NCBI GenBank assembly: GCA_964291315.2
Contig: OZ219753.1
Span: 1,120,001 to 1,184,000 of the forward strand
DNA from: Candidatus Poribacteria bacterium
GTDB taxonomy: Bacteria > Poribacteria > WGA-4E > WGA-3G
Direction of reading: 5' to 3'
DNA length: 64,000 nucleotides
The notes under the pieces are model-generated. The model saw only the letters and a list, made by a program, of their open reading frames with translations. It made no database searches and had not been told where the DNA came from. Positions 1 through 64,000 of this stretch are shown here, piece after piece. Position 1 is the stretch's first letter. Each line of letters opens with the position of its first letter. The position numbers were made by a program, and so were the translations under genes.

Positions 1-1132
1 CCGGTGGATTAGCGGTGTATTTTCGCTCCAGGGAGATCGGATCCAGGGACTGCATCAGCCGCACGATGAAGTTGCCCGTGCCGACAAACGGGTCTATGAT
101 ATGCACACCGCTATCCGACAACGAACGATCAAACTCGGTTTTCAAAATGTGTTGTACGCTGTTGACCATGAAATCCACGATCGGCTGCGGCGTGTAGACA
201 ATGCCGTGTGTGTCGGCTGTATCTTCGGAGAACCCTTGAAAGAACTTCTCATAGAACGTATTGAGGAAGCTCTGTTTCTGTGAGAAGTCTTTGCAGAGCA
301 GTGCCGCTTGCTCAATAGCGGTGTAGAAACGATCTAAAGGTGCCAGAAACACATCCCGACTCACCGCATGCCGCATGAGTGCAGCACTGACATTCTCTAT
401 CTCAACAGCGATAATGTTCCGATTCGCGAAGTCCGACCGGTTGAAAATCGTGCGGAAGATGCGTTCGGTGAGGATGTGTTGGATCAGCATCTCCTCAACC
501 GCGTCTTGTGGAAGCTCTGGGTTGATCGCCGTGCGACAGGTCTCATAAAAGTTGGAAAATGCCGATTGGAATGCCGTATCCACCGCGTGCCGCTGGTTAA
601 TGAGCTCTTTCAACTTGCCTGCGAGAGCGGGCACATGTTCTTTGAAGTCTTTTACAGCTGATTGCCAATTTTCTAGTGCCGGCGGCAGATAAGCGAACAG
701 ACATTCAAGAGTGGCGATCAGTCCTGGAGCGTTGCGGATGTCGCTGTCTAAGGCGACCCGTCCGTTCTGATACACAATCGCACGCTCCGGGTTCTGAAAC
801 AGGATGTTGTCGAGTGGATACCCCGCCGCACGTTTCTCCTCAACGGCTTTAGGGAAATCGTCATCTATGTCTTTTGCTTCCCAATAAGCGAGTGGCAGGC
901 TATATTCATCTAAGATTGCGCCGTCAATCACGATGCGGTTTCCGTTGGGTGCGTGCATCTGATACTGCGGAATGAGCGTCGCTTTCAACTGCCTCGCGCA
1001 GACGTGCAGGAGTGCCTCGAAGGGAGAGCTCACCGCGCCTTCATGTCTGATGTCGTGGTGGTCGTATGCCTGCAGCGTGGCGTAATAGTCGCGGATCGGC
1101 TTGTGGGTAGGTTTGAGTCTGAGTTTCGGCAT
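1..1132 (-). CDS. Type ISP-like restriction-modification enzyme / N6-adenine DNA methylase, 5' part only (runs off the window start)
   Basis: Not in the ORF track. Manual translation from ATG at 1132: MPKLRLKPTHKPIRDYY...IVIDGAILDEYSLPLAYWEAKD (nuclease-like D..EAK)...FYEKFFQGFSEDTADTHGIVYTPQPIVDFMV...IIDPFVGTGNF (SAM-binding motif I). Confidence 0.85.
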   Translation of the reverse strand, partial: MPKLRLKPTHKPIRDYYATLQAYDHHDIRHEGAVSSPFEALLHVCARQLKATLIPQYQMHAPNGNRIVIDGAILDEYSLPLAYWEAKDIDDDFPKAVEEKRAAGYPLDNILFQNPERAIVYQNGRVALDSDIRNAPGLIATLECLFAYLPPALENWQSAVKDFKEHVPALAGKLKELINQRHAVDTAFQSAFSNFYETCRTAINPELPQDAVEEMLIQHILTERIFRTIFNRSDFANRNIIAVEIENVSAALMRHAVSRDVFLAPLDRFYTAIEQAALLCKDFSQKQSFLNTFYEKFFQGFSEDTADTHGIVYTPQPIVDFMVNSVQHILKTEFDRSLSDSGVHIIDPFVGTGNFIVRLMQSLDPISLERKYTANPP

Positions 1133-1305
1133 ACGAATATCGTAGCAGATCTCGGAATAGAAATCAGCAGAAAAAGCCGTTCTGTTAGGGGCATTCAGTT
1201 GCTGGTAGGATCACCTTAAAACTAAGCAGGCAATCTTTTCAATTCAGCAGACCAAAAGTTTCTCTTTATTCAAAAATGAGCGAAGTATCTATCAAGTTCA
1301 CGGTA

Positions 1306-2928
1306 TTAAGAAATTAACGCTTCGCCAGTCATCTCAGAAGGTTGTGATAAACCAAGCAGACGGAGCGCCGTCGGAGCAATGTCTGCAAGTCTTCCACCTC
1401 TGCGGAGCTGCTCGCCCTTGCGTTGGTTATCAACAACGATGAGATCCACGTCGTAGGTCGTATGAGCCGTATGAATACCGCCAGTTTCAGGATCAATCAT
1501 CTGCTCACAGTTGCCGTGGTCGGCGGTGACAATGAGCGCACCATCCTTTTTAAGTACAGCGTCAACTATTTTTCCTACGCATACATCAACTGTCTCAACC
1601 GCTTTAATCGCAGCTGACAGCGACCCGGTGTGCCCTACCATATCGCCGTTGGCGTAGTTGAGTACCATCAAGTCATATGCGTCGGCGTTGATTCGACGCA
1701 ACATCTCCGATGTCACCCCCGGGGCCGACATCTCTGGCTTCTGATCGTAGGTTGTCACGTCGCGCGGAGAAGCAATGATTTGCCGATCCTCGCCTTCATA
1801 CGGTTCATCCCGGTAGTCGTTAAAAAAGAAGGTCACATGCGGAAACTTCTCAGTCTCTGCACATCGAAATTGCGTTAACCCCGCTTGACTGACGTAAGCG
1901 CCGAGCGTGTTGCGCATTTTGGGCGGCTTTTTGACAGCTGCTTCCACAGGCATCTCTTGCTCATACTCGGTCATTGTAACAAACTTAACGTCAAGTTTGG
2001 AATTCCGTTTAAAACCCATTTCTCGCACAACCCCGTCTTTGCCTTCTGACTGAAATGGGAATTCATCGAGACAAAAAGCTTTGGTGAGCTCCCGCGGGCG
2101 ATCGCCCCGGAAGTTATAAAAAATAACCGCATCGCCATCGGTAATACGCGGTAGCGGTTCACCGTCATTTCCAACAACAACAGACGGGCGCACAAACTCA
2201 TCGCCTTTGCGGTTAGCATCGTCGGGGCTTTGATAATAATAGCGATAGGCATCCGTAGCCGTTTTGACATGCGTGTCACTTCCTTCCGTCAAAAGGCGAT
2301 ACGCCACCTCAACACGCTCCCACCGGTCATCTCTATCCATCGCATAATAGCGTCCGATAACGGAGGCTATCCGCCCAATACCGATCTCTTTCAACTTCCC
2401 TTCGATCCGCTTACAAAACTCGATACCAAGGTCGGGCTGGCAGTCGCGTCCATCACTAAAATTATGAACCAAGACTTGGTTAGTTTTGAGTCCATTCGCT
2501 TTAGCCAGCCTGAGAAGTCCGTAGAGATGCTGCAGTGAACTATGAACTCCTGCATCGCTCGCCAACCCCATGAGATGAAGATGTGTTTTATGTTTTTTGA
2601 CATGAGCAATCGCGTTTAAAAGAACCCTGTTCTGGGCAAACTCGCCCGAACGGATCATAGTGCTGATGCGAAGAAGCTCTTGACTTACGACGCGTCCCGC
2701 ACCGATGTTCTGATGCCCAACCTCACTGTTGCCGATAACACCTGCAGGCAAACCCACATCTTCCCCGGATGTACGAATTTGGACATACGGATAGTGCTGC
2801 CGAAGCCAAGTGTCTATAGGAGTCTTCGCAAGATGAACAGCGTTTGCTCGATTCCACTCCGGATACGGATTATTGCCCCAACCGTCTCGGATGATGATAA
2901 CGACAGGACGTTTCTGTTGGATCGTCAT
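1306..2928 (-). CDS. gpmI: 2,3-bisphosphoglycerate-independent phosphoglycerate mutase
   Basis: IIRDGWG, GNSEVGHQNIGAGR, GRYYAMDRD, AETEKFPHVTFFFN, NGDMVGHTG, TADHGN motifs; start placed at MTIQQK. Confidence 0.97.
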   Translation of the reverse strand: MTIQQKRPVVIIIRDGWGNNPYPEWNRANAVHLAKTPIDTWLRQHYPYVQIRTSGEDVGLPAGVIGNSEVGHQNIGAGRVVSQELLRISTMIRSGEFAQNRVLLNAIAHVKKHKTHLHLMGLASDAGVHSSLQHLYGLLRLAKANGLKTNQVLVHNFSDGRDCQPDLGIEFCKRIEGKLKEIGIGRIASVIGRYYAMDRDDRWERVEVAYRLLTEGSDTHVKTATDAYRYYYQSPDDANRKGDEFVRPSVVVGNDGEPLPRITDGDAVIFYNFRGDRPRELTKAFCLDEFPFQSEGKDGVVREMGFKRNSKLDVKFVTMTEYEQEMPVEAAVKKPPKMRNTLGAYVSQAGLTQFRCAETEKFPHVTFFFNDYRDEPYEGEDRQIIASPRDVTTYDQKPEMSAPGVTSEMLRRINADAYDLMVLNYANGDMVGHTGSLSAAIKAVETVDVCVGKIVDAVLKKDGALIVTADHGNCEQMIDPETGGIHTAHTTYDVDLIVVDNQRKGEQLRRGGRLADIAPTALRLLGLSQPSEMTGEALIS

Positions 2929-2939
2929 GCAAATCCCTT

Positions 2940-3686
2940 CTAAATCTCCTTTATTCTCGCCCACGCTGTGGTGAGTTTTCCACGGGCTTCTACCGCCTGT
3001 GGTGTCTCCATAACCTTTTGGATCTCCGCCTCACTTAGAGTCTTCTCATAGAGCCTAACTTCGTCAATTTTACCGGGAAAGTGATCCGTGGCGTTGCCGA
3101 AATCATCACCGCCAATCCAGAGATCCAAGGCAGACGGAGCGATTAACACACCGTTGGCAGCATCTCCTTCAAGCTTCCCGTTTATGTAAACCTTCAGTGT
3201 CTTTCCATCGAACGTTCCTGCAAAATGATACCACTCACCAACTTTCCAATCAGTTGTCGTCGATTCCGCAAAGGTATTATTCGGTTTAACCAGAAAGTCT
3301 ATACTGTCTTTGTTACCAAAATCAAAGATGACAAAAATAGAATCATTTTTACTCATCAAGCGGCGTCCGGTAACTGAATCGTTTGGGCTGAACCACGCCA
3401 TGAGCGTAATAGACTCCTCAATCGCGAAGGCTGCACTGTCTGCAACAATAACATGATCGTCCGCACCGTCAAATTCGAGCGCGGTTCCAAACTTTCCATC
3501 AACCCACTTCGGATCACCATTAAACTCCCCGTCGTGACCGTTGCCGGAGACATCTGTAGCTTCTTTACCCTTGCCTTCATCAAAGGGCCAATAAGCAACA
3601 AGTCCATCTTTTGCGATGTCGGCAACACTAAGATTAGCAACAATCAGAAATGCAGAAAACAAAAATACAGTGATAACTTTGGGCAT
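2940..3686 (-). CDS. Secreted LamG (concanavalin A-like) domain protein with C-terminal KLTTxW tail
   Basis: Signal peptide; LVAYWPFDEG, GKFGTALEFDG, WYHFAGTFDG..KVYING, FPGKIDEVRLY; ends ARGKLTTAWARIKEI. Confidence 0.9.
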   Translation of the reverse strand: MPKVITVFLFSAFLIVANLSVADIAKDGLVAYWPFDEGKGKEATDVSGNGHDGEFNGDPKWVDGKFGTALEFDGADDHVIVADSAAFAIEESITLMAWFSPNDSVTGRRLMSKNDSIFVIFDFGNKDSIDFLVKPNNTFAESTTTDWKVGEWYHFAGTFDGKTLKVYINGKLEGDAANGVLIAPSALDLWIGGDDFGNATDHFPGKIDEVRLYEKTLSEAEIQKVMETPQAVEARGKLTTAWARIKEI

Positions 3687-3868
3687 TGCAATTTCTCCTA
3701 TGGAAGATCAAATTCTTAATCTAGAACTTGAGGATTTGTAAATATTATAACATATTTGTGAAAATCAAACGTAGAAAAAACGCGCAAAAAATGAGGATGT
3801 TCAATACTTACTCGCTAGTAAGATGAAATGCCTTTGTGTCCTAGCGGTTTTGGAATGCAACAGTAGTA

Positions 3869-4522
3869 TTAAACAGCGCGCTCAATCGACCAATGCCGAT
3901 CCGTGCTTTGCACAACAACTACCCCCGGCATGTCTACCTGTGTAAGCAACTCACTGATTTCAGCAATTGTAAACGCAGCCAGAAATGAGTCGTAGTATAA
4001 CTTTCGTTGACGAGGAGTGTCATCCGCAGCGTAGAGATCTACAAATGCTTGAGCATCTGCCGGTGTCTCAGGGCGAATGAGATCGCGGATAAGAACAGCA
4101 CCCTTCGGGCGCACAACCCGCCCCATCTCTCTAAGCGCTCTCTCCACATCATGAATGTGATGCACGATACTGTTGGAGATAAGTCCGTCAAAAGTGTTAT
4201 CCGGATACGGCAGATTTTTAGCATCGACAAGTTCGAGGGTTATCCGATCCGTGAGACCAGCATCTTTAATGCGCCGTTTCGCTATTTTTAGCATCTCCTT
4301 GGACAGGTCGATAGCAGTGATGTGGAGCTTCGGACAGCGCTGCGCGAGTAAAATTGGAATTTGCGCCGGCCCCGTGCCGACATCAAGAAAATGTCCACCG
4401 TTCGCACCGAGCGCAACAACTCTCTCTACAAACGCACGATCAACCTCACCGTGCCCCATCGCATCGTAGGCTTCAGCCGTTTCCGCTGTATCCATAACTT
4501 CTAGCTCTGGAATCCTGTCCAT
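3869..4522 (-). CDS. Class I SAM-dependent methyltransferase
   Basis: FLDVGTGPA, IDLSKEML, DAKNLPYPDNTFD, SNSIVHH. Confidence 0.9.
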   Translation of the reverse strand: MDRIPELEVMDTAETAEAYDAMGHGEVDRAFVERVVALGANGGHFLDVGTGPAQIPILLAQRCPKLHITAIDLSKEMLKIAKRRIKDAGLTDRITLELVDAKNLPYPDNTFDGLISNSIVHHIHDVERALREMGRVVRPKGAVLIRDLIRPETPADAQAFVDLYAADDTPRQRKLYYDSFLAAFTIAEISELLTQVDMPGVVVVQSTDRHWSIERAV

Positions 4523-4543
4523 TCTCTTCTACCTCCCTCCTGA

Positions 4544-5350
4544 TCATTTTGATCCAGACAATAATTTTGAAACAGTCAATGCATTCTGACGGATCTGATC
4601 AGGTTGAAATTGAGTGTACATCCCCACAGCCATAGCGTCTGTCGGCTTAATGTTTTCAAGTGCAAGTTGCAGGGCTTCGCGCGGCTCGTTTCTGCCGGCC
4701 GCTAATACCTTAATGGCAATAATCGGTACTGGGATCGCTTGTATCGCCGCAAACGCCGCATAACGATCACTCGCTAGATAGCGCTCTCTATGTCTTGTAT
4801 GATTATACAACGCACACACATAAAAGTCAACCTCATACCCTTCAGTATAGCAATGCTTGAGAACCTGAGGATCATGCGTACCCAGTCCGACTGCACAACC
4901 AAGATCCCGAATCCGTTTGAGACTCTCGCGCAATGAATCGAGGTGCCCTTCCGCATACAACTTATCAGTCGTCCCGCCGTGATGGTAGATCGCAATCGGT
5001 TTATAGCCCGCGACAAACTTTACATATTCGCTAAGGTTCGCATATTCTGTATCTTTGGGTGTCTGAGCAATCCACCGGATTGTGCCGCCCGCGTTCCAAT
5101 ATTCATTGAGGACGCGCATGATGTGCCTATCAGCGCGAGCAAGAACGGTATTAATACCGGTCCCCTCCGCCTCTTGGAGGTCCTCCCTAATTTGGTGCGT
5201 TGTATAGTAATCTATCATGCCCTTTGATACCGCCACAGAGCGATGTGAGATACCACTATACGGATTACCCCCGATAATGAGGCGCGTGACGCGATGTGAC
5301 GAAATAGAAATTGTCGGGAGCTTCATCGGTTTATTCTCTAGCATTAACAT
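4544..5350 (-). CDS. Aldo/keto-reductase-like TIM-barrel protein of unknown function
   Basis: VTRLIIGGNP N-terminus, VGLGTH and IAIKVLAAGR motifs; start may be 5326. Confidence 0.65.
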   Translation of the reverse strand: MLMLENKPMKLPTISISSHRVTRLIIGGNPYSGISHRSVAVSKGMIDYYTTHQIREDLQEAEGTGINTVLARADRHIMRVLNEYWNAGGTIRWIAQTPKDTEYANLSEYVKFVAGYKPIAIYHHGGTTDKLYAEGHLDSLRESLKRIRDLGCAVGLGTHDPQVLKHCYTEGYEVDFYVCALYNHTRHRERYLASDRYAAFAAIQAIPVPIIAIKVLAAGRNEPREALQLALENIKPTDAMAVGMYTQFQPDQIRQNALTVSKLLSGSK

Positions 5351-5372
5351 TCTCAGAGCAGACCGTAGAGAT

Positions 5373-6068
5373 CTAGCCCTTTTTTATTAGCATTTTGTAA
5401 ATTACACCGTTCCGGTGTGTGTAAAACATGATTTCGCAAGTTTCGCTTGTTGCAGCGGATGTTCCCGCTATGTTGTGCAAAACGGTGGCTTGTTGTCCAG
5501 AGGCGATTGCACCGGATTCCGCCGGTAGAAATTCCACTGTGGGTGTCCGCCAAATGTAAATTTTTGAACCAGCCTCGTCTTCTGTTCTTCCATGCGGATT
5601 TCCCCACTCCTGAATCGCCCTTGAGATATGCTTCCTCTTCCAATAGGACTCATCTATAGGCATCTGATACCTTCTCGCGTCGCTTTTGTGGATTATACCA
5701 TTTGGACGGGTATAGAAGACCAGCTCATACAAAACGTTACTCGATGAGAAAGCGTCCGGAAGGCTCGACCGACCCTTGACATGTTCGGACGAAAGATCTT
5801 GGTACGCTTGCCTCAATAGCGGAGTCTGGACAATCATCTGCCAGACGTAAATTTTTGGACCAACCTCTCCGCCCATCATTTCGTGCGGTGACCCCCATTT
5901 CTGAATGGCTTGTGAAATATGCATCTCGTTCCACGATTCCAGAGCTTGATCTATCTCTTTCTCCGGCGACTGTTTCGGGGCGTTCATCAAATATGTCGGT
6001 GCCATACAGCCAACTAACAAAAAACTTGCAATGAACGCAAAATATAGAATGAATCTGAATCTGTTCAT
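5373..6068 (-). CDS. Hypothetical lipoprotein with two copies of a W-x3-HIS-x-AIQ-x-WG-x-P domain
   Basis: Start MNRFRFILYFAFIASFLLVGC (lipobox) at 6068, ATGA overlap with upstream gene; internal repeat visible. Confidence 0.75.
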   Translation of the reverse strand: MNRFRFILYFAFIASFLLVGCMAPTYLMNAPKQSPEKEIDQALESWNEMHISQAIQKWGSPHEMMGGEVGPKIYVWQMIVQTPLLRQAYQDLSSEHVKGRSSLPDAFSSSNVLYELVFYTRPNGIIHKSDARRYQMPIDESYWKRKHISRAIQEWGNPHGRTEDEAGSKIYIWRTPTVEFLPAESGAIASGQQATVLHNIAGTSAATSETCEIMFYTHRNGVIYKMLIKKG

Positions 6069-6535
6069 TTCAAACTGCTCCTTTTCCGTTCCCGCAAAGC
6101 CGGATCGTAAATTCTTTTTAGCCCAGTTTTGGAGATTATACCGTTTGGCCGTGTATAGAACGTGAGCTGATAGGTGTGTCCTGTTGAAAAGTGAGATCCA
6201 CCTACACTCTTCAGGCCGCTCGGACGATGTAGAAGAGAGAGCCGGCGTTTTTGTCGGAATTGAAATCCGGGTATATCCGCTTCTTGTCCAGCGAAGAATC
6301 CGCGTATAGGTATTTCCCAGATATAAGTTTGCCAACCTGCTCCATCATCGCTAACTTCGATGGGTGATCCCCATTTCTGGATCGCTTTTGAAATGTGTGT
6401 GCCCCGCCATACCGCTACAGTCCGTTGTAGATTCTCATGTTGCGTCGGTTCCGATATCGGTACTAAATGTGTCGGCCCCACACAGCTTGTGAGCAGAACG
6501 CCTACTGCAAACATAAAACAGGTGAGTCTGAGCAT
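6065..6535 (-). CDS. Hypothetical lipoprotein with one copy of the same domain
   Basis: MLRLTCFMFAVGVLLTSC lipobox, AGGAG SD upstream; WRGTHISKAIQKWGSP...YQLTFYTRPNGII. Confidence 0.75.
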   Translation of the reverse strand: MLRLTCFMFAVGVLLTSCVGPTHLVPISEPTQHENLQRTVAVWRGTHISKAIQKWGSPIEVSDDGAGWQTYIWEIPIRGFFAGQEADIPGFQFRQKRRLSLLHRPSGLKSVGGSHFSTGHTYQLTFYTRPNGIISKTGLKRIYDPALRERKRSSLK

Positions 6536-6842
6536 TTTAAAACTCCTAGTATAGATGAGAGACAAATTGTATTGTTACGCACAAAAAATAAAACATGCTA
6601 CACTAAATAAAATAAGCAATTTACGTGCCAAAGTAAAATATAACGGAGAAGGTGGAGCTATTGCGGCTTTGGCGGGTTTAAAAACAGTATCCGTTGCACG
6701 AAATAGGGCAAACGAAGTTATAAACGCACGGATTTGTGCAAATGCCGCTCGGAAAAGGTCCATGGAACCGCTTAATTGCTTTTCCATGAGATTGCGCCAT
6801 TAAAGTAATGTGAGCTTGAAAAAAGAGTGAGTAGACTCCTTT

Positions 6843-6897
6843 GTAGCATAACCTGTCATGTGGGGCAGTAGCGCTAGTAGCAGAGTCTGTTAGACTG
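6843..6897 (+). repeat. Two GTAG-type REP-like elements (one degenerate)
   Basis: gtagcataacctgtcatgtgg (6843) and gtagcagagtctgttagactg (6877); same family as reverse-complement copies at 50399-50482. Confidence 0.65.
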
Positions 6898-7003
6898 TGC
6901 ATCCGGCGCATCACCCGTTCGGTCATACAACTCACGTGAGATTTCAGGTTATCTCTGATAGAAGAGACCTCATTGTATAAAATCCTGTATTTTGAGGTGT
7001 ATC

Positions 7004-7108
7004 ATGACGAAAGCGAACGCTCGCCATCTGCTGAATATATTAGCAGATATCCGAGATTTTCGCAACCCGTGCGGCAGACGGCATTTGCTCTCTGCTATCC
7101 TCGCTTGA
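7004..7108 (+). pseudogene. N-terminal remnant of an ISAs1-family transposase
   Basis: GAGGTG SD then MTKANARHLLNILADIRDFRNPCGRRHLLSAILA*, matching the L..I.D.R...GRRH.L..IL start of ISAs1 transposases. Confidence 0.6.
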
Positions 7109-7133
7109 CAAAACAAGCGGTGCGTGCTATATT
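7105..7133 (+). promoter_or_regulatory. Sigma70-type promoter of the R-M gene
   Basis: TTGACA-N17-TATATT with extended -10 TG. Confidence 0.7.
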
Positions 7134-7224
7134 AGGAGAGTGAAGCACCCGTCTCGTTGGTCGGGTCTATTTTCCAAGATGTCCGTTATCCGTTTACTTA
7201 TCGCCTAACCCTTGAGGAATACCA

Positions 7225-8103
7225 ATGTCATATATACCCGTTGAAACTGTTGATACTATAACTGACTTTGAGACGCTCTTAGCGTTTTTTCGTGACACTC
7301 TCGACTGGCCGATCCCCGAAGACGTGACGCTCGGCGAGATAGCTTTCCCGTGGTCGTCATCAGAGCTGGAGCTTGATGAAACGTCTGAGGCACGAGTCGC
7401 TGACTGTCTGCAGCTGCCGCCGTTCGCGCGCGAGGCGTTGGGATTTTCTCCCGAGGTCGGCTCGCAGCCGTGGGGCATCTTCTTTGTTGAATTCAGCAGT
7501 GAGCGGGTGTATCGCACGGAGTTGCGGCGGGTTCTGCGAGGTCTGGTGGAGAGGCGCACCCGAGATGCACGGTTGCCTGCGTGGGAGCTGGATCATCTGC
7601 TGTTCATCTGCACGACTGCTGATTTTCATCGGTTTGCGTTTGCCCACTTCGCAGGTGCGGGTGCGTCTTGGCAGGATGCGGTGCTGTCTATATTCTCGTG
7701 GGATCGTGGGGATACGCACCTTCGGACGCTGTGTGAATACAACCTGCCGGCTCTGGCGTTTCCGCGTGGCGGTTTTTCGTCGTCGCAAGCGTGGGTTGCT
7801 AAATGGCAGCGTGCGTTTGATGTGGCGGCTGTGACGGATCAGTTTTTCCGTGAGTATAAGAGCGTCTTTGCGTTGGTGGAGGCCTCGCTGTCAGGGATCC
7901 CGGAGAGCGCTGTGGAGGCTCGTCGGTTGTATACGCAGCGTCTGTTGAATCGTTTGATGTTTCTGCGTTTTCTTGAGAGAAAGGGTTGGTTGCGGTATGC
8001 GGGTCGCCGGGACTACTTGCGTGCGTTGTATGAGGCTGCAATGGGCATCGAGACTCTCTCTGGCAGTGCGGAATCTATAAGAAGCGGGGGGGGTAATCTC
8101 TGA
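7225..8103 (+). CDS. Type IIG (Eco57I-like) restriction-modification enzyme, N-terminal part, ended by a frameshift at a G8 tract
   Basis: AFDVAAVTDQFFREY and RLLNRLMFLRFLERKGWL typical of type IIG enzymes; stop just after G8 (8086-8093). Confidence 0.8.
   Translation: MSYIPVETVDTITDFETLLAFFRDTLDWPIPEDVTLGEIAFPWSSSELELDETSEARVADCLQLPPFAREALGFSPEVGSQPWGIFFVEFSSERVYRTELRRVLRGLVERRTRDARLPAWELDHLLFICTTADFHRFAFAHFAGAGASWQDAVLSIFSWDRGDTHLRTLCEYNLPALAFPRGGFSSSQAWVAKWQRAFDVAAVTDQFFREYKSVFALVEASLSGIPESAVEARRLYTQRLLNRLMFLRFLERKGWLRYAGRRDYLRALYEAAMGIETLSGSAESIRSGGGNL
8086..8093 (+). repeat. Poly-G8 tract, candidate phase-variation switch
   Basis: Removing one G joins 7225..8103 to 8132..10459 in frame. 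Confidence 0.75.
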
Positions 8104-8131
8104 TAAGCACAAGGCACCTCACACAGAGAGC

Positions 8132-10459
8132 TTGCTCAACGACCGGCTCTATTACGTCTTCTTCCACGGTCTCAGCAATCCCGCCGGTGAGTCCGGATCC
8201 GAAGATGCCGCCGCTCGCACCCGGCGCGGCGATGTGCCGTTCCTCAACGGTGGCCTCTTCGAGATGCAGCCGTATGATGAACAACACGCAGTGCATCTCC
8301 CGAACGACACCTTTGCCGACATCCTCAACCTCTTCGAACGTTATAACTTCACGATCACCGAGTCCACGCCGCTAGACATAGAGGTTGCAGTAGACCCGGA
8401 GATGCTGGGTAAGGTGTTTGAGGAACTGGTCACGGGGCGGCACGCCAGTGGGAGCTACTACACGCCGCGTGCGGTTGTCTCTTTCATGTGTCGGGAGAGC
8501 CTGAAGCTCTGCTTGCAGACGCAGACAACGGAGAGCGCGGCATGCCTGACACAGTTCGTAGACGGTGGCGATGCCACCGGTATTCGCGATTCAGAGGGCG
8601 TATTAGAGGTGCTGCGGAGCTTACGGGTGTGTGATCCTGCGTGTGGGAGCGGTGCGTACCTGCTCGGGATGATGGGCGAACTGCTTCGCCTGCGCGATGC
8701 TCTGTTCCAAAGCGATCAGACCGATCCCGGCACGGTGTATGAACGCAAGCTGGAGATTATTCAGCGGAACCTTTACGGTGTGGACAGAGACGACTTCGCG
8801 GTCAACATTGCGATGCTGCGCCTCTGGCTGAGCCTCACAGTAGACTACGAAGGCGCCGTGCCGCAGCCACTGCCGAACTTGGATTACAAGGTGGCGGTGG
8901 GAGACAGCCTGACCGGTGCAGCCCCCGAACAGCTGACGCTTGAAAGGCCGTTGATCCAAGCGATACAGGAGAAACAAGCGGACTATTTCATCACACACGG
9001 GGACGCAAAGAAAGAGGCACTCCGAGCGGAGATCGCCGCACTCCGAGCGGATCTTCAAGGCTGGCAAGATGCCCCGGAGGAGGCGTTTGTCTGGCAGGTT
9101 GAGTTTCCGGAGGTCTTCCAAGCGGGCGGTTTTGATGTTGTGATTGGCAACCCGCCTTATGTGCGACAAGAACTTATCAAAGCGATGAAGCCGACTTACA
9201 AACGGCTATTCCCAGAGGTGTATGTCGGCACCGCAGACCTCTACGTCTATTTTTACAAGCGCGGCACGGAGCTGCTGCGGAGGCACGGCATCTTGGCGTA
9301 TATCTCCTCGAACAAGTTTTTGCGGGCAGCGTATGGCAGAAAACTGCGTGCCTTTTTCTGCGATGCCCAACGCATTCAGCAGCTGCTTGACTTCGGGAGT
9401 GTCGCTGTCTTCAAAGCGAGTGTGGATACCTGTATCCTGATCCTTGAAAATGCTATATCAGAGGGAGCGCCTTTTTCGGTGGCGACGTTTCGGGAGGCGT
9501 CCGATGTGCTGCGGTTGTCTGCGGCGTTTCGGGATCGGGCGTTTCGGCTGCAGCCGCGTGATTTATCAGCGGAGGGCTGGACCTTGGCATCGCCCGAGAC
9601 ACTGCAGCTCCTGCGGAAACTCGAAACCACCGGCACACCCCTCGGCGAATATGTCAAGGAAGGTTTTTATATGGGAGTGAAGACAGGATATAACAAGGCA
9701 TTTATCATCGATGCGGCTGTGCGGCAGCGGCTGATCTCCGAGGATCCGAAGAGCGATGAGCTCATAAAGCCTTTGCTCAGAGGGCGTAATCTTCGTAAAT
9801 GGAAGGCAATACCCGCAAATGAATACCTAATAGTGATAGAGAGCAGTGCGAATAGAGACTGGCCCTGGTCAGATGCAAGCAACACCACAGAGGCAGAACG
9901 GATTTTTGCAAGAGCCTACCCCGCAATCCATCAACATTTGCTCGGCTATCGCAAGCGCTTGATCAAAAGGGACGATCAGGGCACATTTTATTGGGAACTT
10001 CGATCGTGTGCATACTATGCAGAGTTTGAAAAACCGAAGATTTTGTACTCAAAGATTTCAAAGGCTCTTTACGCAGTTTATGATACAACTGGGGCATACG
10101 GGTTAGACTCAACACACTTCATACCCATTAACGATCTTTCTGTCTTTGCTATTTTGAATAGTAGACTGTTTGACTGGTATGCACGCCATAAATTTCAGAG
10201 TCTCAACGACCCGTGGGCAGGCGGAGGTTTGTCTTTCTTTTCGCAACATATGGAGAAGGTTCCTATGGCAGATTGCACTGATACACAGAAAGCAGAAGTA
10301 TCATGTCTCGTTGAACAGATACTAGCAGCCCCAGAGAGCGATAACGTGCGCGACATCGAGCGGGAGATAGACCGGTGGGTGTATCGGGTGTATGGGCTGA
10401 CAGATGCGGAGGTGGCATTGATTCAACGAACGTATCGTGAGGCGGGGATGGCGCGGTGA
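8132..10459 (+). CDS. Type IIG R-M enzyme, methylase core plus TaqI-like target recognition domain (continuation of 7225)
   Basis: VPFLNGGLF, DPEMLGKVFE, GSYYTPR, DPACGSGAY, IGNPPYVRQE, ADLYVYF, C-terminal TRD. Confidence 0.9.
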   Translation: MLNDRLYYVFFHGLSNPAGESGSEDAAARTRRGDVPFLNGGLFEMQPYDEQHAVHLPNDTFADILNLFERYNFTITESTPLDIEVAVDPEMLGKVFEELVTGRHASGSYYTPRAVVSFMCRESLKLCLQTQTTESAACLTQFVDGGDATGIRDSEGVLEVLRSLRVCDPACGSGAYLLGMMGELLRLRDALFQSDQTDPGTVYERKLEIIQRNLYGVDRDDFAVNIAMLRLWLSLTVDYEGAVPQPLPNLDYKVAVGDSLTGAAPEQLTLERPLIQAIQEKQADYFITHGDAKKEALRAEIAALRADLQGWQDAPEEAFVWQVEFPEVFQAGGFDVVIGNPPYVRQELIKAMKPTYKRLFPEVYVGTADLYVYFYKRGTELLRRHGILAYISSNKFLRAAYGRKLRAFFCDAQRIQQLLDFGSVAVFKASVDTCILILENAISEGAPFSVATFREASDVLRLSAAFRDRAFRLQPRDLSAEGWTLASPETLQLLRKLETTGTPLGEYVKEGFYMGVKTGYNKAFIIDAAVRQRLISEDPKSDELIKPLLRGRNLRKWKAIPANEYLIVIESSANRDWPWSDASNTTEAERIFARAYPAIHQHLLGYRKRLIKRDDQGTFYWELRSCAYYAEFEKPKILYSKISKALYAVYDTTGAYGLDSTHFIPINDLSVFAILNSRLFDWYARHKFQSLNDPWAGGGLSFFSQHMEKVPMADCTDTQKAEVSCLVEQILAAPESDNVRDIEREIDRWVYRVYGLTDAEVALIQRTYREAGMAR

Positions 10460-10619
10460 AAAGGAAGTCGACAGCGCCCCCTACAGCGCGGAGCGATTCA
10501 ATTGTGGTTCATATATTTTTTATGAGGTTGACAGCTTTGCATGGGTTGCGAAACTCTGGGCTATCTGCTAATATGTAGGGCAATCTGATAGTCTATTGTT
10601 ATTATTAAGGAGGTTTTCT

Positions 10620-11810
10620 ATGTCCAAACTCAATATTGCCTTAGTCGGTGCAGGACGGCGGGGTGCAGGTGCCCATTTGCCGGTTATTTCGAAACTCAAA
10701 GATGTCTACAACCTTGTTGCAATCTGCGATATAGACGCGGAGGCTGCAACGCGCTATGCGAAAGAATACGGTGCGACTCCGTACACCAACGTTCGGGATC
10801 TCGTTGCGCAGGAAGATCTAGATGTTGTGGATATCACTGTTCCCGGTGTTGCGCACCACTCAATCTGCTGTTTCATGGCAGATGCGGGTGTCCACATTCT
10901 CTGTGAGACCCCGATAGGTGTTACGCTCCGCACAGCTGATCTCATAATTGAACGAGCTAGGACGAACAATGTGAAACTTGAGATAGCTGAAAACTATTAC
11001 CGCGCCCCGCTAGAACGGTTCTTATCGAAAGTTATTGAGGCAGATATTATCGGAGAAGTATCTCGGATTTATCGTATTTTCTATGAGGGTGGTTATCACG
11101 GAATGAGCATGCTCCGTCTCCGCGCTGGTGGTGAACCGAAGTCTGTGCTCGGTATCACACAAACGAGTCCTGTGATTCCTATTATTGACCGCATGAGGCG
11201 GCATCATACGAGCGAGAATTGGAGTCTCGGCTTTATCGAATTTCACAACAAAGCAACCGCTCTCATGGTGTACTCAAATGTCATTCACGCCAGGTCTTTG
11301 GGGCGCGGACAGATCGGTGTTTCACAGATTGATGGCAGCAAAGGTACGATCGTTGGCGAAGACATCTATGTCGCCCCGGCAGATGAACTCCAATCCGGAG
11401 CGAAGGGTGTTGCTTATCGCCCGAGGCGCATTACTATTGATGTAGATGGGGTCAACGTAACTGAGGCGATCGAGCTGCGGCTTCCACATCTAACCGTCAC
11501 GTGGGAAAACCCACTTAAGAACTATGCGCTTTCCGAAGGGCAAATCGCTGTTGCGGACGAGCTTATCAGCATTGCTACAGCTATCCGTAACGATACTGAA
11601 CCGGAATACGGGGCAGCGCGTGCGAGACAGGACCAAGAGATGAACATTGCGATGAGTGAATCTGGCAAGCAGAGCCGAGAAACGCTCACATTTCCACTAA
11701 CGTCAGTAACTGCAACGGAACAAAGGATCCACGCCAACTATCAACAAAAGTATGGTCATCCTATCGAAGACATTGAAGGAGGGATTGATACCTTTTTCCC
11801 GCGAGGTTGA
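10620..11810 (+). CDS. Gfo/Idh/MocA family oxidoreductase
   Basis: IALVGAGRRG Rossmann motif, LVAICD, HILCETP; AGGAGG SD before ATG 10620. Confidence 0.88.
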   Translation: MSKLNIALVGAGRRGAGAHLPVISKLKDVYNLVAICDIDAEAATRYAKEYGATPYTNVRDLVAQEDLDVVDITVPGVAHHSICCFMADAGVHILCETPIGVTLRTADLIIERARTNNVKLEIAENYYRAPLERFLSKVIEADIIGEVSRIYRIFYEGGYHGMSMLRLRAGGEPKSVLGITQTSPVIPIIDRMRRHHTSENWSLGFIEFHNKATALMVYSNVIHARSLGRGQIGVSQIDGSKGTIVGEDIYVAPADELQSGAKGVAYRPRRITIDVDGVNVTEAIELRLPHLTVTWENPLKNYALSEGQIAVADELISIATAIRNDTEPEYGAARARQDQEMNIAMSESGKQSRETLTFPLTSVTATEQRIHANYQQKYGHPIEDIEGGIDTFFPRG

Positions 11811-11943
11811 GATCATAGGATATTCGGTGAAACAGTTGAAACGTTTTTGCCGGCGAAAAAGTGTTTGCGGATAGCTCGGCTTCATGGTATACTTATTAGA
11901 GAGTAACGGACTGCCATATCTCATCAAAGGAGGGAGCAATAAA

Positions 11944-12156
11944 ATGGGAATAGGCGGGATGGAAATTTTTGTCATACTTGTGGCGGCGCTAGTCATTTTT
12001 GGGCCGAAGAAGTTGCCGGAAATGGGGCGTTCACTCGGTAAAGCGATCCGGGAATTCAAGAGTGCTGGAACCGAAATTCAAGATGAGCTGACAAAAGCAG
12101 CAAATGACATCGATAAGGACACGGATCGAAATATCAAACGTCCGAAGTCGTCTTAA
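11944..12156 (+). CDS. tatA: Twin-arginine translocase TatA/TatE
   Basis: EIFVILVAALVIFGPKKLPEMGRSLGKAIREFK. Confidence 0.95.
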   Translation: MGIGGMEIFVILVAALVIFGPKKLPEMGRSLGKAIREFKSAGTEIQDELTKAANDIDKDTDRNIKRPKSS

Positions 12157-12167
12157 TCGTTAATTTC

Positions 12168-13004
12168 GTGAGCGATACCACTATGGGATCTAACGATGTT
12201 GCAATGACCTTCTGGGAACATCTTGAGGAGCTCCGAAGGCGCATTATCATTTCTGCAATCGCAATAGCTATTTTTACGTTGTTGAGTTTATCTTTTAGTA
12301 AACCTATCGAGCGCGTCATTAAGTTTCCTTTAGAAACTTCTATGAACACTCTGATTGCGAATGCTATTGATACCGCACCTGGTTCTGAAGGTTCAATACT
12401 TGGTTTTCTCGCTCTCGCTTTGCGTGCTGGAAATTCCAACATCAACGCTACCCTCATGAAAGTTGGCCCCTTAGAGGGTATTATGGCGTACCTGAAATTA
12501 GGAATAACCACGGGTATTCTATTGGCGTTACCGATAATCATTTATCACGTTTGGGCATTCGTTTTTCCGGCGTTAAATCGGGAGGAACAACGGTTTGCTA
12601 TTCCGCTCTTTTTAATCATTGTCACATTTTTTATTCTTGGTGCCACTTTTGCCTACTTTATTGTTACGCCTGTTGTCTTACAATTTTCTGCGCAACTGCT
12701 TCCAGAGCTACCTAACATCTGGGATCTGGAAAAATATATTAATTTTGTAACCCGGTTAATTTTGGGATTTGGTATCGCTTTTGAGCTGCCGATAGTGATG
12801 GCGTTTCTGTCATATATCGGCATAATTGATGCCCGCGGGTTTCGTGAAAAGCAGAATTATGCCCTGCTAGGTATCTGTATTATGTCAGCTTTATTGACCC
12901 CTGCTGATCCTGGTTCAATGCTATTGATGGCGATACCGCTGTTCATTTTATATCAACTCGGCATCTTCTTCGCCTATCTTGTCGAAAAGGAGTCAGAAAT
13001 CTAA
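12168..13004 (+). CDS. tatC: Twin-arginine translocase TatC
   Basis: MTFWEHLEELRRRII, FGIAFELP, LLTPADPGSM. Confidence 0.96.
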   Translation: MSDTTMGSNDVAMTFWEHLEELRRRIIISAIAIAIFTLLSLSFSKPIERVIKFPLETSMNTLIANAIDTAPGSEGSILGFLALALRAGNSNINATLMKVGPLEGIMAYLKLGITTGILLALPIIIYHVWAFVFPALNREEQRFAIPLFLIIVTFFILGATFAYFIVTPVVLQFSAQLLPELPNIWDLEKYINFVTRLILGFGIAFELPIVMAFLSYIGIIDARGFREKQNYALLGICIMSALLTPADPGSMLLMAIPLFILYQLGIFFAYLVEKESEI

Positions 13005-13777
13005 TGGCTAACGAGTCTTTGCGGCAGCAACTCGCTCTACTCTACCAATTGCAAGAACACGATTTGGAACTGTTATCTATCCGCGAAAAAATTCGGGCTA
13101 TCCCGGTGCAGATTGCACAATTAGCGGAGGGAGTCAAACGATATGAGGAAGAGATTGCGGTCAAATCGGCTGAACTTGAGGAAAAAGAGAAGGGGCAGCG
13201 TGCGAAAAACGCTGAGCTTGAAATGAACGCTGTGCAACGCGAAAAATACCGGACTGAACAACGGACGGTGACATCTAACGAAGCTTATACTGCCCTGGAA
13301 CGCCAGATCGAATTTCTGGATAGCAAAGATGAAGAGACTGAAGATGCCATCTTAGCTCTTATGGAAGAGAGTGACCAAGTAAAGGAAGCGCTGGCAAAAC
13401 TAGAAGCCGCGGTGAGTCGAGAAATAAAAAAAACAGATGTTCGAACGCAAGAACTCGAAGAAAAACTACATGCCTTAAAAACAGAGAGAGATGAAAAGTT
13501 AAAGCATCGGAAGACGTTCCTTCCAAAGGTCGATGAGAAGCTCAAAAGCGAATACCACAGATGGATGAAAGCTCGACTTTCAAACCGTTCTAAAACAGCA
13601 CAGACGAAAATAGGTTTTGTGGCATTAGTTAAAAGAGGTACTTGTGGTAGTTGCCGTATCGCCCTTCAACCGCAGACTCTTAAAGAGGCAGAAAAGTATC
13701 AGGAGCCGGTTTATTGTTCAAATTGTAAAAGGTTGCTCTATGTTGAGCCTGTTACACCGGGCATTCCTTTCCCCTGA
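13004..13777 (+). CDS. Coiled-coil protein with C4-type zinc ribbon (DUF164/CT398-like)
   Basis: L.QLQE.D start, long coiled coil, CGSC...CSNCKRLLY. Confidence 0.88.
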   Translation: MANESLRQQLALLYQLQEHDLELLSIREKIRAIPVQIAQLAEGVKRYEEEIAVKSAELEEKEKGQRAKNAELEMNAVQREKYRTEQRTVTSNEAYTALERQIEFLDSKDEETEDAILALMEESDQVKEALAKLEAAVSREIKKTDVRTQELEEKLHALKTERDEKLKHRKTFLPKVDEKLKSEYHRWMKARLSNRSKTAQTKIGFVALVKRGTCGSCRIALQPQTLKEAEKYQEPVYCSNCKRLLYVEPVTPGIPFP

Positions 13778-13850
13778 AAAAGATAGGTTTCTATAGTAGA
13801 TTTTTCCGTTTTGAAGAGATGTTTGATCAGAAAAGGATAAGAGGTTTACA

Positions 13851-14177
13851 ATGCCATTCTTTATCATCAATGAACAACCAGAAACGCAGATTTTTGACGG
13901 GGCCAGCATTCGGACCCTTCATGGTGAAAAAATAATGATGTCCTTTGTCGATTTGAAACCGCATAGCGTTGTTGCGGAACATAGCCATCCTCATGAGCAG
14001 ATGGGAATGGTACTTGAGGGGACGTTTGAATTAACTATTGATGGTGACTCCCGCCTCCTGAAAAAAGGAGATGCCTACCTCATTCCATCTCATGTGAAAC
14101 ACAGTGCAAAAGCGCTAGATGAACCTGCAGTTGCCCTCGACATTTTCAGTCCGCCGCGAGAAGATTACAAGCAGTGA
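13851..14177 (+). CDS. Cupin domain protein
   Basis: HSHPHEQ...G.....IPSHVKH, DIFSPPREDY. Confidence 0.92.
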   Translation: MPFFIINEQPETQIFDGASIRTLHGEKIMMSFVDLKPHSVVAEHSHPHEQMGMVLEGTFELTIDGDSRLLKKGDAYLIPSHVKHSAKALDEPAVALDIFSPPREDYKQ

Positions 14178-14929
14178 AGATGTATCAAGCCATTCAGGAA
14201 CTTGAAACCGTCGGCATCGTCACTGCCGGTACCACCTTCCGCCATGGAGGAGTTAGTCGTGGCCCATACGCCTCCATGAATCTTGCTGAACATGTTGGGG
14301 ACGATCTAAGTGCGGTTACAACCAACAGAGAGATTTTCTTTCGGCAAAGTGGGTTCACAGATATCCACTATTGCGAGCAGGTGCACAGTGCTTGTGTTAT
14401 TGACGTTGATCACACCCCGGGTGTAGTCTTCAAACAACATCCGGAAGCGGATGCCCTTATCTCGGCTCAAAGCGGGGTGCCCTTAGGTATATTCACAGCG
14501 GATTGTGTTCCTATATTCATCTTAGATGTTGCCACCCCTGCTGTTGGGATCGCTCACGCGGGCTGGCGGGGTACGCTTGCAGGAATCGCAATGAATACGC
14601 TTGAGCGCATGCAGACCTGTTTTGGAACTCACCCTATAAAGTGTCATGTCCATTTAGGCCCATCCATCCAAAAATGCTGCTATACCGTCAGTCCAGGATT
14701 GCTTGATCGATTTACGGTCCGCTTCGGGAACATCGTGCGCAGTGCTACAAACTTGAGCTTGCAAACCGCAAATGCTGTCCAATTAACCGAAATAGGTGTA
14801 CCCGCCTCCGCAATCTCAGTCTCCGCGTTCTGTACCGCCTGCCGTACCGACCTTTTTTTTTCTCACCGCGTAGAAGCGGGGAAAACAGGTAGGATGCTTT
14901 CATTTATTCAACTTGACGTGAAGAGCTAA
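14174..14929 (+). CDS. pgeF: Peptidoglycan editing factor PgeF (YfiH/YlmD family)
   Basis: QVHS, ADALI, TADCVPI, AHAGWRG, GPSI, CT.C...FFSHR, TGRM. Confidence 0.93.
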   Translation: MKMYQAIQELETVGIVTAGTTFRHGGVSRGPYASMNLAEHVGDDLSAVTTNREIFFRQSGFTDIHYCEQVHSACVIDVDHTPGVVFKQHPEADALISAQSGVPLGIFTADCVPIFILDVATPAVGIAHAGWRGTLAGIAMNTLERMQTCFGTHPIKCHVHLGPSIQKCCYTVSPGLLDRFTVRFGNIVRSATNLSLQTANAVQLTEIGVPASAISVSAFCTACRTDLFFSHRVEAGKTGRMLSFIQLDVKS

Positions 14930-15163
14930 CAACTATTCAAGAGGTCGGATTCTCGGATCTAACAAAAATTTGCATTTTGTGTAAAGATATAGTATTATTA
15001 ATATACATAATAGAAATGCCATCACTGGAAGGAGCGTGTCCGAGTCCTGCAGTCGTAACCTCACGCCGCTTCAGAACGTCTTTTTCCAAAGACCTGATTT
15101 TATTAAATACAATAGCCTTTAAAGACCGCTGTTCAGTAACAATTTAGTATATCTTGGAGGAAG

Positions 15164-15472
15164 GTGGAAATGCGAGTCTTTTTCATGGCGTTATCAATTA
15201 TCATAGGTATCATCGGGTTGGTTTTTATTTTACAAGGCGTTTATCACCCCTTCAAGTACCAAGAGGTGTTGTCTGAGAATGTGAGTGCAGTGCAAGTCAC
15301 GCAAGTCTATACAGAGGCAACGCACAGTATAGCAATAGGTATCGGTATCGTTAGTGTAGCGGTCTTAGTTGCGGTTATAGGTATACTCTTTTATATAAAC
15401 AAACCTATACAAGAACAAAAACGGCCGAGGAACGGTTCGAATACGCAAGCGCTGGGCGATTTTGCATCCTGA
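15164..15472 (+). CDS. Hypothetical two-TM membrane protein
   Basis: GGAGG SD; two hydrophobic segments. Confidence 0.65.
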   Translation: MEMRVFFMALSIIIGIIGLVFILQGVYHPFKYQEVLSENVSAVQVTQVYTEATHSIAIGIGIVSVAVLVAVIGILFYINKPIQEQKRPRNGSNTQALGDFAS

Positions 15473-15545
15473 CTCGTTCTTCTTAATTGTGCCAACTTTG
15501 GAATCGAAGGGCGTGATTTAGGACATCATACGAGGGCCATGTCAA

Positions 15546-16271
15546 TTGAAATCGATTGCCGATAACCTTTCTTGTATCAACCAGCGTATCGCCAACGCTG
15601 CTGCCCGCAGTAACCGCGCGGGAGGTTCAATAAGGCTTGTTGTTGTTACAAAAGGGCGTTCCGTTGCAGAGATGCAGGCGGTTCTTGCTACTGGGGTTGT
15701 GGACATCGGGGAAAATAGGGTTCAAGAAGCCCAACAGAAGTACACAATAGTGAATTCTTTGGTTGACACCGAGGTTGCTCCATCTGCTGATAGAGCATGC
15801 CGATGGCATCTCATCGGGCATTTGCAAAGAAATAAAGTCAAAACGGCATTAAACATCTTCTCGCTGATTCATTCGGTTGACAGTTTGCGACTTTTAGCGG
15901 AGATAGCACGCCGTTCTGAAGAATGCTCACAACAGACAGATGTTTTAATTCAGGTAAACACAACCGGTGAGGCTAGTAAATACGGTTTAGATGCGGATGG
16001 TTTGCTCGGATTTATGGAAGATGCGCAGGCGTACCCGCTAGTACATATTGCTGGATTGATGACGATAGGACAGTTAAGCCACTCACCTGATGTAAACCGG
16101 CCGGCATTTGCTTTGCTCAGATCACTTGCTGAAAAAATAGAATCCCAGAAATTCCCTGGAGTTACTATGCGGTATCTCTCGATGGGAATGACAAATGACT
16201 TTGAGGTTGCTATTGAAGAGGGGGCAAATCTTGTTAGAATTGGAACTGCAATCTTTTGCCCTTCAACGTAA
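15546..16271 (+). CDS. yggS: YggS family PLP homeostasis protein
   Basis: LVVVTK, GENRVQE, WHLIGHLQRNK, LSMGMTNDFEVAIEEGANLVRIG. Confidence 0.96.
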   Translation: MKSIADNLSCINQRIANAAARSNRAGGSIRLVVVTKGRSVAEMQAVLATGVVDIGENRVQEAQQKYTIVNSLVDTEVAPSADRACRWHLIGHLQRNKVKTALNIFSLIHSVDSLRLLAEIARRSEECSQQTDVLIQVNTTGEASKYGLDADGLLGFMEDAQAYPLVHIAGLMTIGQLSHSPDVNRPAFALLRSLAEKIESQKFPGVTMRYLSMGMTNDFEVAIEEGANLVRIGTAIFCPST

Positions 16272-16320
16272 GTTTCAAACATATAGTAGCAAGCGGTGGA
16301 AATTCTAAGAGGAAAAGACA

Positions 16321-17133
16321 GTGGTAGAAGACCTTCGATTAGGTGTGATAGGCGTTGGAAAGATGGGTGGCATCGTTGTGCGCGGTATTGCTGGAAAGGC
16401 GTTCCCCTCACGGCAGATTTGGGTTACAGATCTGGATACGCGGCTCGTCAGGCAGCTCTGTGATGAAAAGGGCACAAATGACGCTGGGGACATTGATACC
16501 TTGGTAGAAAAGACCGACGTGATTCTCTGTGCAGTGCCTCCCGCGGCTGTTCCGCACATTCTGCCACAAGTTGCATGCAATTTATCAAGGGCGCAATCGC
16601 TGATTAGCATCGCTGCCGGTGTGTCGACAACAACGCTCGAGTCCTATTTTGATACACCACCTGCTGTTGTTCGGGTGATGCCGAATATCGCGGCTTCGGT
16701 AGGTGCAGCGATCTCGGTACTAACAGTGGGTAGCACAGCGAATAAAGAACATCTTGCAATAGCAGAGAGAATTTTCAACGCCTGTGGCAGCACTTTAGTC
16801 ATGGAAGAACGTCATCTTGATGCGGTCACCGGTGTGAGTGGGAGTGGCCCCGCCTATGTTGCTCTTTTTATTGAAGCTTTGGCTGATGCTGGTGTGCACG
16901 CGGGCTTACCTCGGTCAGATGCGCAAAAACTTGCAACACACACCGTATTAGGTTCAGCAGCGATGTTAGCCAGAACACAAGAACATCCTGCGATTCTAAA
17001 GAATCGAGTTACAACACCGGGTGGGACAACTGCCGCTGGACTCCATGCTTTGGAAAAAGGGGGCTTGAGGGCAACGCTTACTGAAGCCATTCTCGCCGCA
17101 ACTCAACGTTCAAAAGAACTCGACAACACATAA
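16321..17133 (+). CDS. proC: Pyrroline-5-carboxylate reductase
   Basis: GVGKMG, SIAAG, VRVMPN, SGSGPAY, VTTPGGTT. Confidence 0.96.
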   Translation: MVEDLRLGVIGVGKMGGIVVRGIAGKAFPSRQIWVTDLDTRLVRQLCDEKGTNDAGDIDTLVEKTDVILCAVPPAAVPHILPQVACNLSRAQSLISIAAGVSTTTLESYFDTPPAVVRVMPNIAASVGAAISVLTVGSTANKEHLAIAERIFNACGSTLVMEERHLDAVTGVSGSGPAYVALFIEALADAGVHAGLPRSDAQKLATHTVLGSAAMLARTQEHPAILKNRVTTPGGTTAAGLHALEKGGLRATLTEAILAATQRSKELDNT

Positions 17134-17157
17134 GATCGGAAAATAACAGAAAAAATT

Positions 17158-17424
17158 ATGGATCTACTGGCTTGGGTTCTCAGTCAGCTTATTGACCTTT
17201 ATGTATTCGTCGTCATAGGAAACGCTATTCTTTCATGGTTTGTTTATGGCACACAAAATTCGACAATCAGGCAGATCTATTGGTGGACAAGTCGCATCGT
17301 GGATCCGGCGCTGGGTCCGATTCGCAGGGCCCTCGGACCAATGTCTCGAAATCTTGGTATTGACCTCTCTCCATTTATCCTGATTTTTTTGTTAATGATC
17401 TTGCAGCGGGCCCTCTTGCCATAA
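17158..17424 (+). CDS. yggT: YggT family membrane protein
   Basis: AILSWF...DP.L.PIRR...GIDLSP; yggS-proC-yggT context. Confidence 0.92.
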   Translation: MDLLAWVLSQLIDLYVFVVIGNAILSWFVYGTQNSTIRQIYWWTSRIVDPALGPIRRALGPMSRNLGIDLSPFILIFLLMILQRALLP

Positions 17425-17519
17425 ACAGGGGTGAGGCGATTAGTATAAACGAAGGACAACCGTACCAGAGATCTGTTCGATAAAACAGTAAATGCTTTAG
17501 AAGCGAGCGTACGAAAAAT

Positions 17520-20288
17520 ATGGATAAAGGAACTCTGTCCGCGAAAGGCGCGACACGTAAATCTGGGAAAATAGGCGAGGCATCAGGTTCTCACCAGCTA
17601 ACCGACCGGGTAGAAGAAAAAGCGATGCTCGACATCTGGGCAGATCTCAATATTTACGCTATATTGAGTAAAGAAAGTAACACAACGGATGCTAACCCGG
17701 AACAGACCTCTCCCTCCTTTGAAACTCAAGCTTATGTGCTTCGCGAGATGCCTACTCTTGTTCATCAATTGACCCTTGACACGTTTTGTAGAAAGATTAT
17801 TCAGGATATTTTCCTGAAAGCTGAGTCAATGTGCGGCCATCGCGTCACATACGTCCCGGTGTGGGAAACTTACTCGCTCTGGATAGAAGAACAGGTTATC
17901 GCAGCAGCGAAATCCAAATCTCCAATCAAACTCTCTGCTCTTCGGAAGCGGTGCCGGGCTCGCCACAAACAGGCTTTAGAAACCCAGAAGAAGAGGTTGC
18001 ATGAGCTCGGTATTTTTGCTGATTGGGATACCTCGCAGAAGAGGCTTGAATCGCGGCAAGAAGCGAGACTCATCGCTCTTATTAGTCGATTACGGGATTC
18101 TGGCTACCTCTATGACATCCCTCAACTCAGTCCCTGGTGTCCCAAATGCACAATTCCGCTTAATGAAACCAGTGGTATACAGAGGCCAACGCAGGCATTG
18201 AAAAGCTTTGTAAAGTTTCCGTTCAATGTTGGCTTAGAGGAATTTGGCACTAATGTTTTCTTCTGTGTGCAGCTGCCTTACCTTCGAGAAATAGCAGGGA
18301 CGGTGGAATTAGGGATTACTGAGAATACCACCTATTGGCTCACTCAATTCGCGTCTGAATTTCTGCTTTTCACCGAACCACAGTTGAAAAATTTCTGTCA
18401 ACATCTTGCTAAGAGCCAACGTTATCCTAGACGGATTAAAGAGATCAAGGCAACTGAACTTACAGGATGCACTGTAGCCCATCCGCTTTTTCCATCAAAA
18501 AAGTTAGATATTAGGTTGATTCCTGAACGTTTCATCAAAGATGTTCCACATTTGCAATCGACGGATCTCTTAAAATCCGGTGTTCTGCCTCTAAGTCCGG
18601 CTCATGATCAACTCAGCTACGACATTGCACAAGAATTAAAAATGGTTTCCACGCCTATTTTTGACGAAACGGGAAGGTTGACAGAAGAAGCTGGTCACTT
18701 GTGCGGTTTATATCTATCTGATGTTGAAAAGCCTATTATCCTGCAATTAGAAAAGTTTGGATACCTTCTGAAAAGATATAACGAAGAACAGCACGAACCG
18801 CACTGTCCTCGCTGCGGGGAATTAGCAGTTTTGCGCCCGTGTTCACAATGGGAATTCTCTATTACTGAAAATCCTGCCACTGTCCAATCCCTCAACGCCC
18901 AAGATCATTGGGATAATTATGGGAACACGGAACACAAAAATATTGTTGATGTCCGAGCGGCAGTGCTGAATTTCAACAGTTTGCAAGTTTCATCACAACG
19001 CCAATGGGGGATGCCTTTACCAATATTGCTCTGTGACCAGTGTGATAAACCTCTGGCGGATAAAAATACGCTCAGCGCCATCAGGAACTCTGTCCAGCGT
19101 GGGTTTGAATCTTGGTTTCGATTAAGTGTAGAGGAGCTCTTACCGGCCAATACTCACTGTCCGAGCTGTACTTCAAGTGAATTCCGTAAAGAAGCTACGA
19201 TCATTGACTGCCATTTTGCAAACTTACTTCAAATTGTTGACAGTTCCGATTTCAAGAAAGCGCTTGGTGGTTCGACAAGCATCATGTTCGTTCCACAACC
19301 GAGTCAGAGTGATTCTAAGTGGATAAGATGGTTGGCTGAAATCAGTGTTATCTCCGCTGCGCTTACCAGAAGCCGTCCGATTAAAGAAAGTCAGCCTTTT
19401 AAACAACTAAAACTTGATGCGCTGCCAAAAATTAGCAGCAACATCGAAATTGAGGAGGCTTTCCTGAACAAATATCCAGCGGATGTGTTACGTCTTGTTG
19501 CCATGACAGCTGATCTGAGTGAGCAACGGGTTACGCAGCAACGTCTTGAGGAGATTGCAGAGGATCGCCTAATCGAGTATCAACAGCTACAAACCTTCTT
19601 AGCACACGTTAGTTTTCTCGTCCGTAGATTGCGGGAGGAAGGAAAAGATAATAGAGAGGGACATACCGAAAACGGAGACGCGAATAAAACGGATCGGTTC
19701 TCCTCTCCGGGAGAAACACGTGAGGTCAATCGGCACCCCCAGACCTCTGATGAACAGCAGGTGGAACAAGAGGATATTCACCTTGCGGGGGCACCGGCAG
19801 AACCTAATCTCGAAACATTAGATATGAATGGGCTCAGAACTACCGTCGCTGATCAAAGTTTCACTACTGATTTAGTTGTAACAACCGTTACGGCTCAGTT
19901 TCTGAAAGAAGTAGAGACGGCTTATCAACATCGACGTTTCCATGAGATGTGGAAAATGTTAACGACTTTCTGTAAGCAAGATCTTGGATTCTACGTGCAC
20001 TTGTTTGAATCGGGTGATGCTGCAATTGTTGACACAGCGCGGGACAGACTTCCACAAATCAGCATCGCGCTTCTTCAACGTTTCGCGCCGCTGACTCCTT
20101 TTTTGGCGGAACATTTCTATCGTCTGATCTCTTCAGCGGACGGAAGCGATAAGCAGAGCATTTTTCAGAAAAGCTGGCGTTCAGTGTCGCCTGCAATTAG
20201 GCAAGATATGGGGGTTTCCCCTACCAAGAAAGATGATGCAAAAGCGGAATGGGAGGCCCTCAAAAATGTCCATAATACAGAAGTCTAA
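17520..20288 (+). CDS. Isoleucyl-tRNA synthetase-like protein with degenerate catalytic motifs (predicted inactive paralogue)
   Basis: Colinear with IleRS (KIIQDI, YVPVWE, LGIFADWD, HPLF, SSQRQWGMPLP, YPADVLRL, FAPLTPFLAEHFY) and upstream of lspA, but no HIGH or KMSKS. Confidence 0.85.
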   Translation: MDKGTLSAKGATRKSGKIGEASGSHQLTDRVEEKAMLDIWADLNIYAILSKESNTTDANPEQTSPSFETQAYVLREMPTLVHQLTLDTFCRKIIQDIFLKAESMCGHRVTYVPVWETYSLWIEEQVIAAAKSKSPIKLSALRKRCRARHKQALETQKKRLHELGIFADWDTSQKRLESRQEARLIALISRLRDSGYLYDIPQLSPWCPKCTIPLNETSGIQRPTQALKSFVKFPFNVGLEEFGTNVFFCVQLPYLREIAGTVELGITENTTYWLTQFASEFLLFTEPQLKNFCQHLAKSQRYPRRIKEIKATELTGCTVAHPLFPSKKLDIRLIPERFIKDVPHLQSTDLLKSGVLPLSPAHDQLSYDIAQELKMVSTPIFDETGRLTEEAGHLCGLYLSDVEKPIILQLEKFGYLLKRYNEEQHEPHCPRCGELAVLRPCSQWEFSITENPATVQSLNAQDHWDNYGNTEHKNIVDVRAAVLNFNSLQVSSQRQWGMPLPILLCDQCDKPLADKNTLSAIRNSVQRGFESWFRLSVEELLPANTHCPSCTSSEFRKEATIIDCHFANLLQIVDSSDFKKALGGSTSIMFVPQPSQSDSKWIRWLAEISVISAALTRSRPIKESQPFKQLKLDALPKISSNIEIEEAFLNKYPADVLRLVAMTADLSEQRVTQQRLEEIAEDRLIEYQQLQTFLAHVSFLVRRLREEGKDNREGHTENGDANKTDRFSSPGETREVNRHPQTSDEQQVEQEDIHLAGAPAEPNLETLDMNGLRTTVADQSFTTDLVVTTVTAQFLKEVETAYQHRRFHEMWKMLTTFCKQDLGFYVHLFESGDAAIVDTARDRLPQISIALLQRFAPLTPFLAEHFYRLISSADGSDKQSIFQKSWRSVSPAIRQDMGVSPTKKDDAKAEWEALKNVHNTEV

Positions 20289-20775
20289 AATATCTTGGCA
20301 AACTGCTGCGCCACTAATCAACGTAGCGGTCCCGATGCTAATATTGGATTGGGTGAGTAAGTGGTTTGTGCAAATGCATATCACTCAGATCACAGAAGTG
20401 ATTCCGATCATTCCAGGGTTCTTTAATCTCCGGCATGATAGAAATACGGGGGCAGCTTTCGGTGTGCTTGCGGGACACAGAGTTTTACTTATTTTGATTA
20501 CTATCGCTGCCTTAGTTTTCATCATCACATACTATTTACGTTTCAAGGAGAGTCGCTGGATGCAAACCTCACTCGGCTTTCTGCTTGGTGGTGCTATTGG
20601 CAACTTTATTGACAGGATTCGCCTGGGTGAAGTCGTCGATTTCCTTCAATTCGGTATAGCAAGTAAAGGATTGTATTGGCCAACGTTCAACATTGCTGAT
20701 GTTTCCGTCTGTATTGGGGCAGGCATGCTAATTGTTTATCTATTTCGCCATCGTAATGAAAATTATCAAGACTGA
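20266..20775 (+). CDS. lspA: Lipoprotein signal peptidase II
   Basis: NTGAAFG, GGAIGNFIDR, VVDF, FNIAD; start uncertain (20233 or 20266). Confidence 0.96.
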   Translation: MSIIQKSKISWQTAAPLINVAVPMLILDWVSKWFVQMHITQITEVIPIIPGFFNLRHDRNTGAAFGVLAGHRVLLILITIAALVFIITYYLRFKESRWMQTSLGFLLGGAIGNFIDRIRLGEVVDFLQFGIASKGLYWPTFNIADVSVCIGAGMLIVYLFRHRNENYQD

Positions 20776-20851
20776 CTATTGAGAGATCCACAAACAGGCC
20801 TGTGAGTCTATTCGGAAATCCAAAACTGCTTTTCATTTAGGAACGTGATCT

Positions 20852-21415
20852 ATGTATAAATTTGTCACTCAGTTTCTCACGCTTAGCTGCCTTGCGCTTA
20901 CAATAGTCTCAAATGCAGAAGCGCAATTTCGGGTAGCGCCGCCAGAAAATCAGACGCAACAAGGGGCATCGGAAAAGTATAGTGAAAGTGCGTTGCGTCG
21001 TTTTGAGATTATTACGTTGAGTTCACTGCCGTTCACTGCTGTTCACAGCTACGCGATTGTGCGCGGCATTAAAATGTACACCGAAAATCAATTTGCCCCT
21101 GAGTTATCCGTTGCGGACTATCGGGTAATCGGTATCGGTGCGGTCTCTTTGTCTCTATTTATCGGATTGTGGGATTGGTTCCATACCCGCAAAGTGGACC
21201 GGGCTGCACCACGTATTCCTGAAAGAACCAAACCTCCGTTGCCTGAAGAGGAAGAGCCTATAGAAGGGCCAATCGCTCGTCTGTCGAACACCGCGCCATA
21301 CGCAGCAAAATATAGAGGCGGATCTCTAGAAGGATCGATAGATAAAGCTCTGAATAGATGGACAAATGAGCCCGCTGCTGGTTTTGCTATATCGTTTATT
21401 CAAATTCGTTTCTAA
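20852..21415 (+). CDS. Hypothetical exported/membrane protein
   Basis: Signal peptide ending AEA, further hydrophobic segments, in operon. Confidence 0.7.
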   Translation: MYKFVTQFLTLSCLALTIVSNAEAQFRVAPPENQTQQGASEKYSESALRRFEIITLSSLPFTAVHSYAIVRGIKMYTENQFAPELSVADYRVIGIGAVSLSLFIGLWDWFHTRKVDRAAPRIPERTKPPLPEEEEPIEGPIARLSNTAPYAAKYRGGSLEGSIDKALNRWTNEPAAGFAISFIQIRF

Positions 21416-21453
21416 CTTTGGTTAATCTACTGGAATGGCTGTACAACTACAAA

Positions 21454-22407
21454 ATGCGCACTCTCTTTATGGGTACCAGCGAGTTTGCTGTTCCTGCCCT
21501 CAAATCGCTCATTTCACACAATTTTGAACTTGTAGGTGTTGTTACGCAGCCTGATCGTCCAAGTGGGCGCGGGCGGCGATTCAACCCGTCGCCTGTCAAA
21601 GTTGTAGCAACACAACACAACTTACCGATTTATCAGCCTATTCGGGCGCGAAATCAGGATTTCGTTCGGACTCTTAAAAATCTCATTCCTGATGTAATTG
21701 TTGTTGCTGCTTTCGGCCAACTTTTGCCGCAGACGGTTTTAGATATTCCGCCGTGCGGAACTATCAACCTGCATCCATCCATTCTTCCAAAGTATCGTGG
21801 TGCTGCGCCTATTCAATGGGCGTTAATTAATGGGGAGGAGGAAACAGGGGTGACACTAATGTTATTAGATGCTGGTGAGGATACAGGTGACATTATCTGC
21901 TCGGAGCGGATCCGAATTGAAAACGCAGACACGGCTTTTACTTTGACAGATCAGTTAGCAAATCTCGGTGCAAAAGGGCTTATCCGGGTACTATCAGACA
22001 TGCCAGGGAATGCTCCGCCACCTGCGACACCCCAGAATGACGCGGAAGCGACACACGCTCCCCGCTTGACAAAAGAGTCCGGGCATATGAATTGGAATCA
22101 ACCGGCAACTGCAATCCACAATCTTGTGAGGGGGACAGCAATCTGGCCAGGTGCGTACACCTTTTTTCGCGAGAATATTAGGCTCAAAATTATCAGCTGT
22201 CAACCACAGCCACAGCTGCTCGATGTGCCGCCGGGAACGCTCGAAATAGTAGGAAGGCAAAAACTGTTTGTTGCGACAGGTGATGGGGCACTCCAGCTTT
22301 TGCGAATGCAACCGGCAACTAAAAAGGCGATGGAAGCGCGAGATTTTATCAACGGCTATCAACTCCGAACGAGCGACCGATTCCTAACACAAGCGCAAAA
22401 TGAATGA
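21454..22407 (+). CDS. fmt: Methionyl-tRNA formyltransferase
   Basis: FMGT.EFA, VVTQPDRPSGRG, INLHPSILPKYRGAAPIQ. Confidence 0.97.
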   Translation: MRTLFMGTSEFAVPALKSLISHNFELVGVVTQPDRPSGRGRRFNPSPVKVVATQHNLPIYQPIRARNQDFVRTLKNLIPDVIVVAAFGQLLPQTVLDIPPCGTINLHPSILPKYRGAAPIQWALINGEEETGVTLMLLDAGEDTGDIICSERIRIENADTAFTLTDQLANLGAKGLIRVLSDMPGNAPPPATPQNDAEATHAPRLTKESGHMNWNQPATAIHNLVRGTAIWPGAYTFFRENIRLKIISCQPQPQLLDVPPGTLEIVGRQKLFVATGDGALQLLRMQPATKKAMEARDFINGYQLRTSDRFLTQAQNE

Positions 22408-23377
22408 CCTTAATAATACCTTATTTGCGACCTTCAAGGTTTTCCTCTATCTCTTAATACTGCTTGGTATAGCGGGGCTGTTAGTTATTTTTGTGATTAT
22501 TCCAAGGTGGGTTCGGACCGAGGAGGTACTCGTTCCGAATATTGTCGGTAAAACCTACTATGAAGCTGTTCGTATTCTTGGTGATGTTGGTCTCCAACCT
22601 TCAGAAACTCTTCAAGAAGCCAGCAGTAGTGCCCCTAAGGGTGAAGTTGTTATCCAAAACCCGCAGGCTAATTTTAGGATCAAGCACTACCAGCCTGTTC
22701 AAATCACAGTGAGTATTGGTGCGGAACTGACCCCTGTTCCTTCTGTTATTGGCAAATTGCAGGATGTGGCCTTTGATGTCTTAACTGCGGCTGGATTTCG
22801 TCCGAACCGGGTCGCCTACGTTCATTCTGAAAATTATGTCCAAGGCACTGTGATTGCACAAACCCCACCGGAGGGTGGCGGTCAACAACGTGGAGCCCCG
22901 GTCAACCTCCTTGTGAGCCGCGGCCCGACACCACAATCCCTACAGCTTCCGAATTTTCAAAAGCAGCCTGCGAATGATGTTGTATCTACGCTAGAGGGTG
23001 TCGGCCTAAAAATTGAAACACGATATAGCTCCCATCCGACGATTCCTGCTGGCGCGATTATTACCCATAACCCTTCAGCTGGCGCGATGGTCCAAACTGG
23101 AGATTTAGTTCTCCTTGAAATCAGTGGTGTGCAAGGCACCTCCCAAAAGATTGGTAGTCCCTTACCGTTCAAGCATACTGTCAGCGAAGAAGGGAAACTA
23201 TCGCGCCATGTCAGAATTGTTATAATTGACGACTACGGTGAACGCACTGAAATAGATCAGCACTATGCCCCCGGCACAGTGATTGACTTGGAACGAAAAG
23301 GGGTTCGAGTTTTTGGCAAGACACGCGTGATTATCCACGAAAATGGTGAAAAATTGCCCGAAGTCATTTATAATTAA
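22400..23377 (+). CDS. Membrane-anchored protein with three PASTA domains and no kinase domain
   Basis: N-terminal TM, VPNIVGK..., VPSVIGK..., LPNFQK... repeats each with QxP-like and VS.G motifs. Confidence 0.9.
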   Translation: MNDLNNTLFATFKVFLYLLILLGIAGLLVIFVIIPRWVRTEEVLVPNIVGKTYYEAVRILGDVGLQPSETLQEASSSAPKGEVVIQNPQANFRIKHYQPVQITVSIGAELTPVPSVIGKLQDVAFDVLTAAGFRPNRVAYVHSENYVQGTVIAQTPPEGGGQQRGAPVNLLVSRGPTPQSLQLPNFQKQPANDVVSTLEGVGLKIETRYSSHPTIPAGAIITHNPSAGAMVQTGDLVLLEISGVQGTSQKIGSPLPFKHTVSEEGKLSRHVRIVIIDDYGERTEIDQHYAPGTVIDLERKGVRVFGKTRVIIHENGEKLPEVIYN

Positions 23378-23398
23378 GATGAGCTAAGGAGGACAGAA

Positions 23399-24058
23399 AT
23401 TTCTACGCTTAAGATTGCTCCCTCACTGCTCGCTGCTGACTTCAGTCGGCTCGGTGAAGAGGTAAGACGCATAGTCGCTGCCGGTGCTGATATGTTGCAT
23501 TTTGACGTGATGGATGGTGAATTCGTCCCGAATTTTGGTATCAGTCCGCCGTTCATCGCTGCTGTGCGCGAAATGACACAAATTGCTTTTGATGTGCATA
23601 TCATGGTGATGCATCCGATTCGCTATATTGACGCGCTCGCTGCAGCAGGGGCCGATATAATCACCTTCCACATTGAGAGTAAAGATAAGCCAGAAACGGT
23701 AATTTCTGCAATAAAAGCACATGGGCTTAAGAGCGGACTCGCGCTTTCACCTAAAACCCCCGTCTCTACAGTTATACCCTATTTCTCGGACATCGACTTG
23801 GTCCTATCAATGAGTGTTGATCCTGGGTTCGGAGGTCAAGTTTTCCAACACAATGCTCTTGAAAAAATAGCGTCCTTGCATCAAATAGCGCAGAAATTGA
23901 AACCGGCTCTTGAGATATCGGTCGATGGTGGCGTAACTACAGAGATTGCCCCGCTTGCAATTCGGCAAGGGGTTACAATTCTTGTGGCAGGTACGGCTAT
24001 TTTCCGGAGCGAAAACCCGGAATCAGTTATTGAAAGACTTCGGACCGCCGCCGCTTAA
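23399..24058 (+). CDS. rpe: Ribulose-phosphate 3-epimerase (probable ATT start)
   Basis: KIAPSLLAADF, HFDVMDG.FVPN, MSVDPGFGGQ, VDGGV; TAAGGAGG 6 nt before ATT 23399. Confidence 0.95.
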   Translation: MSTLKIAPSLLAADFSRLGEEVRRIVAAGADMLHFDVMDGEFVPNFGISPPFIAAVREMTQIAFDVHIMVMHPIRYIDALAAAGADIITFHIESKDKPETVISAIKAHGLKSGLALSPKTPVSTVIPYFSDIDLVLSMSVDPGFGGQVFQHNALEKIASLHQIAQKLKPALEISVDGGVTTEIAPLAIRQGVTILVAGTAIFRSENPESVIERLRTAAA

Positions 24059-24102
24059 GGCACCGGAGCCGCCGCTCTTTAGCGCAAGAGGTGCCATATT
24101 AG

Positions 24103-24828
24103 ATGCACACCTTCTATGTTCCACCTTCTCATATCGACACTAACACCGTCACAATTACTGGCTCGGAACAGCACCATCTCCGCAATGTCTTACGTATAGT
24201 GCCTGGAAAGAGTATTCGAATTATTGATGGAAAAGGCAACGTCTATATTGCAGAGACTCTTGCTTCACTTGCACATCGATCCTCAAGCGAAGCGCGAATT
24301 CATACCCACAAATTTCATCCGAAACCTTCACCTACTCTTGTGCTGTTCCAAGGGATCCCTAAAAACGACAAGATGGAACTGATTTTGCAGAAAACGACAG
24401 AACTCGGGGTTACGCAAATTGTACCGCTCCATTCGGAGCGCGCCTTTCAAAAACCGAGTCAAAGGCGGTATGCGCGTTGGCACCGCATTGTTATTTCTGC
24501 TACGAAGCAGTGCAAACGCGCGTGGTTACCGAAGTTAAGCGAGGCGCAGCAGTTTGAGGCATATCTGACACAACTCAAAAATTTTTCGCTCCGGCTGCTT
24601 CTTAGTCCTCGCGCAGAGACACAACACATTAAGACAGTCCTACAAGAGACTTGTAAAACGGATGCCGTTGCAGTTTTCGTCGGCCCTGAAGGTGGATTTT
24701 CGGATCAGGAGATCACGGCAGCGATTGGAAGCGGTTGTATCCCTGTCACGCTTGGTGCAAATGTTTTGCGAACAGAAACTGCCGCCATTGCTGCTGTTGC
24801 TGTTACTGCCTACGAATATCAATTATAG
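24103..24828 (+). CDS. rsmE: 16S rRNA m3U1498 methyltransferase
   Basis: HHLRNVLR, QKTTELGV, VGPEGGF, LGANVLRTETA. Confidence 0.96.
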   Translation: MHTFYVPPSHIDTNTVTITGSEQHHLRNVLRIVPGKSIRIIDGKGNVYIAETLASLAHRSSSEARIHTHKFHPKPSPTLVLFQGIPKNDKMELILQKTTELGVTQIVPLHSERAFQKPSQRRYARWHRIVISATKQCKRAWLPKLSEAQQFEAYLTQLKNFSLRLLLSPRAETQHIKTVLQETCKTDAVAVFVGPEGGFSDQEITAAIGSGCIPVTLGANVLRTETAAIAAVAVTAYEYQL

Positions 24829-24929
24829 GGGTGCCTTTTGTTTCTCCTTTTTAATCTTCCGTTCTGGGATCAGTCCCTTAAAGGTGTTCGAACATCACCT
24901 CAACTGACGACTGATAACGGAGGAAATCC

Positions 24930-24958
24930 TTGACAAAGTTCTCCATTTTTTGTAAAAT
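24930..24958 (+). promoter_or_regulatory. Sigma70-type promoter just upstream of argE
   Basis: TTGACA-N17-TAAAAT, 8 nt before the ATG at 24967. Confidence 0.65.
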
Positions 24959-24966
24959 TTTTAACC

Positions 24967-26088
24967 ATGGATGCAAAAGAATTAACCAAAACCCTCATTG
25001 GATACAATACAGTAAGTTCTCGCAGCAACGTTGAGGTCATGGACTTCCTGACTGAGACATTAGAGTCCATTGATTGCAGAGTGGAACGGGTTGAGTACAG
25101 AGATCCAGCGGGCGTGCTGAAGGCAAATCTGATTGGGCACAAAGGCCCTGAGCAGGGCGAACCGGGACTTGCACTGCTGGGGCATATAGACACTGTACCT
25201 GCTATCGGTTGGTCAATGAATCCGTTTGAAGCGCGAATTACTGATGGGAAAATGTACGGCAGAGGCAGCTGTGATATGAAAGGCAGCGTCTCTTGTATGA
25301 TTGAAACTGCATCGCGCTACGCCGCGTCTGAGTTGAAGGCACCGCTCTACGTTGTAATCACGGCTGATGAGGAGGTGGGTTACTTGGGAGCAAGGGCAGT
25401 TATAGAAAAATCGGAGATGTTCAAAAGGTGGGGATTTCCACAGTACGGTGTTGTTGGCGAACCGACAGAGCTATATGCGGTATATGCGCATAAAGGGGCT
25501 GTTCGCTTTACGGTTACAGCGCACGGGCGGGCAGCGCACAGCAGCACGGGTGAAGGTGATAACGCAAACCTGAAGTTAATTCCCTTCCTTGCGGAAATGC
25601 GGGATATTTATGAGGAGCTGACATCTAATACCGAGTATTTCAACAATGAATTCATCCCGCCCTACACCGATTGGAACATCACTATCAGTGATGGTGAGTG
25701 CGCAGCGAATGTTACCTCTCCGCTGAGTGTCTGTAGCATAAACTATCGTCCAATGCCCGGAGATGATTCACAGGTATGGATAGATCGGGCGCGTGAATCT
25801 GCTGAGAGGCACGGTTTAGTATTCGATATGTACATCAATGCCCCCCCGGTTCGTACGGCTCCAGACGCAGAGATTATCCGCGCTGCGCTCGAAATTACGG
25901 GTGGAACTGCTGCTCAAACTGTTGCCTACAGCACCGATGCCACCGTCTTTGCTCAGTACATGGAGACTGTCATTATCGGTCCCGGTAGCATTCGACAGGC
26001 ACACACCGTGGATGAATGGATGGCACTGGATCAATTCCCACGAGGTGTCTCAATTTTTAATCAGTTCGTAGAACGGTTCTGTACCTGA
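24967..26088 (+). CDS. argE: Acetylornithine deacetylase-like M20 metallopeptidase
   Basis: GHIDTVP, YGRGSCDMKG, ADEEVG, VGEPT, AHKG, GPGSIRQAHTVDE. Confidence 0.85.
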   Translation: MDAKELTKTLIGYNTVSSRSNVEVMDFLTETLESIDCRVERVEYRDPAGVLKANLIGHKGPEQGEPGLALLGHIDTVPAIGWSMNPFEARITDGKMYGRGSCDMKGSVSCMIETASRYAASELKAPLYVVITADEEVGYLGARAVIEKSEMFKRWGFPQYGVVGEPTELYAVYAHKGAVRFTVTAHGRAAHSSTGEGDNANLKLIPFLAEMRDIYEELTSNTEYFNNEFIPPYTDWNITISDGECAANVTSPLSVCSINYRPMPGDDSQVWIDRARESAERHGLVFDMYINAPPVRTAPDAEIIRAALEITGGTAAQTVAYSTDATVFAQYMETVIIGPGSIRQAHTVDEWMALDQFPRGVSIFNQFVERFCT

Positions 26089-26176
26089 TAAACAGGCTGG
26101 CAGAGAGATAAAGAAGGGTTCTCTAGATTTTCCACATATAGGTCTGATATAGAGTGCCATTTATGGGCTGCTTATA

Positions 26177-26632
26177 TTATTGTTGATCGGTTTTGTGCGT
26201 ATTAGGTGGATCGAAAAAGACAGCGTCTGGCTTTACCCATTCCGCTTCACCGTCTGCCCATACTTCTCGTTTCCAGATAGGCACTATCTGTTTGAGGCGA
26301 TCCATTGCATACTTGCAGGCTTCAAAAGCGTCTTTGCGATGCGGTGCTGCGACTGCGACTGCTACACTGACCTCGCCGATCTCCAGCTTTCCAACGCGGT
26401 GAACTATAGCGACGCGATCCAGTCCCCATTTCTTGGTTATTTCTTGCGCGATCTCAGCCATCTTCTTCTCGGCCATCGGCGGATATGCCTCATATTCAAG
26501 ATGTTTCACCGCCCTGCCATTTGTGTTGTTGCGAACTGTACCAAGGAATAGCACGACCGCGCCAGCATCGGGGGCCTCCACTGCTTCAGACACTTCTGGG
26601 CCTATGATGATTTCAGTTGTTATCTTAAACAT
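26177..26632 (-). CDS. moaE: Molybdopterin synthase catalytic subunit
   Basis: GAVVLFLGTVR, LEYEAYPPMA, HRVGKL, PIWKRE. Confidence 0.96.
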   Translation of the reverse strand: MFKITTEIIIGPEVSEAVEAPDAGAVVLFLGTVRNNTNGRAVKHLEYEAYPPMAEKKMAEIAQEITKKWGLDRVAIVHRVGKLEIGEVSVAVAVAAPHRKDAFEACKYAMDRLKQIVPIWKREVWADGEAEWVKPDAVFFDPPNTHKTDQQ

Positions 26633-26879
26633 CGCTGCCCCCTGTAACAGGTGGAATCAAAGCAATTTCATCTCCGTCTGCTAGCTTAGTGTTCTCTGTA
26701 GCGTATTCCCAATTGACAGACATCTGCATCACTTCATAAAACTCAGCAATTTCTGGCCACTCTTCCTCAAGACGCTGCAGAATAGTTTTGACGGTGGCTC
26801 CCTCCGGAAGCTCCATCTCTTCTTCAGATCTATCTAATATTTCATGACATACGGCAAAGTATTTAACAGTAACGTTCAT
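26625..26879 (-). CDS. moaD: Molybdopterin synthase sulfur carrier with a 3-residue extension after GG
   Basis: MNVTVKYFA...SVNWEY...LADGDEIALIPPVTGG-SDV. Confidence 0.92.
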   Translation of the reverse strand: MNVTVKYFAVCHEILDRSEEEMELPEGATVKTILQRLEEEWPEIAEFYEVMQMSVNWEYATENTKLADGDEIALIPPVTGGSDV

Positions 26880-27177
26880 AGGGATTCCTTTTTGATAGAA
26901 GTTTAAGAGATAATAATTTGTGAATTTTACTAGTAAAGTATAGCACAAAATAGGTTCTAAAACAACATGTTTATTACGGATCGGTAGGGATATTCAGGTC
27001 TAGATTTCTGGGTTTTGATCTAGACGAGAAGGTAGTGAGCCTGAGGTCACTCGTATAAAAAGCTGAATAATTCTGGTAAAATTCACAATGGTGTTGATTT
27101 TTATTGAAGATTCTGATAGAATAAAGAGAGCTTGTAGATATGATTCACTACTTTTGACTTAACACGGGAGGCAACCT

Positions 27178-27789
27178 ATGAAACTAAAAGCGATCTGTTA
27201 CTTTGTCGCCATGCTGCTTGTCGCTAGCCTGGTTGGCTGTGGTGGAGACGATCCGGAACCGGAAATAGCTGAGACGGAACCCTTAGTCACGCCAACTTCT
27301 CAACCGGTGGAGACAACGCCAACTGTAGAACGAAATATTGACTTTGCAGTTGAAGAGCAGGCGATCCGTGAACTCTATGCGGCGTATGCTGCTGCCCACG
27401 GAGACAAAGACGTTGATACACTCGGAAAAGTGTGGCTCAAAAGTGAGGAAAAAACAGTTTTCACTGCGTGGACGTTCTGGGCTGGCACTTTTGAGAGAAA
27501 CGATGGATGGAAGGCTGTAACGGCGGCATGGGATGGAATTTTCCGGCTGCGCGGTGGGGAAATGGCAATAGAGATCACCCACATTGCTATTAACAGCCGA
27601 GGTAAAGAAGCTGTTTTACGAGGTTCTTACAAATGGGGTGATCAGCAGGGCGATCTAATTTCTGCCCTGAAGAAGGATGGCGCGGACTGGAAAATTCGTG
27701 CAATTGATTACACGAATGGTAGGTTCGGAAAACAGGTTAAAGATATGATTGACCCCGCTCATACGTTCGAAAAAATTCCTGAAGAATAG
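27178..27789 (+). CDS. Lipoprotein with NTF2/SnoaL-like domain
   Basis: LVGC lipobox; EQAIRELY..Y, LKKDGADWKI. Confidence 0.75.
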   Translation: MKLKAICYFVAMLLVASLVGCGGDDPEPEIAETEPLVTPTSQPVETTPTVERNIDFAVEEQAIRELYAAYAAAHGDKDVDTLGKVWLKSEEKTVFTAWTFWAGTFERNDGWKAVTAAWDGIFRLRGGEMAIEITHIAINSRGKEAVLRGSYKWGDQQGDLISALKKDGADWKIRAIDYTNGRFGKQVKDMIDPAHTFEKIPEE

Positions 27790-27791
27790 GT

Positions 27792-28151
27792 ATGGATAAA
27801 ATTATTCTCAAAGGAATACGGTTTCATGGCCACCACGGCGTTCCTGAATCGGAACGTCAGGTTGGTGGCCATTATGAAATTGACGCGGTCTTGGGTTACA
27901 ACCTCGCATGCCCCGGCACTACGGACTCACTCACAGACACGATCGACTATGCCGAAGTTGTTACATGTATCATTGAAATTGGCACACAGCAGTCTTTCCA
28001 ACTCATTGAGGCGCTGGCTGAAAAAATCGCAGCGGTCATTTTATCCGAGTTCGCGGTTGAAGATGTCCGCCTTATCGTTAAGAAACTGCACCCACCGATC
28101 GAACAACCCATTAATTATTTTGCTGTTGAAATTTTTCGTAGTGAAGTATAA
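27792..28151 (+). CDS. folB: Dihydroneopterin aldolase
   Basis: FHGHHGV..SER..G, TIDYA, LIEALAE. Confidence 0.96.
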   Translation: MDKIILKGIRFHGHHGVPESERQVGGHYEIDAVLGYNLACPGTTDSLTDTIDYAEVVTCIIEIGTQQSFQLIEALAEKIAAVILSEFAVEDVRLIVKKLHPPIEQPINYFAVEIFRSEV

Positions 28152-29337
28152 ATTTGCTATTCTCATCTGCATCTTCTTGACGACAACCCCGTTCACACAA
28201 GCCGGTGGCAGAAAAGAATTATTATTCCAAGATATAGCCCCCGGTGTCCAAGTCTATCGTTACCATTGGGATGTCGAAACATGTGTCCTCTACGTTGCTG
28301 AGATGTCCCGGCAGGAACCGACACTGCACTTTGAGGTAGGGCTTGCCAACGCTCAAGTCTTAGGTAAAGAGACTGTGCGCTCCATGGCGATGCGGCGAAA
28401 CGAACGTGGTGATCGACGCGTCCTCGTTGCAGTCAATGGCGGTTTTGGAGTTCTCGGGGATATGCGTGGTTACGGCGGCGTGTTAGAAAACCTCCATATC
28501 CAAGAGGGTGAGCTAGTGACACAACCCACCGACACGGACGCTTGTTTTGGCGTAACCGAAGCAGGGGAGTTTCTAAGCTCTTCCGTGGAAATGCAGGCCA
28601 GTCTCCAAATAGACATGCATACGCTGCAGATTGGGTGTATCAATCAGAGGCGGCTTGACGGGTGTCAGGTCATCCTCTATACTCCTAGTCTTGGTAAAAC
28701 GACACACACACATCGTCGCCGGGGTAGAGAGGTGATACTCAGGGGGCTTCCTCTCCCGTTAACACTGAATTATGAACACGGCTACACTGTAGAGGACATT
28801 TCACGTGGCGGCAACAGTCTAATTCCCAAAGACGGGGTAGTTCTCTGGATTAATGCTAGATTTAAAGATCAAAGTGTTTCGGCTTTCAATACTGGGGCGA
28901 ATGGCATCCTCACGGTTTCCCTCTTGCCCCCCGAATGGAATCAAGTCCGCCACGCCATAGGGGGACGACTCCGTCTTCTCAAAAATGGTAAGATAAACGA
29001 AACGCTCGTCGAGATGCACAACACTGAAAAACGGCATACGCCAGGCAAACGTGTCCCCGTGTTAAACCTCAGCCATGAACCCCGAACAGCCCTCGGATAC
29101 AACGCAGACAAGCTCTTTTTGGTCGTTGCAGATGGACGACAACCGCAATATAGCACAGGTCTAACCCTTTATGAACTTGCCAGCATACTCATCGAACTCG
29201 GAGCAACGGAAGCGATTAACCTTGACGGTGGCTCTTCCAGTACTTTTGTCGTCAAGGATGCGGTTATTAACAAGCCGTCTGGACGGCAGGAACGTGACGT
29301 TTTGAATGCTGCTTTTATCACGGTAGATACTCAGTGA
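28141..29337 (+). CDS. Phosphodiester glycosidase family protein (NAGPA/DUF2233)
   Basis: AVNGGF, PRTALG, VADGRQ, AINLDGGSSS; GTG start at 28141 gives a signal peptide. Confidence 0.88.
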   Translation: MKYKFAILICIFLTTTPFTQAGGRKELLFQDIAPGVQVYRYHWDVETCVLYVAEMSRQEPTLHFEVGLANAQVLGKETVRSMAMRRNERGDRRVLVAVNGGFGVLGDMRGYGGVLENLHIQEGELVTQPTDTDACFGVTEAGEFLSSSVEMQASLQIDMHTLQIGCINQRRLDGCQVILYTPSLGKTTHTHRRRGREVILRGLPLPLTLNYEHGYTVEDISRGGNSLIPKDGVVLWINARFKDQSVSAFNTGANGILTVSLLPPEWNQVRHAIGGRLRLLKNGKINETLVEMHNTEKRHTPGKRVPVLNLSHEPRTALGYNADKLFLVVADGRQPQYSTGLTLYELASILIELGATEAINLDGGSSSTFVVKDAVINKPSGRQERDVLNAAFITVDTQ

Positions 29338-29365
29338 AACGCTGTAAATAACTTGGAGAGCTATT

Positions 29366-30415
29366 GTGAAAACCTATTTTCGTGTAACAGCTAAGCTGCT
29401 CATATTTCTATCACTGCTGTTCTGTCACATCCTAGTCGCTAATTCAGCAGATACCCCAAAATTGTTGGCGGCAGCCCCCCTTTCGCAAACAGCGATTCAG
29501 TTGCAGTTCAACGGAAAATTGTTACTAGAAGAGGTAGAAAACCGGGAAAATTATCGCATCACATCAGACATCCGACTTGAATACGTAATATTGGATCAGC
29601 GAATGAACCGCGTCTTGCTGACGCTTGCGACGCCGTTGCGAATGGGAATAACCTATCGACTTACGCATCAAAAATTACAAATTGAGACACTACTAACACT
29701 TCCGTCCGTAAATGAAATAACCTTCGGCACAAGCGACACCGTTACATTTTCTGGTGGTGGGCAAGATACCACGTTGTTTGCCAACAAAGATCGGAAGGCC
29801 TGGAACAACAATGCTGGAGCGGAACAGACTCTGCTATGTGATCCAACGGGGAGCGTTTTTTTTGCAGTCTTTGATCTCTTCGATGCGTTTGAAGATATAG
29901 GTATCCGTGAGCCGACACAGGTTTTAGAGGCAGCGATAAGTCTACACGTTCAGACGTGCGAGATAGAAACTGCACAGACGGTACTTTTCCGCCGCGTTTT
30001 ACTTCCGTGGCGAGAGGGCAGAGGCACCTCTGACCGTGCGAAAGAGAACGAGCTTACTTATAACAGTGCGTTGCATCGCAACCTCCCGTGGAACAGGCCC
30101 CCGGCGCAAGCGATGTTAGCAGGAATAGACGGGGATAATGAAAGTGATTACAATGGTTCGGAGGATGTTGCACACCGCATTGACGGTACGTGTGACATTC
30201 AAGGCGCAGACAGACGGTATACATTCAAAAGCGAACTGCTCACCGAGGCTGTCCGTTTTTGGGTGGCGAACCCCGATTACAACTACGGATATCTCTTTGC
30301 CATACAAGAAGGTAGTGTGCCAATTGTTTTTTCTTCAAAAGAGGCGGCTGATGAAAAATTGCGTCCGGTTTTGACAATTCGGTATCAGCTCCAACCGGAG
30401 GAGAACCGGAATTAA
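29366..30415 (+). CDS. Secreted DNRLRE/CBM96-like domain protein
   Basis: Signal peptide; QDTTL, WREG.G, W..NP..NYG, FSSKE....RPVLTI.Y. Confidence 0.72.
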   Translation: MKTYFRVTAKLLIFLSLLFCHILVANSADTPKLLAAAPLSQTAIQLQFNGKLLLEEVENRENYRITSDIRLEYVILDQRMNRVLLTLATPLRMGITYRLTHQKLQIETLLTLPSVNEITFGTSDTVTFSGGGQDTTLFANKDRKAWNNNAGAEQTLLCDPTGSVFFAVFDLFDAFEDIGIREPTQVLEAAISLHVQTCEIETAQTVLFRRVLLPWREGRGTSDRAKENELTYNSALHRNLPWNRPPAQAMLAGIDGDNESDYNGSEDVAHRIDGTCDIQGADRRYTFKSELLTEAVRFWVANPDYNYGYLFAIQEGSVPIVFSSKEAADEKLRPVLTIRYQLQPEENRN

Positions 30416-30653
30416 TTCCAAGTGTGATTCAGGCGAAAACCATACATCAGTCGAATATTGTTGAATACTGGAGGGATCAGACCATCATAGTTATGTCGTT
30501 ATGATGCAAACTAATAGGAAGCCATGCCGAATGTGTGCGGGGTACTTGTTGTATGCTACAAAAGAGGTGCTTTTTCGGTGAGAAGTGGCTTTGTTGTCCG
30601 TTTTTCTCTGACTTGTTCTTACTGTTAGATCGAGTTCACATTTATTTATTACC

Positions 30654-31940
30654 TTACAAAAACGCTTGCAAGCGTATCAAAGTCCGTTCCACTGCCCCTA
30701 GATTCTCCTCAATTACTTTTTTGCCGATGCGTCCGGCTGTCGTTCGCGCTGTCTCGTTCTCTAGCCACGCTTTGATCACATCTGCTAACTGTTGCCTGTC
30801 ATGAACCAGTTTTGCGCCCCCTCGATCCAAGAGTAAGGATGCTTCGTGCGCGTTCTGGATAGTTGGTCCAAAGATAACAGGTTTCTCCATTGCAGCAGGT
30901 TCCATCACGTTATGAACGCTCCCGCGGAAGCTCCCGCCAACAAACGATATGTCTGCTAACCGATATAACTTCGCAAGAAGCCCCACTTTGTCAACGATAA
31001 GGACATCTATTGCCGCCAGATCCATTTCAGGGGTGAGTTCTGAAAAACAGCGGTAGGCTGATTTTGCTCGTTCTAGATGTCGGCGAATTTCCTTTATGCG
31101 TCCAGGTGTGGGTTCGTGTGGCACCAAAATCAGGTGTGGAAAATCGCCCTGCATATTTTGACGCAGGAATTGGTAAGCTGGTAGCAACACTCGCTCATCT
31201 TCTGTGTAAGTGCTCCCTGCGACGAGAATAAGTCGTTTTAAGGTTCTTTGGCCGTGGAAAAATTCGGCATCAGGTTCGACAGCGATTGCCTGTCGATAAA
31301 CTTGTTCGTAGCGGGTATCACCGGTGACAATAATTTCGTGTGTTGGTGAGCAAAGTTCTTGAAAACGCGTCGCGTCCGCTTCTGAGATGGTACAATGTAC
31401 TCGGATACACTGATGCACACTTCGGAAAAACGGTTTTGCGAGATAGGATAGTCTTTTCGACTCGGCGTGTAGTGTTCCTGCTACCACGATAATTGGGATA
31501 TCTTGATTTGATGCTTTCCAAACAAGATTCGGCCAAATATCGAATTTTGAAAAAACTATTATTGAAGGTTCAATGAGTTGCAGCAAACGTTCTGCGTTCC
31601 GCGGTGTATCGAGCGGAAAATAAACGGCTGCGTCTGCGTAGGGATAGCTCTGTGCATTCGGTGCAACGGAGGGCGAAAAGAAGGTTAAAACAATCCGGGT
31701 CTCTGCATACATTGCTTCAATGAGCGGTTTCGCCTGTTCAAATTCCCCCACAGATGTGAAGTGAAACCAGGTTGTTTTCTCTAAATTTCGTGATATCCGG
31801 AGCTGGCTTGTCAGTTCTCCAAACACTCTTTTTCGTCCTTTGATCCCTTCCTGAATCTTGGGGTTGCAATACCTTGTGCTGTGAAAAGCGATGAACATGG
31901 TAGGGATAAAGAGCGTGTTGTAGATGAATTGCCAGAACAT
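30654..31940 (-). CDS. waaA: 3-deoxy-D-manno-octulosonic acid (Kdo) transferase
   Basis: WFH..SVGE, PLD, DIWPN, GDTRY, AGST, VPH, FVGGS, HNVMEPA, FGP. Confidence 0.92.
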   Translation of the reverse strand: MFWQFIYNTLFIPTMFIAFHSTRYCNPKIQEGIKGRKRVFGELTSQLRISRNLEKTTWFHFTSVGEFEQAKPLIEAMYAETRIVLTFFSPSVAPNAQSYPYADAAVYFPLDTPRNAERLLQLIEPSIIVFSKFDIWPNLVWKASNQDIPIIVVAGTLHAESKRLSYLAKPFFRSVHQCIRVHCTISEADATRFQELCSPTHEIIVTGDTRYEQVYRQAIAVEPDAEFFHGQRTLKRLILVAGSTYTEDERVLLPAYQFLRQNMQGDFPHLILVPHEPTPGRIKEIRRHLERAKSAYRCFSELTPEMDLAAIDVLIVDKVGLLAKLYRLADISFVGGSFRGSVHNVMEPAAMEKPVIFGPTIQNAHEASLLLDRGGAKLVHDRQQLADVIKAWLENETARTTAGRIGKKVIEENLGAVERTLIRLQAFL

Positions 31941-32040
31941 ACGGAGTCTTAAAGATAAAAAGGTGGGAAGAATGGAAGAAACATTTTGTTCTCCCAATCT
32001 TCCATTATCTATGAGGTGTGTGATTACGCGGTGTTGGTGT

Positions 32041-32367
32041 TTATAGTACGTCTAGGATTTTTTTCTTGAGGGTGTCTTTAGGCATCGCGCCGACAATCTG
32101 TCCTGCAACTGCCCCGTCCTTGAATACAAGGAGCGTGGGGATACTCCGAACACCGTATTGCATTGCTGTCTGGCGGTTATCGTCGACATTCACTTTTCCA
32201 ACTTTGAAAGTATCGGAATTCTCTTCGGCGAGTTCCTCCAAGATGGGTGCGATCATCTTGCAGGGCCCGCACCATTCCGCCCAGAAATCGACAACAACCG
32301 GTGTGTCGGATGTAATCACCATTCCTTGAAACGTATCGTCAGTAATTTCAAACGTATTTGCAGCCAT
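32041..32367 (-). CDS. trxA: Thioredoxin
   Basis: VDFWAEWCGPCK. Confidence 0.97.
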   Translation of the reverse strand: MAANTFEITDDTFQGMVITSDTPVVVDFWAEWCGPCKMIAPILEELAEENSDTFKVGKVNVDDNRQTAMQYGVRSIPTLLVFKDGAVAGQIVGAMPKDTLKKKILDVL

Positions 32368-32780
32368 GATAGCTCCTTTTTGTTTAGAATTGAGGAGGCA
32401 GAACCGCCCCTATAATAATTGGCAATACTTCGCTTGAGCAATTGCTCTTATGAATTCATGACATTAATATGATACTCTACTCACAGAGAAATTGCCAGTC
32501 AATTTTTGATATTTATAACAGATTTAGTCTCGATAAAAAGGTGGTATGCCCGTTTTGCAATCATAAAGAGCCTTACTTACATAATTGTTCTCTTTACAGG
32601 CCGTTTATGTTCTAAGCGAGAGGCGCTAAAGTCCGAGCCTTAATCGTTTCGTGCTGATTTTTTATTGATAAAAAAAGTCCGTTTTGTTATACTAAATAAT
32701 GAGATCTAACGCTTTGCTCAACCAACGTGATGAATATGAACGTTAATTTGATTGTAAACGTACAATTAAGGAGACAACAG

Positions 32781-33416
32781 ATGTCCGATAAAGAAAAGAA
32801 ACAAGGTACAAGCATCTCGCGACGGAGTTTCTTGAAGGGTGTTGGCACTGGTACTGTTGCCGCGACTGTCGTCCCTGGTGTCCTCATCGGCAGCGAGAAA
32901 GCCGCCGAGGCCCAAGCGGGCGATGCTATCTCTACTGCGACAATTCAACTCAAGATCAACGAGAAGTCCTATGAAGTTGAAGTTGAAGCGCGCACAACAC
33001 TTTTGACAGTTTTACGGGATGGGATTGATACAGGTGGAAATACCATCGACTTGACAGGTGCTAAACTCATTTGTGATCGAGGGGAATGTGGCGGCTGTAC
33101 CGTTATGGTAGACGGGAAGGCGATCTACGCTTGTATGATGCTTGCGATGGATGCACAAGGTAAGGACATAACAACTATCGAAGGGCTGGCAACCGGAGAT
33201 GCCTTACATCCGGTCCAGGAAGCATTTGTCAAACACGATGCGCTCATGTGTGGGTTCTGCACGCCTGGTTTTGTCATCTCATCTGCGGCACTGTTAAACG
33301 AGAACAAAAAACCGACGCTTGAAGAAATTAAAACCGGTTTGTCTGGCAATACATGTCGCTGTGGAACTTATCCGTTCATCTTTGATGCTGTCAAGACCGC
33401 ATCACGGGACATGTGA
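32781..33416 (+). CDS. Xanthine dehydrogenase-family 2Fe-2S subunit with Tat signal (PaoA-like)
   Basis: SRRSFLK Tat motif; CDRGECGGC, CGFCTPG, GNTCRC; AGGAG SD before 32781. Confidence 0.93.
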   Translation: MSDKEKKQGTSISRRSFLKGVGTGTVAATVVPGVLIGSEKAAEAQAGDAISTATIQLKINEKSYEVEVEARTTLLTVLRDGIDTGGNTIDLTGAKLICDRGECGGCTVMVDGKAIYACMMLAMDAQGKDITTIEGLATGDALHPVQEAFVKHDALMCGFCTPGFVISSAALLNENKKPTLEEIKTGLSGNTCRCGTYPFIFDAVKTASRDM

Positions 33417-33507
33417 TCCCGACGGCTCTATTTGAAAGCTCACCTCGGCTTACTGCGCCGGGGAGGCTGCTGTTCCAAGCTAGCAGCCATTTATAGGAGA
33501 AAAAAGC

Positions 33508-35628
33508 ATGGGATCATGGAAAGAAGCGAGTGAATCACGTCTTATCGGCAAACGGATAAATCGTTTGTCCGGTAACGATAAGGTCACTGGCAAAGCGAAA
33601 TATACCTTTGACATCAACCGACCGGGCATGCTTTACGGACGGATTTTGCGTTCTGAAGTCGCGCATGCGACCGTTATCGGTTTGGATACAAGCGAGGCAG
33701 AAGCACTTCCGGGTGTCAAAGCAATTATACCGCTGATTGAAATTGGAAATAGGCTTCGCTACCAAGGTCAAGAAGTGGCAGCTGTTGCAGCAGAGACGGA
33801 TGACATCGCCAAAGACGCAATTCGGTTGATTCATGTCGATCTGGAAGAATTAGCGCATGTCGTCACGGAAGAAGGAGCTATGGCGGCAGGTGCGCCGCAA
33901 ATCCGGGAGGATTGGGCGGGCAACCAGAGTAATCCTAACATCAGAGAAGACGGTGATCTTGAAGCAGGATTCGCCGAAGCCGCTGTTGAGGTGGAGGCTA
34001 CCTACAAGACAGCAGTTCAAACACATGTCTGTTTGGAAACACACGGGCACGTTGCTGAGTGGGAAGATGAACAAAACTTGACTGTTTGGGCGTCAACACA
34101 AGCGGTTTTCGGGACTCGCAATGACTTTGCGCAACACTTTGAACTACCAGCCAACCAAGTCAGGGTCATCACAGAGCACATGGGTGGCGGGTTTGGCAGC
34201 AAATTCGGCCCTGGTGTAGAAGGACGGGCTGCCGCTGAGTTGGCACGGATTACTGGTAGAGCGGTGAAGCTAATGCTAACGCGTAAAGCGGAGCATCTCG
34301 TTGCCGGCAATCGTCCTTCAATGACACAAAATGTTCGGGCAGGTGCGACCCACGATGGACGTCTTATCGCTTATGATATGAAGGGCCATGGAACGGGAGG
34401 TATCAGCAGCGGTGCTGGCTTCCAGGCCCCCTATGTCTATCATGTCCCAAACTTGCGCACTGAAAAAGTGAATGTTGCTGTCAATGCTGGAAACCAACGT
34501 GCAATGCGCGCCCCAGGGCATCCACAAGCCTCATTCGCAATGGACTCACTGGTGGATGAGCTGGCAGAGAAGCTCGGGATGGACCCGTTAGAGTTTCGAC
34601 GTATCAACGATGCAAACGAAACGCGCCAAGCCCAGTACACGCTCGGTGCCCGAGAAATTGGTTGGCATCGTCGTAACAATGTGCCAGGCTCCAGCACAAA
34701 TGTGAAAAAGCGGGGCATGGGGGTTGGAAGCGGACAGTGGGGCGGCGGTGGTGGTCGCGGTACAGAGGCACGGGTTACTATCAACGCTGATGGCACTGTT
34801 GAAGCGGTCACTGGAACGCAGGACATCGGGACGGGTGTTCGTACTGTCATTGCAATTATTGTTGCTGAAGAACTTGGGCTCGCTCCAACCGATATTGTCG
34901 TAAAGGTTGGGGATAGTCAGCCCGGTTTACCCTCTGGGGGCAGCGGTGGTAGTCAAACAACACCGTCTGTCGCTCCGGTTATTAAGACTGCGGCTGAAGC
35001 GGCAAAACGGAAGTTGTTCGAGCGCATCGCCCCTATGCTTGAGGCCCCTATTGATGATCTCCGCGTTGGCCGTGAAACGATTTACGTCGTTTCTGATCGA
35101 ACCAAAACCATTACATGGAAACAAGCGACTGGACAGCTGGGTATGGAAAGTATAAGCGAAGGTGGATATTGGGATGAAGAACTCCGCCAAAACGGTGCAG
35201 CTGGTACGCAGTTCGCTGAGGTTGAAGTTGATACGGAAACGGGTATTGTCAAGGTTATTAAGATTGTGGCGGTGCAAGACTGTGGATTGGCGATTAACCG
35301 TCTGACCACGGAAAGCCAGATTAATGGTGGTGTTATCATGGGGTTGGGGCAGGCGCTGCTTGAGGAACGGTTCATGGACCCACAAACTGGGCGGATGCTC
35401 AACGCGAATCTTGAGGATTACAAAGTGCCTGGAACTTTTGAGATTCCTGAGATTAAATCCATTGTTTTCGATACTCATCGTAGAGTCACCGGAGTCGGTG
35501 AACCGCCATGTATCCCAACCCCCGGTGCTATTGCTAACGCTGTTCATAACGCGATCGGTGTGCGAATTCGAGAGTTGCCGATAACACCGGATCGGGTTCT
35601 TAACGCGCTTGCCGAGGAAAAGGTATAA
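33508..35628 (+). CDS. Xanthine dehydrogenase-family molybdopterin-binding subunit (PaoC-like)
   Basis: KVTGKAKY, MGGGFGSK, MRAPG, QDIGTG, GVGEPP. Confidence 0.94.
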   Translation: MGSWKEASESRLIGKRINRLSGNDKVTGKAKYTFDINRPGMLYGRILRSEVAHATVIGLDTSEAEALPGVKAIIPLIEIGNRLRYQGQEVAAVAAETDDIAKDAIRLIHVDLEELAHVVTEEGAMAAGAPQIREDWAGNQSNPNIREDGDLEAGFAEAAVEVEATYKTAVQTHVCLETHGHVAEWEDEQNLTVWASTQAVFGTRNDFAQHFELPANQVRVITEHMGGGFGSKFGPGVEGRAAAELARITGRAVKLMLTRKAEHLVAGNRPSMTQNVRAGATHDGRLIAYDMKGHGTGGISSGAGFQAPYVYHVPNLRTEKVNVAVNAGNQRAMRAPGHPQASFAMDSLVDELAEKLGMDPLEFRRINDANETRQAQYTLGAREIGWHRRNNVPGSSTNVKKRGMGVGSGQWGGGGGRGTEARVTINADGTVEAVTGTQDIGTGVRTVIAIIVAEELGLAPTDIVVKVGDSQPGLPSGGSGGSQTTPSVAPVIKTAAEAAKRKLFERIAPMLEAPIDDLRVGRETIYVVSDRTKTITWKQATGQLGMESISEGGYWDEELRQNGAAGTQFAEVEVDTETGIVKVIKIVAVQDCGLAINRLTTESQINGGVIMGLGQALLEERFMDPQTGRMLNANLEDYKVPGTFEIPEIKSIVFDTHRRVTGVGEPPCIPTPGAIANAVHNAIGVRIRELPITPDRVLNALAEEKV

Positions 35629-35639
35629 GGAGCTAAGGA

Positions 35640-36620
35640 ATGGAAAAATTTAGTTATATTAACGCCACTAGTCTTGAGCAGGTCACTTCGCTTCTGAGTG
35701 AGAGCAGCTGGGGGGAAGTTATGCTTATTGCTGGCGGTACAGACCTCCTTGGGGAGCTCAAAGAATATGTTGAGACTCCCAAAACGCTCATTAATCTTAA
35801 GACGTTGCCCGGTATGGACGGTATTACAGCTGACGCTTCGGGTTTAAGAATTGGGGCGTTAGCCACTGTCGACGACATTGCACAGCATTTGACGATCCAA
35901 CAGGGTTACACTGTGTTGGCAGAGGCGGCAGCCTCCGTCGCGACGCCACAGATACGGAACGTTGGCACATTGGGTGGTAACCTCTGCCAACGCCCGCGGT
36001 GCTGGTATTACCGCGATGAATCGATTAACTGCCTCAAAAAAACGGGTGACACCTGCTATGCAGTCGATGGTTTGAGCAAATATCACGCTATTCTCGGAGG
36101 CGACCCGGTCTACATCGTGCATCCTTCAGACTTGGCGCCGGCGCTCATAGCCTTGGGGGCTTCTGTCAAAATTGTTGGACCCGAGGGGGAAAAGATGATG
36201 CCTCTTGAGCAATTTTTTACCTTGCCTGCAACGAATCCGTTCCGTGAAAATGTGCTTGAACCTAACGAAATTGTTGTTGAGGTTACGGTGCCAGCTGCGA
36301 AACCAGATACGAAAAGCTTCTACTTGAAGGCGCGCGAAAAAGGTGCCCCGGACTTTGCGCTGGCAAGTGTTGCGGGGGTTTTCGAGATGGATGGGAAAAC
36401 TTGCAAAACTGCCAGCGTTGTACTCGGAGGTGTTGCCCCGGCACCTTGGCGCTCTAAGGAGGCTGAAGCTGCACTGACAGGCATGAGAATCAACGAAGCG
36501 GTTGGCAAGAAGGCGGGAGCAGATGCTGTCATGGACGCGCGACCGTTGAACGACAACGCCTATAAAGTAAAGTTAACACAGAACCTCATCAGTCGCGCGG
36601 CGATGATGGCTGCAGGCTAA
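35640..36620 (+). CDS. Xanthine dehydrogenase-family FAD-binding subunit (PaoB-like)
   Basis: IAGGTDL, QIRNVGTLGGNLCQRPRCWYYR, HPSDLAPAL. Confidence 0.94.
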   Translation: MEKFSYINATSLEQVTSLLSESSWGEVMLIAGGTDLLGELKEYVETPKTLINLKTLPGMDGITADASGLRIGALATVDDIAQHLTIQQGYTVLAEAAASVATPQIRNVGTLGGNLCQRPRCWYYRDESINCLKKTGDTCYAVDGLSKYHAILGGDPVYIVHPSDLAPALIALGASVKIVGPEGEKMMPLEQFFTLPATNPFRENVLEPNEIVVEVTVPAAKPDTKSFYLKAREKGAPDFALASVAGVFEMDGKTCKTASVVLGGVAPAPWRSKEAEAALTGMRINEAVGKKAGADAVMDARPLNDNAYKVKLTQNLISRAAMMAAG

Positions 36621-36632
36621 AGGAGCATAGAC

Positions 36633-36872
36633 ATGTTACAAGGAAAAGCACTTCCACTTTTTAATCGCCCGATATGTCAATACCTGCGGTCAAAGGCGAT
36701 TTATATTCCGGGCGGTAACTTGCAGAATCTCGTTGAAAATAACCCCGGTTCCCACTATTGGTGCAATTGTACAATGCAAGTTGTTGGCCCCGACGATCAA
36801 TTCGTGTCTCCGGACGCTTGCAAACAGGCGCGGCCCTGTTTCAAACCTGTCGGTGGCAAACCGGTCGTTTAA
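36633..36872 (+). CDS. Small Cys-rich hypothetical protein, fourth gene of the molybdoenzyme operon
   Basis: AGGAG SD just after the previous stop; CQYLRSK...YWCNCT..VGPDD...C...RPCF. Confidence 0.7.
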   Translation: MLQGKALPLFNRPICQYLRSKAIYIPGGNLQNLVENNPGSHYWCNCTMQVVGPDDQFVSPDACKQARPCFKPVGGKPVV

Positions 36873-37132
36873 CTTGGGAACCGCAGAAAACGGGAAGGGG
36901 AATTGGTATATCAGACCGGCTCCCCTTTTGCCCGTCGTTGTTGCGCCTTTGGTAGTAGATATTACAATTACTGACATGCGATCGATTGGTGATGTTAGAC
37001 AATCTCGCCTCCTAGGGTGTAAAGACAATTAGGGGGTTTACTGTAATTATATCTAATATTTTCAGTCTGGATCGAAAACCCAATTTTGATAACGGTAAGT
37101 AAAGTCTGCGCGAAAACCGGATCATTAGAGAA

Positions 37133-37591
37133 ATGTTTCTGAAAGTGTTGATGCAATGGACACATGTCGGTTCCGTCGTCCTAATAATAGGCGGTTTCTT
37201 TTTCTTTCGTGTTGTTCTTCTTCCAGTTGCCAATCTTTCGTCTGATCCCGCGGCATTGATCTCAGCAGCGCTGCGCCGTTTCGGTGGTATTGTCTGGGCA
37301 TCATTGCTAACAGTGCTTATTTCAGGCCTGTACAATTTCATAACTTTTTTTCGGACCGCCCGTGCCGGTGCTGCTGTTGCGCCTATTGCCTCAGATTACT
37401 CGACTTATATCTTCGTCTTAGGTATCAAATTCTTTATCGTTTTTCTGATGTTCACACTAGCAATTTTTCTAACATTCCCGTATCCGGTGTTTGAAGTGTA
37501 TCAGAAGCGTCCTGCGCCGTGGATGAATATTACCGTGGTTTTGGGGTTAGTAGTGATTTTTCTATCGGCATATTTACGTCGATTGGGATAG
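37133..37591 (+). CDS. Four-TM membrane protein, CopD/DUF4149-like
   Basis: W.H.....IGG..F...V..P, SGLYN, four hydrophobic helices. Confidence 0.7.
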   Translation: MFLKVLMQWTHVGSVVLIIGGFFFFRVVLLPVANLSSDPAALISAALRRFGGIVWASLLTVLISGLYNFITFFRTARAGAAVAPIASDYSTYIFVLGIKFFIVFLMFTLAIFLTFPYPVFEVYQKRPAPWMNITVVLGLVVIFLSAYLRRLG

Positions 37592-37611
37592 ATATAATTA
37601 GATAAAAAAAC

Positions 37612-37641
37612 TTGACATTGAGGTGCGTTTTAAGATATATT
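37612..37641 (+). promoter_or_regulatory. Sigma70-type promoter upstream of the tandem LTD genes
   Basis: TTGACA-N18-TATATT with A-rich upstream element. Confidence 0.55.
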
Positions 37642-38288
37642 TAATATATCGTAGAAAAGAGAGGGCGAAATAGTCCGAAAATGAATTTGTAATCTATGCG
37701 ACATATGAAAGCTGTAGACACTTCCCCCAGAATCATGAAGTCAGCGAGGCTTAGCCACCTCTTGGATATTCAGGGCCCGTTATATCGCCTAAGCTTTGCT
37801 GTTGTTGTGGTTGTTAGCCCCCCCCCCGCTCCACACACAATAAGTACTTTATCCCCTCTATCACAAAATATCCTCTCGCTCCACCGCACTACCCGCTTTG
37901 CGCCTGCTTGCCAGCTGACCCAACAGCACGGGATCTCACACCGACTAAAGAGCCTCCCGCAGCGGAAGAGAGGCACGAGCCAACCCCATTCTATAGCAAA
38001 AGAAGCAGTAGTTCTATTCTTTTCATATGTTTTTGTTTTATTCTGTTGTTCTGTTTGCACACAGTTTAGGGAGTTTTGGCACTGCTATTTAACGCGCGAG
38101 AACAAGGAGGTTGAAATCAGGAGGTTTCCAGCAGAATCTCCGTTACGCCTTAACATCAATAGATCTGAGGGGGGTTCCCTCAGGATAAAGTTGACGTGTA
38201 AGTAAGCGAGAATGGGGCCGCTATCTCTGCGGTCATCTCTCATTATGTCTATATTTAACCAATATCAATAACAGAGGAGAATGAAGTA

Positions 38289-41123
38289 ATGTTATGGAAT
38301 AAAATCAGAATTTTCGTGGTCTTAGCACTCGTATCTATTTTTGCAACCACACACGCTTTTGGTATCCTTCGCACTTTAACTGTCTCGAACTATGAGAATT
38401 GGCCTAAACTCAAGAACGCCAAGAGCTTTTCGCTCATTATGAAAAATCTCAGTTTAATTGTGGGTGCTCCTTACGTCGGCGTTGTCGCTGACGTTCGTAT
38501 AAGTAACGAGGTACAAGGGCGGCAGATCGATGATTTGGTAGACCTGAAGGATTTACTGGTGCGCGGCGGCGCCATCACAATTTCAATGCGGGTGCCGCTA
38601 GCAGCCGAAATTACCAGCGATGGCGCTGCCAACCATACCCTAAAAGCCGACGCCTCAGATGCGGATCTGATGGCGATGAAGCACCGCATCGTCATCACCG
38701 AGGTGAATTGGGGGACGGATACCCCGCACAGAACCGGTGCGCAATGGTTTGAACTCTATAACGCTGGCGCCGCTTTGAAAACCAACGATTATATCAGATG
38801 GCGCACGCATCCCCGTTTAGACAAAGCCGCTGTCCCCGAACCGGGTAAGACGTTCATGTGGGACGATGACGGTAATGGGGAGCGCAAGTTTGTTGTTTTG
38901 GATCGTGTCGCCACGATCGATCGTTTTGGTAACCCGTGGGAGCTGAAAGGTGCGGATGGCGATACTGCCGATGGTGAGCCCGATGCTGATCCTTCTACCA
39001 CTGAGATTGATCTACCTACCGATAGGGATACCGGGGATCCTGACAATGCGATGGCCTCTATGTATCGGAAGATCGATCTAGATGCCACGGGTATGGCGTA
39101 TGCCTATGAAAATGGAAAACTGAAGGGCCTCGGAGAAGGCAACGAAGCCAGCTCCTGGGAGGCATCTAAATATAAGAGTAAGTATCTCATGAGAGGTAAT
39201 TACATAGCGAGTCCCGGGGCTGTTCACTCGCTTAATCCGGATGGACCGGGTGCAGTCCAGTTCACTATGACCCCCGCCTCTATCTCTCCTACCGGCATTA
39301 TCATTAACGAGGTGCGCAATGATCCCTCAAGTGCGAACTTGGATTGGATAGAGCTGCTCTATAACAGTGATGATCCCGAAGCCAAGCCCGTGAATATAGA
39401 GAACTATAAGCTGAGCCTGGTGATGGGGAAGATGAAGTCTGATGGGAGCTATCACGAGTCGGGCGATGCCAACTTCACGGAAACCAAACTCGCGGTGCTG
39501 CCGAAATACGAGATGACACCGGGCGAGTATGTCGTGATCTATAACCGGGAGCCTGGGAAGAGTGTTGGGTTTGCTGGCGGTGAAAAACTTCAGGATCTCT
39601 CTGCGAAAACGCACATCAAAAAGGGTGCCACGCACAAGTATGTGGTAGAGACAGACCTGAAGCTGCCCGCTGAAGGGAAGTTCTTGATCCTGCTGCGCAC
39701 GCGGAATAGTGCGGATGACGTTGGCAAGCCGTCAAATGTCAAAGATTATGCCGGCAACGGTTTCTTTAAGCGCATGGAAGATAAGAAGTTCGATACGAGT
39801 GTGTGGCCGTTTGTGGCGTGGTCTGCCCCGGGAGACGTTGAGGACTTCGGTAGCATGAACACCTTCGCCTCTACAAGTATGTCGTTTGGTCGGGGGGCTC
39901 AGTTGAGCGCGAAGGGCATGTATTGGGCGAAGTCTCGTGCCAACCGTGTTCACAAAGACGATTGGATGACCTTCGGTTTCATGGGTGCTGGCTACGATCG
40001 CGGGCGCGATAAAACGGTTGACACAGCGAGTGCCCCTGGCACGCCGGGGTATCCGAACATAGGGGTGAGTATGATCGCGGATGACAAAAACACCGCATCC
40101 ACTGACGATGACTACGCCTTCGATGGCAAAGTGAGCATCAGCGAGATTATGTATGATGCGGGGCCGCGCTCAAACTTGGCGCAGTGGATAGAACTCTACA
40201 ACAGCTCTATGACGGAGACGCTAGACCTTGCGGGCTGGGAGTTAGAGGTCCGCAATGAGCGGACAGTGACAGGTTCGTATGTCAATGCGAAGTTCACATT
40301 TGATGCGGACACGTATCTGCCGCCGAATCAGACGTTGCTGCTGGTGTCGAACAATGGTGCGAACGACGTTGCAGAGAACTACGTCTATAACTTGCAGGAG
40401 AATCACGGGAGTGCTCTGGGTTTGACAGTGCGGGGTCGGCAGCTGCTGAGTGCGGCGGGCTTCCATCTGGAGCTGCGTGCGAAGGTCAACAAAGCCGGTG
40501 ACTCGGCGTTGATGGTAGTAGACACAGCCGGCAACATTGAGATATCGGGGACGGTGCGCACCCACGCCTGGGATTTGCCCGAGCGCGGTGAGATGCGGAT
40601 GTCTATCACCCGCACGTATAAAGGCGGTTCGAATCCCGATAACGGGTTGATGCAAGCCTCTTGGCGGCAGGCAAACCTAGCAGGTGCCTCGCTGACGTAT
40701 TACGGACACCGCGACGATATCAGTTCCCCCGGCTACCGGGTCGGTGGTCCGCTACCCGTTTCGCTCTCAAGTTTCCGCCCGGTGCGCGATGCCTCGACGG
40801 GCCACGTTGAGATTAGCTGGGTAACGCAGTCCGAGCTCAACAACGCCGGGTTCAATATCCTACGCAGTGAGAGCAAGACGGGTGAGTTTGCGGTTATCAA
40901 CACCAAGGGGCTGATTGCGGGACACGGCACCACCTCCGAGAAGCACGTGTATACCTACACAGATACCGCTGCGAAACCCAACGCCGTCTATTACTACCAG
41001 ATAGAAGACGTCTCTATGGACGGGGTGCGCACAACGTTACGGACGACGCATCTGCGGGGCGATGTCTCTGCGAGGGGTAAACTCACGACGCGGTGGGGAG
41101 AGCTCAAATCGTCTGACAAATAG
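38289..41123 (+). CDS. Large secreted lamin-tail-domain (LTD) protein, copy 1
   Basis: Signal peptide; three I.I.E....W.ELY LTD-like modules; PLPVSLSSF..SWVTQSELNNAGFNILRS Ig-like domain; ARGKLTTRWGELK tail. Confidence 0.88.
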   Translation: MLWNKIRIFVVLALVSIFATTHAFGILRTLTVSNYENWPKLKNAKSFSLIMKNLSLIVGAPYVGVVADVRISNEVQGRQIDDLVDLKDLLVRGGAITISMRVPLAAEITSDGAANHTLKADASDADLMAMKHRIVITEVNWGTDTPHRTGAQWFELYNAGAALKTNDYIRWRTHPRLDKAAVPEPGKTFMWDDDGNGERKFVVLDRVATIDRFGNPWELKGADGDTADGEPDADPSTTEIDLPTDRDTGDPDNAMASMYRKIDLDATGMAYAYENGKLKGLGEGNEASSWEASKYKSKYLMRGNYIASPGAVHSLNPDGPGAVQFTMTPASISPTGIIINEVRNDPSSANLDWIELLYNSDDPEAKPVNIENYKLSLVMGKMKSDGSYHESGDANFTETKLAVLPKYEMTPGEYVVIYNREPGKSVGFAGGEKLQDLSAKTHIKKGATHKYVVETDLKLPAEGKFLILLRTRNSADDVGKPSNVKDYAGNGFFKRMEDKKFDTSVWPFVAWSAPGDVEDFGSMNTFASTSMSFGRGAQLSAKGMYWAKSRANRVHKDDWMTFGFMGAGYDRGRDKTVDTASAPGTPGYPNIGVSMIADDKNTASTDDDYAFDGKVSISEIMYDAGPRSNLAQWIELYNSSMTETLDLAGWELEVRNERTVTGSYVNAKFTFDADTYLPPNQTLLLVSNNGANDVAENYVYNLQENHGSALGLTVRGRQLLSAAGFHLELRAKVNKAGDSALMVVDTAGNIEISGTVRTHAWDLPERGEMRMSITRTYKGGSNPDNGLMQASWRQANLAGASLTYYGHRDDISSPGYRVGGPLPVSLSSFRPVRDASTGHVEISWVTQSELNNAGFNILRSESKTGEFAVINTKGLIAGHGTTSEKHVYTYTDTAAKPNAVYYYQIEDVSMDGVRTTLRTTHLRGDVSARGKLTTRWGELKSSDK

Positions 41124-41211
41124 CAGACACAACGTATAACGCAAGCTCGATACATATTCATGCAAATATGTGTCAAGCTTGCGTCACCAATAACAGAGGA
41201 GAACAAACGTA

Positions 41212-43974
41212 ATGTTATGGAATAAAATGAAACTTTTGGTAGTATTAGGGCTTGTGTGTTTCTTCGCAACACCCCAGGCTTCCGCGCTTAACATTGTGAC
41301 GGGAGGTTCCCAAACCCACCTGCTTAAAGCCAAAACGTTCCTTATCTGGGCGAAAGCTACCGCGGATGCATCGGTCTCTGCTAATAACGGCATCACGGAC
41401 GCAGCAACAGGGAAGGTGTACGGCACAAGTACAAACAAGTATAACACACTTTGGGGTGACCTACGGAGTAGACTCGAAGGCGGTCATGGGCTTCTCCTTA
41501 CAGTGAAAGCGCCGTCACAGACTGATTTTGATAACGAGGACAAGGAGTATAGCTTGAAACCTAATCCGACAGCCGAGGAGGCGATGAAGCTCAAGCACCA
41601 TCTCGTTATCACCGAAATAATGTGGGGGACAGATGTGCCTTCAAGAGCATTTACCGCAGATAATCCGCAGTGGATAGAACTCTACAGCCAAGGCGCTATG
41701 AAAAAGGACGATGGCATCGGCCTGCACGATACTAGAGCATTTCCTGACCGTCTAGCGTATCGCGCAGGGGAGCTGTTTGAGCGTACTGAAAATGGTACCC
41801 TGAACAAGTATGTCGTTCTGGATCGTGTACACACGGTCGATCGCTTTGGCCGGCAGTGGCGTCTGAAAGGCAGCAACGGGGATACCGACGGCAACACAGA
41901 GAAGGGCATAGCTCCGACACCCATGGTCTCTATGTATCGGAAGATCGAACTGGATGCCACAGGCAAGGCGTATGCGTATGAAAACGGAAAACTGAAGGGA
42001 CTCGGAGAGGGCGATGACCCCGGGTCCTGGGAGGCTTCCGTCGGCTCGATTAACATCGAGGGTCAGTATATCGGCTCCCCCGGCAGCGTTCACGTGCCTG
42101 TGGGCGGTCCCTCTGTCGTCAAGTTTGATATGAAACCTGCGACTATCTCCCCTACCGGGATTATCATCAACGAGGTGCGAAACGACTCTTCAGATGAGAA
42201 CTTGGACTGGATAGAGTTGTTCTATAATAGCGATAGTGCCTCGGATGCCTCCGTGAATATAGAAAACTATCAGCTGAGCCTGGTGATGGGCAAGATGATG
42301 ACGGACGGCAGCGGCTATCACCAGTCCGGGGATGCCAACTTCACGGACACCAGCCTCGCGGTGCTGCCGAAATACAGGATGAAGCCGGGCGAGTATCTAG
42401 TGGTCTATAACCGAGACCCGGGGCGCGGTACTGCGTTCGCTGGGGGTACGAACCTTCAGAGTCTCTTGGACGACTCGGATGTCAACACGGGTGCCTCACA
42501 CAAGTATGTGGTTGCGGAATCCCTAAAACTTCCCGCTGAAGGCAAGTTCCTGATCCTGCTGCGCAACGCAAAAGAGAAGCTGAAAACGGCGGATAATGTC
42601 ATAGACTATGCGGGCAACGGGTTCTTCACACGGATAGAAGATAGGAAGTTCAATACAGATGTCTGGCCGTTCGTGGGATGGATGTCCCCGGGAGACGTTG
42701 AGGACTTCGGTAGCATGAATACCTTCGCCTCTACAAGTATGTCGTTCGGTCGGGGTGTGCAGATCAATTCGCAGGGCATGTACGGCGCGAAGTCTCGTGC
42801 GAACCGCGTCCACAAAGACGACTGGCAGTCGTTCGGGTTCATCGGCACTGGCTACGACCGCGGCAAAGACAAATCTCTTGACACAGCGACCTCCCCCGGC
42901 ACGCCGGGGTATCCGAACATGGCGGTGAACAACGTCTCCGAGGGCGACTACACGTTTGATGGCAAAGTGAGCATCAGCGAGATTATGTATGATGCGGGTC
43001 CCCGCTCGAACTTGGTGCAGTGGATAGAGCTCTACAACAGCTCTATGATGGATACGGTGAACCTTGAGGGGTGGGAGTTAGATATCCGCAACCAGGCAGG
43101 CAGCTTGTATGTCGACGCAACCCTCACCTTTAAGGCAGGGGCGTATATCCCGCCGAATCAGACGCTGCTGCTCGTCTCAAGCAGCGCTGCGAACGATGTT
43201 GCGGATAACTATGTCTACAACTTGTTGGAGAAGCACCGCAGCGATCTCAGGTTGACAACGTCTGGTCGGCAGCTGCTGAATGCGGAAGGTTTCTATTTGG
43301 AGCTGCGGGCGAAGGTCAGCGGTGGCGATCCGATGCTTATGGACGCAGCCGGCAACCTTGAGGTAGACGGCACTTCACGCACGAAGATGTGGGATTTCCC
43401 CGGAAGCGGTGAGCTGCGTACCTCTATTGTGCGGACCTATGGCGGTGTGTTCAACGACATGACAGAGGGTTCTGGACCGCACAATGCAGATAATGGCACG
43501 ATGGAAGCCTCTTGGCGACACTCGGATCTGGCAGGTGCCTCGCTCACCTTCTACGGGCAGCGGAGCGATATCGGCACGCCCGGCTACCGTCTCGGCGGAC
43601 CGCTACCCGTCTCACTCTCAAGTTTCCGCCCGGTGCGCAACGTCTCGACAGGACACGTTGAAATTACGTGGGTAACGCAGTCCGAGCTCAACAACGCCGG
43701 GTTCAATATCCTGCGCAGCGAGAGCAAGACCGGCGAGTTCAAGGCTATCAACGCCGAGGGTCTGATTGCGGGGCACGGCACGACCTCCGAGAAGCACGTG
43801 TATACCTACACAGATACGACTGCGAAGCCGAATGTGGTGTATTACTACCAGATAGAAGATGTCTCTATGGACGGGGTGCGTACGACGCTACGGACGACGC
43901 ATCTGCGGGGGGATGTCTCTGCGAGGGGTAAGCTCACAACCCGTTGGGGAGAGCTCAAATCGTCTGACAAATAG
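41212..43974 (+). CDS. Large secreted lamin-tail-domain (LTD) protein, copy 2 (tandem paralogue)
   Basis: Same architecture as 38289..41123 with near-identical C-terminal ~100 aa. Confidence 0.88.
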   Translation: MLWNKMKLLVVLGLVCFFATPQASALNIVTGGSQTHLLKAKTFLIWAKATADASVSANNGITDAATGKVYGTSTNKYNTLWGDLRSRLEGGHGLLLTVKAPSQTDFDNEDKEYSLKPNPTAEEAMKLKHHLVITEIMWGTDVPSRAFTADNPQWIELYSQGAMKKDDGIGLHDTRAFPDRLAYRAGELFERTENGTLNKYVVLDRVHTVDRFGRQWRLKGSNGDTDGNTEKGIAPTPMVSMYRKIELDATGKAYAYENGKLKGLGEGDDPGSWEASVGSINIEGQYIGSPGSVHVPVGGPSVVKFDMKPATISPTGIIINEVRNDSSDENLDWIELFYNSDSASDASVNIENYQLSLVMGKMMTDGSGYHQSGDANFTDTSLAVLPKYRMKPGEYLVVYNRDPGRGTAFAGGTNLQSLLDDSDVNTGASHKYVVAESLKLPAEGKFLILLRNAKEKLKTADNVIDYAGNGFFTRIEDRKFNTDVWPFVGWMSPGDVEDFGSMNTFASTSMSFGRGVQINSQGMYGAKSRANRVHKDDWQSFGFIGTGYDRGKDKSLDTATSPGTPGYPNMAVNNVSEGDYTFDGKVSISEIMYDAGPRSNLVQWIELYNSSMMDTVNLEGWELDIRNQAGSLYVDATLTFKAGAYIPPNQTLLLVSSSAANDVADNYVYNLLEKHRSDLRLTTSGRQLLNAEGFYLELRAKVSGGDPMLMDAAGNLEVDGTSRTKMWDFPGSGELRTSIVRTYGGVFNDMTEGSGPHNADNGTMEASWRHSDLAGASLTFYGQRSDIGTPGYRLGGPLPVSLSSFRPVRNVSTGHVEITWVTQSELNNAGFNILRSESKTGEFKAINAEGLIAGHGTTSEKHVYTYTDTTAKPNVVYYYQIEDVSMDGVRTTLRTTHLRGDVSARGKLTTRWGELKSSDK

Positions 43975-44029
43975 CAGACACGGTGGTTAGAAATAGACAA
44001 GCTAACCTTACTACAGATCAACTAACAAA

Positions 44030-44072
44030 ACGTTGGGGGGTGGAACGTATGTTTCACCCCCCAACGTCTTTT
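44030..44072 (+). terminator. Intrinsic terminator, possibly bidirectional
   Basis: acgttggggggtggaac-gtat-gtttcaccccccaacgt stem followed by ctttt and preceded by an A run, between convergent genes. Confidence 0.85.
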
Positions 44073-44174
44073 AACCCCAGGCGCTCTCTGTTTCTTTTTT
44101 CTTTTTTCCATGTGAGAAATTCACAGTAAAACTGGCCGCTCCGCGCATCAAATCGGCAATGATACGTTTGCTGG

Positions 44175-45182
44175 CTAATCCTCCGTTACCCGTCCTAGTA
44201 TTGGATATGCTGGGTCGTTATATCCTTTGCCGGTGTGTTCACCAGGCGGTACTAATGCATTGATGGCTGTTTCGTCGTCTGCCGTTAGTGTGCAATCTAG
44301 ACACCCTAAATTGTCTTCAAGTTGTTCCATAGTTCGCGGTCCAATGATAATAGAAGTGATGACCGGATTTGCCAGTACCCACGCCAGTGAGAATTGCGTC
44401 AAAGTTTTCCCGTGTGCTTCCGCTAGTGGTTTGAGCTGCTGTGCGACTTCATAACTTTCGGTGCGCAGCTCGGTCTGCGAAATCCGTCTATCTTGTCGTG
44501 CTGCTCTGGAATCTTTGGGCGGTTTTTTATCTGGCAAGTATTTACCGGACAATACCCCGCGTGCCAATGGGCTATAGGGTACAACTCCGATTCCGTATTT
44601 CTGGCAAAAAGGTAGCAGTTCCACTTCGATATCCCGATTGACGATGTTATAAAGGGGTTGGACACACACGAATTCTTCCAATCGATATTTTTCGCTGGTC
44701 CAGAGTGCTTCACAGATGTGCCACGCCTGAAAATTGGAACAGGCGATATAGCGTACCTTGCCCTGCCTCACGCAATCATCTAAAGCCCGGATCGATTCCA
44801 GAATACGTGTCGAGGTATCCGAGCGATGCAGGTAATAAACATCGATGTGATCGGTGCCGAGGCGTTTAAGACTTGCCTCCACTGCCGACATAATATGGAA
44901 TCGGTGTGAGCCTGCTGCATTTACGTCATCTCCCATCGAACCGTGTACTTTTGTCGCGACCACCCATTTTTCTCGGTTGGAGCGGATCGCTTTCCCGGTA
45001 ATCCGTTCTGATTCGCCGGCATTGTAGACATTGGCGGTATCCAAAAAATTGATCCCTGCCTCCATTGCCTGGTGAATAATCCGAATTGAATCCTTTTCAT
45101 TTGTTGGTCCACCGAACATCATTGTGCCGAGGCAGAGTGGTGCTACCTGTACCCCGGCTCGTCCAAGTGTTCTATGGTCCAT
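44175..45182 (-). CDS. Aldo/keto reductase
   Basis: LCLGTMMFG, GINFLDTANVY, SLKRLGTDHIDVYYLH, PYSPLARG. Confidence 0.95.
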   Translation of the reverse strand: MDHRTLGRAGVQVAPLCLGTMMFGGPTNEKDSIRIIHQAMEAGINFLDTANVYNAGESERITGKAIRSNREKWVVATKVHGSMGDDVNAAGSHRFHIMSAVEASLKRLGTDHIDVYYLHRSDTSTRILESIRALDDCVRQGKVRYIACSNFQAWHICEALWTSEKYRLEEFVCVQPLYNIVNRDIEVELLPFCQKYGIGVVPYSPLARGVLSGKYLPDKKPPKDSRAARQDRRISQTELRTESYEVAQQLKPLAEAHGKTLTQFSLAWVLANPVITSIIIGPRTMEQLEDNLGCLDCTLTADDETAINALVPPGEHTGKGYNDPAYPILGRVTED

Positions 45183-45207
45183 ATATTTTTACTCCTTTTA
45201 AATAGGT

Positions 45208-45939
45208 TTATGCCATCCGTATGCCGCCATTGACATCGAGCGTCGCGCCTGTCACATAACGTCCTTCTTCTGAGGCAAGGAAGAGGATAGTAGTTGCGAT
45301 CTCTGCGGCATCAGCGATCCGTCCGAGTGGGATCTGATCTGTCATATCAGGGTGATTTTTTGCCATTTCGGTTGCAGCGATGCCTGGGGCGACGGAGTTT
45401 ACGGTAATCCCGTATTCTCCAAGCACGCGCGCCAACGATTTGGTCAGACACATCACGCCGGCTTTGGAGGCGGAATAAGCTGCGGAGGCGACTAGTCCGC
45501 CAACCTGGCCTGCTAACGAGCCGAGGTTGATAATGCGGCCGGATCGTTGTGTCTTCATTGTCTTCATCACCGCTTGTGAACAGAGAAACGTTCCTTTGAG
45601 GTTGACGGCCATCATCCGATCCCACTCGGCTTCTGTACATGCTTCTATACGGGTATAGCTAAAAATACCGGCATTGTTGACCAAAATATCGATTCGCCCG
45701 AAGGTGTCAAGTGTTTCTTGAACCATTTTACGGACCGAATCGCCGTCCGCGACATCTGTTTCGATCACTTTGCATGTTCTATTGAGTGCTGCGATTTCTG
45801 CTTCTGCCGCTGCCGCGTTCGCCATGTTGATTTCGGGGAGTACGACATCTGCCCCTTCTTTGGCGAATGCAAGACATGTGGCTTTTCCAATGCCGCCGCC
45901 GCCCCCTGTAACGATTGCAACCTGCCCTTCTAAACGCAT
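45208..45939 (-). CDS. SDR family oxidoreductase (FabG-like)
   Basis: TGGGGGIG, LVNNAG, YSASK, VNSVAPG. Confidence 0.94.
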   Translation of the reverse strand: MRLEGQVAIVTGGGGGIGKATCLAFAKEGADVVLPEINMANAAAAEAEIAALNRTCKVIETDVADGDSVRKMVQETLDTFGRIDILVNNAGIFSYTRIEACTEAEWDRMMAVNLKGTFLCSQAVMKTMKTQRSGRIINLGSLAGQVGGLVASAAYSASKAGVMCLTKSLARVLGEYGITVNSVAPGIAATEMAKNHPDMTDQIPLGRIADAAEIATTILFLASEEGRYVTGATLDVNGGIRMA

Positions 45940-46144
45940 CTATGCTTCTCCTTTTGCCACTTTATAGTTCGGCGGAGCGGAGCCCGTGACATCCGCGACG
46001 CACTTTTTTCTTGCAAAATACAATAAATCATGATAATATATCCGTATTATCATACGAAGTCCGGAGAAAGTCAAGCACGAAAAACATGCACTGTTGTCAT
46101 ATCACTAATTCGTTGCTGCTAATAGATATAAGGAGAATTGAAGT

Positions 46145-47041
46145 ATGAAAAAAACGGTACCGCTGCGTTGGATCAAGTCAGTTCTAGTCTTAAGTTTTGC
46201 TTGTTTTTCCTCGTTCACAGCCACAGCACAGAATTATTATCCGGCGGATATTGGCAATATGTGGATTTTGGAGAGCAGCGATGGTGAACGAAGAAGCATC
46301 TATACGCTTGAGGGCCCTGAAGTTATAAATGGCGAAGAACATATCCTCCTAAAAATTAAGACTGAGGAACTCAGCACTGGCAAGGCTGAGACTGATCAAT
46401 ATTATTTAACTCTCGACACAGAAGTTATCAAGCTCCACAGAATTATCTTGGAGGACACACTTGCTACTCTGACTGCGGATTTCCGGAAACCTGCTACTTT
46501 TTTCCCACGCCGGTTACTACTAGGCGACAAATGGGAAATAGAAACAGCTGTAAAAGCAGAATTGATGCAACTAACGATATCAGGAGAGAGTATTACGGAC
46601 TTAGAAGTGGTTGGATTTGAAGACGTGATCACGTCTGTTGGAACGTTTGAGAATTGTGCCAAGATCCGATTAGAGATGCGGCTCCAAGCTGGTGGGTTTC
46701 TTAGTCTTAACTCTGTTACCTACCAATGGTTTGCGCCAGAGGTAGGTCCTGTCCAATACCAAAACAGCGACGGTTTACGATTCACCCTAACAAGCTATAA
46801 CCTGCTAACGCCGCCTGAGGTACCTGACACGCTAAAGGCAGATACCGTTGTAAAAGAAGATGTTCACATCGAACCACCACCTTTACCTTACGATGTAACA
46901 GGGGATGGTGTTGTGAACATTTTGGACCTTACCTTTGTGGCAGTTCGCTTCGGTAGCGCTGATTTCGAAGCGGATGTGACAGGTGATGGCATCGTTAACA
47001 TTTTGGATTTGGTTCATATCGCACAGAACCTCAGCAACTAA
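46145..47041 (+). CDS. Secreted QNYYP-domain protein with C-terminal dockerin-type repeats
   Basis: Signal peptide; QNYYP..GN.W, GTFENCAKI, QWFAPEVGPV; two DVTGDG.VNILDL repeats. Confidence 0.85.
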   Translation: MKKTVPLRWIKSVLVLSFACFSSFTATAQNYYPADIGNMWILESSDGERRSIYTLEGPEVINGEEHILLKIKTEELSTGKAETDQYYLTLDTEVIKLHRIILEDTLATLTADFRKPATFFPRRLLLGDKWEIETAVKAELMQLTISGESITDLEVVGFEDVITSVGTFENCAKIRLEMRLQAGGFLSLNSVTYQWFAPEVGPVQYQNSDGLRFTLTSYNLLTPPEVPDTLKADTVVKEDVHIEPPPLPYDVTGDGVVNILDLTFVAVRFGSADFEADVTGDGIVNILDLVHIAQNLSN

Positions 47042-47150
47042 TTTAAAAAGCTCGTAATAATTGAAGTGCCAAAGTCTCCGATTTCTTATTGAAAACCTTT
47101 GACAAATACGGTAGTATTTAGTCATTATTTCGTAGATTCTGGAAATTAAT

Positions 47151-47243
47151 ATGGTGAGTTGGAAAATTGCATTGGTTGTGATTGGCATCGCTATTCTCGC
47201 TATCGTAATCGGAATGTGGTTTGGATATCAATATGTTTCGTAA
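47151..47243 (+). CDS. 30-aa single-TM small protein
   Basis: MVSWKIALVVIGIAILAIVIGMWFGYQYVS*, downstream of TTGACA at 47099; below the ORF-track cutoff. Confidence 0.5.
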   Translation: MVSWKIALVVIGIAILAIVIGMWFGYQYVS

Positions 47244-47395
47244 CAGGATAGCATTACCTCAGCGGGGGACGTGAGCTCTGCTTTTTGATGAGGTTTGTGC
47301 TTACATCTGTCCTTGCACAGGTTTCATAGGAATGGTATCCGTTCTTGTGAAGATTATTCAAGTTTGTATTTTTTTGAAAAAAGGAGATTTAAGTT

Positions 47396-49192
47396 ATGAA
47401 GACTTCCCAATTTGTGTTTTGGCTGATGCCGCTTTTGGTATTGGGCCTTGTTTGTAGTTCCGCGCTCACAGCAGCACAAAACTATTATCCGACAGAGATC
47501 GGTAATACTTGGACTTTAAACACTGCTGACGGCACCGAGGAACGCCGGTACGCGATCACGGGTACCGAAAATTTTAACGGTGTAGAGGTTCTCGTCCTTA
47601 AGATTGACACTGAGGCGCTCGGTACAGGTGTGATTGTTAGCGATCAATATTTTATTTCGGCTGACGACACAGGACTTACATTGCATCAATCTATCACAGA
47701 TGAAGGGACATTCGGGATCGCCGAGGTTAACTATGAGCCGCCTACCTTCTTTTTTCCGGCATCGCCATCGCTCGGTCAAAAGTGGCAGATTTCTGGGGAA
47801 ACAGAACTCCTCCTAGTAGGTGCCTCCTCCAACACCACGAGTGCAGAAGTAGTCGCGATAGAGTCTGTTGTGACCCCGGCTGGCACATTTGAGAACTGTG
47901 CTAAGATTGAATTAGCCTACAAGATAACTACAGCATTGGTAACCCTACGGCCGGTAGAATACATTTGGCTTGCACCTGAGGTCGGCCCAATCAAATTTCA
48001 GACTGATCAAGAGATTGTTTTTGAATTAGAGAGTTACAACTTAGTCAAACCGACGGCTGCTGGAGAAGTCTCCGGTGGGGAGACGCCTCACGCCGAACAA
48101 GTGCCTGCTGTAGAAGAGGTACCCACAGTCGAAGAACAACCGTCTACTGAGGAAGTGCCACCGGGTGAGGTCACACCTCCGGCTGAAGAGGTTCCTGCCG
48201 ATGAAACGGTGGTCTCTGGTGCTGCTTTCGATTTAACGCTCAATCCGGGTTTGAATATGATTTCTGTTCCATTAATGCCAACAGCCTCATATACCGCGAA
48301 ATCGTTGTCAGAAATGCTTGGTGCAACAGCTGTTATCAAACTTAATGCGGTTAACCAGCATTTCCTGGGCTACACGATTGCTGATAATGACGCCGGTTTT
48401 AGTATCGAGGGGGGTAAAGGTTATATTGTCAACACGCCGACTGGCGGGATGGTAACGTTTATAGGGACGGCATGGGACAACCAACCTGAAACCGTTGCTG
48501 AGGAGACTCCCGCCGGGAAACAAATGGGTGAAGAAGGGACGGATCCCCAAGAAGTTCCTGCTGCTCCTGCTCTCTCCAGATTCAAGAGTGCATGGGCGTT
48601 CATCGTCACGAGCGATATTCAGGGCATGGAGACCGGCACGGGTTACACACTCATCGCTGAGAATCTCCGCACTGGCAGTATCGCAACACAGAACGTCACA
48701 GACGTTATGAGACGATCTACTGCCATCTGGGCAGACCTTAACCGCAATAGCGTCATTGAAGCCGGCGATAGACTCACCATCGCGCTCTACGACGACCGCG
48801 GTCAACTCGTCTCAGGTCCCTTCCAACGCACAATAACCACGGCTGACCTTCGCAACGCATTCCTGAGCTTGGACATGACGGTTGGGGACGTGCGTCCACA
48901 GGAAACCGTTCTGGCACAGAACTTCCCGAATCCGTTCAACCCGGAAACGTGGATACCGTATCAGTTGAGTGCCTCGACAGAGGTGTCAATAAAGATCTAT
49001 GATGTCTCGGGTGGTTTGGTTCGGCGTTTAGACTTAGGATGGCAGGCGGTAGGTTCGTATACGAGTCCGTCGCGTGCTGCGTATTGGGATGGTCGGAATG
49101 CGGTAGGTGAGCGTGTAGCGAGTGGTATCTACTTCTACACGTTGCAGACATCGGATTTTGCTGCAACCCGACGGATGGTTATCCTCAAGTAG
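47396..49192 (+). CDS. Secreted QNYYP-domain protein with Glu/Pro linker and C-terminal FlgD-Ig/T9SS-type-A-like domain
   Basis: QNYYPTEIGNTW, TPAGTFENCAKI; LNPGLNMISVPL; QNFPNPFNPETWIPYQL...WDGRN..GE.VASGIYFY. Confidence 0.87.
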   Translation: MKTSQFVFWLMPLLVLGLVCSSALTAAQNYYPTEIGNTWTLNTADGTEERRYAITGTENFNGVEVLVLKIDTEALGTGVIVSDQYFISADDTGLTLHQSITDEGTFGIAEVNYEPPTFFFPASPSLGQKWQISGETELLLVGASSNTTSAEVVAIESVVTPAGTFENCAKIELAYKITTALVTLRPVEYIWLAPEVGPIKFQTDQEIVFELESYNLVKPTAAGEVSGGETPHAEQVPAVEEVPTVEEQPSTEEVPPGEVTPPAEEVPADETVVSGAAFDLTLNPGLNMISVPLMPTASYTAKSLSEMLGATAVIKLNAVNQHFLGYTIADNDAGFSIEGGKGYIVNTPTGGMVTFIGTAWDNQPETVAEETPAGKQMGEEGTDPQEVPAAPALSRFKSAWAFIVTSDIQGMETGTGYTLIAENLRTGSIATQNVTDVMRRSTAIWADLNRNSVIEAGDRLTIALYDDRGQLVSGPFQRTITTADLRNAFLSLDMTVGDVRPQETVLAQNFPNPFNPETWIPYQLSASTEVSIKIYDVSGGLVRRLDLGWQAVGSYTSPSRAAYWDGRNAVGERVASGIYFYTLQTSDFAATRRMVILK

Positions 49193-49311
49193 GAGAGAGA
49201 GCAAAGCTCGTTTGTGCAAACGTCTTGGTGTTTACACCAAGACGTTTTTTTCAGAGCACCGAAGTCCGGCTTTGTAGACTCGTCGCTCTAAAAACAGAAA
49301 GGAAGAAAAAA

Positions 49312-50118
49312 ATGATCAGAAACACGCTACTGCTCATTGGACTGCTCTGTACCTTCGTCAGCACAGCAAGTGCACAAAACTATTATCCTGTTGACGTTGG
49401 AAACATATGGATTTTGGAAAGCCAGGATGGTACTGAAAGAATCACTTATACAATTGGAACAACCGGCGAACGTTTTAACGGAGAACAGGCGCGGATTCTT
49501 GAAATCACAACGGCTGTCTTAGGTACAAACACAGCGGATGTCAGTATCTTCTTTATGCAGGTAGGCGGAGAAGGCATAAAGATTCATAAGTTGGTCACCG
49601 TATTTGGAGATATCTTCGGTACGGCGACTTTAGAATTCTCACCGCCAGCTACTTTATTTCCGGCAAAACTTGGGCTTACAGAAACATGGGAGTTCCAGGG
49701 TGAAACGGAGGTCGATCTAATAGGGGCAACTACAGTTTCTAGTGTGAGCAAAGTTGTAGCGATTGAGGACGTAGATACACCGGCGGGAACCTTCGAGAAC
49801 TGTGTGAAAATTGAGATACGCGCAAAAACTGTTGCAGCGTTAGGAATCGCCCGTTCCACCTCTTACCAGTGGCTTGCTCCGAATCTTGGCCCCGTTAAAT
49901 TTAAAACCGATCAGGATATCGTCTTTGAACTAGTCAAGTCCAATCTAATCGCGTCTGCGTTATCTTACGACGTAAACGCGGACGGCGTTGTGAACGTTTT
50001 GGACCTCACCCTTGTGGCTGCCAGCTTCGGTCAGACGGATCCGAAGGCTGATGTAAACGCAGACGGCACTGTCAATATTCTGGATCTGACGCTCGTTGCC
50101 CAGAATTTTGGGGGTTAA
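49312..50118 (+). CDS. Secreted QNYYP-domain protein with C-terminal dockerin-type repeats
   Basis: Start MIRNTLL; QNYYPVDVGNIW; two DVNADG.VN.LDL repeats. Confidence 0.85.
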   Translation: MIRNTLLLIGLLCTFVSTASAQNYYPVDVGNIWILESQDGTERITYTIGTTGERFNGEQARILEITTAVLGTNTADVSIFFMQVGGEGIKIHKLVTVFGDIFGTATLEFSPPATLFPAKLGLTETWEFQGETEVDLIGATTVSSVSKVVAIEDVDTPAGTFENCVKIEIRAKTVAALGIARSTSYQWLAPNLGPVKFKTDQDIVFELVKSNLIASALSYDVNADGVVNVLDLTLVAASFGQTDPKADVNADGTVNILDLTLVAQNFGG

Positions 50119-50137
50119 GCTTGTAAGGAAGGGCTCT

Positions 50138-50361
50138 ATGAGAGGCATTTTTGCTTTGATTTCTGTATCGGCATTAATGGCGGGCGGTATGCGGGGCCCG
50201 ACCGTCTTTGCCAGTCCCGTAACAGGGAAATTCCGTTTACTCCATCCGTGACGGCAACCCGGAACCTATAATTTGTATAATAACTTTCTCATAGATTATG
50301 CGACAGTCCAAGTAGTAAGCTCACGACGCGTTGGGGAGAGCTGAAACCGTCTGATAAATAG
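50138..50361 (+). pseudogene. Collapsed remnant of a secreted TolB/PD40-like protein with KLTTRWGELK tail
   Basis: Signal-peptide-like MRGIFALISVSALMA, frameshifted SIRDGNPE, then SSKLTTRWGELKPSDK* in a frame with no start. Confidence 0.55.
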
Positions 50362-50398
50362 TAGACGCTACAGTCTAGCAAGTTAGGGGACGGACGCC

Positions 50399-50482
50399 CA
50401 GACTGACAGTCTATGCTACAAGGCACTGCGCGGACTGACAGTCTATGCTACTCCTACTGTGCAACCTAACAGGTTATGCTAC
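50399..50482 (-). repeat. Three tandem GTAG-type REP-like 21-mers
   Basis: cagactgacagtctatgctac, cggactgacagtctatgctac, caacctaacaggttatgctac at 31-32 nt period; each has a 5-bp palindrome. Confidence 0.8.
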
Positions 50483-50614
50483 AAAGGAGCCTACCCACTC
50501 TTTTTCTAAAACGGCGTGTGGGCTCGCTGAGAAACTTGAGGATGCGAACCTGAAAGCTAAAATTGACGAGGCTCTTGATGGCCTGGTTAGATGAACAGTT
50601 GATACAGTATCTGT

Positions 50615-52183
50615 TTAAAGCGAATATTGTCGCATTTCAGCAACACCAAGGGTTATTGTGTTCCATGCGGTGGGTTCATTGGTTCGTAGTCGCCACAAGA
50701 GCGTGAGAGGTGAATCACCACCGTTGTAGAAAGTTACTTCTGTGTGTTTTTCTGAACTGAGCAGAGGTCGCACTAGAGAGAGAAGAGACGATGGGTGATT
50801 CTGTTTGTCTCCGTGGCGGAGTTCCAGAAGTTGTGTTACCTTGCTTTGAACCTCGCGCGTTCCCAAAAGTAGGGGGCCGTAGCATGCAGTGACGGCACCT
50901 TGCCCCCAATTCCGGCCGTGTCCGGCTGCAATTGAACACACAGCACCGCCCATGTCTGCATGTTCGCGTCCGCCGCGTAACACCCGTCTTGCTATGTGTA
51001 GGCGCGTTGCGGCACTACGCAATGCCCGCATCGCGTAGGTAATCTCTCCTGTTACCTGATACGCCAATGTCAATGTAGCTGTTGAGGGTTCCCGGATGGG
51101 TTTTACGGAGCCGTCATCTGACCATTCCCCCCAGTACGCCATATCTGCTCGTTTTCCAACTCCGGGTTCTCGGCGGCGTATCTCTTGGGGGAAAATTAAC
51201 GCTAGCAGTTCAGGCGGTTTATCAGGAAGTTCCACTAATCCGGCACGGATTTCGTCGTCAAAACCGATGTCATGGAATGTCCAACGATAATAACTGAGTG
51301 CTGCCGCTGCTGGATCGTTATACGGGTCACACAACGATGTCACTAACGGTTCAACAATCCGTTTTGCTGCTGTTTTGAAGATGTCCTCGCCAGACAGCAG
51401 ATAGAGATCCCCCAAGGCATAAACAGCGCCAGAAGCCAGCAAAACCTCAATTCCAGCCAGCGGGTCACCCGGAACATGATGTGTACTAGCGACGAGTCTA
51501 TGCAAATTTTTTGTATGGACGGCGGTTTCATCAAGGCCTTCTCCGTTGAGTGTCCAGAGGAGCGGTATCGGGTCGGTGGCGGCAATCAGTCGTTCAGCTC
51601 GTTTTCTGCCGTATCGCAGCGCCCATGTCAGATAGCGTTTTTCGCCGGTCACCCGGTATGCGGCAATGGCGATGTGGATAAATCGAAAATGCTCCGCCAT
51701 TTCATAAGCGTTTTTTTCATCGTTTGCCACGAAGTGGCTCCCGATGTTGTAGCCGATGAATGTATCCTTTGTATAATCGTACCAGGGCGGGACTTCTGGT
51801 GCCCAATTCCCGATGTGTTCGGCAGCGTCTGTCAAGAGATGAATGGCTTCGGTATCTTCGGGTTTCAATCCGATGTAACGTGGCAGGAAAAACAGGAAAG
51901 GTTCGGGACCATGATGTGCTTCGGCTTTCGGTTCGTAGCCGTGGATGCAATAACGTTCCACCCATCCTTGCAGTGCCTCTTTCAGTGTATGGAAGTGCTG
52001 CAGAATAGTTGTATCGCCGGTGATTAGATAATGCGGAAACCATGCAAGGGCGTAGTTGGCCTCATCCTCACCGCCATCGTTGGGTCCCGGCGGATCAAGT
52101 AGCGTGCTCTGTTTGAGCCAGCGGCTCATTTCTGTCCTGAGCATGCTATAGGCGTCATAACATTCGTGAATAAGGCTGTTCAT
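50615..52183 (-). CDS. Hypothetical protein, possibly (alpha/alpha)6-barrel carbohydrate-active fold
   Basis: 522-aa ORF with GGAGAGG SD; AYRVTGEKRYL, LY..SGE..F and AYQVTGE..Y helical-hairpin repeats. Confidence 0.65.
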   Translation of the reverse strand: MNSLIHECYDAYSMLRTEMSRWLKQSTLLDPPGPNDGGEDEANYALAWFPHYLITGDTTILQHFHTLKEALQGWVERYCIHGYEPKAEAHHGPEPFLFFLPRYIGLKPEDTEAIHLLTDAAEHIGNWAPEVPPWYDYTKDTFIGYNIGSHFVANDEKNAYEMAEHFRFIHIAIAAYRVTGEKRYLTWALRYGRKRAERLIAATDPIPLLWTLNGEGLDETAVHTKNLHRLVASTHHVPGDPLAGIEVLLASGAVYALGDLYLLSGEDIFKTAAKRIVEPLVTSLCDPYNDPAAAALSYYRWTFHDIGFDDEIRAGLVELPDKPPELLALIFPQEIRRREPGVGKRADMAYWGEWSDDGSVKPIREPSTATLTLAYQVTGEITYAMRALRSAATRLHIARRVLRGGREHADMGGAVCSIAAGHGRNWGQGAVTACYGPLLLGTREVQSKVTQLLELRHGDKQNHPSSLLSLVRPLLSSEKHTEVTFYNGGDSPLTLLWRLRTNEPTAWNTITLGVAEMRQYSL

Positions 52184-52191
52184 GTCCTCTC

Positions 52192-53001
52192 CTACAAGAG
52201 CGATTTGAGGAACTCGATACTCTTTTTTGCGATGGTCGGCGGGTCTGGTTTGAAATCGAAAACTTCTGTTGAGACATAACCGCTATAGTTGATTTCTTTC
52301 AATGCTTCGATGATTGGTGGATAGTCCACATTGCCGGAACCTGGTAGGTAACCGTTGTCGTCGTTAGAGTGGAAGTGTGCGAGGTGCGTGGCGCAGTTAC
52401 GGATCTGCATGGGCATATCCAAACCTTCTTTGGCAGTGCTACAAACGTCTAGGATCATTTGGAAGTTAGGGTGATTCACAGCGTTTACCATTTCAACGGC
52501 ATTCTCGGGGTTCGTGATAAAATTTGTTTGGTCGCTTGACAATGGTTCCATACACAATATCACGTCCCTTTCACCGGCGATCAGTGCTCCTTGTGAAAAT
52601 GTATCTTGTGCGTAGCCCCATGCCTCGTCAAAAGAGAGCGGGTCGATTACGTTCCGTTGTTGTGGTGAGCCGATTACCATGACGCGTCCGCCTAAATCTG
52701 CACATAAGTGAATGAGCGCGAGAAAATAGTCGCGGGTTTCCTGACGGATTTCTGCCTCTGGGTGATTGATGTAAAGACCGGGCGGCGAGACAAGCAGCCA
52801 ATGGAGCCCGGCGATCTCTATTTTCGCCTTGTCGGCGGCTTTGCGGATGCGCGAACGTTCAGCGTCGCTGATGTCGGACACTGAGTCTGCTATCGTAAAG
52901 GGGGCGATCTCAACAGCCTCGTATCCCAATTCGGCGGCATAGGTGAAAACATCCTCTATTTTCCAATTTTCAAACATCTCGTTGCATATTGCTAGTTTCA
53001 T
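52192..53001 (-). CDS. Sugar phosphate isomerase/epimerase (AP endonuclease 2 TIM barrel)
   Basis: MKLAICNE, GYEAVEIAP, MEPL, HFHSND, PGSG, YSGYVSTEVF. Confidence 0.9.
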   Translation of the reverse strand: MKLAICNEMFENWKIEDVFTYAAELGYEAVEIAPFTIADSVSDISDAERSRIRKAADKAKIEIAGLHWLLVSPPGLYINHPEAEIRQETRDYFLALIHLCADLGGRVMVIGSPQQRNVIDPLSFDEAWGYAQDTFSQGALIAGERDVILCMEPLSSDQTNFITNPENAVEMVNAVNHPNFQMILDVCSTAKEGLDMPMQIRNCATHLAHFHSNDDNGYLPGSGNVDYPPIIEALKEINYSGYVSTEVFDFKPDPPTIAKKSIEFLKSLL

Positions 53002-53240
53002 TTTGTTCCTCGTATTCATTTTTTCATTTATTTTATAAGGCTTTCTGTTTTTTGTCAAATTTTCACGCTCTAGCGCTATTCTTCCATTTTCTTATAGGGG
53101 CGGTATCGGTGCAAACTTCGTCAGCAGTAACGTATAGCGGATGAGGGCAGAAAATCATTTCGCAAACAGAAGGCGAACATGATATAATTATTTGCAACAA
53201 AGAGATTATACTATTTTTCGGCACCTAAGCGGGGGAAAAG

Positions 53241-54587
53241 ATGCATACCATTTTAGATCGTTATCACAAAACTTTTGTAAAAGACAAAGAGATGTCCGAT
53301 GCAGCAAATCAACTGTTTCCGGATGGCGTAACACACGATGGACGTTACATGTCCCCCTTTCCGATCTATATCACTGGTGCCCAAGGCTCGAAAAAATGGG
53401 GACTTACTGGTAAAGCGTTCGTCGATTATTGGGCGGGTCATGGTGCCCTCCTTCTCGGTCACAATCCGCGAGAGATCGTAGAAGCGGTGACAACACAGAT
53501 GCATCAAGGCACACACTACGGTGCTTGCCATCCGCTGGAATTGGAATGGGGTTCACTTGTGACGCAACTGGTTCCGTCGGCGGAGCGTGTTCGCTTTGTT
53601 AGTTCTGGTACGGAGGCGACGCTGATGGCGATCCGTCTTGCACGTACCTACACTGGAAAAAATAGAGTCTTAAAATTCGCTGGGCATTTCCACGGTTGGC
53701 ACGATAGTCTGATCTTAGGGGCGTATCCACCTTTTGATATGAGCGTTCCTGGTATTCCTAAGGGCGTGCGAGACACAACACTTTTATGCCCGCCAAACGA
53801 CCTGGATGCTGTCGAAACGTGGCTGAAAAAGGACAGAGACATCGCGTGTGTCATACTTGAACCGACGGGTGCCTCCTTTGGTGTTGTCCCGACCAATGGT
53901 ATATTTCTAAAGCAGCTTCGCGAGTTAACGGAAGCATACGGTGTCCTTCTGATTTTCGACGAAGTCATCACCGGTTTCCGCGTCGCGCCAGGTGGGGCGC
54001 AAGCGTATTATAACGTCACGCCTGATTTGACAACACTTGCGAAAATTGTAGCGGGTGGACTTCCGGGGGGTGCGCTTGTCGGTAAGAGGGAAATTCTTGA
54101 TCTGATTGCTATGAAGTCAGAGGCTGATGGTTTGAAAATGCCTCATCCTGGCACTTTTAACGCGAATCCGCTTTCCGCCTCTGCTGGCATTGCGATGCTC
54201 AATTTAGTTAAAACAGGTGATCCGAACAATCGTGCGAACGACACGGCGGCGCGGCTCCGCGCTGAACTGAACGCAGTTATAGACAGTTACAAGCTTGACT
54301 GGGTCGTTTATGGTGAATTTTCGGGGCTGAAGCTGCTTGTCGGGCACGGTGAAAAAGAGATGCGTACCTCCGACTTCGATCCGTATGCATGGGACTATCG
54401 GAAGTTGAAGGGCAGTGGTCATACGGATATGTTGACGCGTCTCCGATGTGGCTTGTTGCTCAACGGTGTTGATTTTCCTATTAATGGTGGGATGACAACC
54501 GCGGCCCATACAGCGGAAGACGTTACGGAAACGGTGGCAGCATTTGCGCGTACTCTTGAATGGTTGAAGGTAGAGGACGCGTTTTAA
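53241..54587 (+). CDS. Class III aminotransferase, glutamate-1-semialdehyde aminomutase-like
   Basis: RFVSSGTEAT, GHFHGW, LIFDEVITGFR, AKIVAGGLPGG, GTFNANP. Confidence 0.9.
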   Translation: MHTILDRYHKTFVKDKEMSDAANQLFPDGVTHDGRYMSPFPIYITGAQGSKKWGLTGKAFVDYWAGHGALLLGHNPREIVEAVTTQMHQGTHYGACHPLELEWGSLVTQLVPSAERVRFVSSGTEATLMAIRLARTYTGKNRVLKFAGHFHGWHDSLILGAYPPFDMSVPGIPKGVRDTTLLCPPNDLDAVETWLKKDRDIACVILEPTGASFGVVPTNGIFLKQLRELTEAYGVLLIFDEVITGFRVAPGGAQAYYNVTPDLTTLAKIVAGGLPGGALVGKREILDLIAMKSEADGLKMPHPGTFNANPLSASAGIAMLNLVKTGDPNNRANDTAARLRAELNAVIDSYKLDWVVYGEFSGLKLLVGHGEKEMRTSDFDPYAWDYRKLKGSGHTDMLTRLRCGLLLNGVDFPINGGMTTAAHTAEDVTETVAAFARTLEWLKVEDAF

Positions 54588-54603
54588 CAGAAAGGGATAC
54601 TGA

Positions 54604-55587
54604 ATGAAAACGATTACGTATCGCGATGCCCTCAAAGAAGCGTTGGCAGAGGAGATGCAGCGCGATGACACCGTGTTTATAATGGGTGAGGATATTGCTG
54701 AATACGGTGGTGCTTATAAAGTAACGGATGGACTTTTCCGGGAATTTGGGAAGGAGCGTGTCCGAAACACTCCTATTTCGGAGGCGGCTATCATCGGGAC
54801 GGCTCTGGGTGCAGCGGTTACAGGGATGCGGCCTGTTGCTGAGCTGATGTATATCGACTTCACGGCAGTGGGTATGGACCAAATCGTGAACCAAGTTGCA
54901 AAGATCCGCTATATGGTAGGTGGCCAACTCAATGTGCCCCTTGTCATCCGGACGCAAGGCGGTGCTGGTCGCTCCTCTGCTGCGCAGCATGCCCAGAGTC
55001 TGGAGGCGTGGTTTGTGCATATTCCGGGGTTACTCGTTATTATGCCTTCGACGCCCTATGATGCGAAAGGGCTCCTGAAGACGGCAATCCGGGATGACAA
55101 CCCGATCATGTTTATTGAGCACAAACTTCTGTATACTGAAGAAGGGGAGATTCCGGATGAAGAATACACAATTCCGTTGGGAGTTGCCGACATCAAGCGC
55201 GAGGGTAAGGATATAACGATTCTCGCGACCTCACGGATGGTCTTGCATGCGCTCGCCGCCGCGGATACACTTGCTGATGAGGGTATATCTGCTGAAATCA
55301 TTGATCCGAGAACACTGATGCCGCTCGATAAAGCGTGTATCCTCGACTCTGTCCGGAAAACGAATAGGCTGCTGATTGCCCATGAAGCGGTGGGTAGAGC
55401 GGGTTTCGGTGCAGAAATTGCCGCGCTCGTTGTGCGGGAAGCTTTTGATTATCTAGATGCCCCGATTGAGCGTGTAGCTGCGGAGCCAGTACCTGTTCCC
55501 TTCGCTCCGGTGATGGAGGATTTTGTTATTCCGGATGCCGATCAAATTTCTGATGCGGCCCGGAAGCTCGTCCGTTATGAAATCTAG
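54604..55587 (+). CDS. 2-oxoacid/acetoin dehydrogenase E1 beta subunit
   Basis: MGEDI..YGG, NTPISE, GMRPVAE, AAQHAQSLE, TPYDAKGLL. Confidence 0.93.
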   Translation: MKTITYRDALKEALAEEMQRDDTVFIMGEDIAEYGGAYKVTDGLFREFGKERVRNTPISEAAIIGTALGAAVTGMRPVAELMYIDFTAVGMDQIVNQVAKIRYMVGGQLNVPLVIRTQGGAGRSSAAQHAQSLEAWFVHIPGLLVIMPSTPYDAKGLLKTAIRDDNPIMFIEHKLLYTEEGEIPDEEYTIPLGVADIKREGKDITILATSRMVLHALAAADTLADEGISAEIIDPRTLMPLDKACILDSVRKTNRLLIAHEAVGRAGFGAEIAALVVREAFDYLDAPIERVAAEPVPVPFAPVMEDFVIPDADQISDAARKLVRYEI

Positions 55588-55658
55588 CCAATAAATTGTC
55601 CTGCCAAGACAGTGGTTCCGGGGTCCGTTGGCGATAGGGCATGGAATTTCTCCGAGAT

Positions 55659-56909
55659 CTACTCTGCTTCTGGCTTGTGCAGTTTCCGGTACATACGTGC
55701 CAAGTTGAAAGCTAGCGGTGCCCAGACGGTCGCCATCACTGTAGCCGTGATTGAGAAGGCGGCTCCCGGTATTGTCTTCACAGCTAGTTTCACTAATTCG
55801 ATAAGTGCAGCACTGCCACCTTTTGAGAAGCGATATCCGAAGGAGTCAATAATCTGTTTCACACGGTACCGAGAATCATAAGATAGCGGCATATAAAACA
55901 GTTCTTTGCCTGCCCGAAAAATCGAGTAATCTAGGGCTTTAAAAAGCGTATATGCTGCTGTTCCGGTCCGAAGTGAGGGTGATGCCGTTAGAGCGCAGCT
56001 GCTGACGAAGTGAACTATCGGAATACTGAGGTGAATGTACGGGAGGGCGACAAACCTGAGTGCGAGCGGTACAAGCAGCAGTTGCAAAACACCTGATGCC
56101 AACCCGAGATTCCCGTAGACGCCGCCGAAAAATGCGGTCCGCATATCTTTGTCAGATATTTCCGATTCAGCTAATCCGTTGAACCGGAGATCCAGTACAG
56201 TAGAGACCAGTTGTGTAGTTAATATGAGTAGCCCGATAAGAACCAAGTATCTGGAACGAAAGAGTGTTTTTACGCCGATATGCCCGAGTTGTCCTCCTGC
56301 CTCCTTTACGGTTGGTTTAGGCTCGCCCCCGAGCTTGTAAGCGGCAACACCGAGTATGGCTGTTGGGACGAGGGATGCTGCTGTGAACAACAGTAAGACT
56401 TCAGAACCTAACTTGGTTGCTAACCTATGTACAGACGTTCCACCGAGAAACGCTCCGATAGATCCAACAGCGCAAAAGGGACCATTAATTCGCTTTGCCT
56501 GCTCGGTTGTCAGTACACTGTTCACAAAGGACCAGAATTGTTCGATAACTATCACGATATATGCTTCACGAAACACGTAGATGATAGCTGCGGCGAAATG
56601 CAGTCCGCGTGCAAGTGCTGCGTAACATCCGAGAATTAAAATACCGGAAAAGAGGGAGGTTATTGCCAATGCCCGCGTGGCACCCTGCCATGAAAGGAGG
56701 CGGCCGTATCCGTACAGCATCACGATCATACTCGGTGGAACTGCTACCATCCCACGTGGCAGATTTTCTGCGCCATACGCTTCAATGAATAGAGAGGAAG
56801 ACACGGAACGGATGAATTCGTAGCCGAATAATACAAAACCTGCGGCTGCACTAATCGAGATAGCAGCAAAGATAAGGTCTCTTCGAAACATAGACTGAAT
56901 TGCCCTCAA
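55659..56909 (-). CDS. Npt1/Npt2 (TLC) family nucleotide-transporter-like MFS protein
   Basis: Many TM helices; YEFIR, QFWSF.N...EQAKR, DYSIFRAGKELFYMPL....RY..K..ID..GYRFSKGG. Confidence 0.78.
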   Translation of the reverse strand: MRAIQSMFRRDLIFAAISISAAAGFVLFGYEFIRSVSSSLFIEAYGAENLPRGMVAVPPSMIVMLYGYGRLLSWQGATRALAITSLFSGILILGCYAALARGLHFAAAIIYVFREAYIVIVIEQFWSFVNSVLTTEQAKRINGPFCAVGSIGAFLGGTSVHRLATKLGSEVLLLFTAASLVPTAILGVAAYKLGGEPKPTVKEAGGQLGHIGVKTLFRSRYLVLIGLLILTTQLVSTVLDLRFNGLAESEISDKDMRTAFFGGVYGNLGLASGVLQLLLVPLALRFVALPYIHLSIPIVHFVSSCALTASPSLRTGTAAYTLFKALDYSIFRAGKELFYMPLSYDSRYRVKQIIDSFGYRFSKGGSAALIELVKLAVKTIPGAAFSITATVMATVWAPLAFNLARMYRKLHKPEAE

Positions 56910-56918
56910 TAAATCTAT

Positions 56919-57746
56919 CTAGCGTTCTGGAAGGTTATCCTCGGTTGGGCGTGGGTTATGCACCCAATGCCCACTTGGATCGCTGCCTCTGGCAACGATT
57001 GCGCGCTGGTTCCAATTGTTTGCGGCGCGCACATCGGGCGGCACAAAGCGCATGGTTAGTCCACAACGTCGGCGGTCGGACGTGTTTGGTTCAGAACCGT
57101 GCAATAGCAGGTCCGAATGCAGCGACATCTGACCGGCTTTCATCTCGAACGGCACAGGAGCCTCCCCGTATTGCAAGGGGTCATGTACGGTCTGACCGAG
57201 AACATTCTTTTCCGCAGCGGTGCTGCGTTCAAACGAGATTTGCCCGTGCAAATGCGATTTGGGAATAACGGTCATTGCGCCATTCTCAACTGCAGCATCG
57301 TCAATAGCAAGCCACACGGTCACAGTCTTGCTGGGTGATAGGGGCCAATACGAAGCGTCTTGATGCCAACTGACCTGCTTAACATCGCCTGGCATTTTGC
57401 AGAAGTAGTGTGTTCCCCAACAAATCAGTGTTTCACCGATCAGGTCTTGCACATAGTCCAGAATCCTGCTGTCTGTAACTAGATCGTGGAGCCCTGGGCA
57501 ACGGGTGTGCCACCCGTTAATGGCGTAGCTATTCATTCCCGCTGCCAACGCTTTTTCCATGAGTTGATCGAAGTAGGCTCGGTGTTTTGACATCTCGGCT
57601 TCAGAAAAGACATCTAACGGTGAAATAAATCCTCTTTCATTGAAGTGGTTGATGTGAGCAGGTGTTAAAGTCAACGGATTTTTGTTTTTAACCGGAAAGA
57701 ACTGTAGGGTTCTATGAAGTTCCGGCATCGCGTCGGTAATTGGCAT
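56919..57746 (-). CDS. Phytanoyl-CoA dioxygenase (PhyH) family protein
   Basis: WHQD..YW, VTVWLAIDD, ENGAM.VIPKSH, HGSEPN.S..RR. Confidence 0.93.
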   Translation of the reverse strand: MPITDAMPELHRTLQFFPVKNKNPLTLTPAHINHFNERGFISPLDVFSEAEMSKHRAYFDQLMEKALAAGMNSYAINGWHTRCPGLHDLVTDSRILDYVQDLIGETLICWGTHYFCKMPGDVKQVSWHQDASYWPLSPSKTVTVWLAIDDAAVENGAMTVIPKSHLHGQISFERSTAAEKNVLGQTVHDPLQYGEAPVPFEMKAGQMSLHSDLLLHGSEPNTSDRRRCGLTMRFVPPDVRAANNWNQRAIVARGSDPSGHWVHNPRPTEDNLPER

Positions 57747-57839
57747 CGGCGTATCCTTGTTTTTTTTGCATAGATCAGAAATTTGTAGTATAGAGATAAT
57801 CCCAAATGTTCAGTGTTGAATATGTTCTTGTCCCCAAAA

Positions 57840-58217
57840 TTAGTCAAGTAATAAAACTCCAGATGCTAATAGGGAGCTAAATGCCAGGAACAGGTACGCT
57901 ATATTTGAATTCGAATGTTTTCCCGCAGTCGGGGCTTCCGATGCAGAATGACTCTGCTGAGCCTCTTCTTTAAAGATTGAGTATGTGGTAGTCGTAGATT
58001 CACTAAGTTTTACCCAAACTTTCTCTGTTTTTCCCGTTTCGGGGTTTTTTTGCGAATCCCATCCGCAACTTATCGACGTTGTTTCCGTTGCAGTCGGGAC
58101 ACCGGAAATAACATTTTCTGTTGCTTTTATTTTTGGGGGACCGGAACAACCCTGAAGCATGATGAACGATACAACGAAAATGGTGTAGTAGCAAACGATG
58201 AAAATCCCCTTTTTCAT
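57840..58217 (-). CDS. Hypothetical lipoprotein with C-terminal hydrophobic segment
   Basis: AAGGAG SD; LQGC lipobox. Confidence 0.6.
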   Translation of the reverse strand: MKKGIFIVCYYTIFVVSFIMLQGCSGPPKIKATENVISGVPTATETTSISCGWDSQKNPETGKTEKVWVKLSESTTTTYSIFKEEAQQSHSASEAPTAGKHSNSNIAYLFLAFSSLLASGVLLLD

Positions 58218-58411
58218 CTTCAACTCCTTTTTCATAGTGTGCTCTTGTTGAGAGTTTGGCCTGCGGCAACCCTCTCAGCAAGGACGTTGATGTGCTATGA
58301 TTGGTAAGCGACTAATGATACCTTCGGTATTGTAACAAAATTTAACTAGGAGGTCAAGTTGAATTTGTGGGGTTGGTAGAACATCTATCCCAGTCAGACG
58401 AAAAATTCGAC

Positions 58412-58441
58412 TTGACATTTTAGGGCAAATAAGTTTATATT
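58412..58441 (+). promoter_or_regulatory. Sigma70-type promoter of the DNA methyltransferase gene
   Basis: TTGACA-N18-TATATT. Confidence 0.55.
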
Positions 58442-58549
58442 AATCAGATAGTGCATGAATGAACAAATTTCCACTCTTTCTGGCGTAAGGCGTACACGTG
58501 TACCTATGGCGACTTGTCTATTAGAAAAGGCGGAGAAAACAGGGAGAAC

Positions 58550-59533
58550 ATGGACGAAAAGCGAGCGAGTGGTCGTTACTACACGCGCGGGAACCCGTTT
58601 CGGCTAAACCCTTTCCGGGCGTGGGCAAAAGAGCTTGACTTAGAACGACAGATAATTTTAGAACCGTTCGCGGGTGCTGGGGACATTCCACGGCTGATTG
58701 AGGCATCACACTTGTGGTGTCGAGATTGGGCATTTTTTGATATTGAGCCCGGGGCAAAAGAGGTTGTGCGCCGCGACACACTTGCAGCCTTTCCTAAGGG
58801 GTTCGATGTGTGTATTACCAACCCGCCCTGGTTGGCACGTAATTCTGCAACTCGCCGCGGGTTGCCCTTTCCAGCGTCAACCGTTTATGACGATCTCTAC
58901 AAATATGCGCTTGAGCAGTGTTTGACACATTGTGGATGGGTGGCAGCGATTATTCCGGAGGCGTTCATCCGGAGCGGTCTGTTTCTGAAACGACTCCGCG
59001 ATTTTATCTCCTTAGTCCCGAAAATGCAACGGTCAGAAAGAGGAGAAATAAACAAAAGAGAGCTCTTGCCTATGTTTGAAGACACGGAGCATCCGGTTGG
59101 TCTTGCCCTCTTTACCCCGGACGCGATGCCGGATGTTAGGATATGGCGTAATAATCGGTTTCTTGGTGAGCTTAACGATTTGCGCAGACATCTTCCAACC
59201 CCATCTTCCAACCGCAGTATTGTATTCAATGAACGCAACGGAAACCTCGGTCTCATTGCAATAGATAATACTGTTTCTGCCTCTATCCGTTTTTGTCTGC
59301 CAGCAGAGTTGGGAAACTATCCTATCCGGTACCAGGGTCGCTTGATTACAAAAATTGGCGTGCCCTGGGGCGTGGATATAGATATACTCAATATGCGTTT
59401 AACAACAATTCGTGAAAAAACCCACGATGTTTTCCTGACAGCATTCATGGGGTTACGCCGTGATGGAAACTATCGACGGCGCTTAGATTGGGCGCTAGCG
59501 CGCTCAATTATCGCTAAGAGAGCTTCATTATAG
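58550..59533 (+). CDS. Orphan amino-DNA methyltransferase-like protein (gamma-type motif order)
   Basis: GRYYT, ILEPFAGAG (motif I), FDI, ITNPPW (motif IV), DDLYK. Confidence 0.8.
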   Translation: MDEKRASGRYYTRGNPFRLNPFRAWAKELDLERQIILEPFAGAGDIPRLIEASHLWCRDWAFFDIEPGAKEVVRRDTLAAFPKGFDVCITNPPWLARNSATRRGLPFPASTVYDDLYKYALEQCLTHCGWVAAIIPEAFIRSGLFLKRLRDFISLVPKMQRSERGEINKRELLPMFEDTEHPVGLALFTPDAMPDVRIWRNNRFLGELNDLRRHLPTPSSNRSIVFNERNGNLGLIAIDNTVSASIRFCLPAELGNYPIRYQGRLITKIGVPWGVDIDILNMRLTTIREKTHDVFLTAFMGLRRDGNYRRRLDWALARSIIAKRASL

Positions 59534-59613
59534 CTTTGCTTGTCCTATTGATGACGTTCCGAAAAATGTTGAGAGGGTTCTAAAGATTTGAGGATGCAAG
59601 GCCTAAGATTTTA

Positions 59614-59973
59614 ATGATTAGACAGATGGTGATATCATCAATAGAGAGAAAGCAGGTGGGCAAAAGACTGGTTTGCCTGCTGCTCCTGCTGGCGCTCATC
59701 AGTGCCACAGGGTGCATACCCGGCGATGGAAAGCACACGCTTGAGAAACCTGCGGGGTTTTTCTGGGGCATTTGGCATGGATGGATTGCCCCCGTAGCAT
59801 TAATATGGGGGTTGCTGTTTAATCCAGATATCCGCCTCTACGAGCCCAACAACAGTGGTTGGGCTTACGACTTCGGGTTTTATATCGCTATCATCAGCGG
59901 TTTTGGTGGGATATCCTTCACACGCAACAAACGAAAACAGGCGAGTGTGAAAGCGAGCAGTGATTCTGAGTAG
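59614..59973 (+). CDS. Hypothetical membrane lipoprotein
   Basis: ATGC lipobox; PAGFFWGIWHGWIAP...YE.NN.GW.YDFGF. Confidence 0.75.
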   Translation: MIRQMVISSIERKQVGKRLVCLLLLLALISATGCIPGDGKHTLEKPAGFFWGIWHGWIAPVALIWGLLFNPDIRLYEPNNSGWAYDFGFYIAIISGFGGISFTRNKRKQASVKASSDSE

Positions 59974-60200
59974 CAATTATTAGAAAACACTTGAAGCATT
60001 TTCCTACAACAGGCAGGTATTGTCTTGAGAAAAGAAGAAAATTTTTGAGCTGTGAGGTATTTGGGAGAGTGCTTGTTCTTAAATACGGACACGCTATACA
60101 GCGGTGTATTGTCCTTATACGAAACTCAGGCTAATATAATATAGGAAAGCTTGAAGACACCTAAATTCACATAATAGGGCAAACGAAGGAGAAAATTGGT

Positions 60201-61619
60201 ATGTCGAAAATAACACGAGATGATCTTCAAAGCGTCAGCGATGTCAATACGTTGATGCGCTTTTTGGACGAAAAACTGAATTTGCCAATTCCGGAAAAGG
60301 CGGTGCTTGAGGAGGTAGCTCTTCCTTTGCCGCTTCCTTATCTTGGGCTTGAAAAAAGTATTGCTGAACAAATTATAGATTGTCATGACTTTTGCGGGCT
60401 CCCGCAGAGCATCTTAGATAAGCAGAGGCCTTTTCTCATCAGGTTTAAGTCCGGGTCGCGGTATCCAGAGATTCTTCGTCAGATCGCGGACAGTTTATCA
60501 CAGAAAAACATCAGGCCCACTGAGGTTTTCTTTATCTGTACAGCTGAAAACTTCCAACCTTTCGCTTTTGCTCGCTTCAGCGATTCAGGGGCGAGCGCCT
60601 GGAACAGTGAAGAGTTGGACATCTGGACCTGGGTACAAGACAACACACGTATTAACGCAGGCTTTGGACATGAACGTTCTATTTTCTTTTCGTCTCAGGT
60701 TAAGTCTGATCAGGCTAAACCTGTACAAGAGTCTGCCGTTTCCCGTGCAACTAAACCTGTGCGTACAGGTCGCAGAAGTGCTTCAACACGAGCTGAAGAC
60801 TTACTAATCAAGCTGCAAAACAGTGGAAAACCGCTGGGTAAGTATGCGGATATCCGTCTGGGTGTTTCCCCCGGTTATAACGATGCCTTCGTCATAGATG
60901 AAGACACCCGTGCACAATTGCTGGATGAAGACCCTGCGAGTATAGAGATTATAAAGCCTTTGCTTGTGGCGCAAAAATGGACAGGCGAGTTAAAATATAT
61001 AATTTGCCTCCGAAGCAGCTCAGATATGGAGTGGCCATGGTCCCGCATATCAGATACATCGGAGGCGAAGCAAATTTTTAAAGAGACCTATCCGGCAATT
61101 AGTGCTCACCTGGATCCGTATCGGGGTGCCTTACAGGCTCGGAGTTTTCATAAGAACGGTTCGGCGGTTTTCTATTGGGAATTACCGAATTATAGGTCTT
61201 ATGCTATGCTGGAGGCCTCTAAGATTTTCTATTCATACCGAACTATTTCTCTGAAGGCAGCCTACGATCCGTACCAGAGCATACTTTTGGGCAGTGTTGC
61301 GTTTTTCCCGACGAATGATATTTCTCTGCTCACAATTCTAAACAGCAAACTCTTCGGTTGGTATGCTTATAAAAAACATTGGGTCTCAGAGCTGAAATGT
61401 CTATTTCTTTTAAATCGAGATATGAGCAGGGTTCCAATAGCCGCGCGGTCGGAAGCCCACAAAGATCAGCTTTCAGAGCTAGTCCAGCTGATCCTCGATG
61501 CACCTGATAGTCCTAGCGTCCACGACCTAGAGCAGGAGATAGATGAGTTAGTGTATGAGCTGTACAATTTAACGGCCCCAGAAATCACTTTGATAGAGAG
61601 AGGATATAATCACTCATGA
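60201..61619 (+). CDS. Methylase-less paralogue of the type IIG R-M enzyme (N-terminal domain plus TaqI-like TRD)
   Basis: N-terminus aligns by eye with the 7225 ORF and C-terminus with the TRD of the 8132 ORF; no DPACG or NPPY. Confidence 0.8.
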   Translation: MSKITRDDLQSVSDVNTLMRFLDEKLNLPIPEKAVLEEVALPLPLPYLGLEKSIAEQIIDCHDFCGLPQSILDKQRPFLIRFKSGSRYPEILRQIADSLSQKNIRPTEVFFICTAENFQPFAFARFSDSGASAWNSEELDIWTWVQDNTRINAGFGHERSIFFSSQVKSDQAKPVQESAVSRATKPVRTGRRSASTRAEDLLIKLQNSGKPLGKYADIRLGVSPGYNDAFVIDEDTRAQLLDEDPASIEIIKPLLVAQKWTGELKYIICLRSSSDMEWPWSRISDTSEAKQIFKETYPAISAHLDPYRGALQARSFHKNGSAVFYWELPNYRSYAMLEASKIFYSYRTISLKAAYDPYQSILLGSVAFFPTNDISLLTILNSKLFGWYAYKKHWVSELKCLFLLNRDMSRVPIAARSEAHKDQLSELVQLILDAPDSPSVHDLEQEIDELVYELYNLTAPEITLIERGYNHS

Positions 61620-62608
61620 AGGTCTTAGTTATTGGTGGGACAGGCAACATCAGTCGCGGCATTGTTGCGGCGCTGCAAAGCCGAAACCATGAAGTTGCCT
61701 TGTTCAACCGCGGGCAACATGTAGATGCGCCGCTGCCCGATGTTCGTGTTATCCACGGTGATCGGAAGCATCGTGAAGATTTCGAGGCGAAAGTTAGTGC
61801 GGAAAACTGGGATGCTGTCATTGACATGATTAGTTTCGATGCAGATGATGCTGCTTCTGCGATCCGCGCGTGCCGGGGCCGCGTTGGACACTTTGTCCAC
61901 TGTTCAACTGTTATGACATATGGCCCGCCCTTCAGTGGGATTAATCTTCCAGAAACGGCATCTTTGCGAGGCACCTCCGGCTATGGGCTCGGGAAAATTG
62001 CAGCCGATGATCTCCTCTTGGGGGCGCACGCTCGTGAAGCTTTCCCTGTAACTATCTTCAAACCTTCTTACACACATGGTCCTGGTATAAACCTCCATCG
62101 ACAAGTAGGCGGGGACGGTGGTTGGATTGACCGATTACGTAAAGGGAAGCCTATTCTTTCTGCGGGTGACGGTCTCAACTATTTTCAGTTTCTGTCCTCT
62201 CGCGATGCAGGAGTTGCGTTTGCAGATATACTCGGAAGATCCGACTGTTTGGGTGAAATTTATAACATCGTTCACCCACGCGCGCGCACATGGGACGAAT
62301 GGCACCGGGCGGCAGCGGAGGCACTCGGTGTCGCTATAGAGCTTGTACATGTCTCCCAAGAGACGCTCATCGCAATGGCGCCTGAAAGGTTCGGCGGGTT
62401 GCGTGGGAACTTTGGGCACACCCAAATATTCAGTCACAAGAAGCTTGCCTCAGTATTGCCTGAATTTACGCCGCAGATTCCGGTTACAGAGAGTGTTGCG
62501 GAGAATATTGCCTGGATGGATAGACACAATCTGGTTCCCGATAGTGATGCCGACAATTTGGAGGATCGGGTTATTGAGGCGGTTCGCAATCTACCGCGTA
62601 TTCGGTAG
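61616..62608 (+). CDS. NAD-dependent epimerase/dehydratase family protein
   Basis: MKVLVIGGTGNIS, FNRG, CST, YGLGK. Confidence 0.92.
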   Translation: MKVLVIGGTGNISRGIVAALQSRNHEVALFNRGQHVDAPLPDVRVIHGDRKHREDFEAKVSAENWDAVIDMISFDADDAASAIRACRGRVGHFVHCSTVMTYGPPFSGINLPETASLRGTSGYGLGKIAADDLLLGAHAREAFPVTIFKPSYTHGPGINLHRQVGGDGGWIDRLRKGKPILSAGDGLNYFQFLSSRDAGVAFADILGRSDCLGEIYNIVHPRARTWDEWHRAAAEALGVAIELVHVSQETLIAMAPERFGGLRGNFGHTQIFSHKKLASVLPEFTPQIPVTESVAENIAWMDRHNLVPDSDADNLEDRVIEAVRNLPRIR

Positions 62609-62623
62609 TCTAGAGGTGCGGAT

Positions 62624-63436
62624 ATGTTAAAAATCAAATCGGCGTTAGATTCTGAAAGGCTCGATCGCGTTGAACACGATCTCCGTGAGGTTGGCTTTCA
62701 TATCATTGAAAACGTGATTCCTGTCGCGGAGGCAGATGAAGTCTGCAAAGTGGTCTGGAAATTGGTTGAAGAAGACCTTGCAAATGGGCATGACCATAGT
62801 TATGGAGATGGTAAAATCCGCCGTGTTTGGGCAATTGTCCGGAAAGCGCCCATCTTCCGCTCGCTTATCCAGCATCCGACTGTTGTAAGTGTGTGGAAAC
62901 GGCTGTTGGGTGAAGATGTGATTGCGTCCACGTTTACAGCGAACATTGTCGATCCCGGTGCCCCCTCAGGTGGCTGGCACATCGACTATCCGTATTGGGC
63001 GATGCAGCCGCCTTTTCCGTCGGGTGCGCTGACTGGACAAACCGTTTGGATGTTAGACGACTTCACTGTAGAGAATGGGGCAACGGCGTGTATACCGGGT
63101 TCACATAAAACGTTGCGCCGCCCGGAATTAGGAGAGGCGGATGGACTGGAAATGTGTATTGCTGCTGCGCCGAAAGGTTCTATCCTCTTCACAAATGGTG
63201 CGATCTGGCATCAATCTCGGCCAAACCTAACCGCTACGCCGCGCGTTGGACTCCTCGGTATGTATAATAGGGCGGTTGTTTATCCGCAAGAGGATATGCC
63301 TCGTCAGTTGACTGATGCTGAGTTGGCGGGTGAGAGCGCTCTTCTAAAACAGCTGTTGGGTAGGAATATACCGTTCCGCGATCCAGATCAGGCGCAGAAT
63401 TGGCACCGTACAGATACGGGTTTTCGCGAAGCATAA
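62624..63436 (+). CDS. Phytanoyl-CoA dioxygenase (PhyH) family protein
   Basis: WHIDYPY, WMLDDFT.ENGAT..IPGSH, WH...N....R. Confidence 0.92.
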   Translation: MLKIKSALDSERLDRVEHDLREVGFHIIENVIPVAEADEVCKVVWKLVEEDLANGHDHSYGDGKIRRVWAIVRKAPIFRSLIQHPTVVSVWKRLLGEDVIASTFTANIVDPGAPSGGWHIDYPYWAMQPPFPSGALTGQTVWMLDDFTVENGATACIPGSHKTLRRPELGEADGLEMCIAAAPKGSILFTNGAIWHQSRPNLTATPRVGLLGMYNRAVVYPQEDMPRQLTDAELAGESALLKQLLGRNIPFRDPDQAQNWHRTDTGFREA

Positions 63437-63552
63437 AGCATGAGACATGAAAAGCATCTATTCATCGGGTTAATGCGTTTTATGTTTTGTTGCAAATTCT
63501 GCGAAACGTCTGGATGCATTTCGTAAATCCTGAATTCAGATAGGGGGCATTT

Positions 63553-64000
63553 ATGCCAGTTGTATCTCACGATGTGTTAAGGGAATTTGTATATAATATT
63601 TATCGCGGTGCTGGTGGCACGGAGGAGGACGCTCGTATCGTCAGCGATCACGTTGTTGACTCTAATCTCGTTGGGCATGATTCACACGGTGTCATCAACG
63701 CCCCGAACTACATAGGCGGTATGGAGGGGGGGGCCGCCGCAGATAAGATGGAGGTTGTCAGGAATGGTGGTGCAGCAACCGTCATCAATGCCAATGGTGC
63801 GCTTGGGATGGTTGCTGCGCGTAAGGCGATGGAAATGGCTGTTGAAAGGGCGCGGTGTTGCACCATCGGCGCTGTCGGCTTACACCGGTGTGGGCATGCG
63901 GGGCGCATGGGCGAATACCCGCCCATTGCTGCGCGAGCGGGGATGATTGGTATTGTGTTACTCAACGGCGGTGGACGCTTTATGCACCCGCACGGTGGCA
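63553..64000 (+). CDS. Ldh_2 family (malate/L-lactate/ureidoglycolate-type) dehydrogenase, 5' part only
   Basis: Manual translation MPVVSHDVLREF...SNLVGHDSHGV...GHAGRMGEY; open to the window end. Confidence 0.9.
   Translation, partial: MPVVSHDVLREFVYNIYRGAGGTEEDARIVSDHVVDSNLVGHDSHGVINAPNYIGGMEGGAAADKMEVVRNGGAATVINANGALGMVAARKAMEMAVERARCCTIGAVGLHRCGHAGRMGEYPPIAARAGMIGIVLLNGGGRFMHPHGG

What the first reader, a model, noticed from the sequence alone, without database searches (positions are those of the whole stretch)
17520..20288. Intact, apparently catalytically dead IleRS paralogue in the canonical ileS position
Seen: a 922-codon uninterrupted ORF between yggS-proC-yggT and lspA, overlapping lspA and colinear with IleRS. 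Against IleRS consensus recalled from established knowledge: DGPPYANG..HIGH becomes EMPTLVHQLTLDT; GWDCHGLP becomes VWETYSLW; editing-site WTTTPWT becomes CVQLPYL; GTG.VH.AP.HG..D becomes KSGVLPLSPAHDQLS; DVWFDSG becomes DCHFANL; EG.DQ.RGWF is unrecognisable; KMSKS becomes roughly KISSN. Four CxxC pairs (CPKC, CPRC, CDQC, CPSC) and scaffold motifs (SSQRQWGMP, YPADVLRL, APLTPFLAE) persist, a long acidic insert splits the anticodon helical domain, and the C-terminal zinc finger is missing. Inference: both active sites are lost while the frame and fold are kept, which points to selection for a non-enzymatic role (tRNA/RNA binding, regulation, scaffold), with Ile-tRNA made by another IleRS elsewhere. 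I know of no described full-length bacterial pseudo-IleRS.
Basis: partly seen in the sequence, partly recalled or inferred. Interest (0 to 1): 0.87.

Follow-up and report, generated by a model that had tools for sequence, protein, structure and literature searches.

The report
Dead isoleucyl-tRNA synthetase kept across Poribacteria
A sponge-associated bacterial phylum has kept, intact and under purifying selection, a full-length copy of its original isoleucyl-tRNA synthetase that has lost its recognisable catalytic, proofreading and tRNA-contact motifs, while a second, unrelated-type enzyme elsewhere in the genome does the real job.

Summary
Window 17520-20288 (+) is a 922-codon open frame between yggS-proC-yggT and lspA in a Candidatus Poribacteria MAG. 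It is an IleRS homologue that scores 183 bits against the ileS model's cutoff of 621. It lacks HIGH, GWDxHG, the editing Thr-rich and Asp motifs, DxWFDSG, KMSKS and the C-terminal Zn domain. It keeps four CxxC pairs, and its predicted fold matches S. aureus IleRS at Z 25.

A canonical type-2 IleRS (963 bits, GVHH/KMSKS/WTTTPWT intact) lies elsewhere on the same contig. Orthologues are intact with dN/dS of 0.13 (genus), 0.19 and 0.18 (two other genera), like the flanking housekeeping genes.

The same motif-less positional orthologue is found in 136 of 151 Poribacteria genomes, and it forms one clade inside type-1 IleRS. It was cleanly excised in two lineages.

The former functional sites now vary like ordinary positions; only a structural core stays conserved. 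Best reading: a non-catalytic pseudo-synthetase kept for a role that depends on its fold. Its partner is unknown. I found no description of it in the searchable literature. A second, independent degenerate IleRS1 lineage beside lspA turned up in metagenome contigs.

The parts
17520..20288 (+). Pseudo-IleRS ORF, 922 aa (P0001): type-1 IleRS-derived, catalytic signatures lost
17520..17603 (+). N-terminal extension, residues 1-28, K/R-rich, predicted disordered, weakly constrained (omega 0.42)
17604..18134 (+). First half of the Rossmann fold (res 29-205), including the ex-HIGH region (res 75-92 = 17742-17795) and ex-GWDxHGLP (res 114-121); omega 0.089
18135..18809 (+). CP1/editing-domain homologue (res 206-430); Thr-rich peptide and catalytic Asp lost; bounded by Zn-knuckle pairs C207/C210 and C429/C432; omega 0.11
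18810..19439 (+). Second Rossmann half plus CP2 region (res 431-640) with conserved SxQRxWGxPLP and Zn-knuckle pairs C505/C508 and C547/C550; ex-DVWFDSG (563-569); ex-KMSKS loop (628-641, reaching nt 19442, just into the next part). Most constrained part, omega 0.048
19440..19652 (+). Stem-contact/helical linker (res 641-711) with YPADVLRL; positions matching the recalled 'RNTxRF' motif lost; omega 0.17
19653..19856 (+). Acidic, disordered, nearly neutrally evolving insert (res 712-779; omega 0.69; 0-74 aa across the family against about 8 aa in canonical IleRS1)
19857..20285 (+). Anticodon-binding helical bundle homologue (res 780-922; Pfam Anticodon_1 on 789-892) ending without the type-1 C-terminal Zn domain; omega 0.21
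20233..20775 (+). lspA (signal peptidase II); its start overlaps the pseudo-IleRS end by 23-56 nt
15546..17424 (+). Upstream syntenic genes yggS (15546-16271), proC (16321-17133), yggT (17158-17424), conserved with the pseudo-IleRS across the phylum

Best explanation
The ORF is the vertically inherited type-1 isoleucyl-tRNA synthetase gene of Poribacteria, still at the ancestral ileS-lspA position. It stopped being a synthetase before the sampled phylum diversified, because a type-2 IleRS (here with the GVHH signature) took over Ile-tRNA synthesis. Signature residues for ATP binding, isoleucine activation, post-transfer editing and canonical tRNA contact have been replaced, and the C-terminal anticodon-reading Zn domain has been deleted. 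The protein nevertheless remains a folded IleRS-shaped molecule with two structural Zn knuckles, and it is kept by purifying selection as strong as on neighbouring housekeeping genes. It therefore most likely works as a pseudoenzyme: a non-catalytic binding or scaffold protein whose function depends on the preserved Rossmann/CP core, not on any old active site. Shown here: loss of motifs, presence of the working paralogue, intactness, purifying selection, age, fold. Inferred: that it has a function of its own, and that the function is binding or scaffolding. The partner (protein, or RNA held on the acceptor-arm side) is unknown. Two lineages excised the gene, so the role is dispensable in some backgrounds.
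For: Motif loss: 101 positions that are at least 85% conserved in 44 canonical IleRS1 are changed or variable in the family, covering HIGH, GWDxHG, the Thr-rich peptide, GTGxVHxAPxHGxxD, DVWFDSG, EGxDQxRGWF, KMSKS and the recalled 'RNTxRF' and 'KDR' motifs. TIGR00392 scores 182.7 bits against a cutoff of 621.4. Working paralogue: 962.7 bits, a 1070-aa frame with GVHH, GWDTHGLP, WTTTPWT and KMSKS, placed in the IleRS2 clade. A long IleRS was found in all 10 other phylum genomes checked, over the cutoff in 9. Intactness: 24 of 24 genus genomes, 11 of 11 named MAG loci and 136 of 151 phylum genomes. None of the 7 matches flagged with 'stops inside' was really interrupted. An ATG sits at the homologous start in 33 of 33 copies. 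Selection (NG86 dN/dS): 0.131 over 66 pairs, and 0.09-0.21 in the 12 closest pairs, against 0.066-0.131 for 8 flanking genes; 0.191 in genus g6 (45 of 45 pairs) and 0.175 in g9 (18 usable of 45). By domain: 0.048-0.11 in the Rossmann/CP core, 0.21 in the anticodon bundle, 0.69 in the insert. Age and origin: positional orthologues between proC/yggT and lspA in families f1 and f3-f8 all lack the motifs. The 13 pseudo-copies form one clade (SH-aLRT 99) inside IleRS1 (100); with FastTree it is a 29-representative clade (96), all motif-less. Fold: AF2 pLDDT 75, pTM 0.71; Foldseek top hits are IleRS, E 8e-36; VIA Z 25.0 with 752 residues aligned to 1qu3_A. Four CxxC pairs are conserved. Literature: HXGH was present in all 158 IleRS1 surveyed and motif-swapped IleRS1 is inactive (Brkic et al., passages seen).
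Against: No direct evidence of expression: no RNA run holds the sequence, and this says nothing either way. No partner or ligand was identified. Only 12 positions are conserved specifically in the family, and they form no obvious new site. Ex-functional positions are no more conserved than the average position (0.848 against 0.820 in the genus, p 0.10; 0.358 against 0.429 across deep lineages), so conservation looks like fold maintenance only, which also fits a function-less but translated relic. Length erodes in some lineages (729-1011 aa). The gene was cleanly deleted in f2 (0 of 10) and g3 (0 of 4), so it is not essential. dS is near 1 for many genus pairs, so the pairwise NG86 medians are approximate; the close pairs (dS 0.10-0.33) give the same answer.
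Confidence: 0.68

Rival explanations
1. Translated relic with no function of its own. The frame is kept open because lspA (essential) overlaps its end and depends on its transcription and translation (polarity, translational coupling). The amino-acid sequence is constrained only by selection against a misfolding, costly 900-aa product.
For: lspA overlaps the ORF end by 23-56 nt. Conservation is concentrated in structural-core residues (W, P, G, Zn-ligand Cys), with ex-functional sites released. Length shrinks in some lineages and the gene is fully excised in two. A second independent IleRS1 relic also sits upstream of lspA.
Against: Omega of 0.05-0.11 over about 600 core residues equals that of real housekeeping neighbours, which is stronger than misfolding avoidance alone would be expected to give. 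In family f1 genus g9 (L053) the gene does not overlap lspA, yet that genus still has omega 0.18. Clean excisions that leave lspA directly behind yggT show deletion is mechanically easy, yet 136 of 151 genomes kept 2.2-3 kb of it across phylum-level divergence.
Confidence: 0.13
2. Still an enzyme, but with other chemistry: an aminoacyl-tRNA-dependent transferase like SbzA, or a free-standing trans-editing deacylase that uses the CP1 domain.
For: The IleRS homologue SbzA transfers Ile from Ile-tRNA to a metabolite (passages). Some deep Poribacteria lineages keep an editing-type 'APGH..DDY' motif (L044, L045, L046). The core is strongly constrained.
Against: SbzA keeps HYGH and AMSKA, uses them to hold its substrate, and still charges tRNA weakly; here both motifs are gone. 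The Thr-rich editing peptide is lost in all lineages, and the editing Asp is lost in the window's genus. No family-wide conserved polar constellation exists (12 specific positions, mostly hydrophobic or Gly). Neighbours are housekeeping genes, not a biosynthetic cluster. tRNA-contact motifs and the C-terminal domain are lost.
Confidence: 0.08
3. Divergent but active IleRS (a third, unrecognised IleRS type).
For: Full-length IleRS architecture and fold.
Against: All signature motifs are absent and not replaced by any conserved alternative; the ex-KMSKS loop is among the most variable segments (deep-lineage conservation 0.28). A canonical IleRS2 is present in every genome checked. Genomes without the gene exist. 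HXGH variation is not tolerated in IleRS1 (passages).
Confidence: 0.02
4. Recently inactivated, decaying pseudogene that merely happens to be open.
For: Accelerated evolution relative to canonical IleRS1 (long branches).
Against: Open in all copies examined across at least 8 families. Omega is 0.13-0.19 in three genera. Motif loss is shared by all lineages and is therefore ancient.
Confidence: 0.02

Closest known systems
Canonical bacterial type-1 IleRS (e.g. S. aureus 1qu2/1qu3/1ffy, P. megaterium IleRS1 8c9e)
   Same: Same evolutionary clade. Same genomic position next to lspA. Same Rossmann + CP1 + helical-bundle architecture (Z 25.0, 752 residues aligned). Same structural Cys positions (C429 and C505 are shared-conserved).
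   Different: 17-19% identity. 101 canonical-conserved positions changed. No HIGH, KMSKS, editing motifs or C-terminal Zn domain. Extra N-terminal extension and acidic insert. Scores 183 bits against a cutoff of 621 on the ileS model.
IleRS1 + IleRS2 co-occurrence in Bacillaceae (Zanki et al. 2022, bioRxiv 10.1101/2022.02.09.479832; abstract and passages seen)
   Same: One genome carries both an IleRS1-lineage gene and an IleRS2 gene; IleRS2 is the mupirocin-resistant type.
   Different: In Bacillaceae both enzymes are active and IleRS1 is the fast housekeeping enzyme. Here IleRS1 is catalytically dead and IleRS2 is the only synthetase. That paper reports co-occurrence only in Bacillaceae.
SbzA, the IleRS-like aminoacyl-tRNA-dependent transferase of Streptomyces (PMC12945691 and PMC9437257; passages seen)
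   Same: IleRS homologue with a role other than charging tRNA for translation; full IleRS architecture.
   Different: SbzA keeps HYGH and AMSKA, keeps weak aminoacylation, has its C-terminal tRNA-binding domain and lies in a biosynthetic cluster. None of this applies here.
LeuRS-I of Sulfolobaceae and LeuRS2 of Halobacteria (PMC9437257; passages seen)
   Same: [quoted passage not shown]
   Different: Archaeal, and LeuRS rather than IleRS. LeuRS-I still forms leucyl-adenylate and binds tRNA, so its synthetic site is alive; here the synthetic site is gone as well.
HisZ and the HisRS-like domain of GCN2 (recalled from general knowledge; HisZ is listed in the table seen)
   Same: Catalytically inactive synthetase homologues kept for regulatory or binding roles: the general category of pseudo-synthetase.
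   Different: Class II, different fold, known partners (HisG; uncharged tRNA). No partner is known here.

Membership tests
Isoleucine--tRNA ligase (NCBIfam TIGR00392 equivalog) | Whole-protein score at or above the curated cutoff (621.4 bits) | tested here: not met
   182.7 bits; 149.2 bits in the genome scan, against 962.7 for the genome's real ileS
Isoleucine--tRNA ligase (functional class I aaRS) | HIGH (HxGH) signature in the first Rossmann half | tested here: not met
   Aligned residues are L-T-L-D/T (84-88); absent in all 13 phylum lineages compared
Isoleucine--tRNA ligase (functional class I aaRS) | KMSKS loop | tested here: not met
   Aligned residues are A-L-P-K-I (634-638); the loop is variable across the family
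Isoleucine--tRNA ligase (functional class I aaRS) | CP1 editing site: Thr-rich peptide and the conserved Asp of GTGxVHxAPxHGxxD | tested here: not met
   QLPYLRE and PAHDQLS in the window protein; some deep lineages keep the Asp-containing half
Isoleucine--tRNA ligase (functional class I aaRS) | ATP-PPi exchange and tRNA-Ile aminoacylation activity | not testable with these tools
   Needs purified protein
Type-1 bacterial IleRS clade (evolutionary membership) | Phylogenetic placement inside IleRS1, apart from IleRS2 | tested here: met
   IQ-TREE, 37 rows: pseudo clade SH-aLRT 99 inside IleRS1 (100); IleRS2 separate (99). FastTree, 131 rows, agrees. Long branches are a caveat; conserved synteny with lspA supports orthology
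Type-1 bacterial IleRS clade | C-terminal Zn-binding anticodon-reading domain | tested here: not met
   Tail is a median 24.5 aa with 0 Cys, against 129 aa with 5 Cys; the model aligns only to chain residues 18-813 of the 880-residue chain 1qu3_A
Class Ia aaRS fold (Pfam tRNA-synt_1 + Anticodon_1) | Domain models above gathering score; Rossmann + CP1 + helical-bundle architecture | tested here: met
   80.9 bits against 22.7 and 35.7 against 25.1; Foldseek E 8e-36; VIA Z 25.0
SbzA-like aa-tRNA-dependent transferases | Retained HxGH and xMSKx motifs that hold the acceptor substrate; biosynthetic-cluster context | tested here: not met
   Motifs absent; neighbours are yggS, proC, yggT, lspA and fmt; SbzA features come from passages
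Decaying pseudogene | Stops or frameshifts in orthologues; dN/dS near 1 | tested here: not met
   No interrupted copy among those examined; omega 0.13, 0.19 and 0.18

The most novel reading that the evidence does not exclude
Poribacteria carry an ancient, phylum-wide pseudo-IleRS. It is a full-length type-1 IleRS shell that lost synthesis, editing and canonical tRNA recognition after displacement by IleRS2, and has since been kept by selection for a new fold-dependent, non-catalytic function. This is one instance of a recurrent outcome, because at least one other high-GC lineage shows the same graded decay of IleRS1 beside lspA. It would be the first bacterial class Ia pseudo-synthetase family, and a natural experiment on the fate of a displaced essential enzyme.
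Probability: 0.6. Interest if true: 0.8.

Novelty: new variant of a known kind. Interest (0 to 1): 0.74.

Why it matters
Specialists currently state that bacteria rely on either ileS1 or ileS2, that both co-occur only in Bacillaceae, and that every IleRS1 carries HXGH (passages). Here a whole phylum keeps a motif-less IleRS1 beside a working IleRS2, under selection as strong as on housekeeping genes.

If it has a function, it defines a new bacterial pseudoenzyme family derived from an essential translation enzyme. It also gives a tractable system for asking what non-catalytic roles a synthetase scaffold can play: comparative data from over 130 genomes, natural knock-outs in two lineages, and a gradient of erosion from 1011 to 729 aa.

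The working enzyme carries the GVHH signature linked to mupirocin hyper-resistance. This hints that inhibitor pressure in the sponge microbiome may have driven the displacement.

Practically, such genes can be mis-annotated as isoleucine--tRNA ligase. From memory, ileS is used as a phylogenomic marker, so relics like this deserve flagging. The second relic lineage found in metagenomes suggests the phenomenon is general.

Tried and rejected
Rfam scan of the whole window: no match, so there is no T-box or other known leader upstream.

Promoter and terminator consensus scans of 15000-23500: 8 promoter-like sites against 11.2 expected, and 13 terminator-like sites against 8.3 expected. This is uninformative about operon structure.

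RNA evidence: no RNA holder was listed for the ORF; read laying was not used because only DNA contigs were offered.

ESM Atlas look-alikes for P0001 and P0029 returned only generic class I synthetase clusters, with no useful taxa.

Domain-by-domain net charge and K+R content do not differ from canonical IleRS1, so they give no electrostatic argument for or against RNA binding.

Search for a remnant of the gene in the yggT-lspA spacer of the loss lineages: best tblastn E 0.59, nothing credible.

A re-purposed active site was considered and rejected: ex-functional positions are not more conserved than the rest.

A decoy role for IleRS inhibitors was considered and rejected by inference: the adenylate-binding residues that mupirocin-type inhibitors use are gone.

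Taxonomy of the other degenerate IleRS1-like representatives could not be obtained.

Supplementary files of the cited papers were not seen. The IleRS trees and alignments in the supplements of Brkic et al. and of the 2026 IleRS C-terminal preprint could contain such sequences without my knowing.
Full report
WHAT IS THERE. Window 17520-20288 (+) is an uninterrupted 922-codon ORF. Upstream lie a yfiH-like gene, a YggS-type PLP protein, proC and yggT. Downstream lie lspA, an unknown 187-aa ORF, fmt and a PASTA-domain gene. The protein matches Pfam tRNA-synt_1 (E 1.1e-22) and Anticodon_1 (E 9.6e-9). Its best family is ileS (TIGR00392), but at 182.7 bits against a curated cutoff of 621.4. The nearest solved relatives are type-1 IleRS of P. 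megaterium (8c9e, E 7.4e-32) and S. aureus (1ffy, E 1.4e-29). Public titles of 11 closely related loci name the organism as Candidatus Poribacteria, from MAGs. The window is G000:C4:1120001-1184000 of a 4.40-Mb, 4-contig, 95%-complete assembly.

Taking 44 canonical IleRS1 representatives as the standard, 101 positions that are at least 85% conserved there are changed or variable in the family. They cover the PxxxNG-HxGH block, GWDxHGLP, the Thr-rich editing peptide, GTGxVHxAPxHGxxD, DVWFDSG, EGxDQxRGWF and KMSKS. They also cover two helical-domain motifs that I recall as tRNA-contact motifs ('RNTxRF' and 'KDR'). The four CxxC pairs (207/210, 429/432, 505/508, 547/550) are invariant or at least 90% conserved in 33 family members. 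The C-terminal tail beyond the anticodon bundle is a median 24.5 aa with no Cys, against 129 aa with 5 Cys in canonical enzymes. Residues 712-779 are an acidic insert (15 D+E, 6 K+R) that is predicted to be disordered. All candidate lspA start codons precede the ORF's stop, giving an overlap of 23-56 nt.

First, is there another ileS? Yes. G000:C4:3211285-3213792 (-) scores 962.7 bits in a 1070-aa frame. It carries GVHH, GWDTHGLP, WTTTPWT, the editing GxGxVHxAPxxGxxD block and KMSKS, and it falls in the IleRS2 clade. In ten further phylum genomes, including those without the divergent copy, a long IleRS (1045-1173-aa frames) was found in all ten. It was over the cutoff in nine; the tenth is cut by a contig end.

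Second, are the orthologues decaying? No. The copy is a single open frame of 886-964 aa in 24 of 24 genus genomes and in 11 of 11 named MAG loci, with an ATG at the homologous start in 33 of 33. Nei-Gojobori dN/dS over 12 sequences (66 pairs) has a median of 0.131, and 0.09-0.21 in the twelve closest pairs (dS 0.10-0.56). The eight flanking genes in the same loci give 0.066-0.131. Two other genera give 0.191 (45 of 45 pairs) and 0.175 (18 usable of 45 pairs; the rest are saturated).

IT IS OLD AND PHYLUM-WIDE. A profile of the family finds it in 136 of 151 sampled genomes of the phylum at E <= 1e-30: f1 99/99, f3 22/26, f4 4/4, f5 5/5, f6 2/2, f7 1/1, f8 2/2, f2 0/10, f9 0/1. Seven matches were flagged as containing stops. 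I inspected all seven, and each is one intact frame, with the flagged stop at the edge of the match. In the deep lineages the gene still sits between proC/yggT and lspA and lacks HIGH, GWDxHG, DxWFDSG and KMSKS in every case. Some of them (L044, L045, L046) keep the Asp-containing half of the editing motif that the window's genus has lost, so erosion was stepwise.

The f9 genome does have a partial copy at a contig start, in front of lspA. In f2 (3 genomes examined) and in genus g3 (1 genome examined), yggT is followed directly by lspA, with the rest of the synteny intact and no detectable remnant. These are clean excisions.

An IQ-TREE analysis of 37 rows puts the 13 pseudo-copies in one clade (SH-aLRT 99) inside IleRS1 (100). 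The least diverged f8 copy branches first. A FastTree of 131 rows gives a 29-representative clade (96) in which no member has either signature. Long branches make attraction a concern, but conserved synteny independently supports orthology. The simplest history is a single inactivation before the sampled phylum radiated, after IleRS2 had taken over.

WHAT IS STILL CONSTRAINED. The AlphaFold2 model (pLDDT 75.1, pTM 0.71) is ordered except for residues 1-28, 52-67 and 712-779. Foldseek's best matches are all IleRS (E down to 7.9e-36). VIA-align gives Z 25.0 with 752 residues aligned to the S. aureus IleRS-tRNA complex: model 27-922 onto chain 18-813. The solved enzyme's C-terminal domain is therefore unmatched.

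Domain-wise dN/dS is 0.089 (first Rossmann half), 0.111 (CP1), 0.048 (second Rossmann half plus CP2 with the two Zn knuckles), 0.174 (linker), 0.208 (anticodon bundle), 0.689 (insert) and 0.42 (N-terminal extension). Across 18 deep lineages, 44 positions are conserved with the same residue as canonical IleRS1. These are mostly W, P, G and Cys. Only 12 positions are conserved specifically in the family.

The 101 ex-functional positions are no more conserved than ordinary structured positions: 0.848 against 0.820 majority fraction within the genus (permutation p 0.10), and 0.358 against 0.429 across deep lineages. The ex-KMSKS loop (0.28) and the 'KDR' segment (0.24) are among the most variable. 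So the old sites were released rather than re-purposed, and what selection maintains is the fold, above all the Rossmann/CP core. Net charge by domain is unchanged from canonical IleRS1.

HOW IT MOST LIKELY WORKS. Shown: it cannot be a conventional synthetase or editor; a working IleRS2 exists; the protein is maintained by purifying selection over phylum-scale time; and the IleRS architecture with its Zn knuckles is kept. Inferred: it acts as a pseudoenzyme whose function depends on shape, as a binding or scaffold protein. If the ligand is RNA, it is unlikely to be recognised through the anticodon, because the C-terminal reader domain is deleted, the bundle is loosened and it is interrupted by an acidic disordered insert. 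The tightly constrained CP/Rossmann core, which in real enzymes cradles the acceptor arm (general knowledge), is the better candidate surface. A protein partner is equally possible. Two clean losses show that the role is dispensable in some backgrounds.

The main rival (confidence about 0.13) is that the ORF is only a translated spacer, kept open for lspA expression and constrained against misfolding. Three things count against it. Omega in the core is as low as in essential neighbours. Genus g9 has omega 0.18 although its examined copy (L053) does not overlap lspA. And excision is evidently easy yet rare. Alternative chemistry of the SbzA type is unlikely, because SbzA retains HYGH and AMSKA and uses them.

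COMPARISON WITH WHAT IS KNOWN. Reviews list IleRS2 and SbzA as the IleRS paralogues, and archaeal LeuRS-I (which still adenylates) as a non-aminoacylating class Ia paralogue (passages). Zanki et al. state that bacteria use either ileS1 or ileS2 and that both co-occur only in Bacillaceae (abstract and passages). Brkic et al. found HXGH in all 158 IleRS1 they surveyed, showed that motif-swapped IleRS1 is inactive, and linked GXHH in IleRS2 to mupirocin hyper-resistance (passages). Full-text searches found no description of such a protein: 'Poribacteria' with 'isoleucyl-tRNA synthetase' gave 0 papers; 'IleRS-like', 'pseudo-IleRS', 'IleRS paralog' and 'ileS-like' gave 5 papers, none relevant beyond SbzA and mupA; and 'Poribacteria' with 'aminoacyl-tRNA synthetase' gave 6 papers (5 listed), none relevant by title and abstract start. 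Supplements were closed. I therefore rate it a new variant of a known kind, namely non-catalytic synthetase paralogues.

A WIDER PATTERN, NOTICED IN PASSING. Among the 150 best of 2012 hits in the 1.84-billion-protein representative library, several other IleRS1-length proteins outside the Poribacteria clade have degenerate signatures. I followed one of them, P0032, into metagenome contigs. Two 64-65% GC contigs (L083, L084) carry an 80%-identical, fully motif-less 934-aa copy with lspA about 0.8 kb downstream. A 61% GC contig (L085) carries an intermediate that keeps HLGH, GWDTHGLP, WTTTPWT and DVWFDSG but has lost KMSKS. A 53% GC contig (L086) carries a fully canonical IleRS1 in a yggS-proC-...-ileS-lspA context. 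So relics of IleRS1 beside lspA have arisen at least twice. Whether those organisms also carry an IleRS2 could not be checked.

LIMITS. All genomes are MAGs of uncultivated bacteria. There is no expression evidence (one search lists no RNA holder). dS approaches saturation for many pairs. The function is inferred from selection only.

Noticed in passing
Outside the window: G000:C4:3211285-3213792 (-), locus L001 883-4095: The genome's working IleRS is a type-2 enzyme whose first signature reads GVHH instead of HxGH. Brkic et al. (passages) link this natural variant to mupirocin hyper-resistance. It hints at IleRS-inhibitor pressure in the sponge microbiome as the driver for displacing IleRS1.
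   Followed up: partly
Loci L083 4920-7721, L084 4920-7721, L085 4938-7790, L086 2591-5443 (metagenome contigs): A second, independent lineage of degenerate IleRS1 lies upstream of lspA in high-GC contigs. L083 and L084 are fully motif-less (934 aa). L085 is an intermediate that lost only KMSKS and part of the editing motif. L086 is a canonical IleRS1 in the same yggS-proC-ileS-lspA context. Organisms are unknown, and the presence of an IleRS2 was not checked.
   Followed up: partly
Representative proteins P0031, P0039, P0037, P0057, P0063, P0065, P0061, P0076, P0054, and the 1242-1469-aa P0048, P0055, P0066, P0146: Further IleRS1-like representatives with missing or degenerate HIGH and/or KMSKS fall in several places on the tree, including unusually long forms. 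Taxonomy and context are unknown.
   Followed up: no
window 20852-21415 (+): A 187-aa ORF with no Pfam match follows lspA throughout the phylum, including in lineages that lost the pseudo-IleRS. It is a conserved gene of unknown function, with dN/dS 0.13.
   Followed up: partly
window 15164-15472 (+): A 102-aa ORF between the yfiH-like gene and yggS has no Pfam match. It was not examined further.
   Followed up: no
Phylum genomes G026, G028, G032 compared with G027, G041, G042, G045, G075, G115: The working IleRS comes in two size and score classes across the phylum: 1045-1095-aa frames scoring 920-996 bits on TIGR00392, and 1128-1173-aa frames scoring 548-559 bits for the main stretch. This suggests two different IleRS2 lineages or an insertion. 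The classes do not track presence or absence of the pseudo-copy.
   Followed up: no
Representative proteins such as P0024, P0042, P0046, P0049, P0052, P0060, P0078: Many otherwise canonical IleRS1 representatives (KMSKS, GWDxHG and WTTTPWT intact) read HxGT rather than HxGH at the first signature. This sits oddly with the statement that all IleRS1 carry HXGH (passages).
   Followed up: no
window 13004-13777 (+): A 257-aa protein with a CT398-like coiled-coil hairpin and a C4 zinc ribbon. It is ordinary, noted only for annotation.
   Followed up: no
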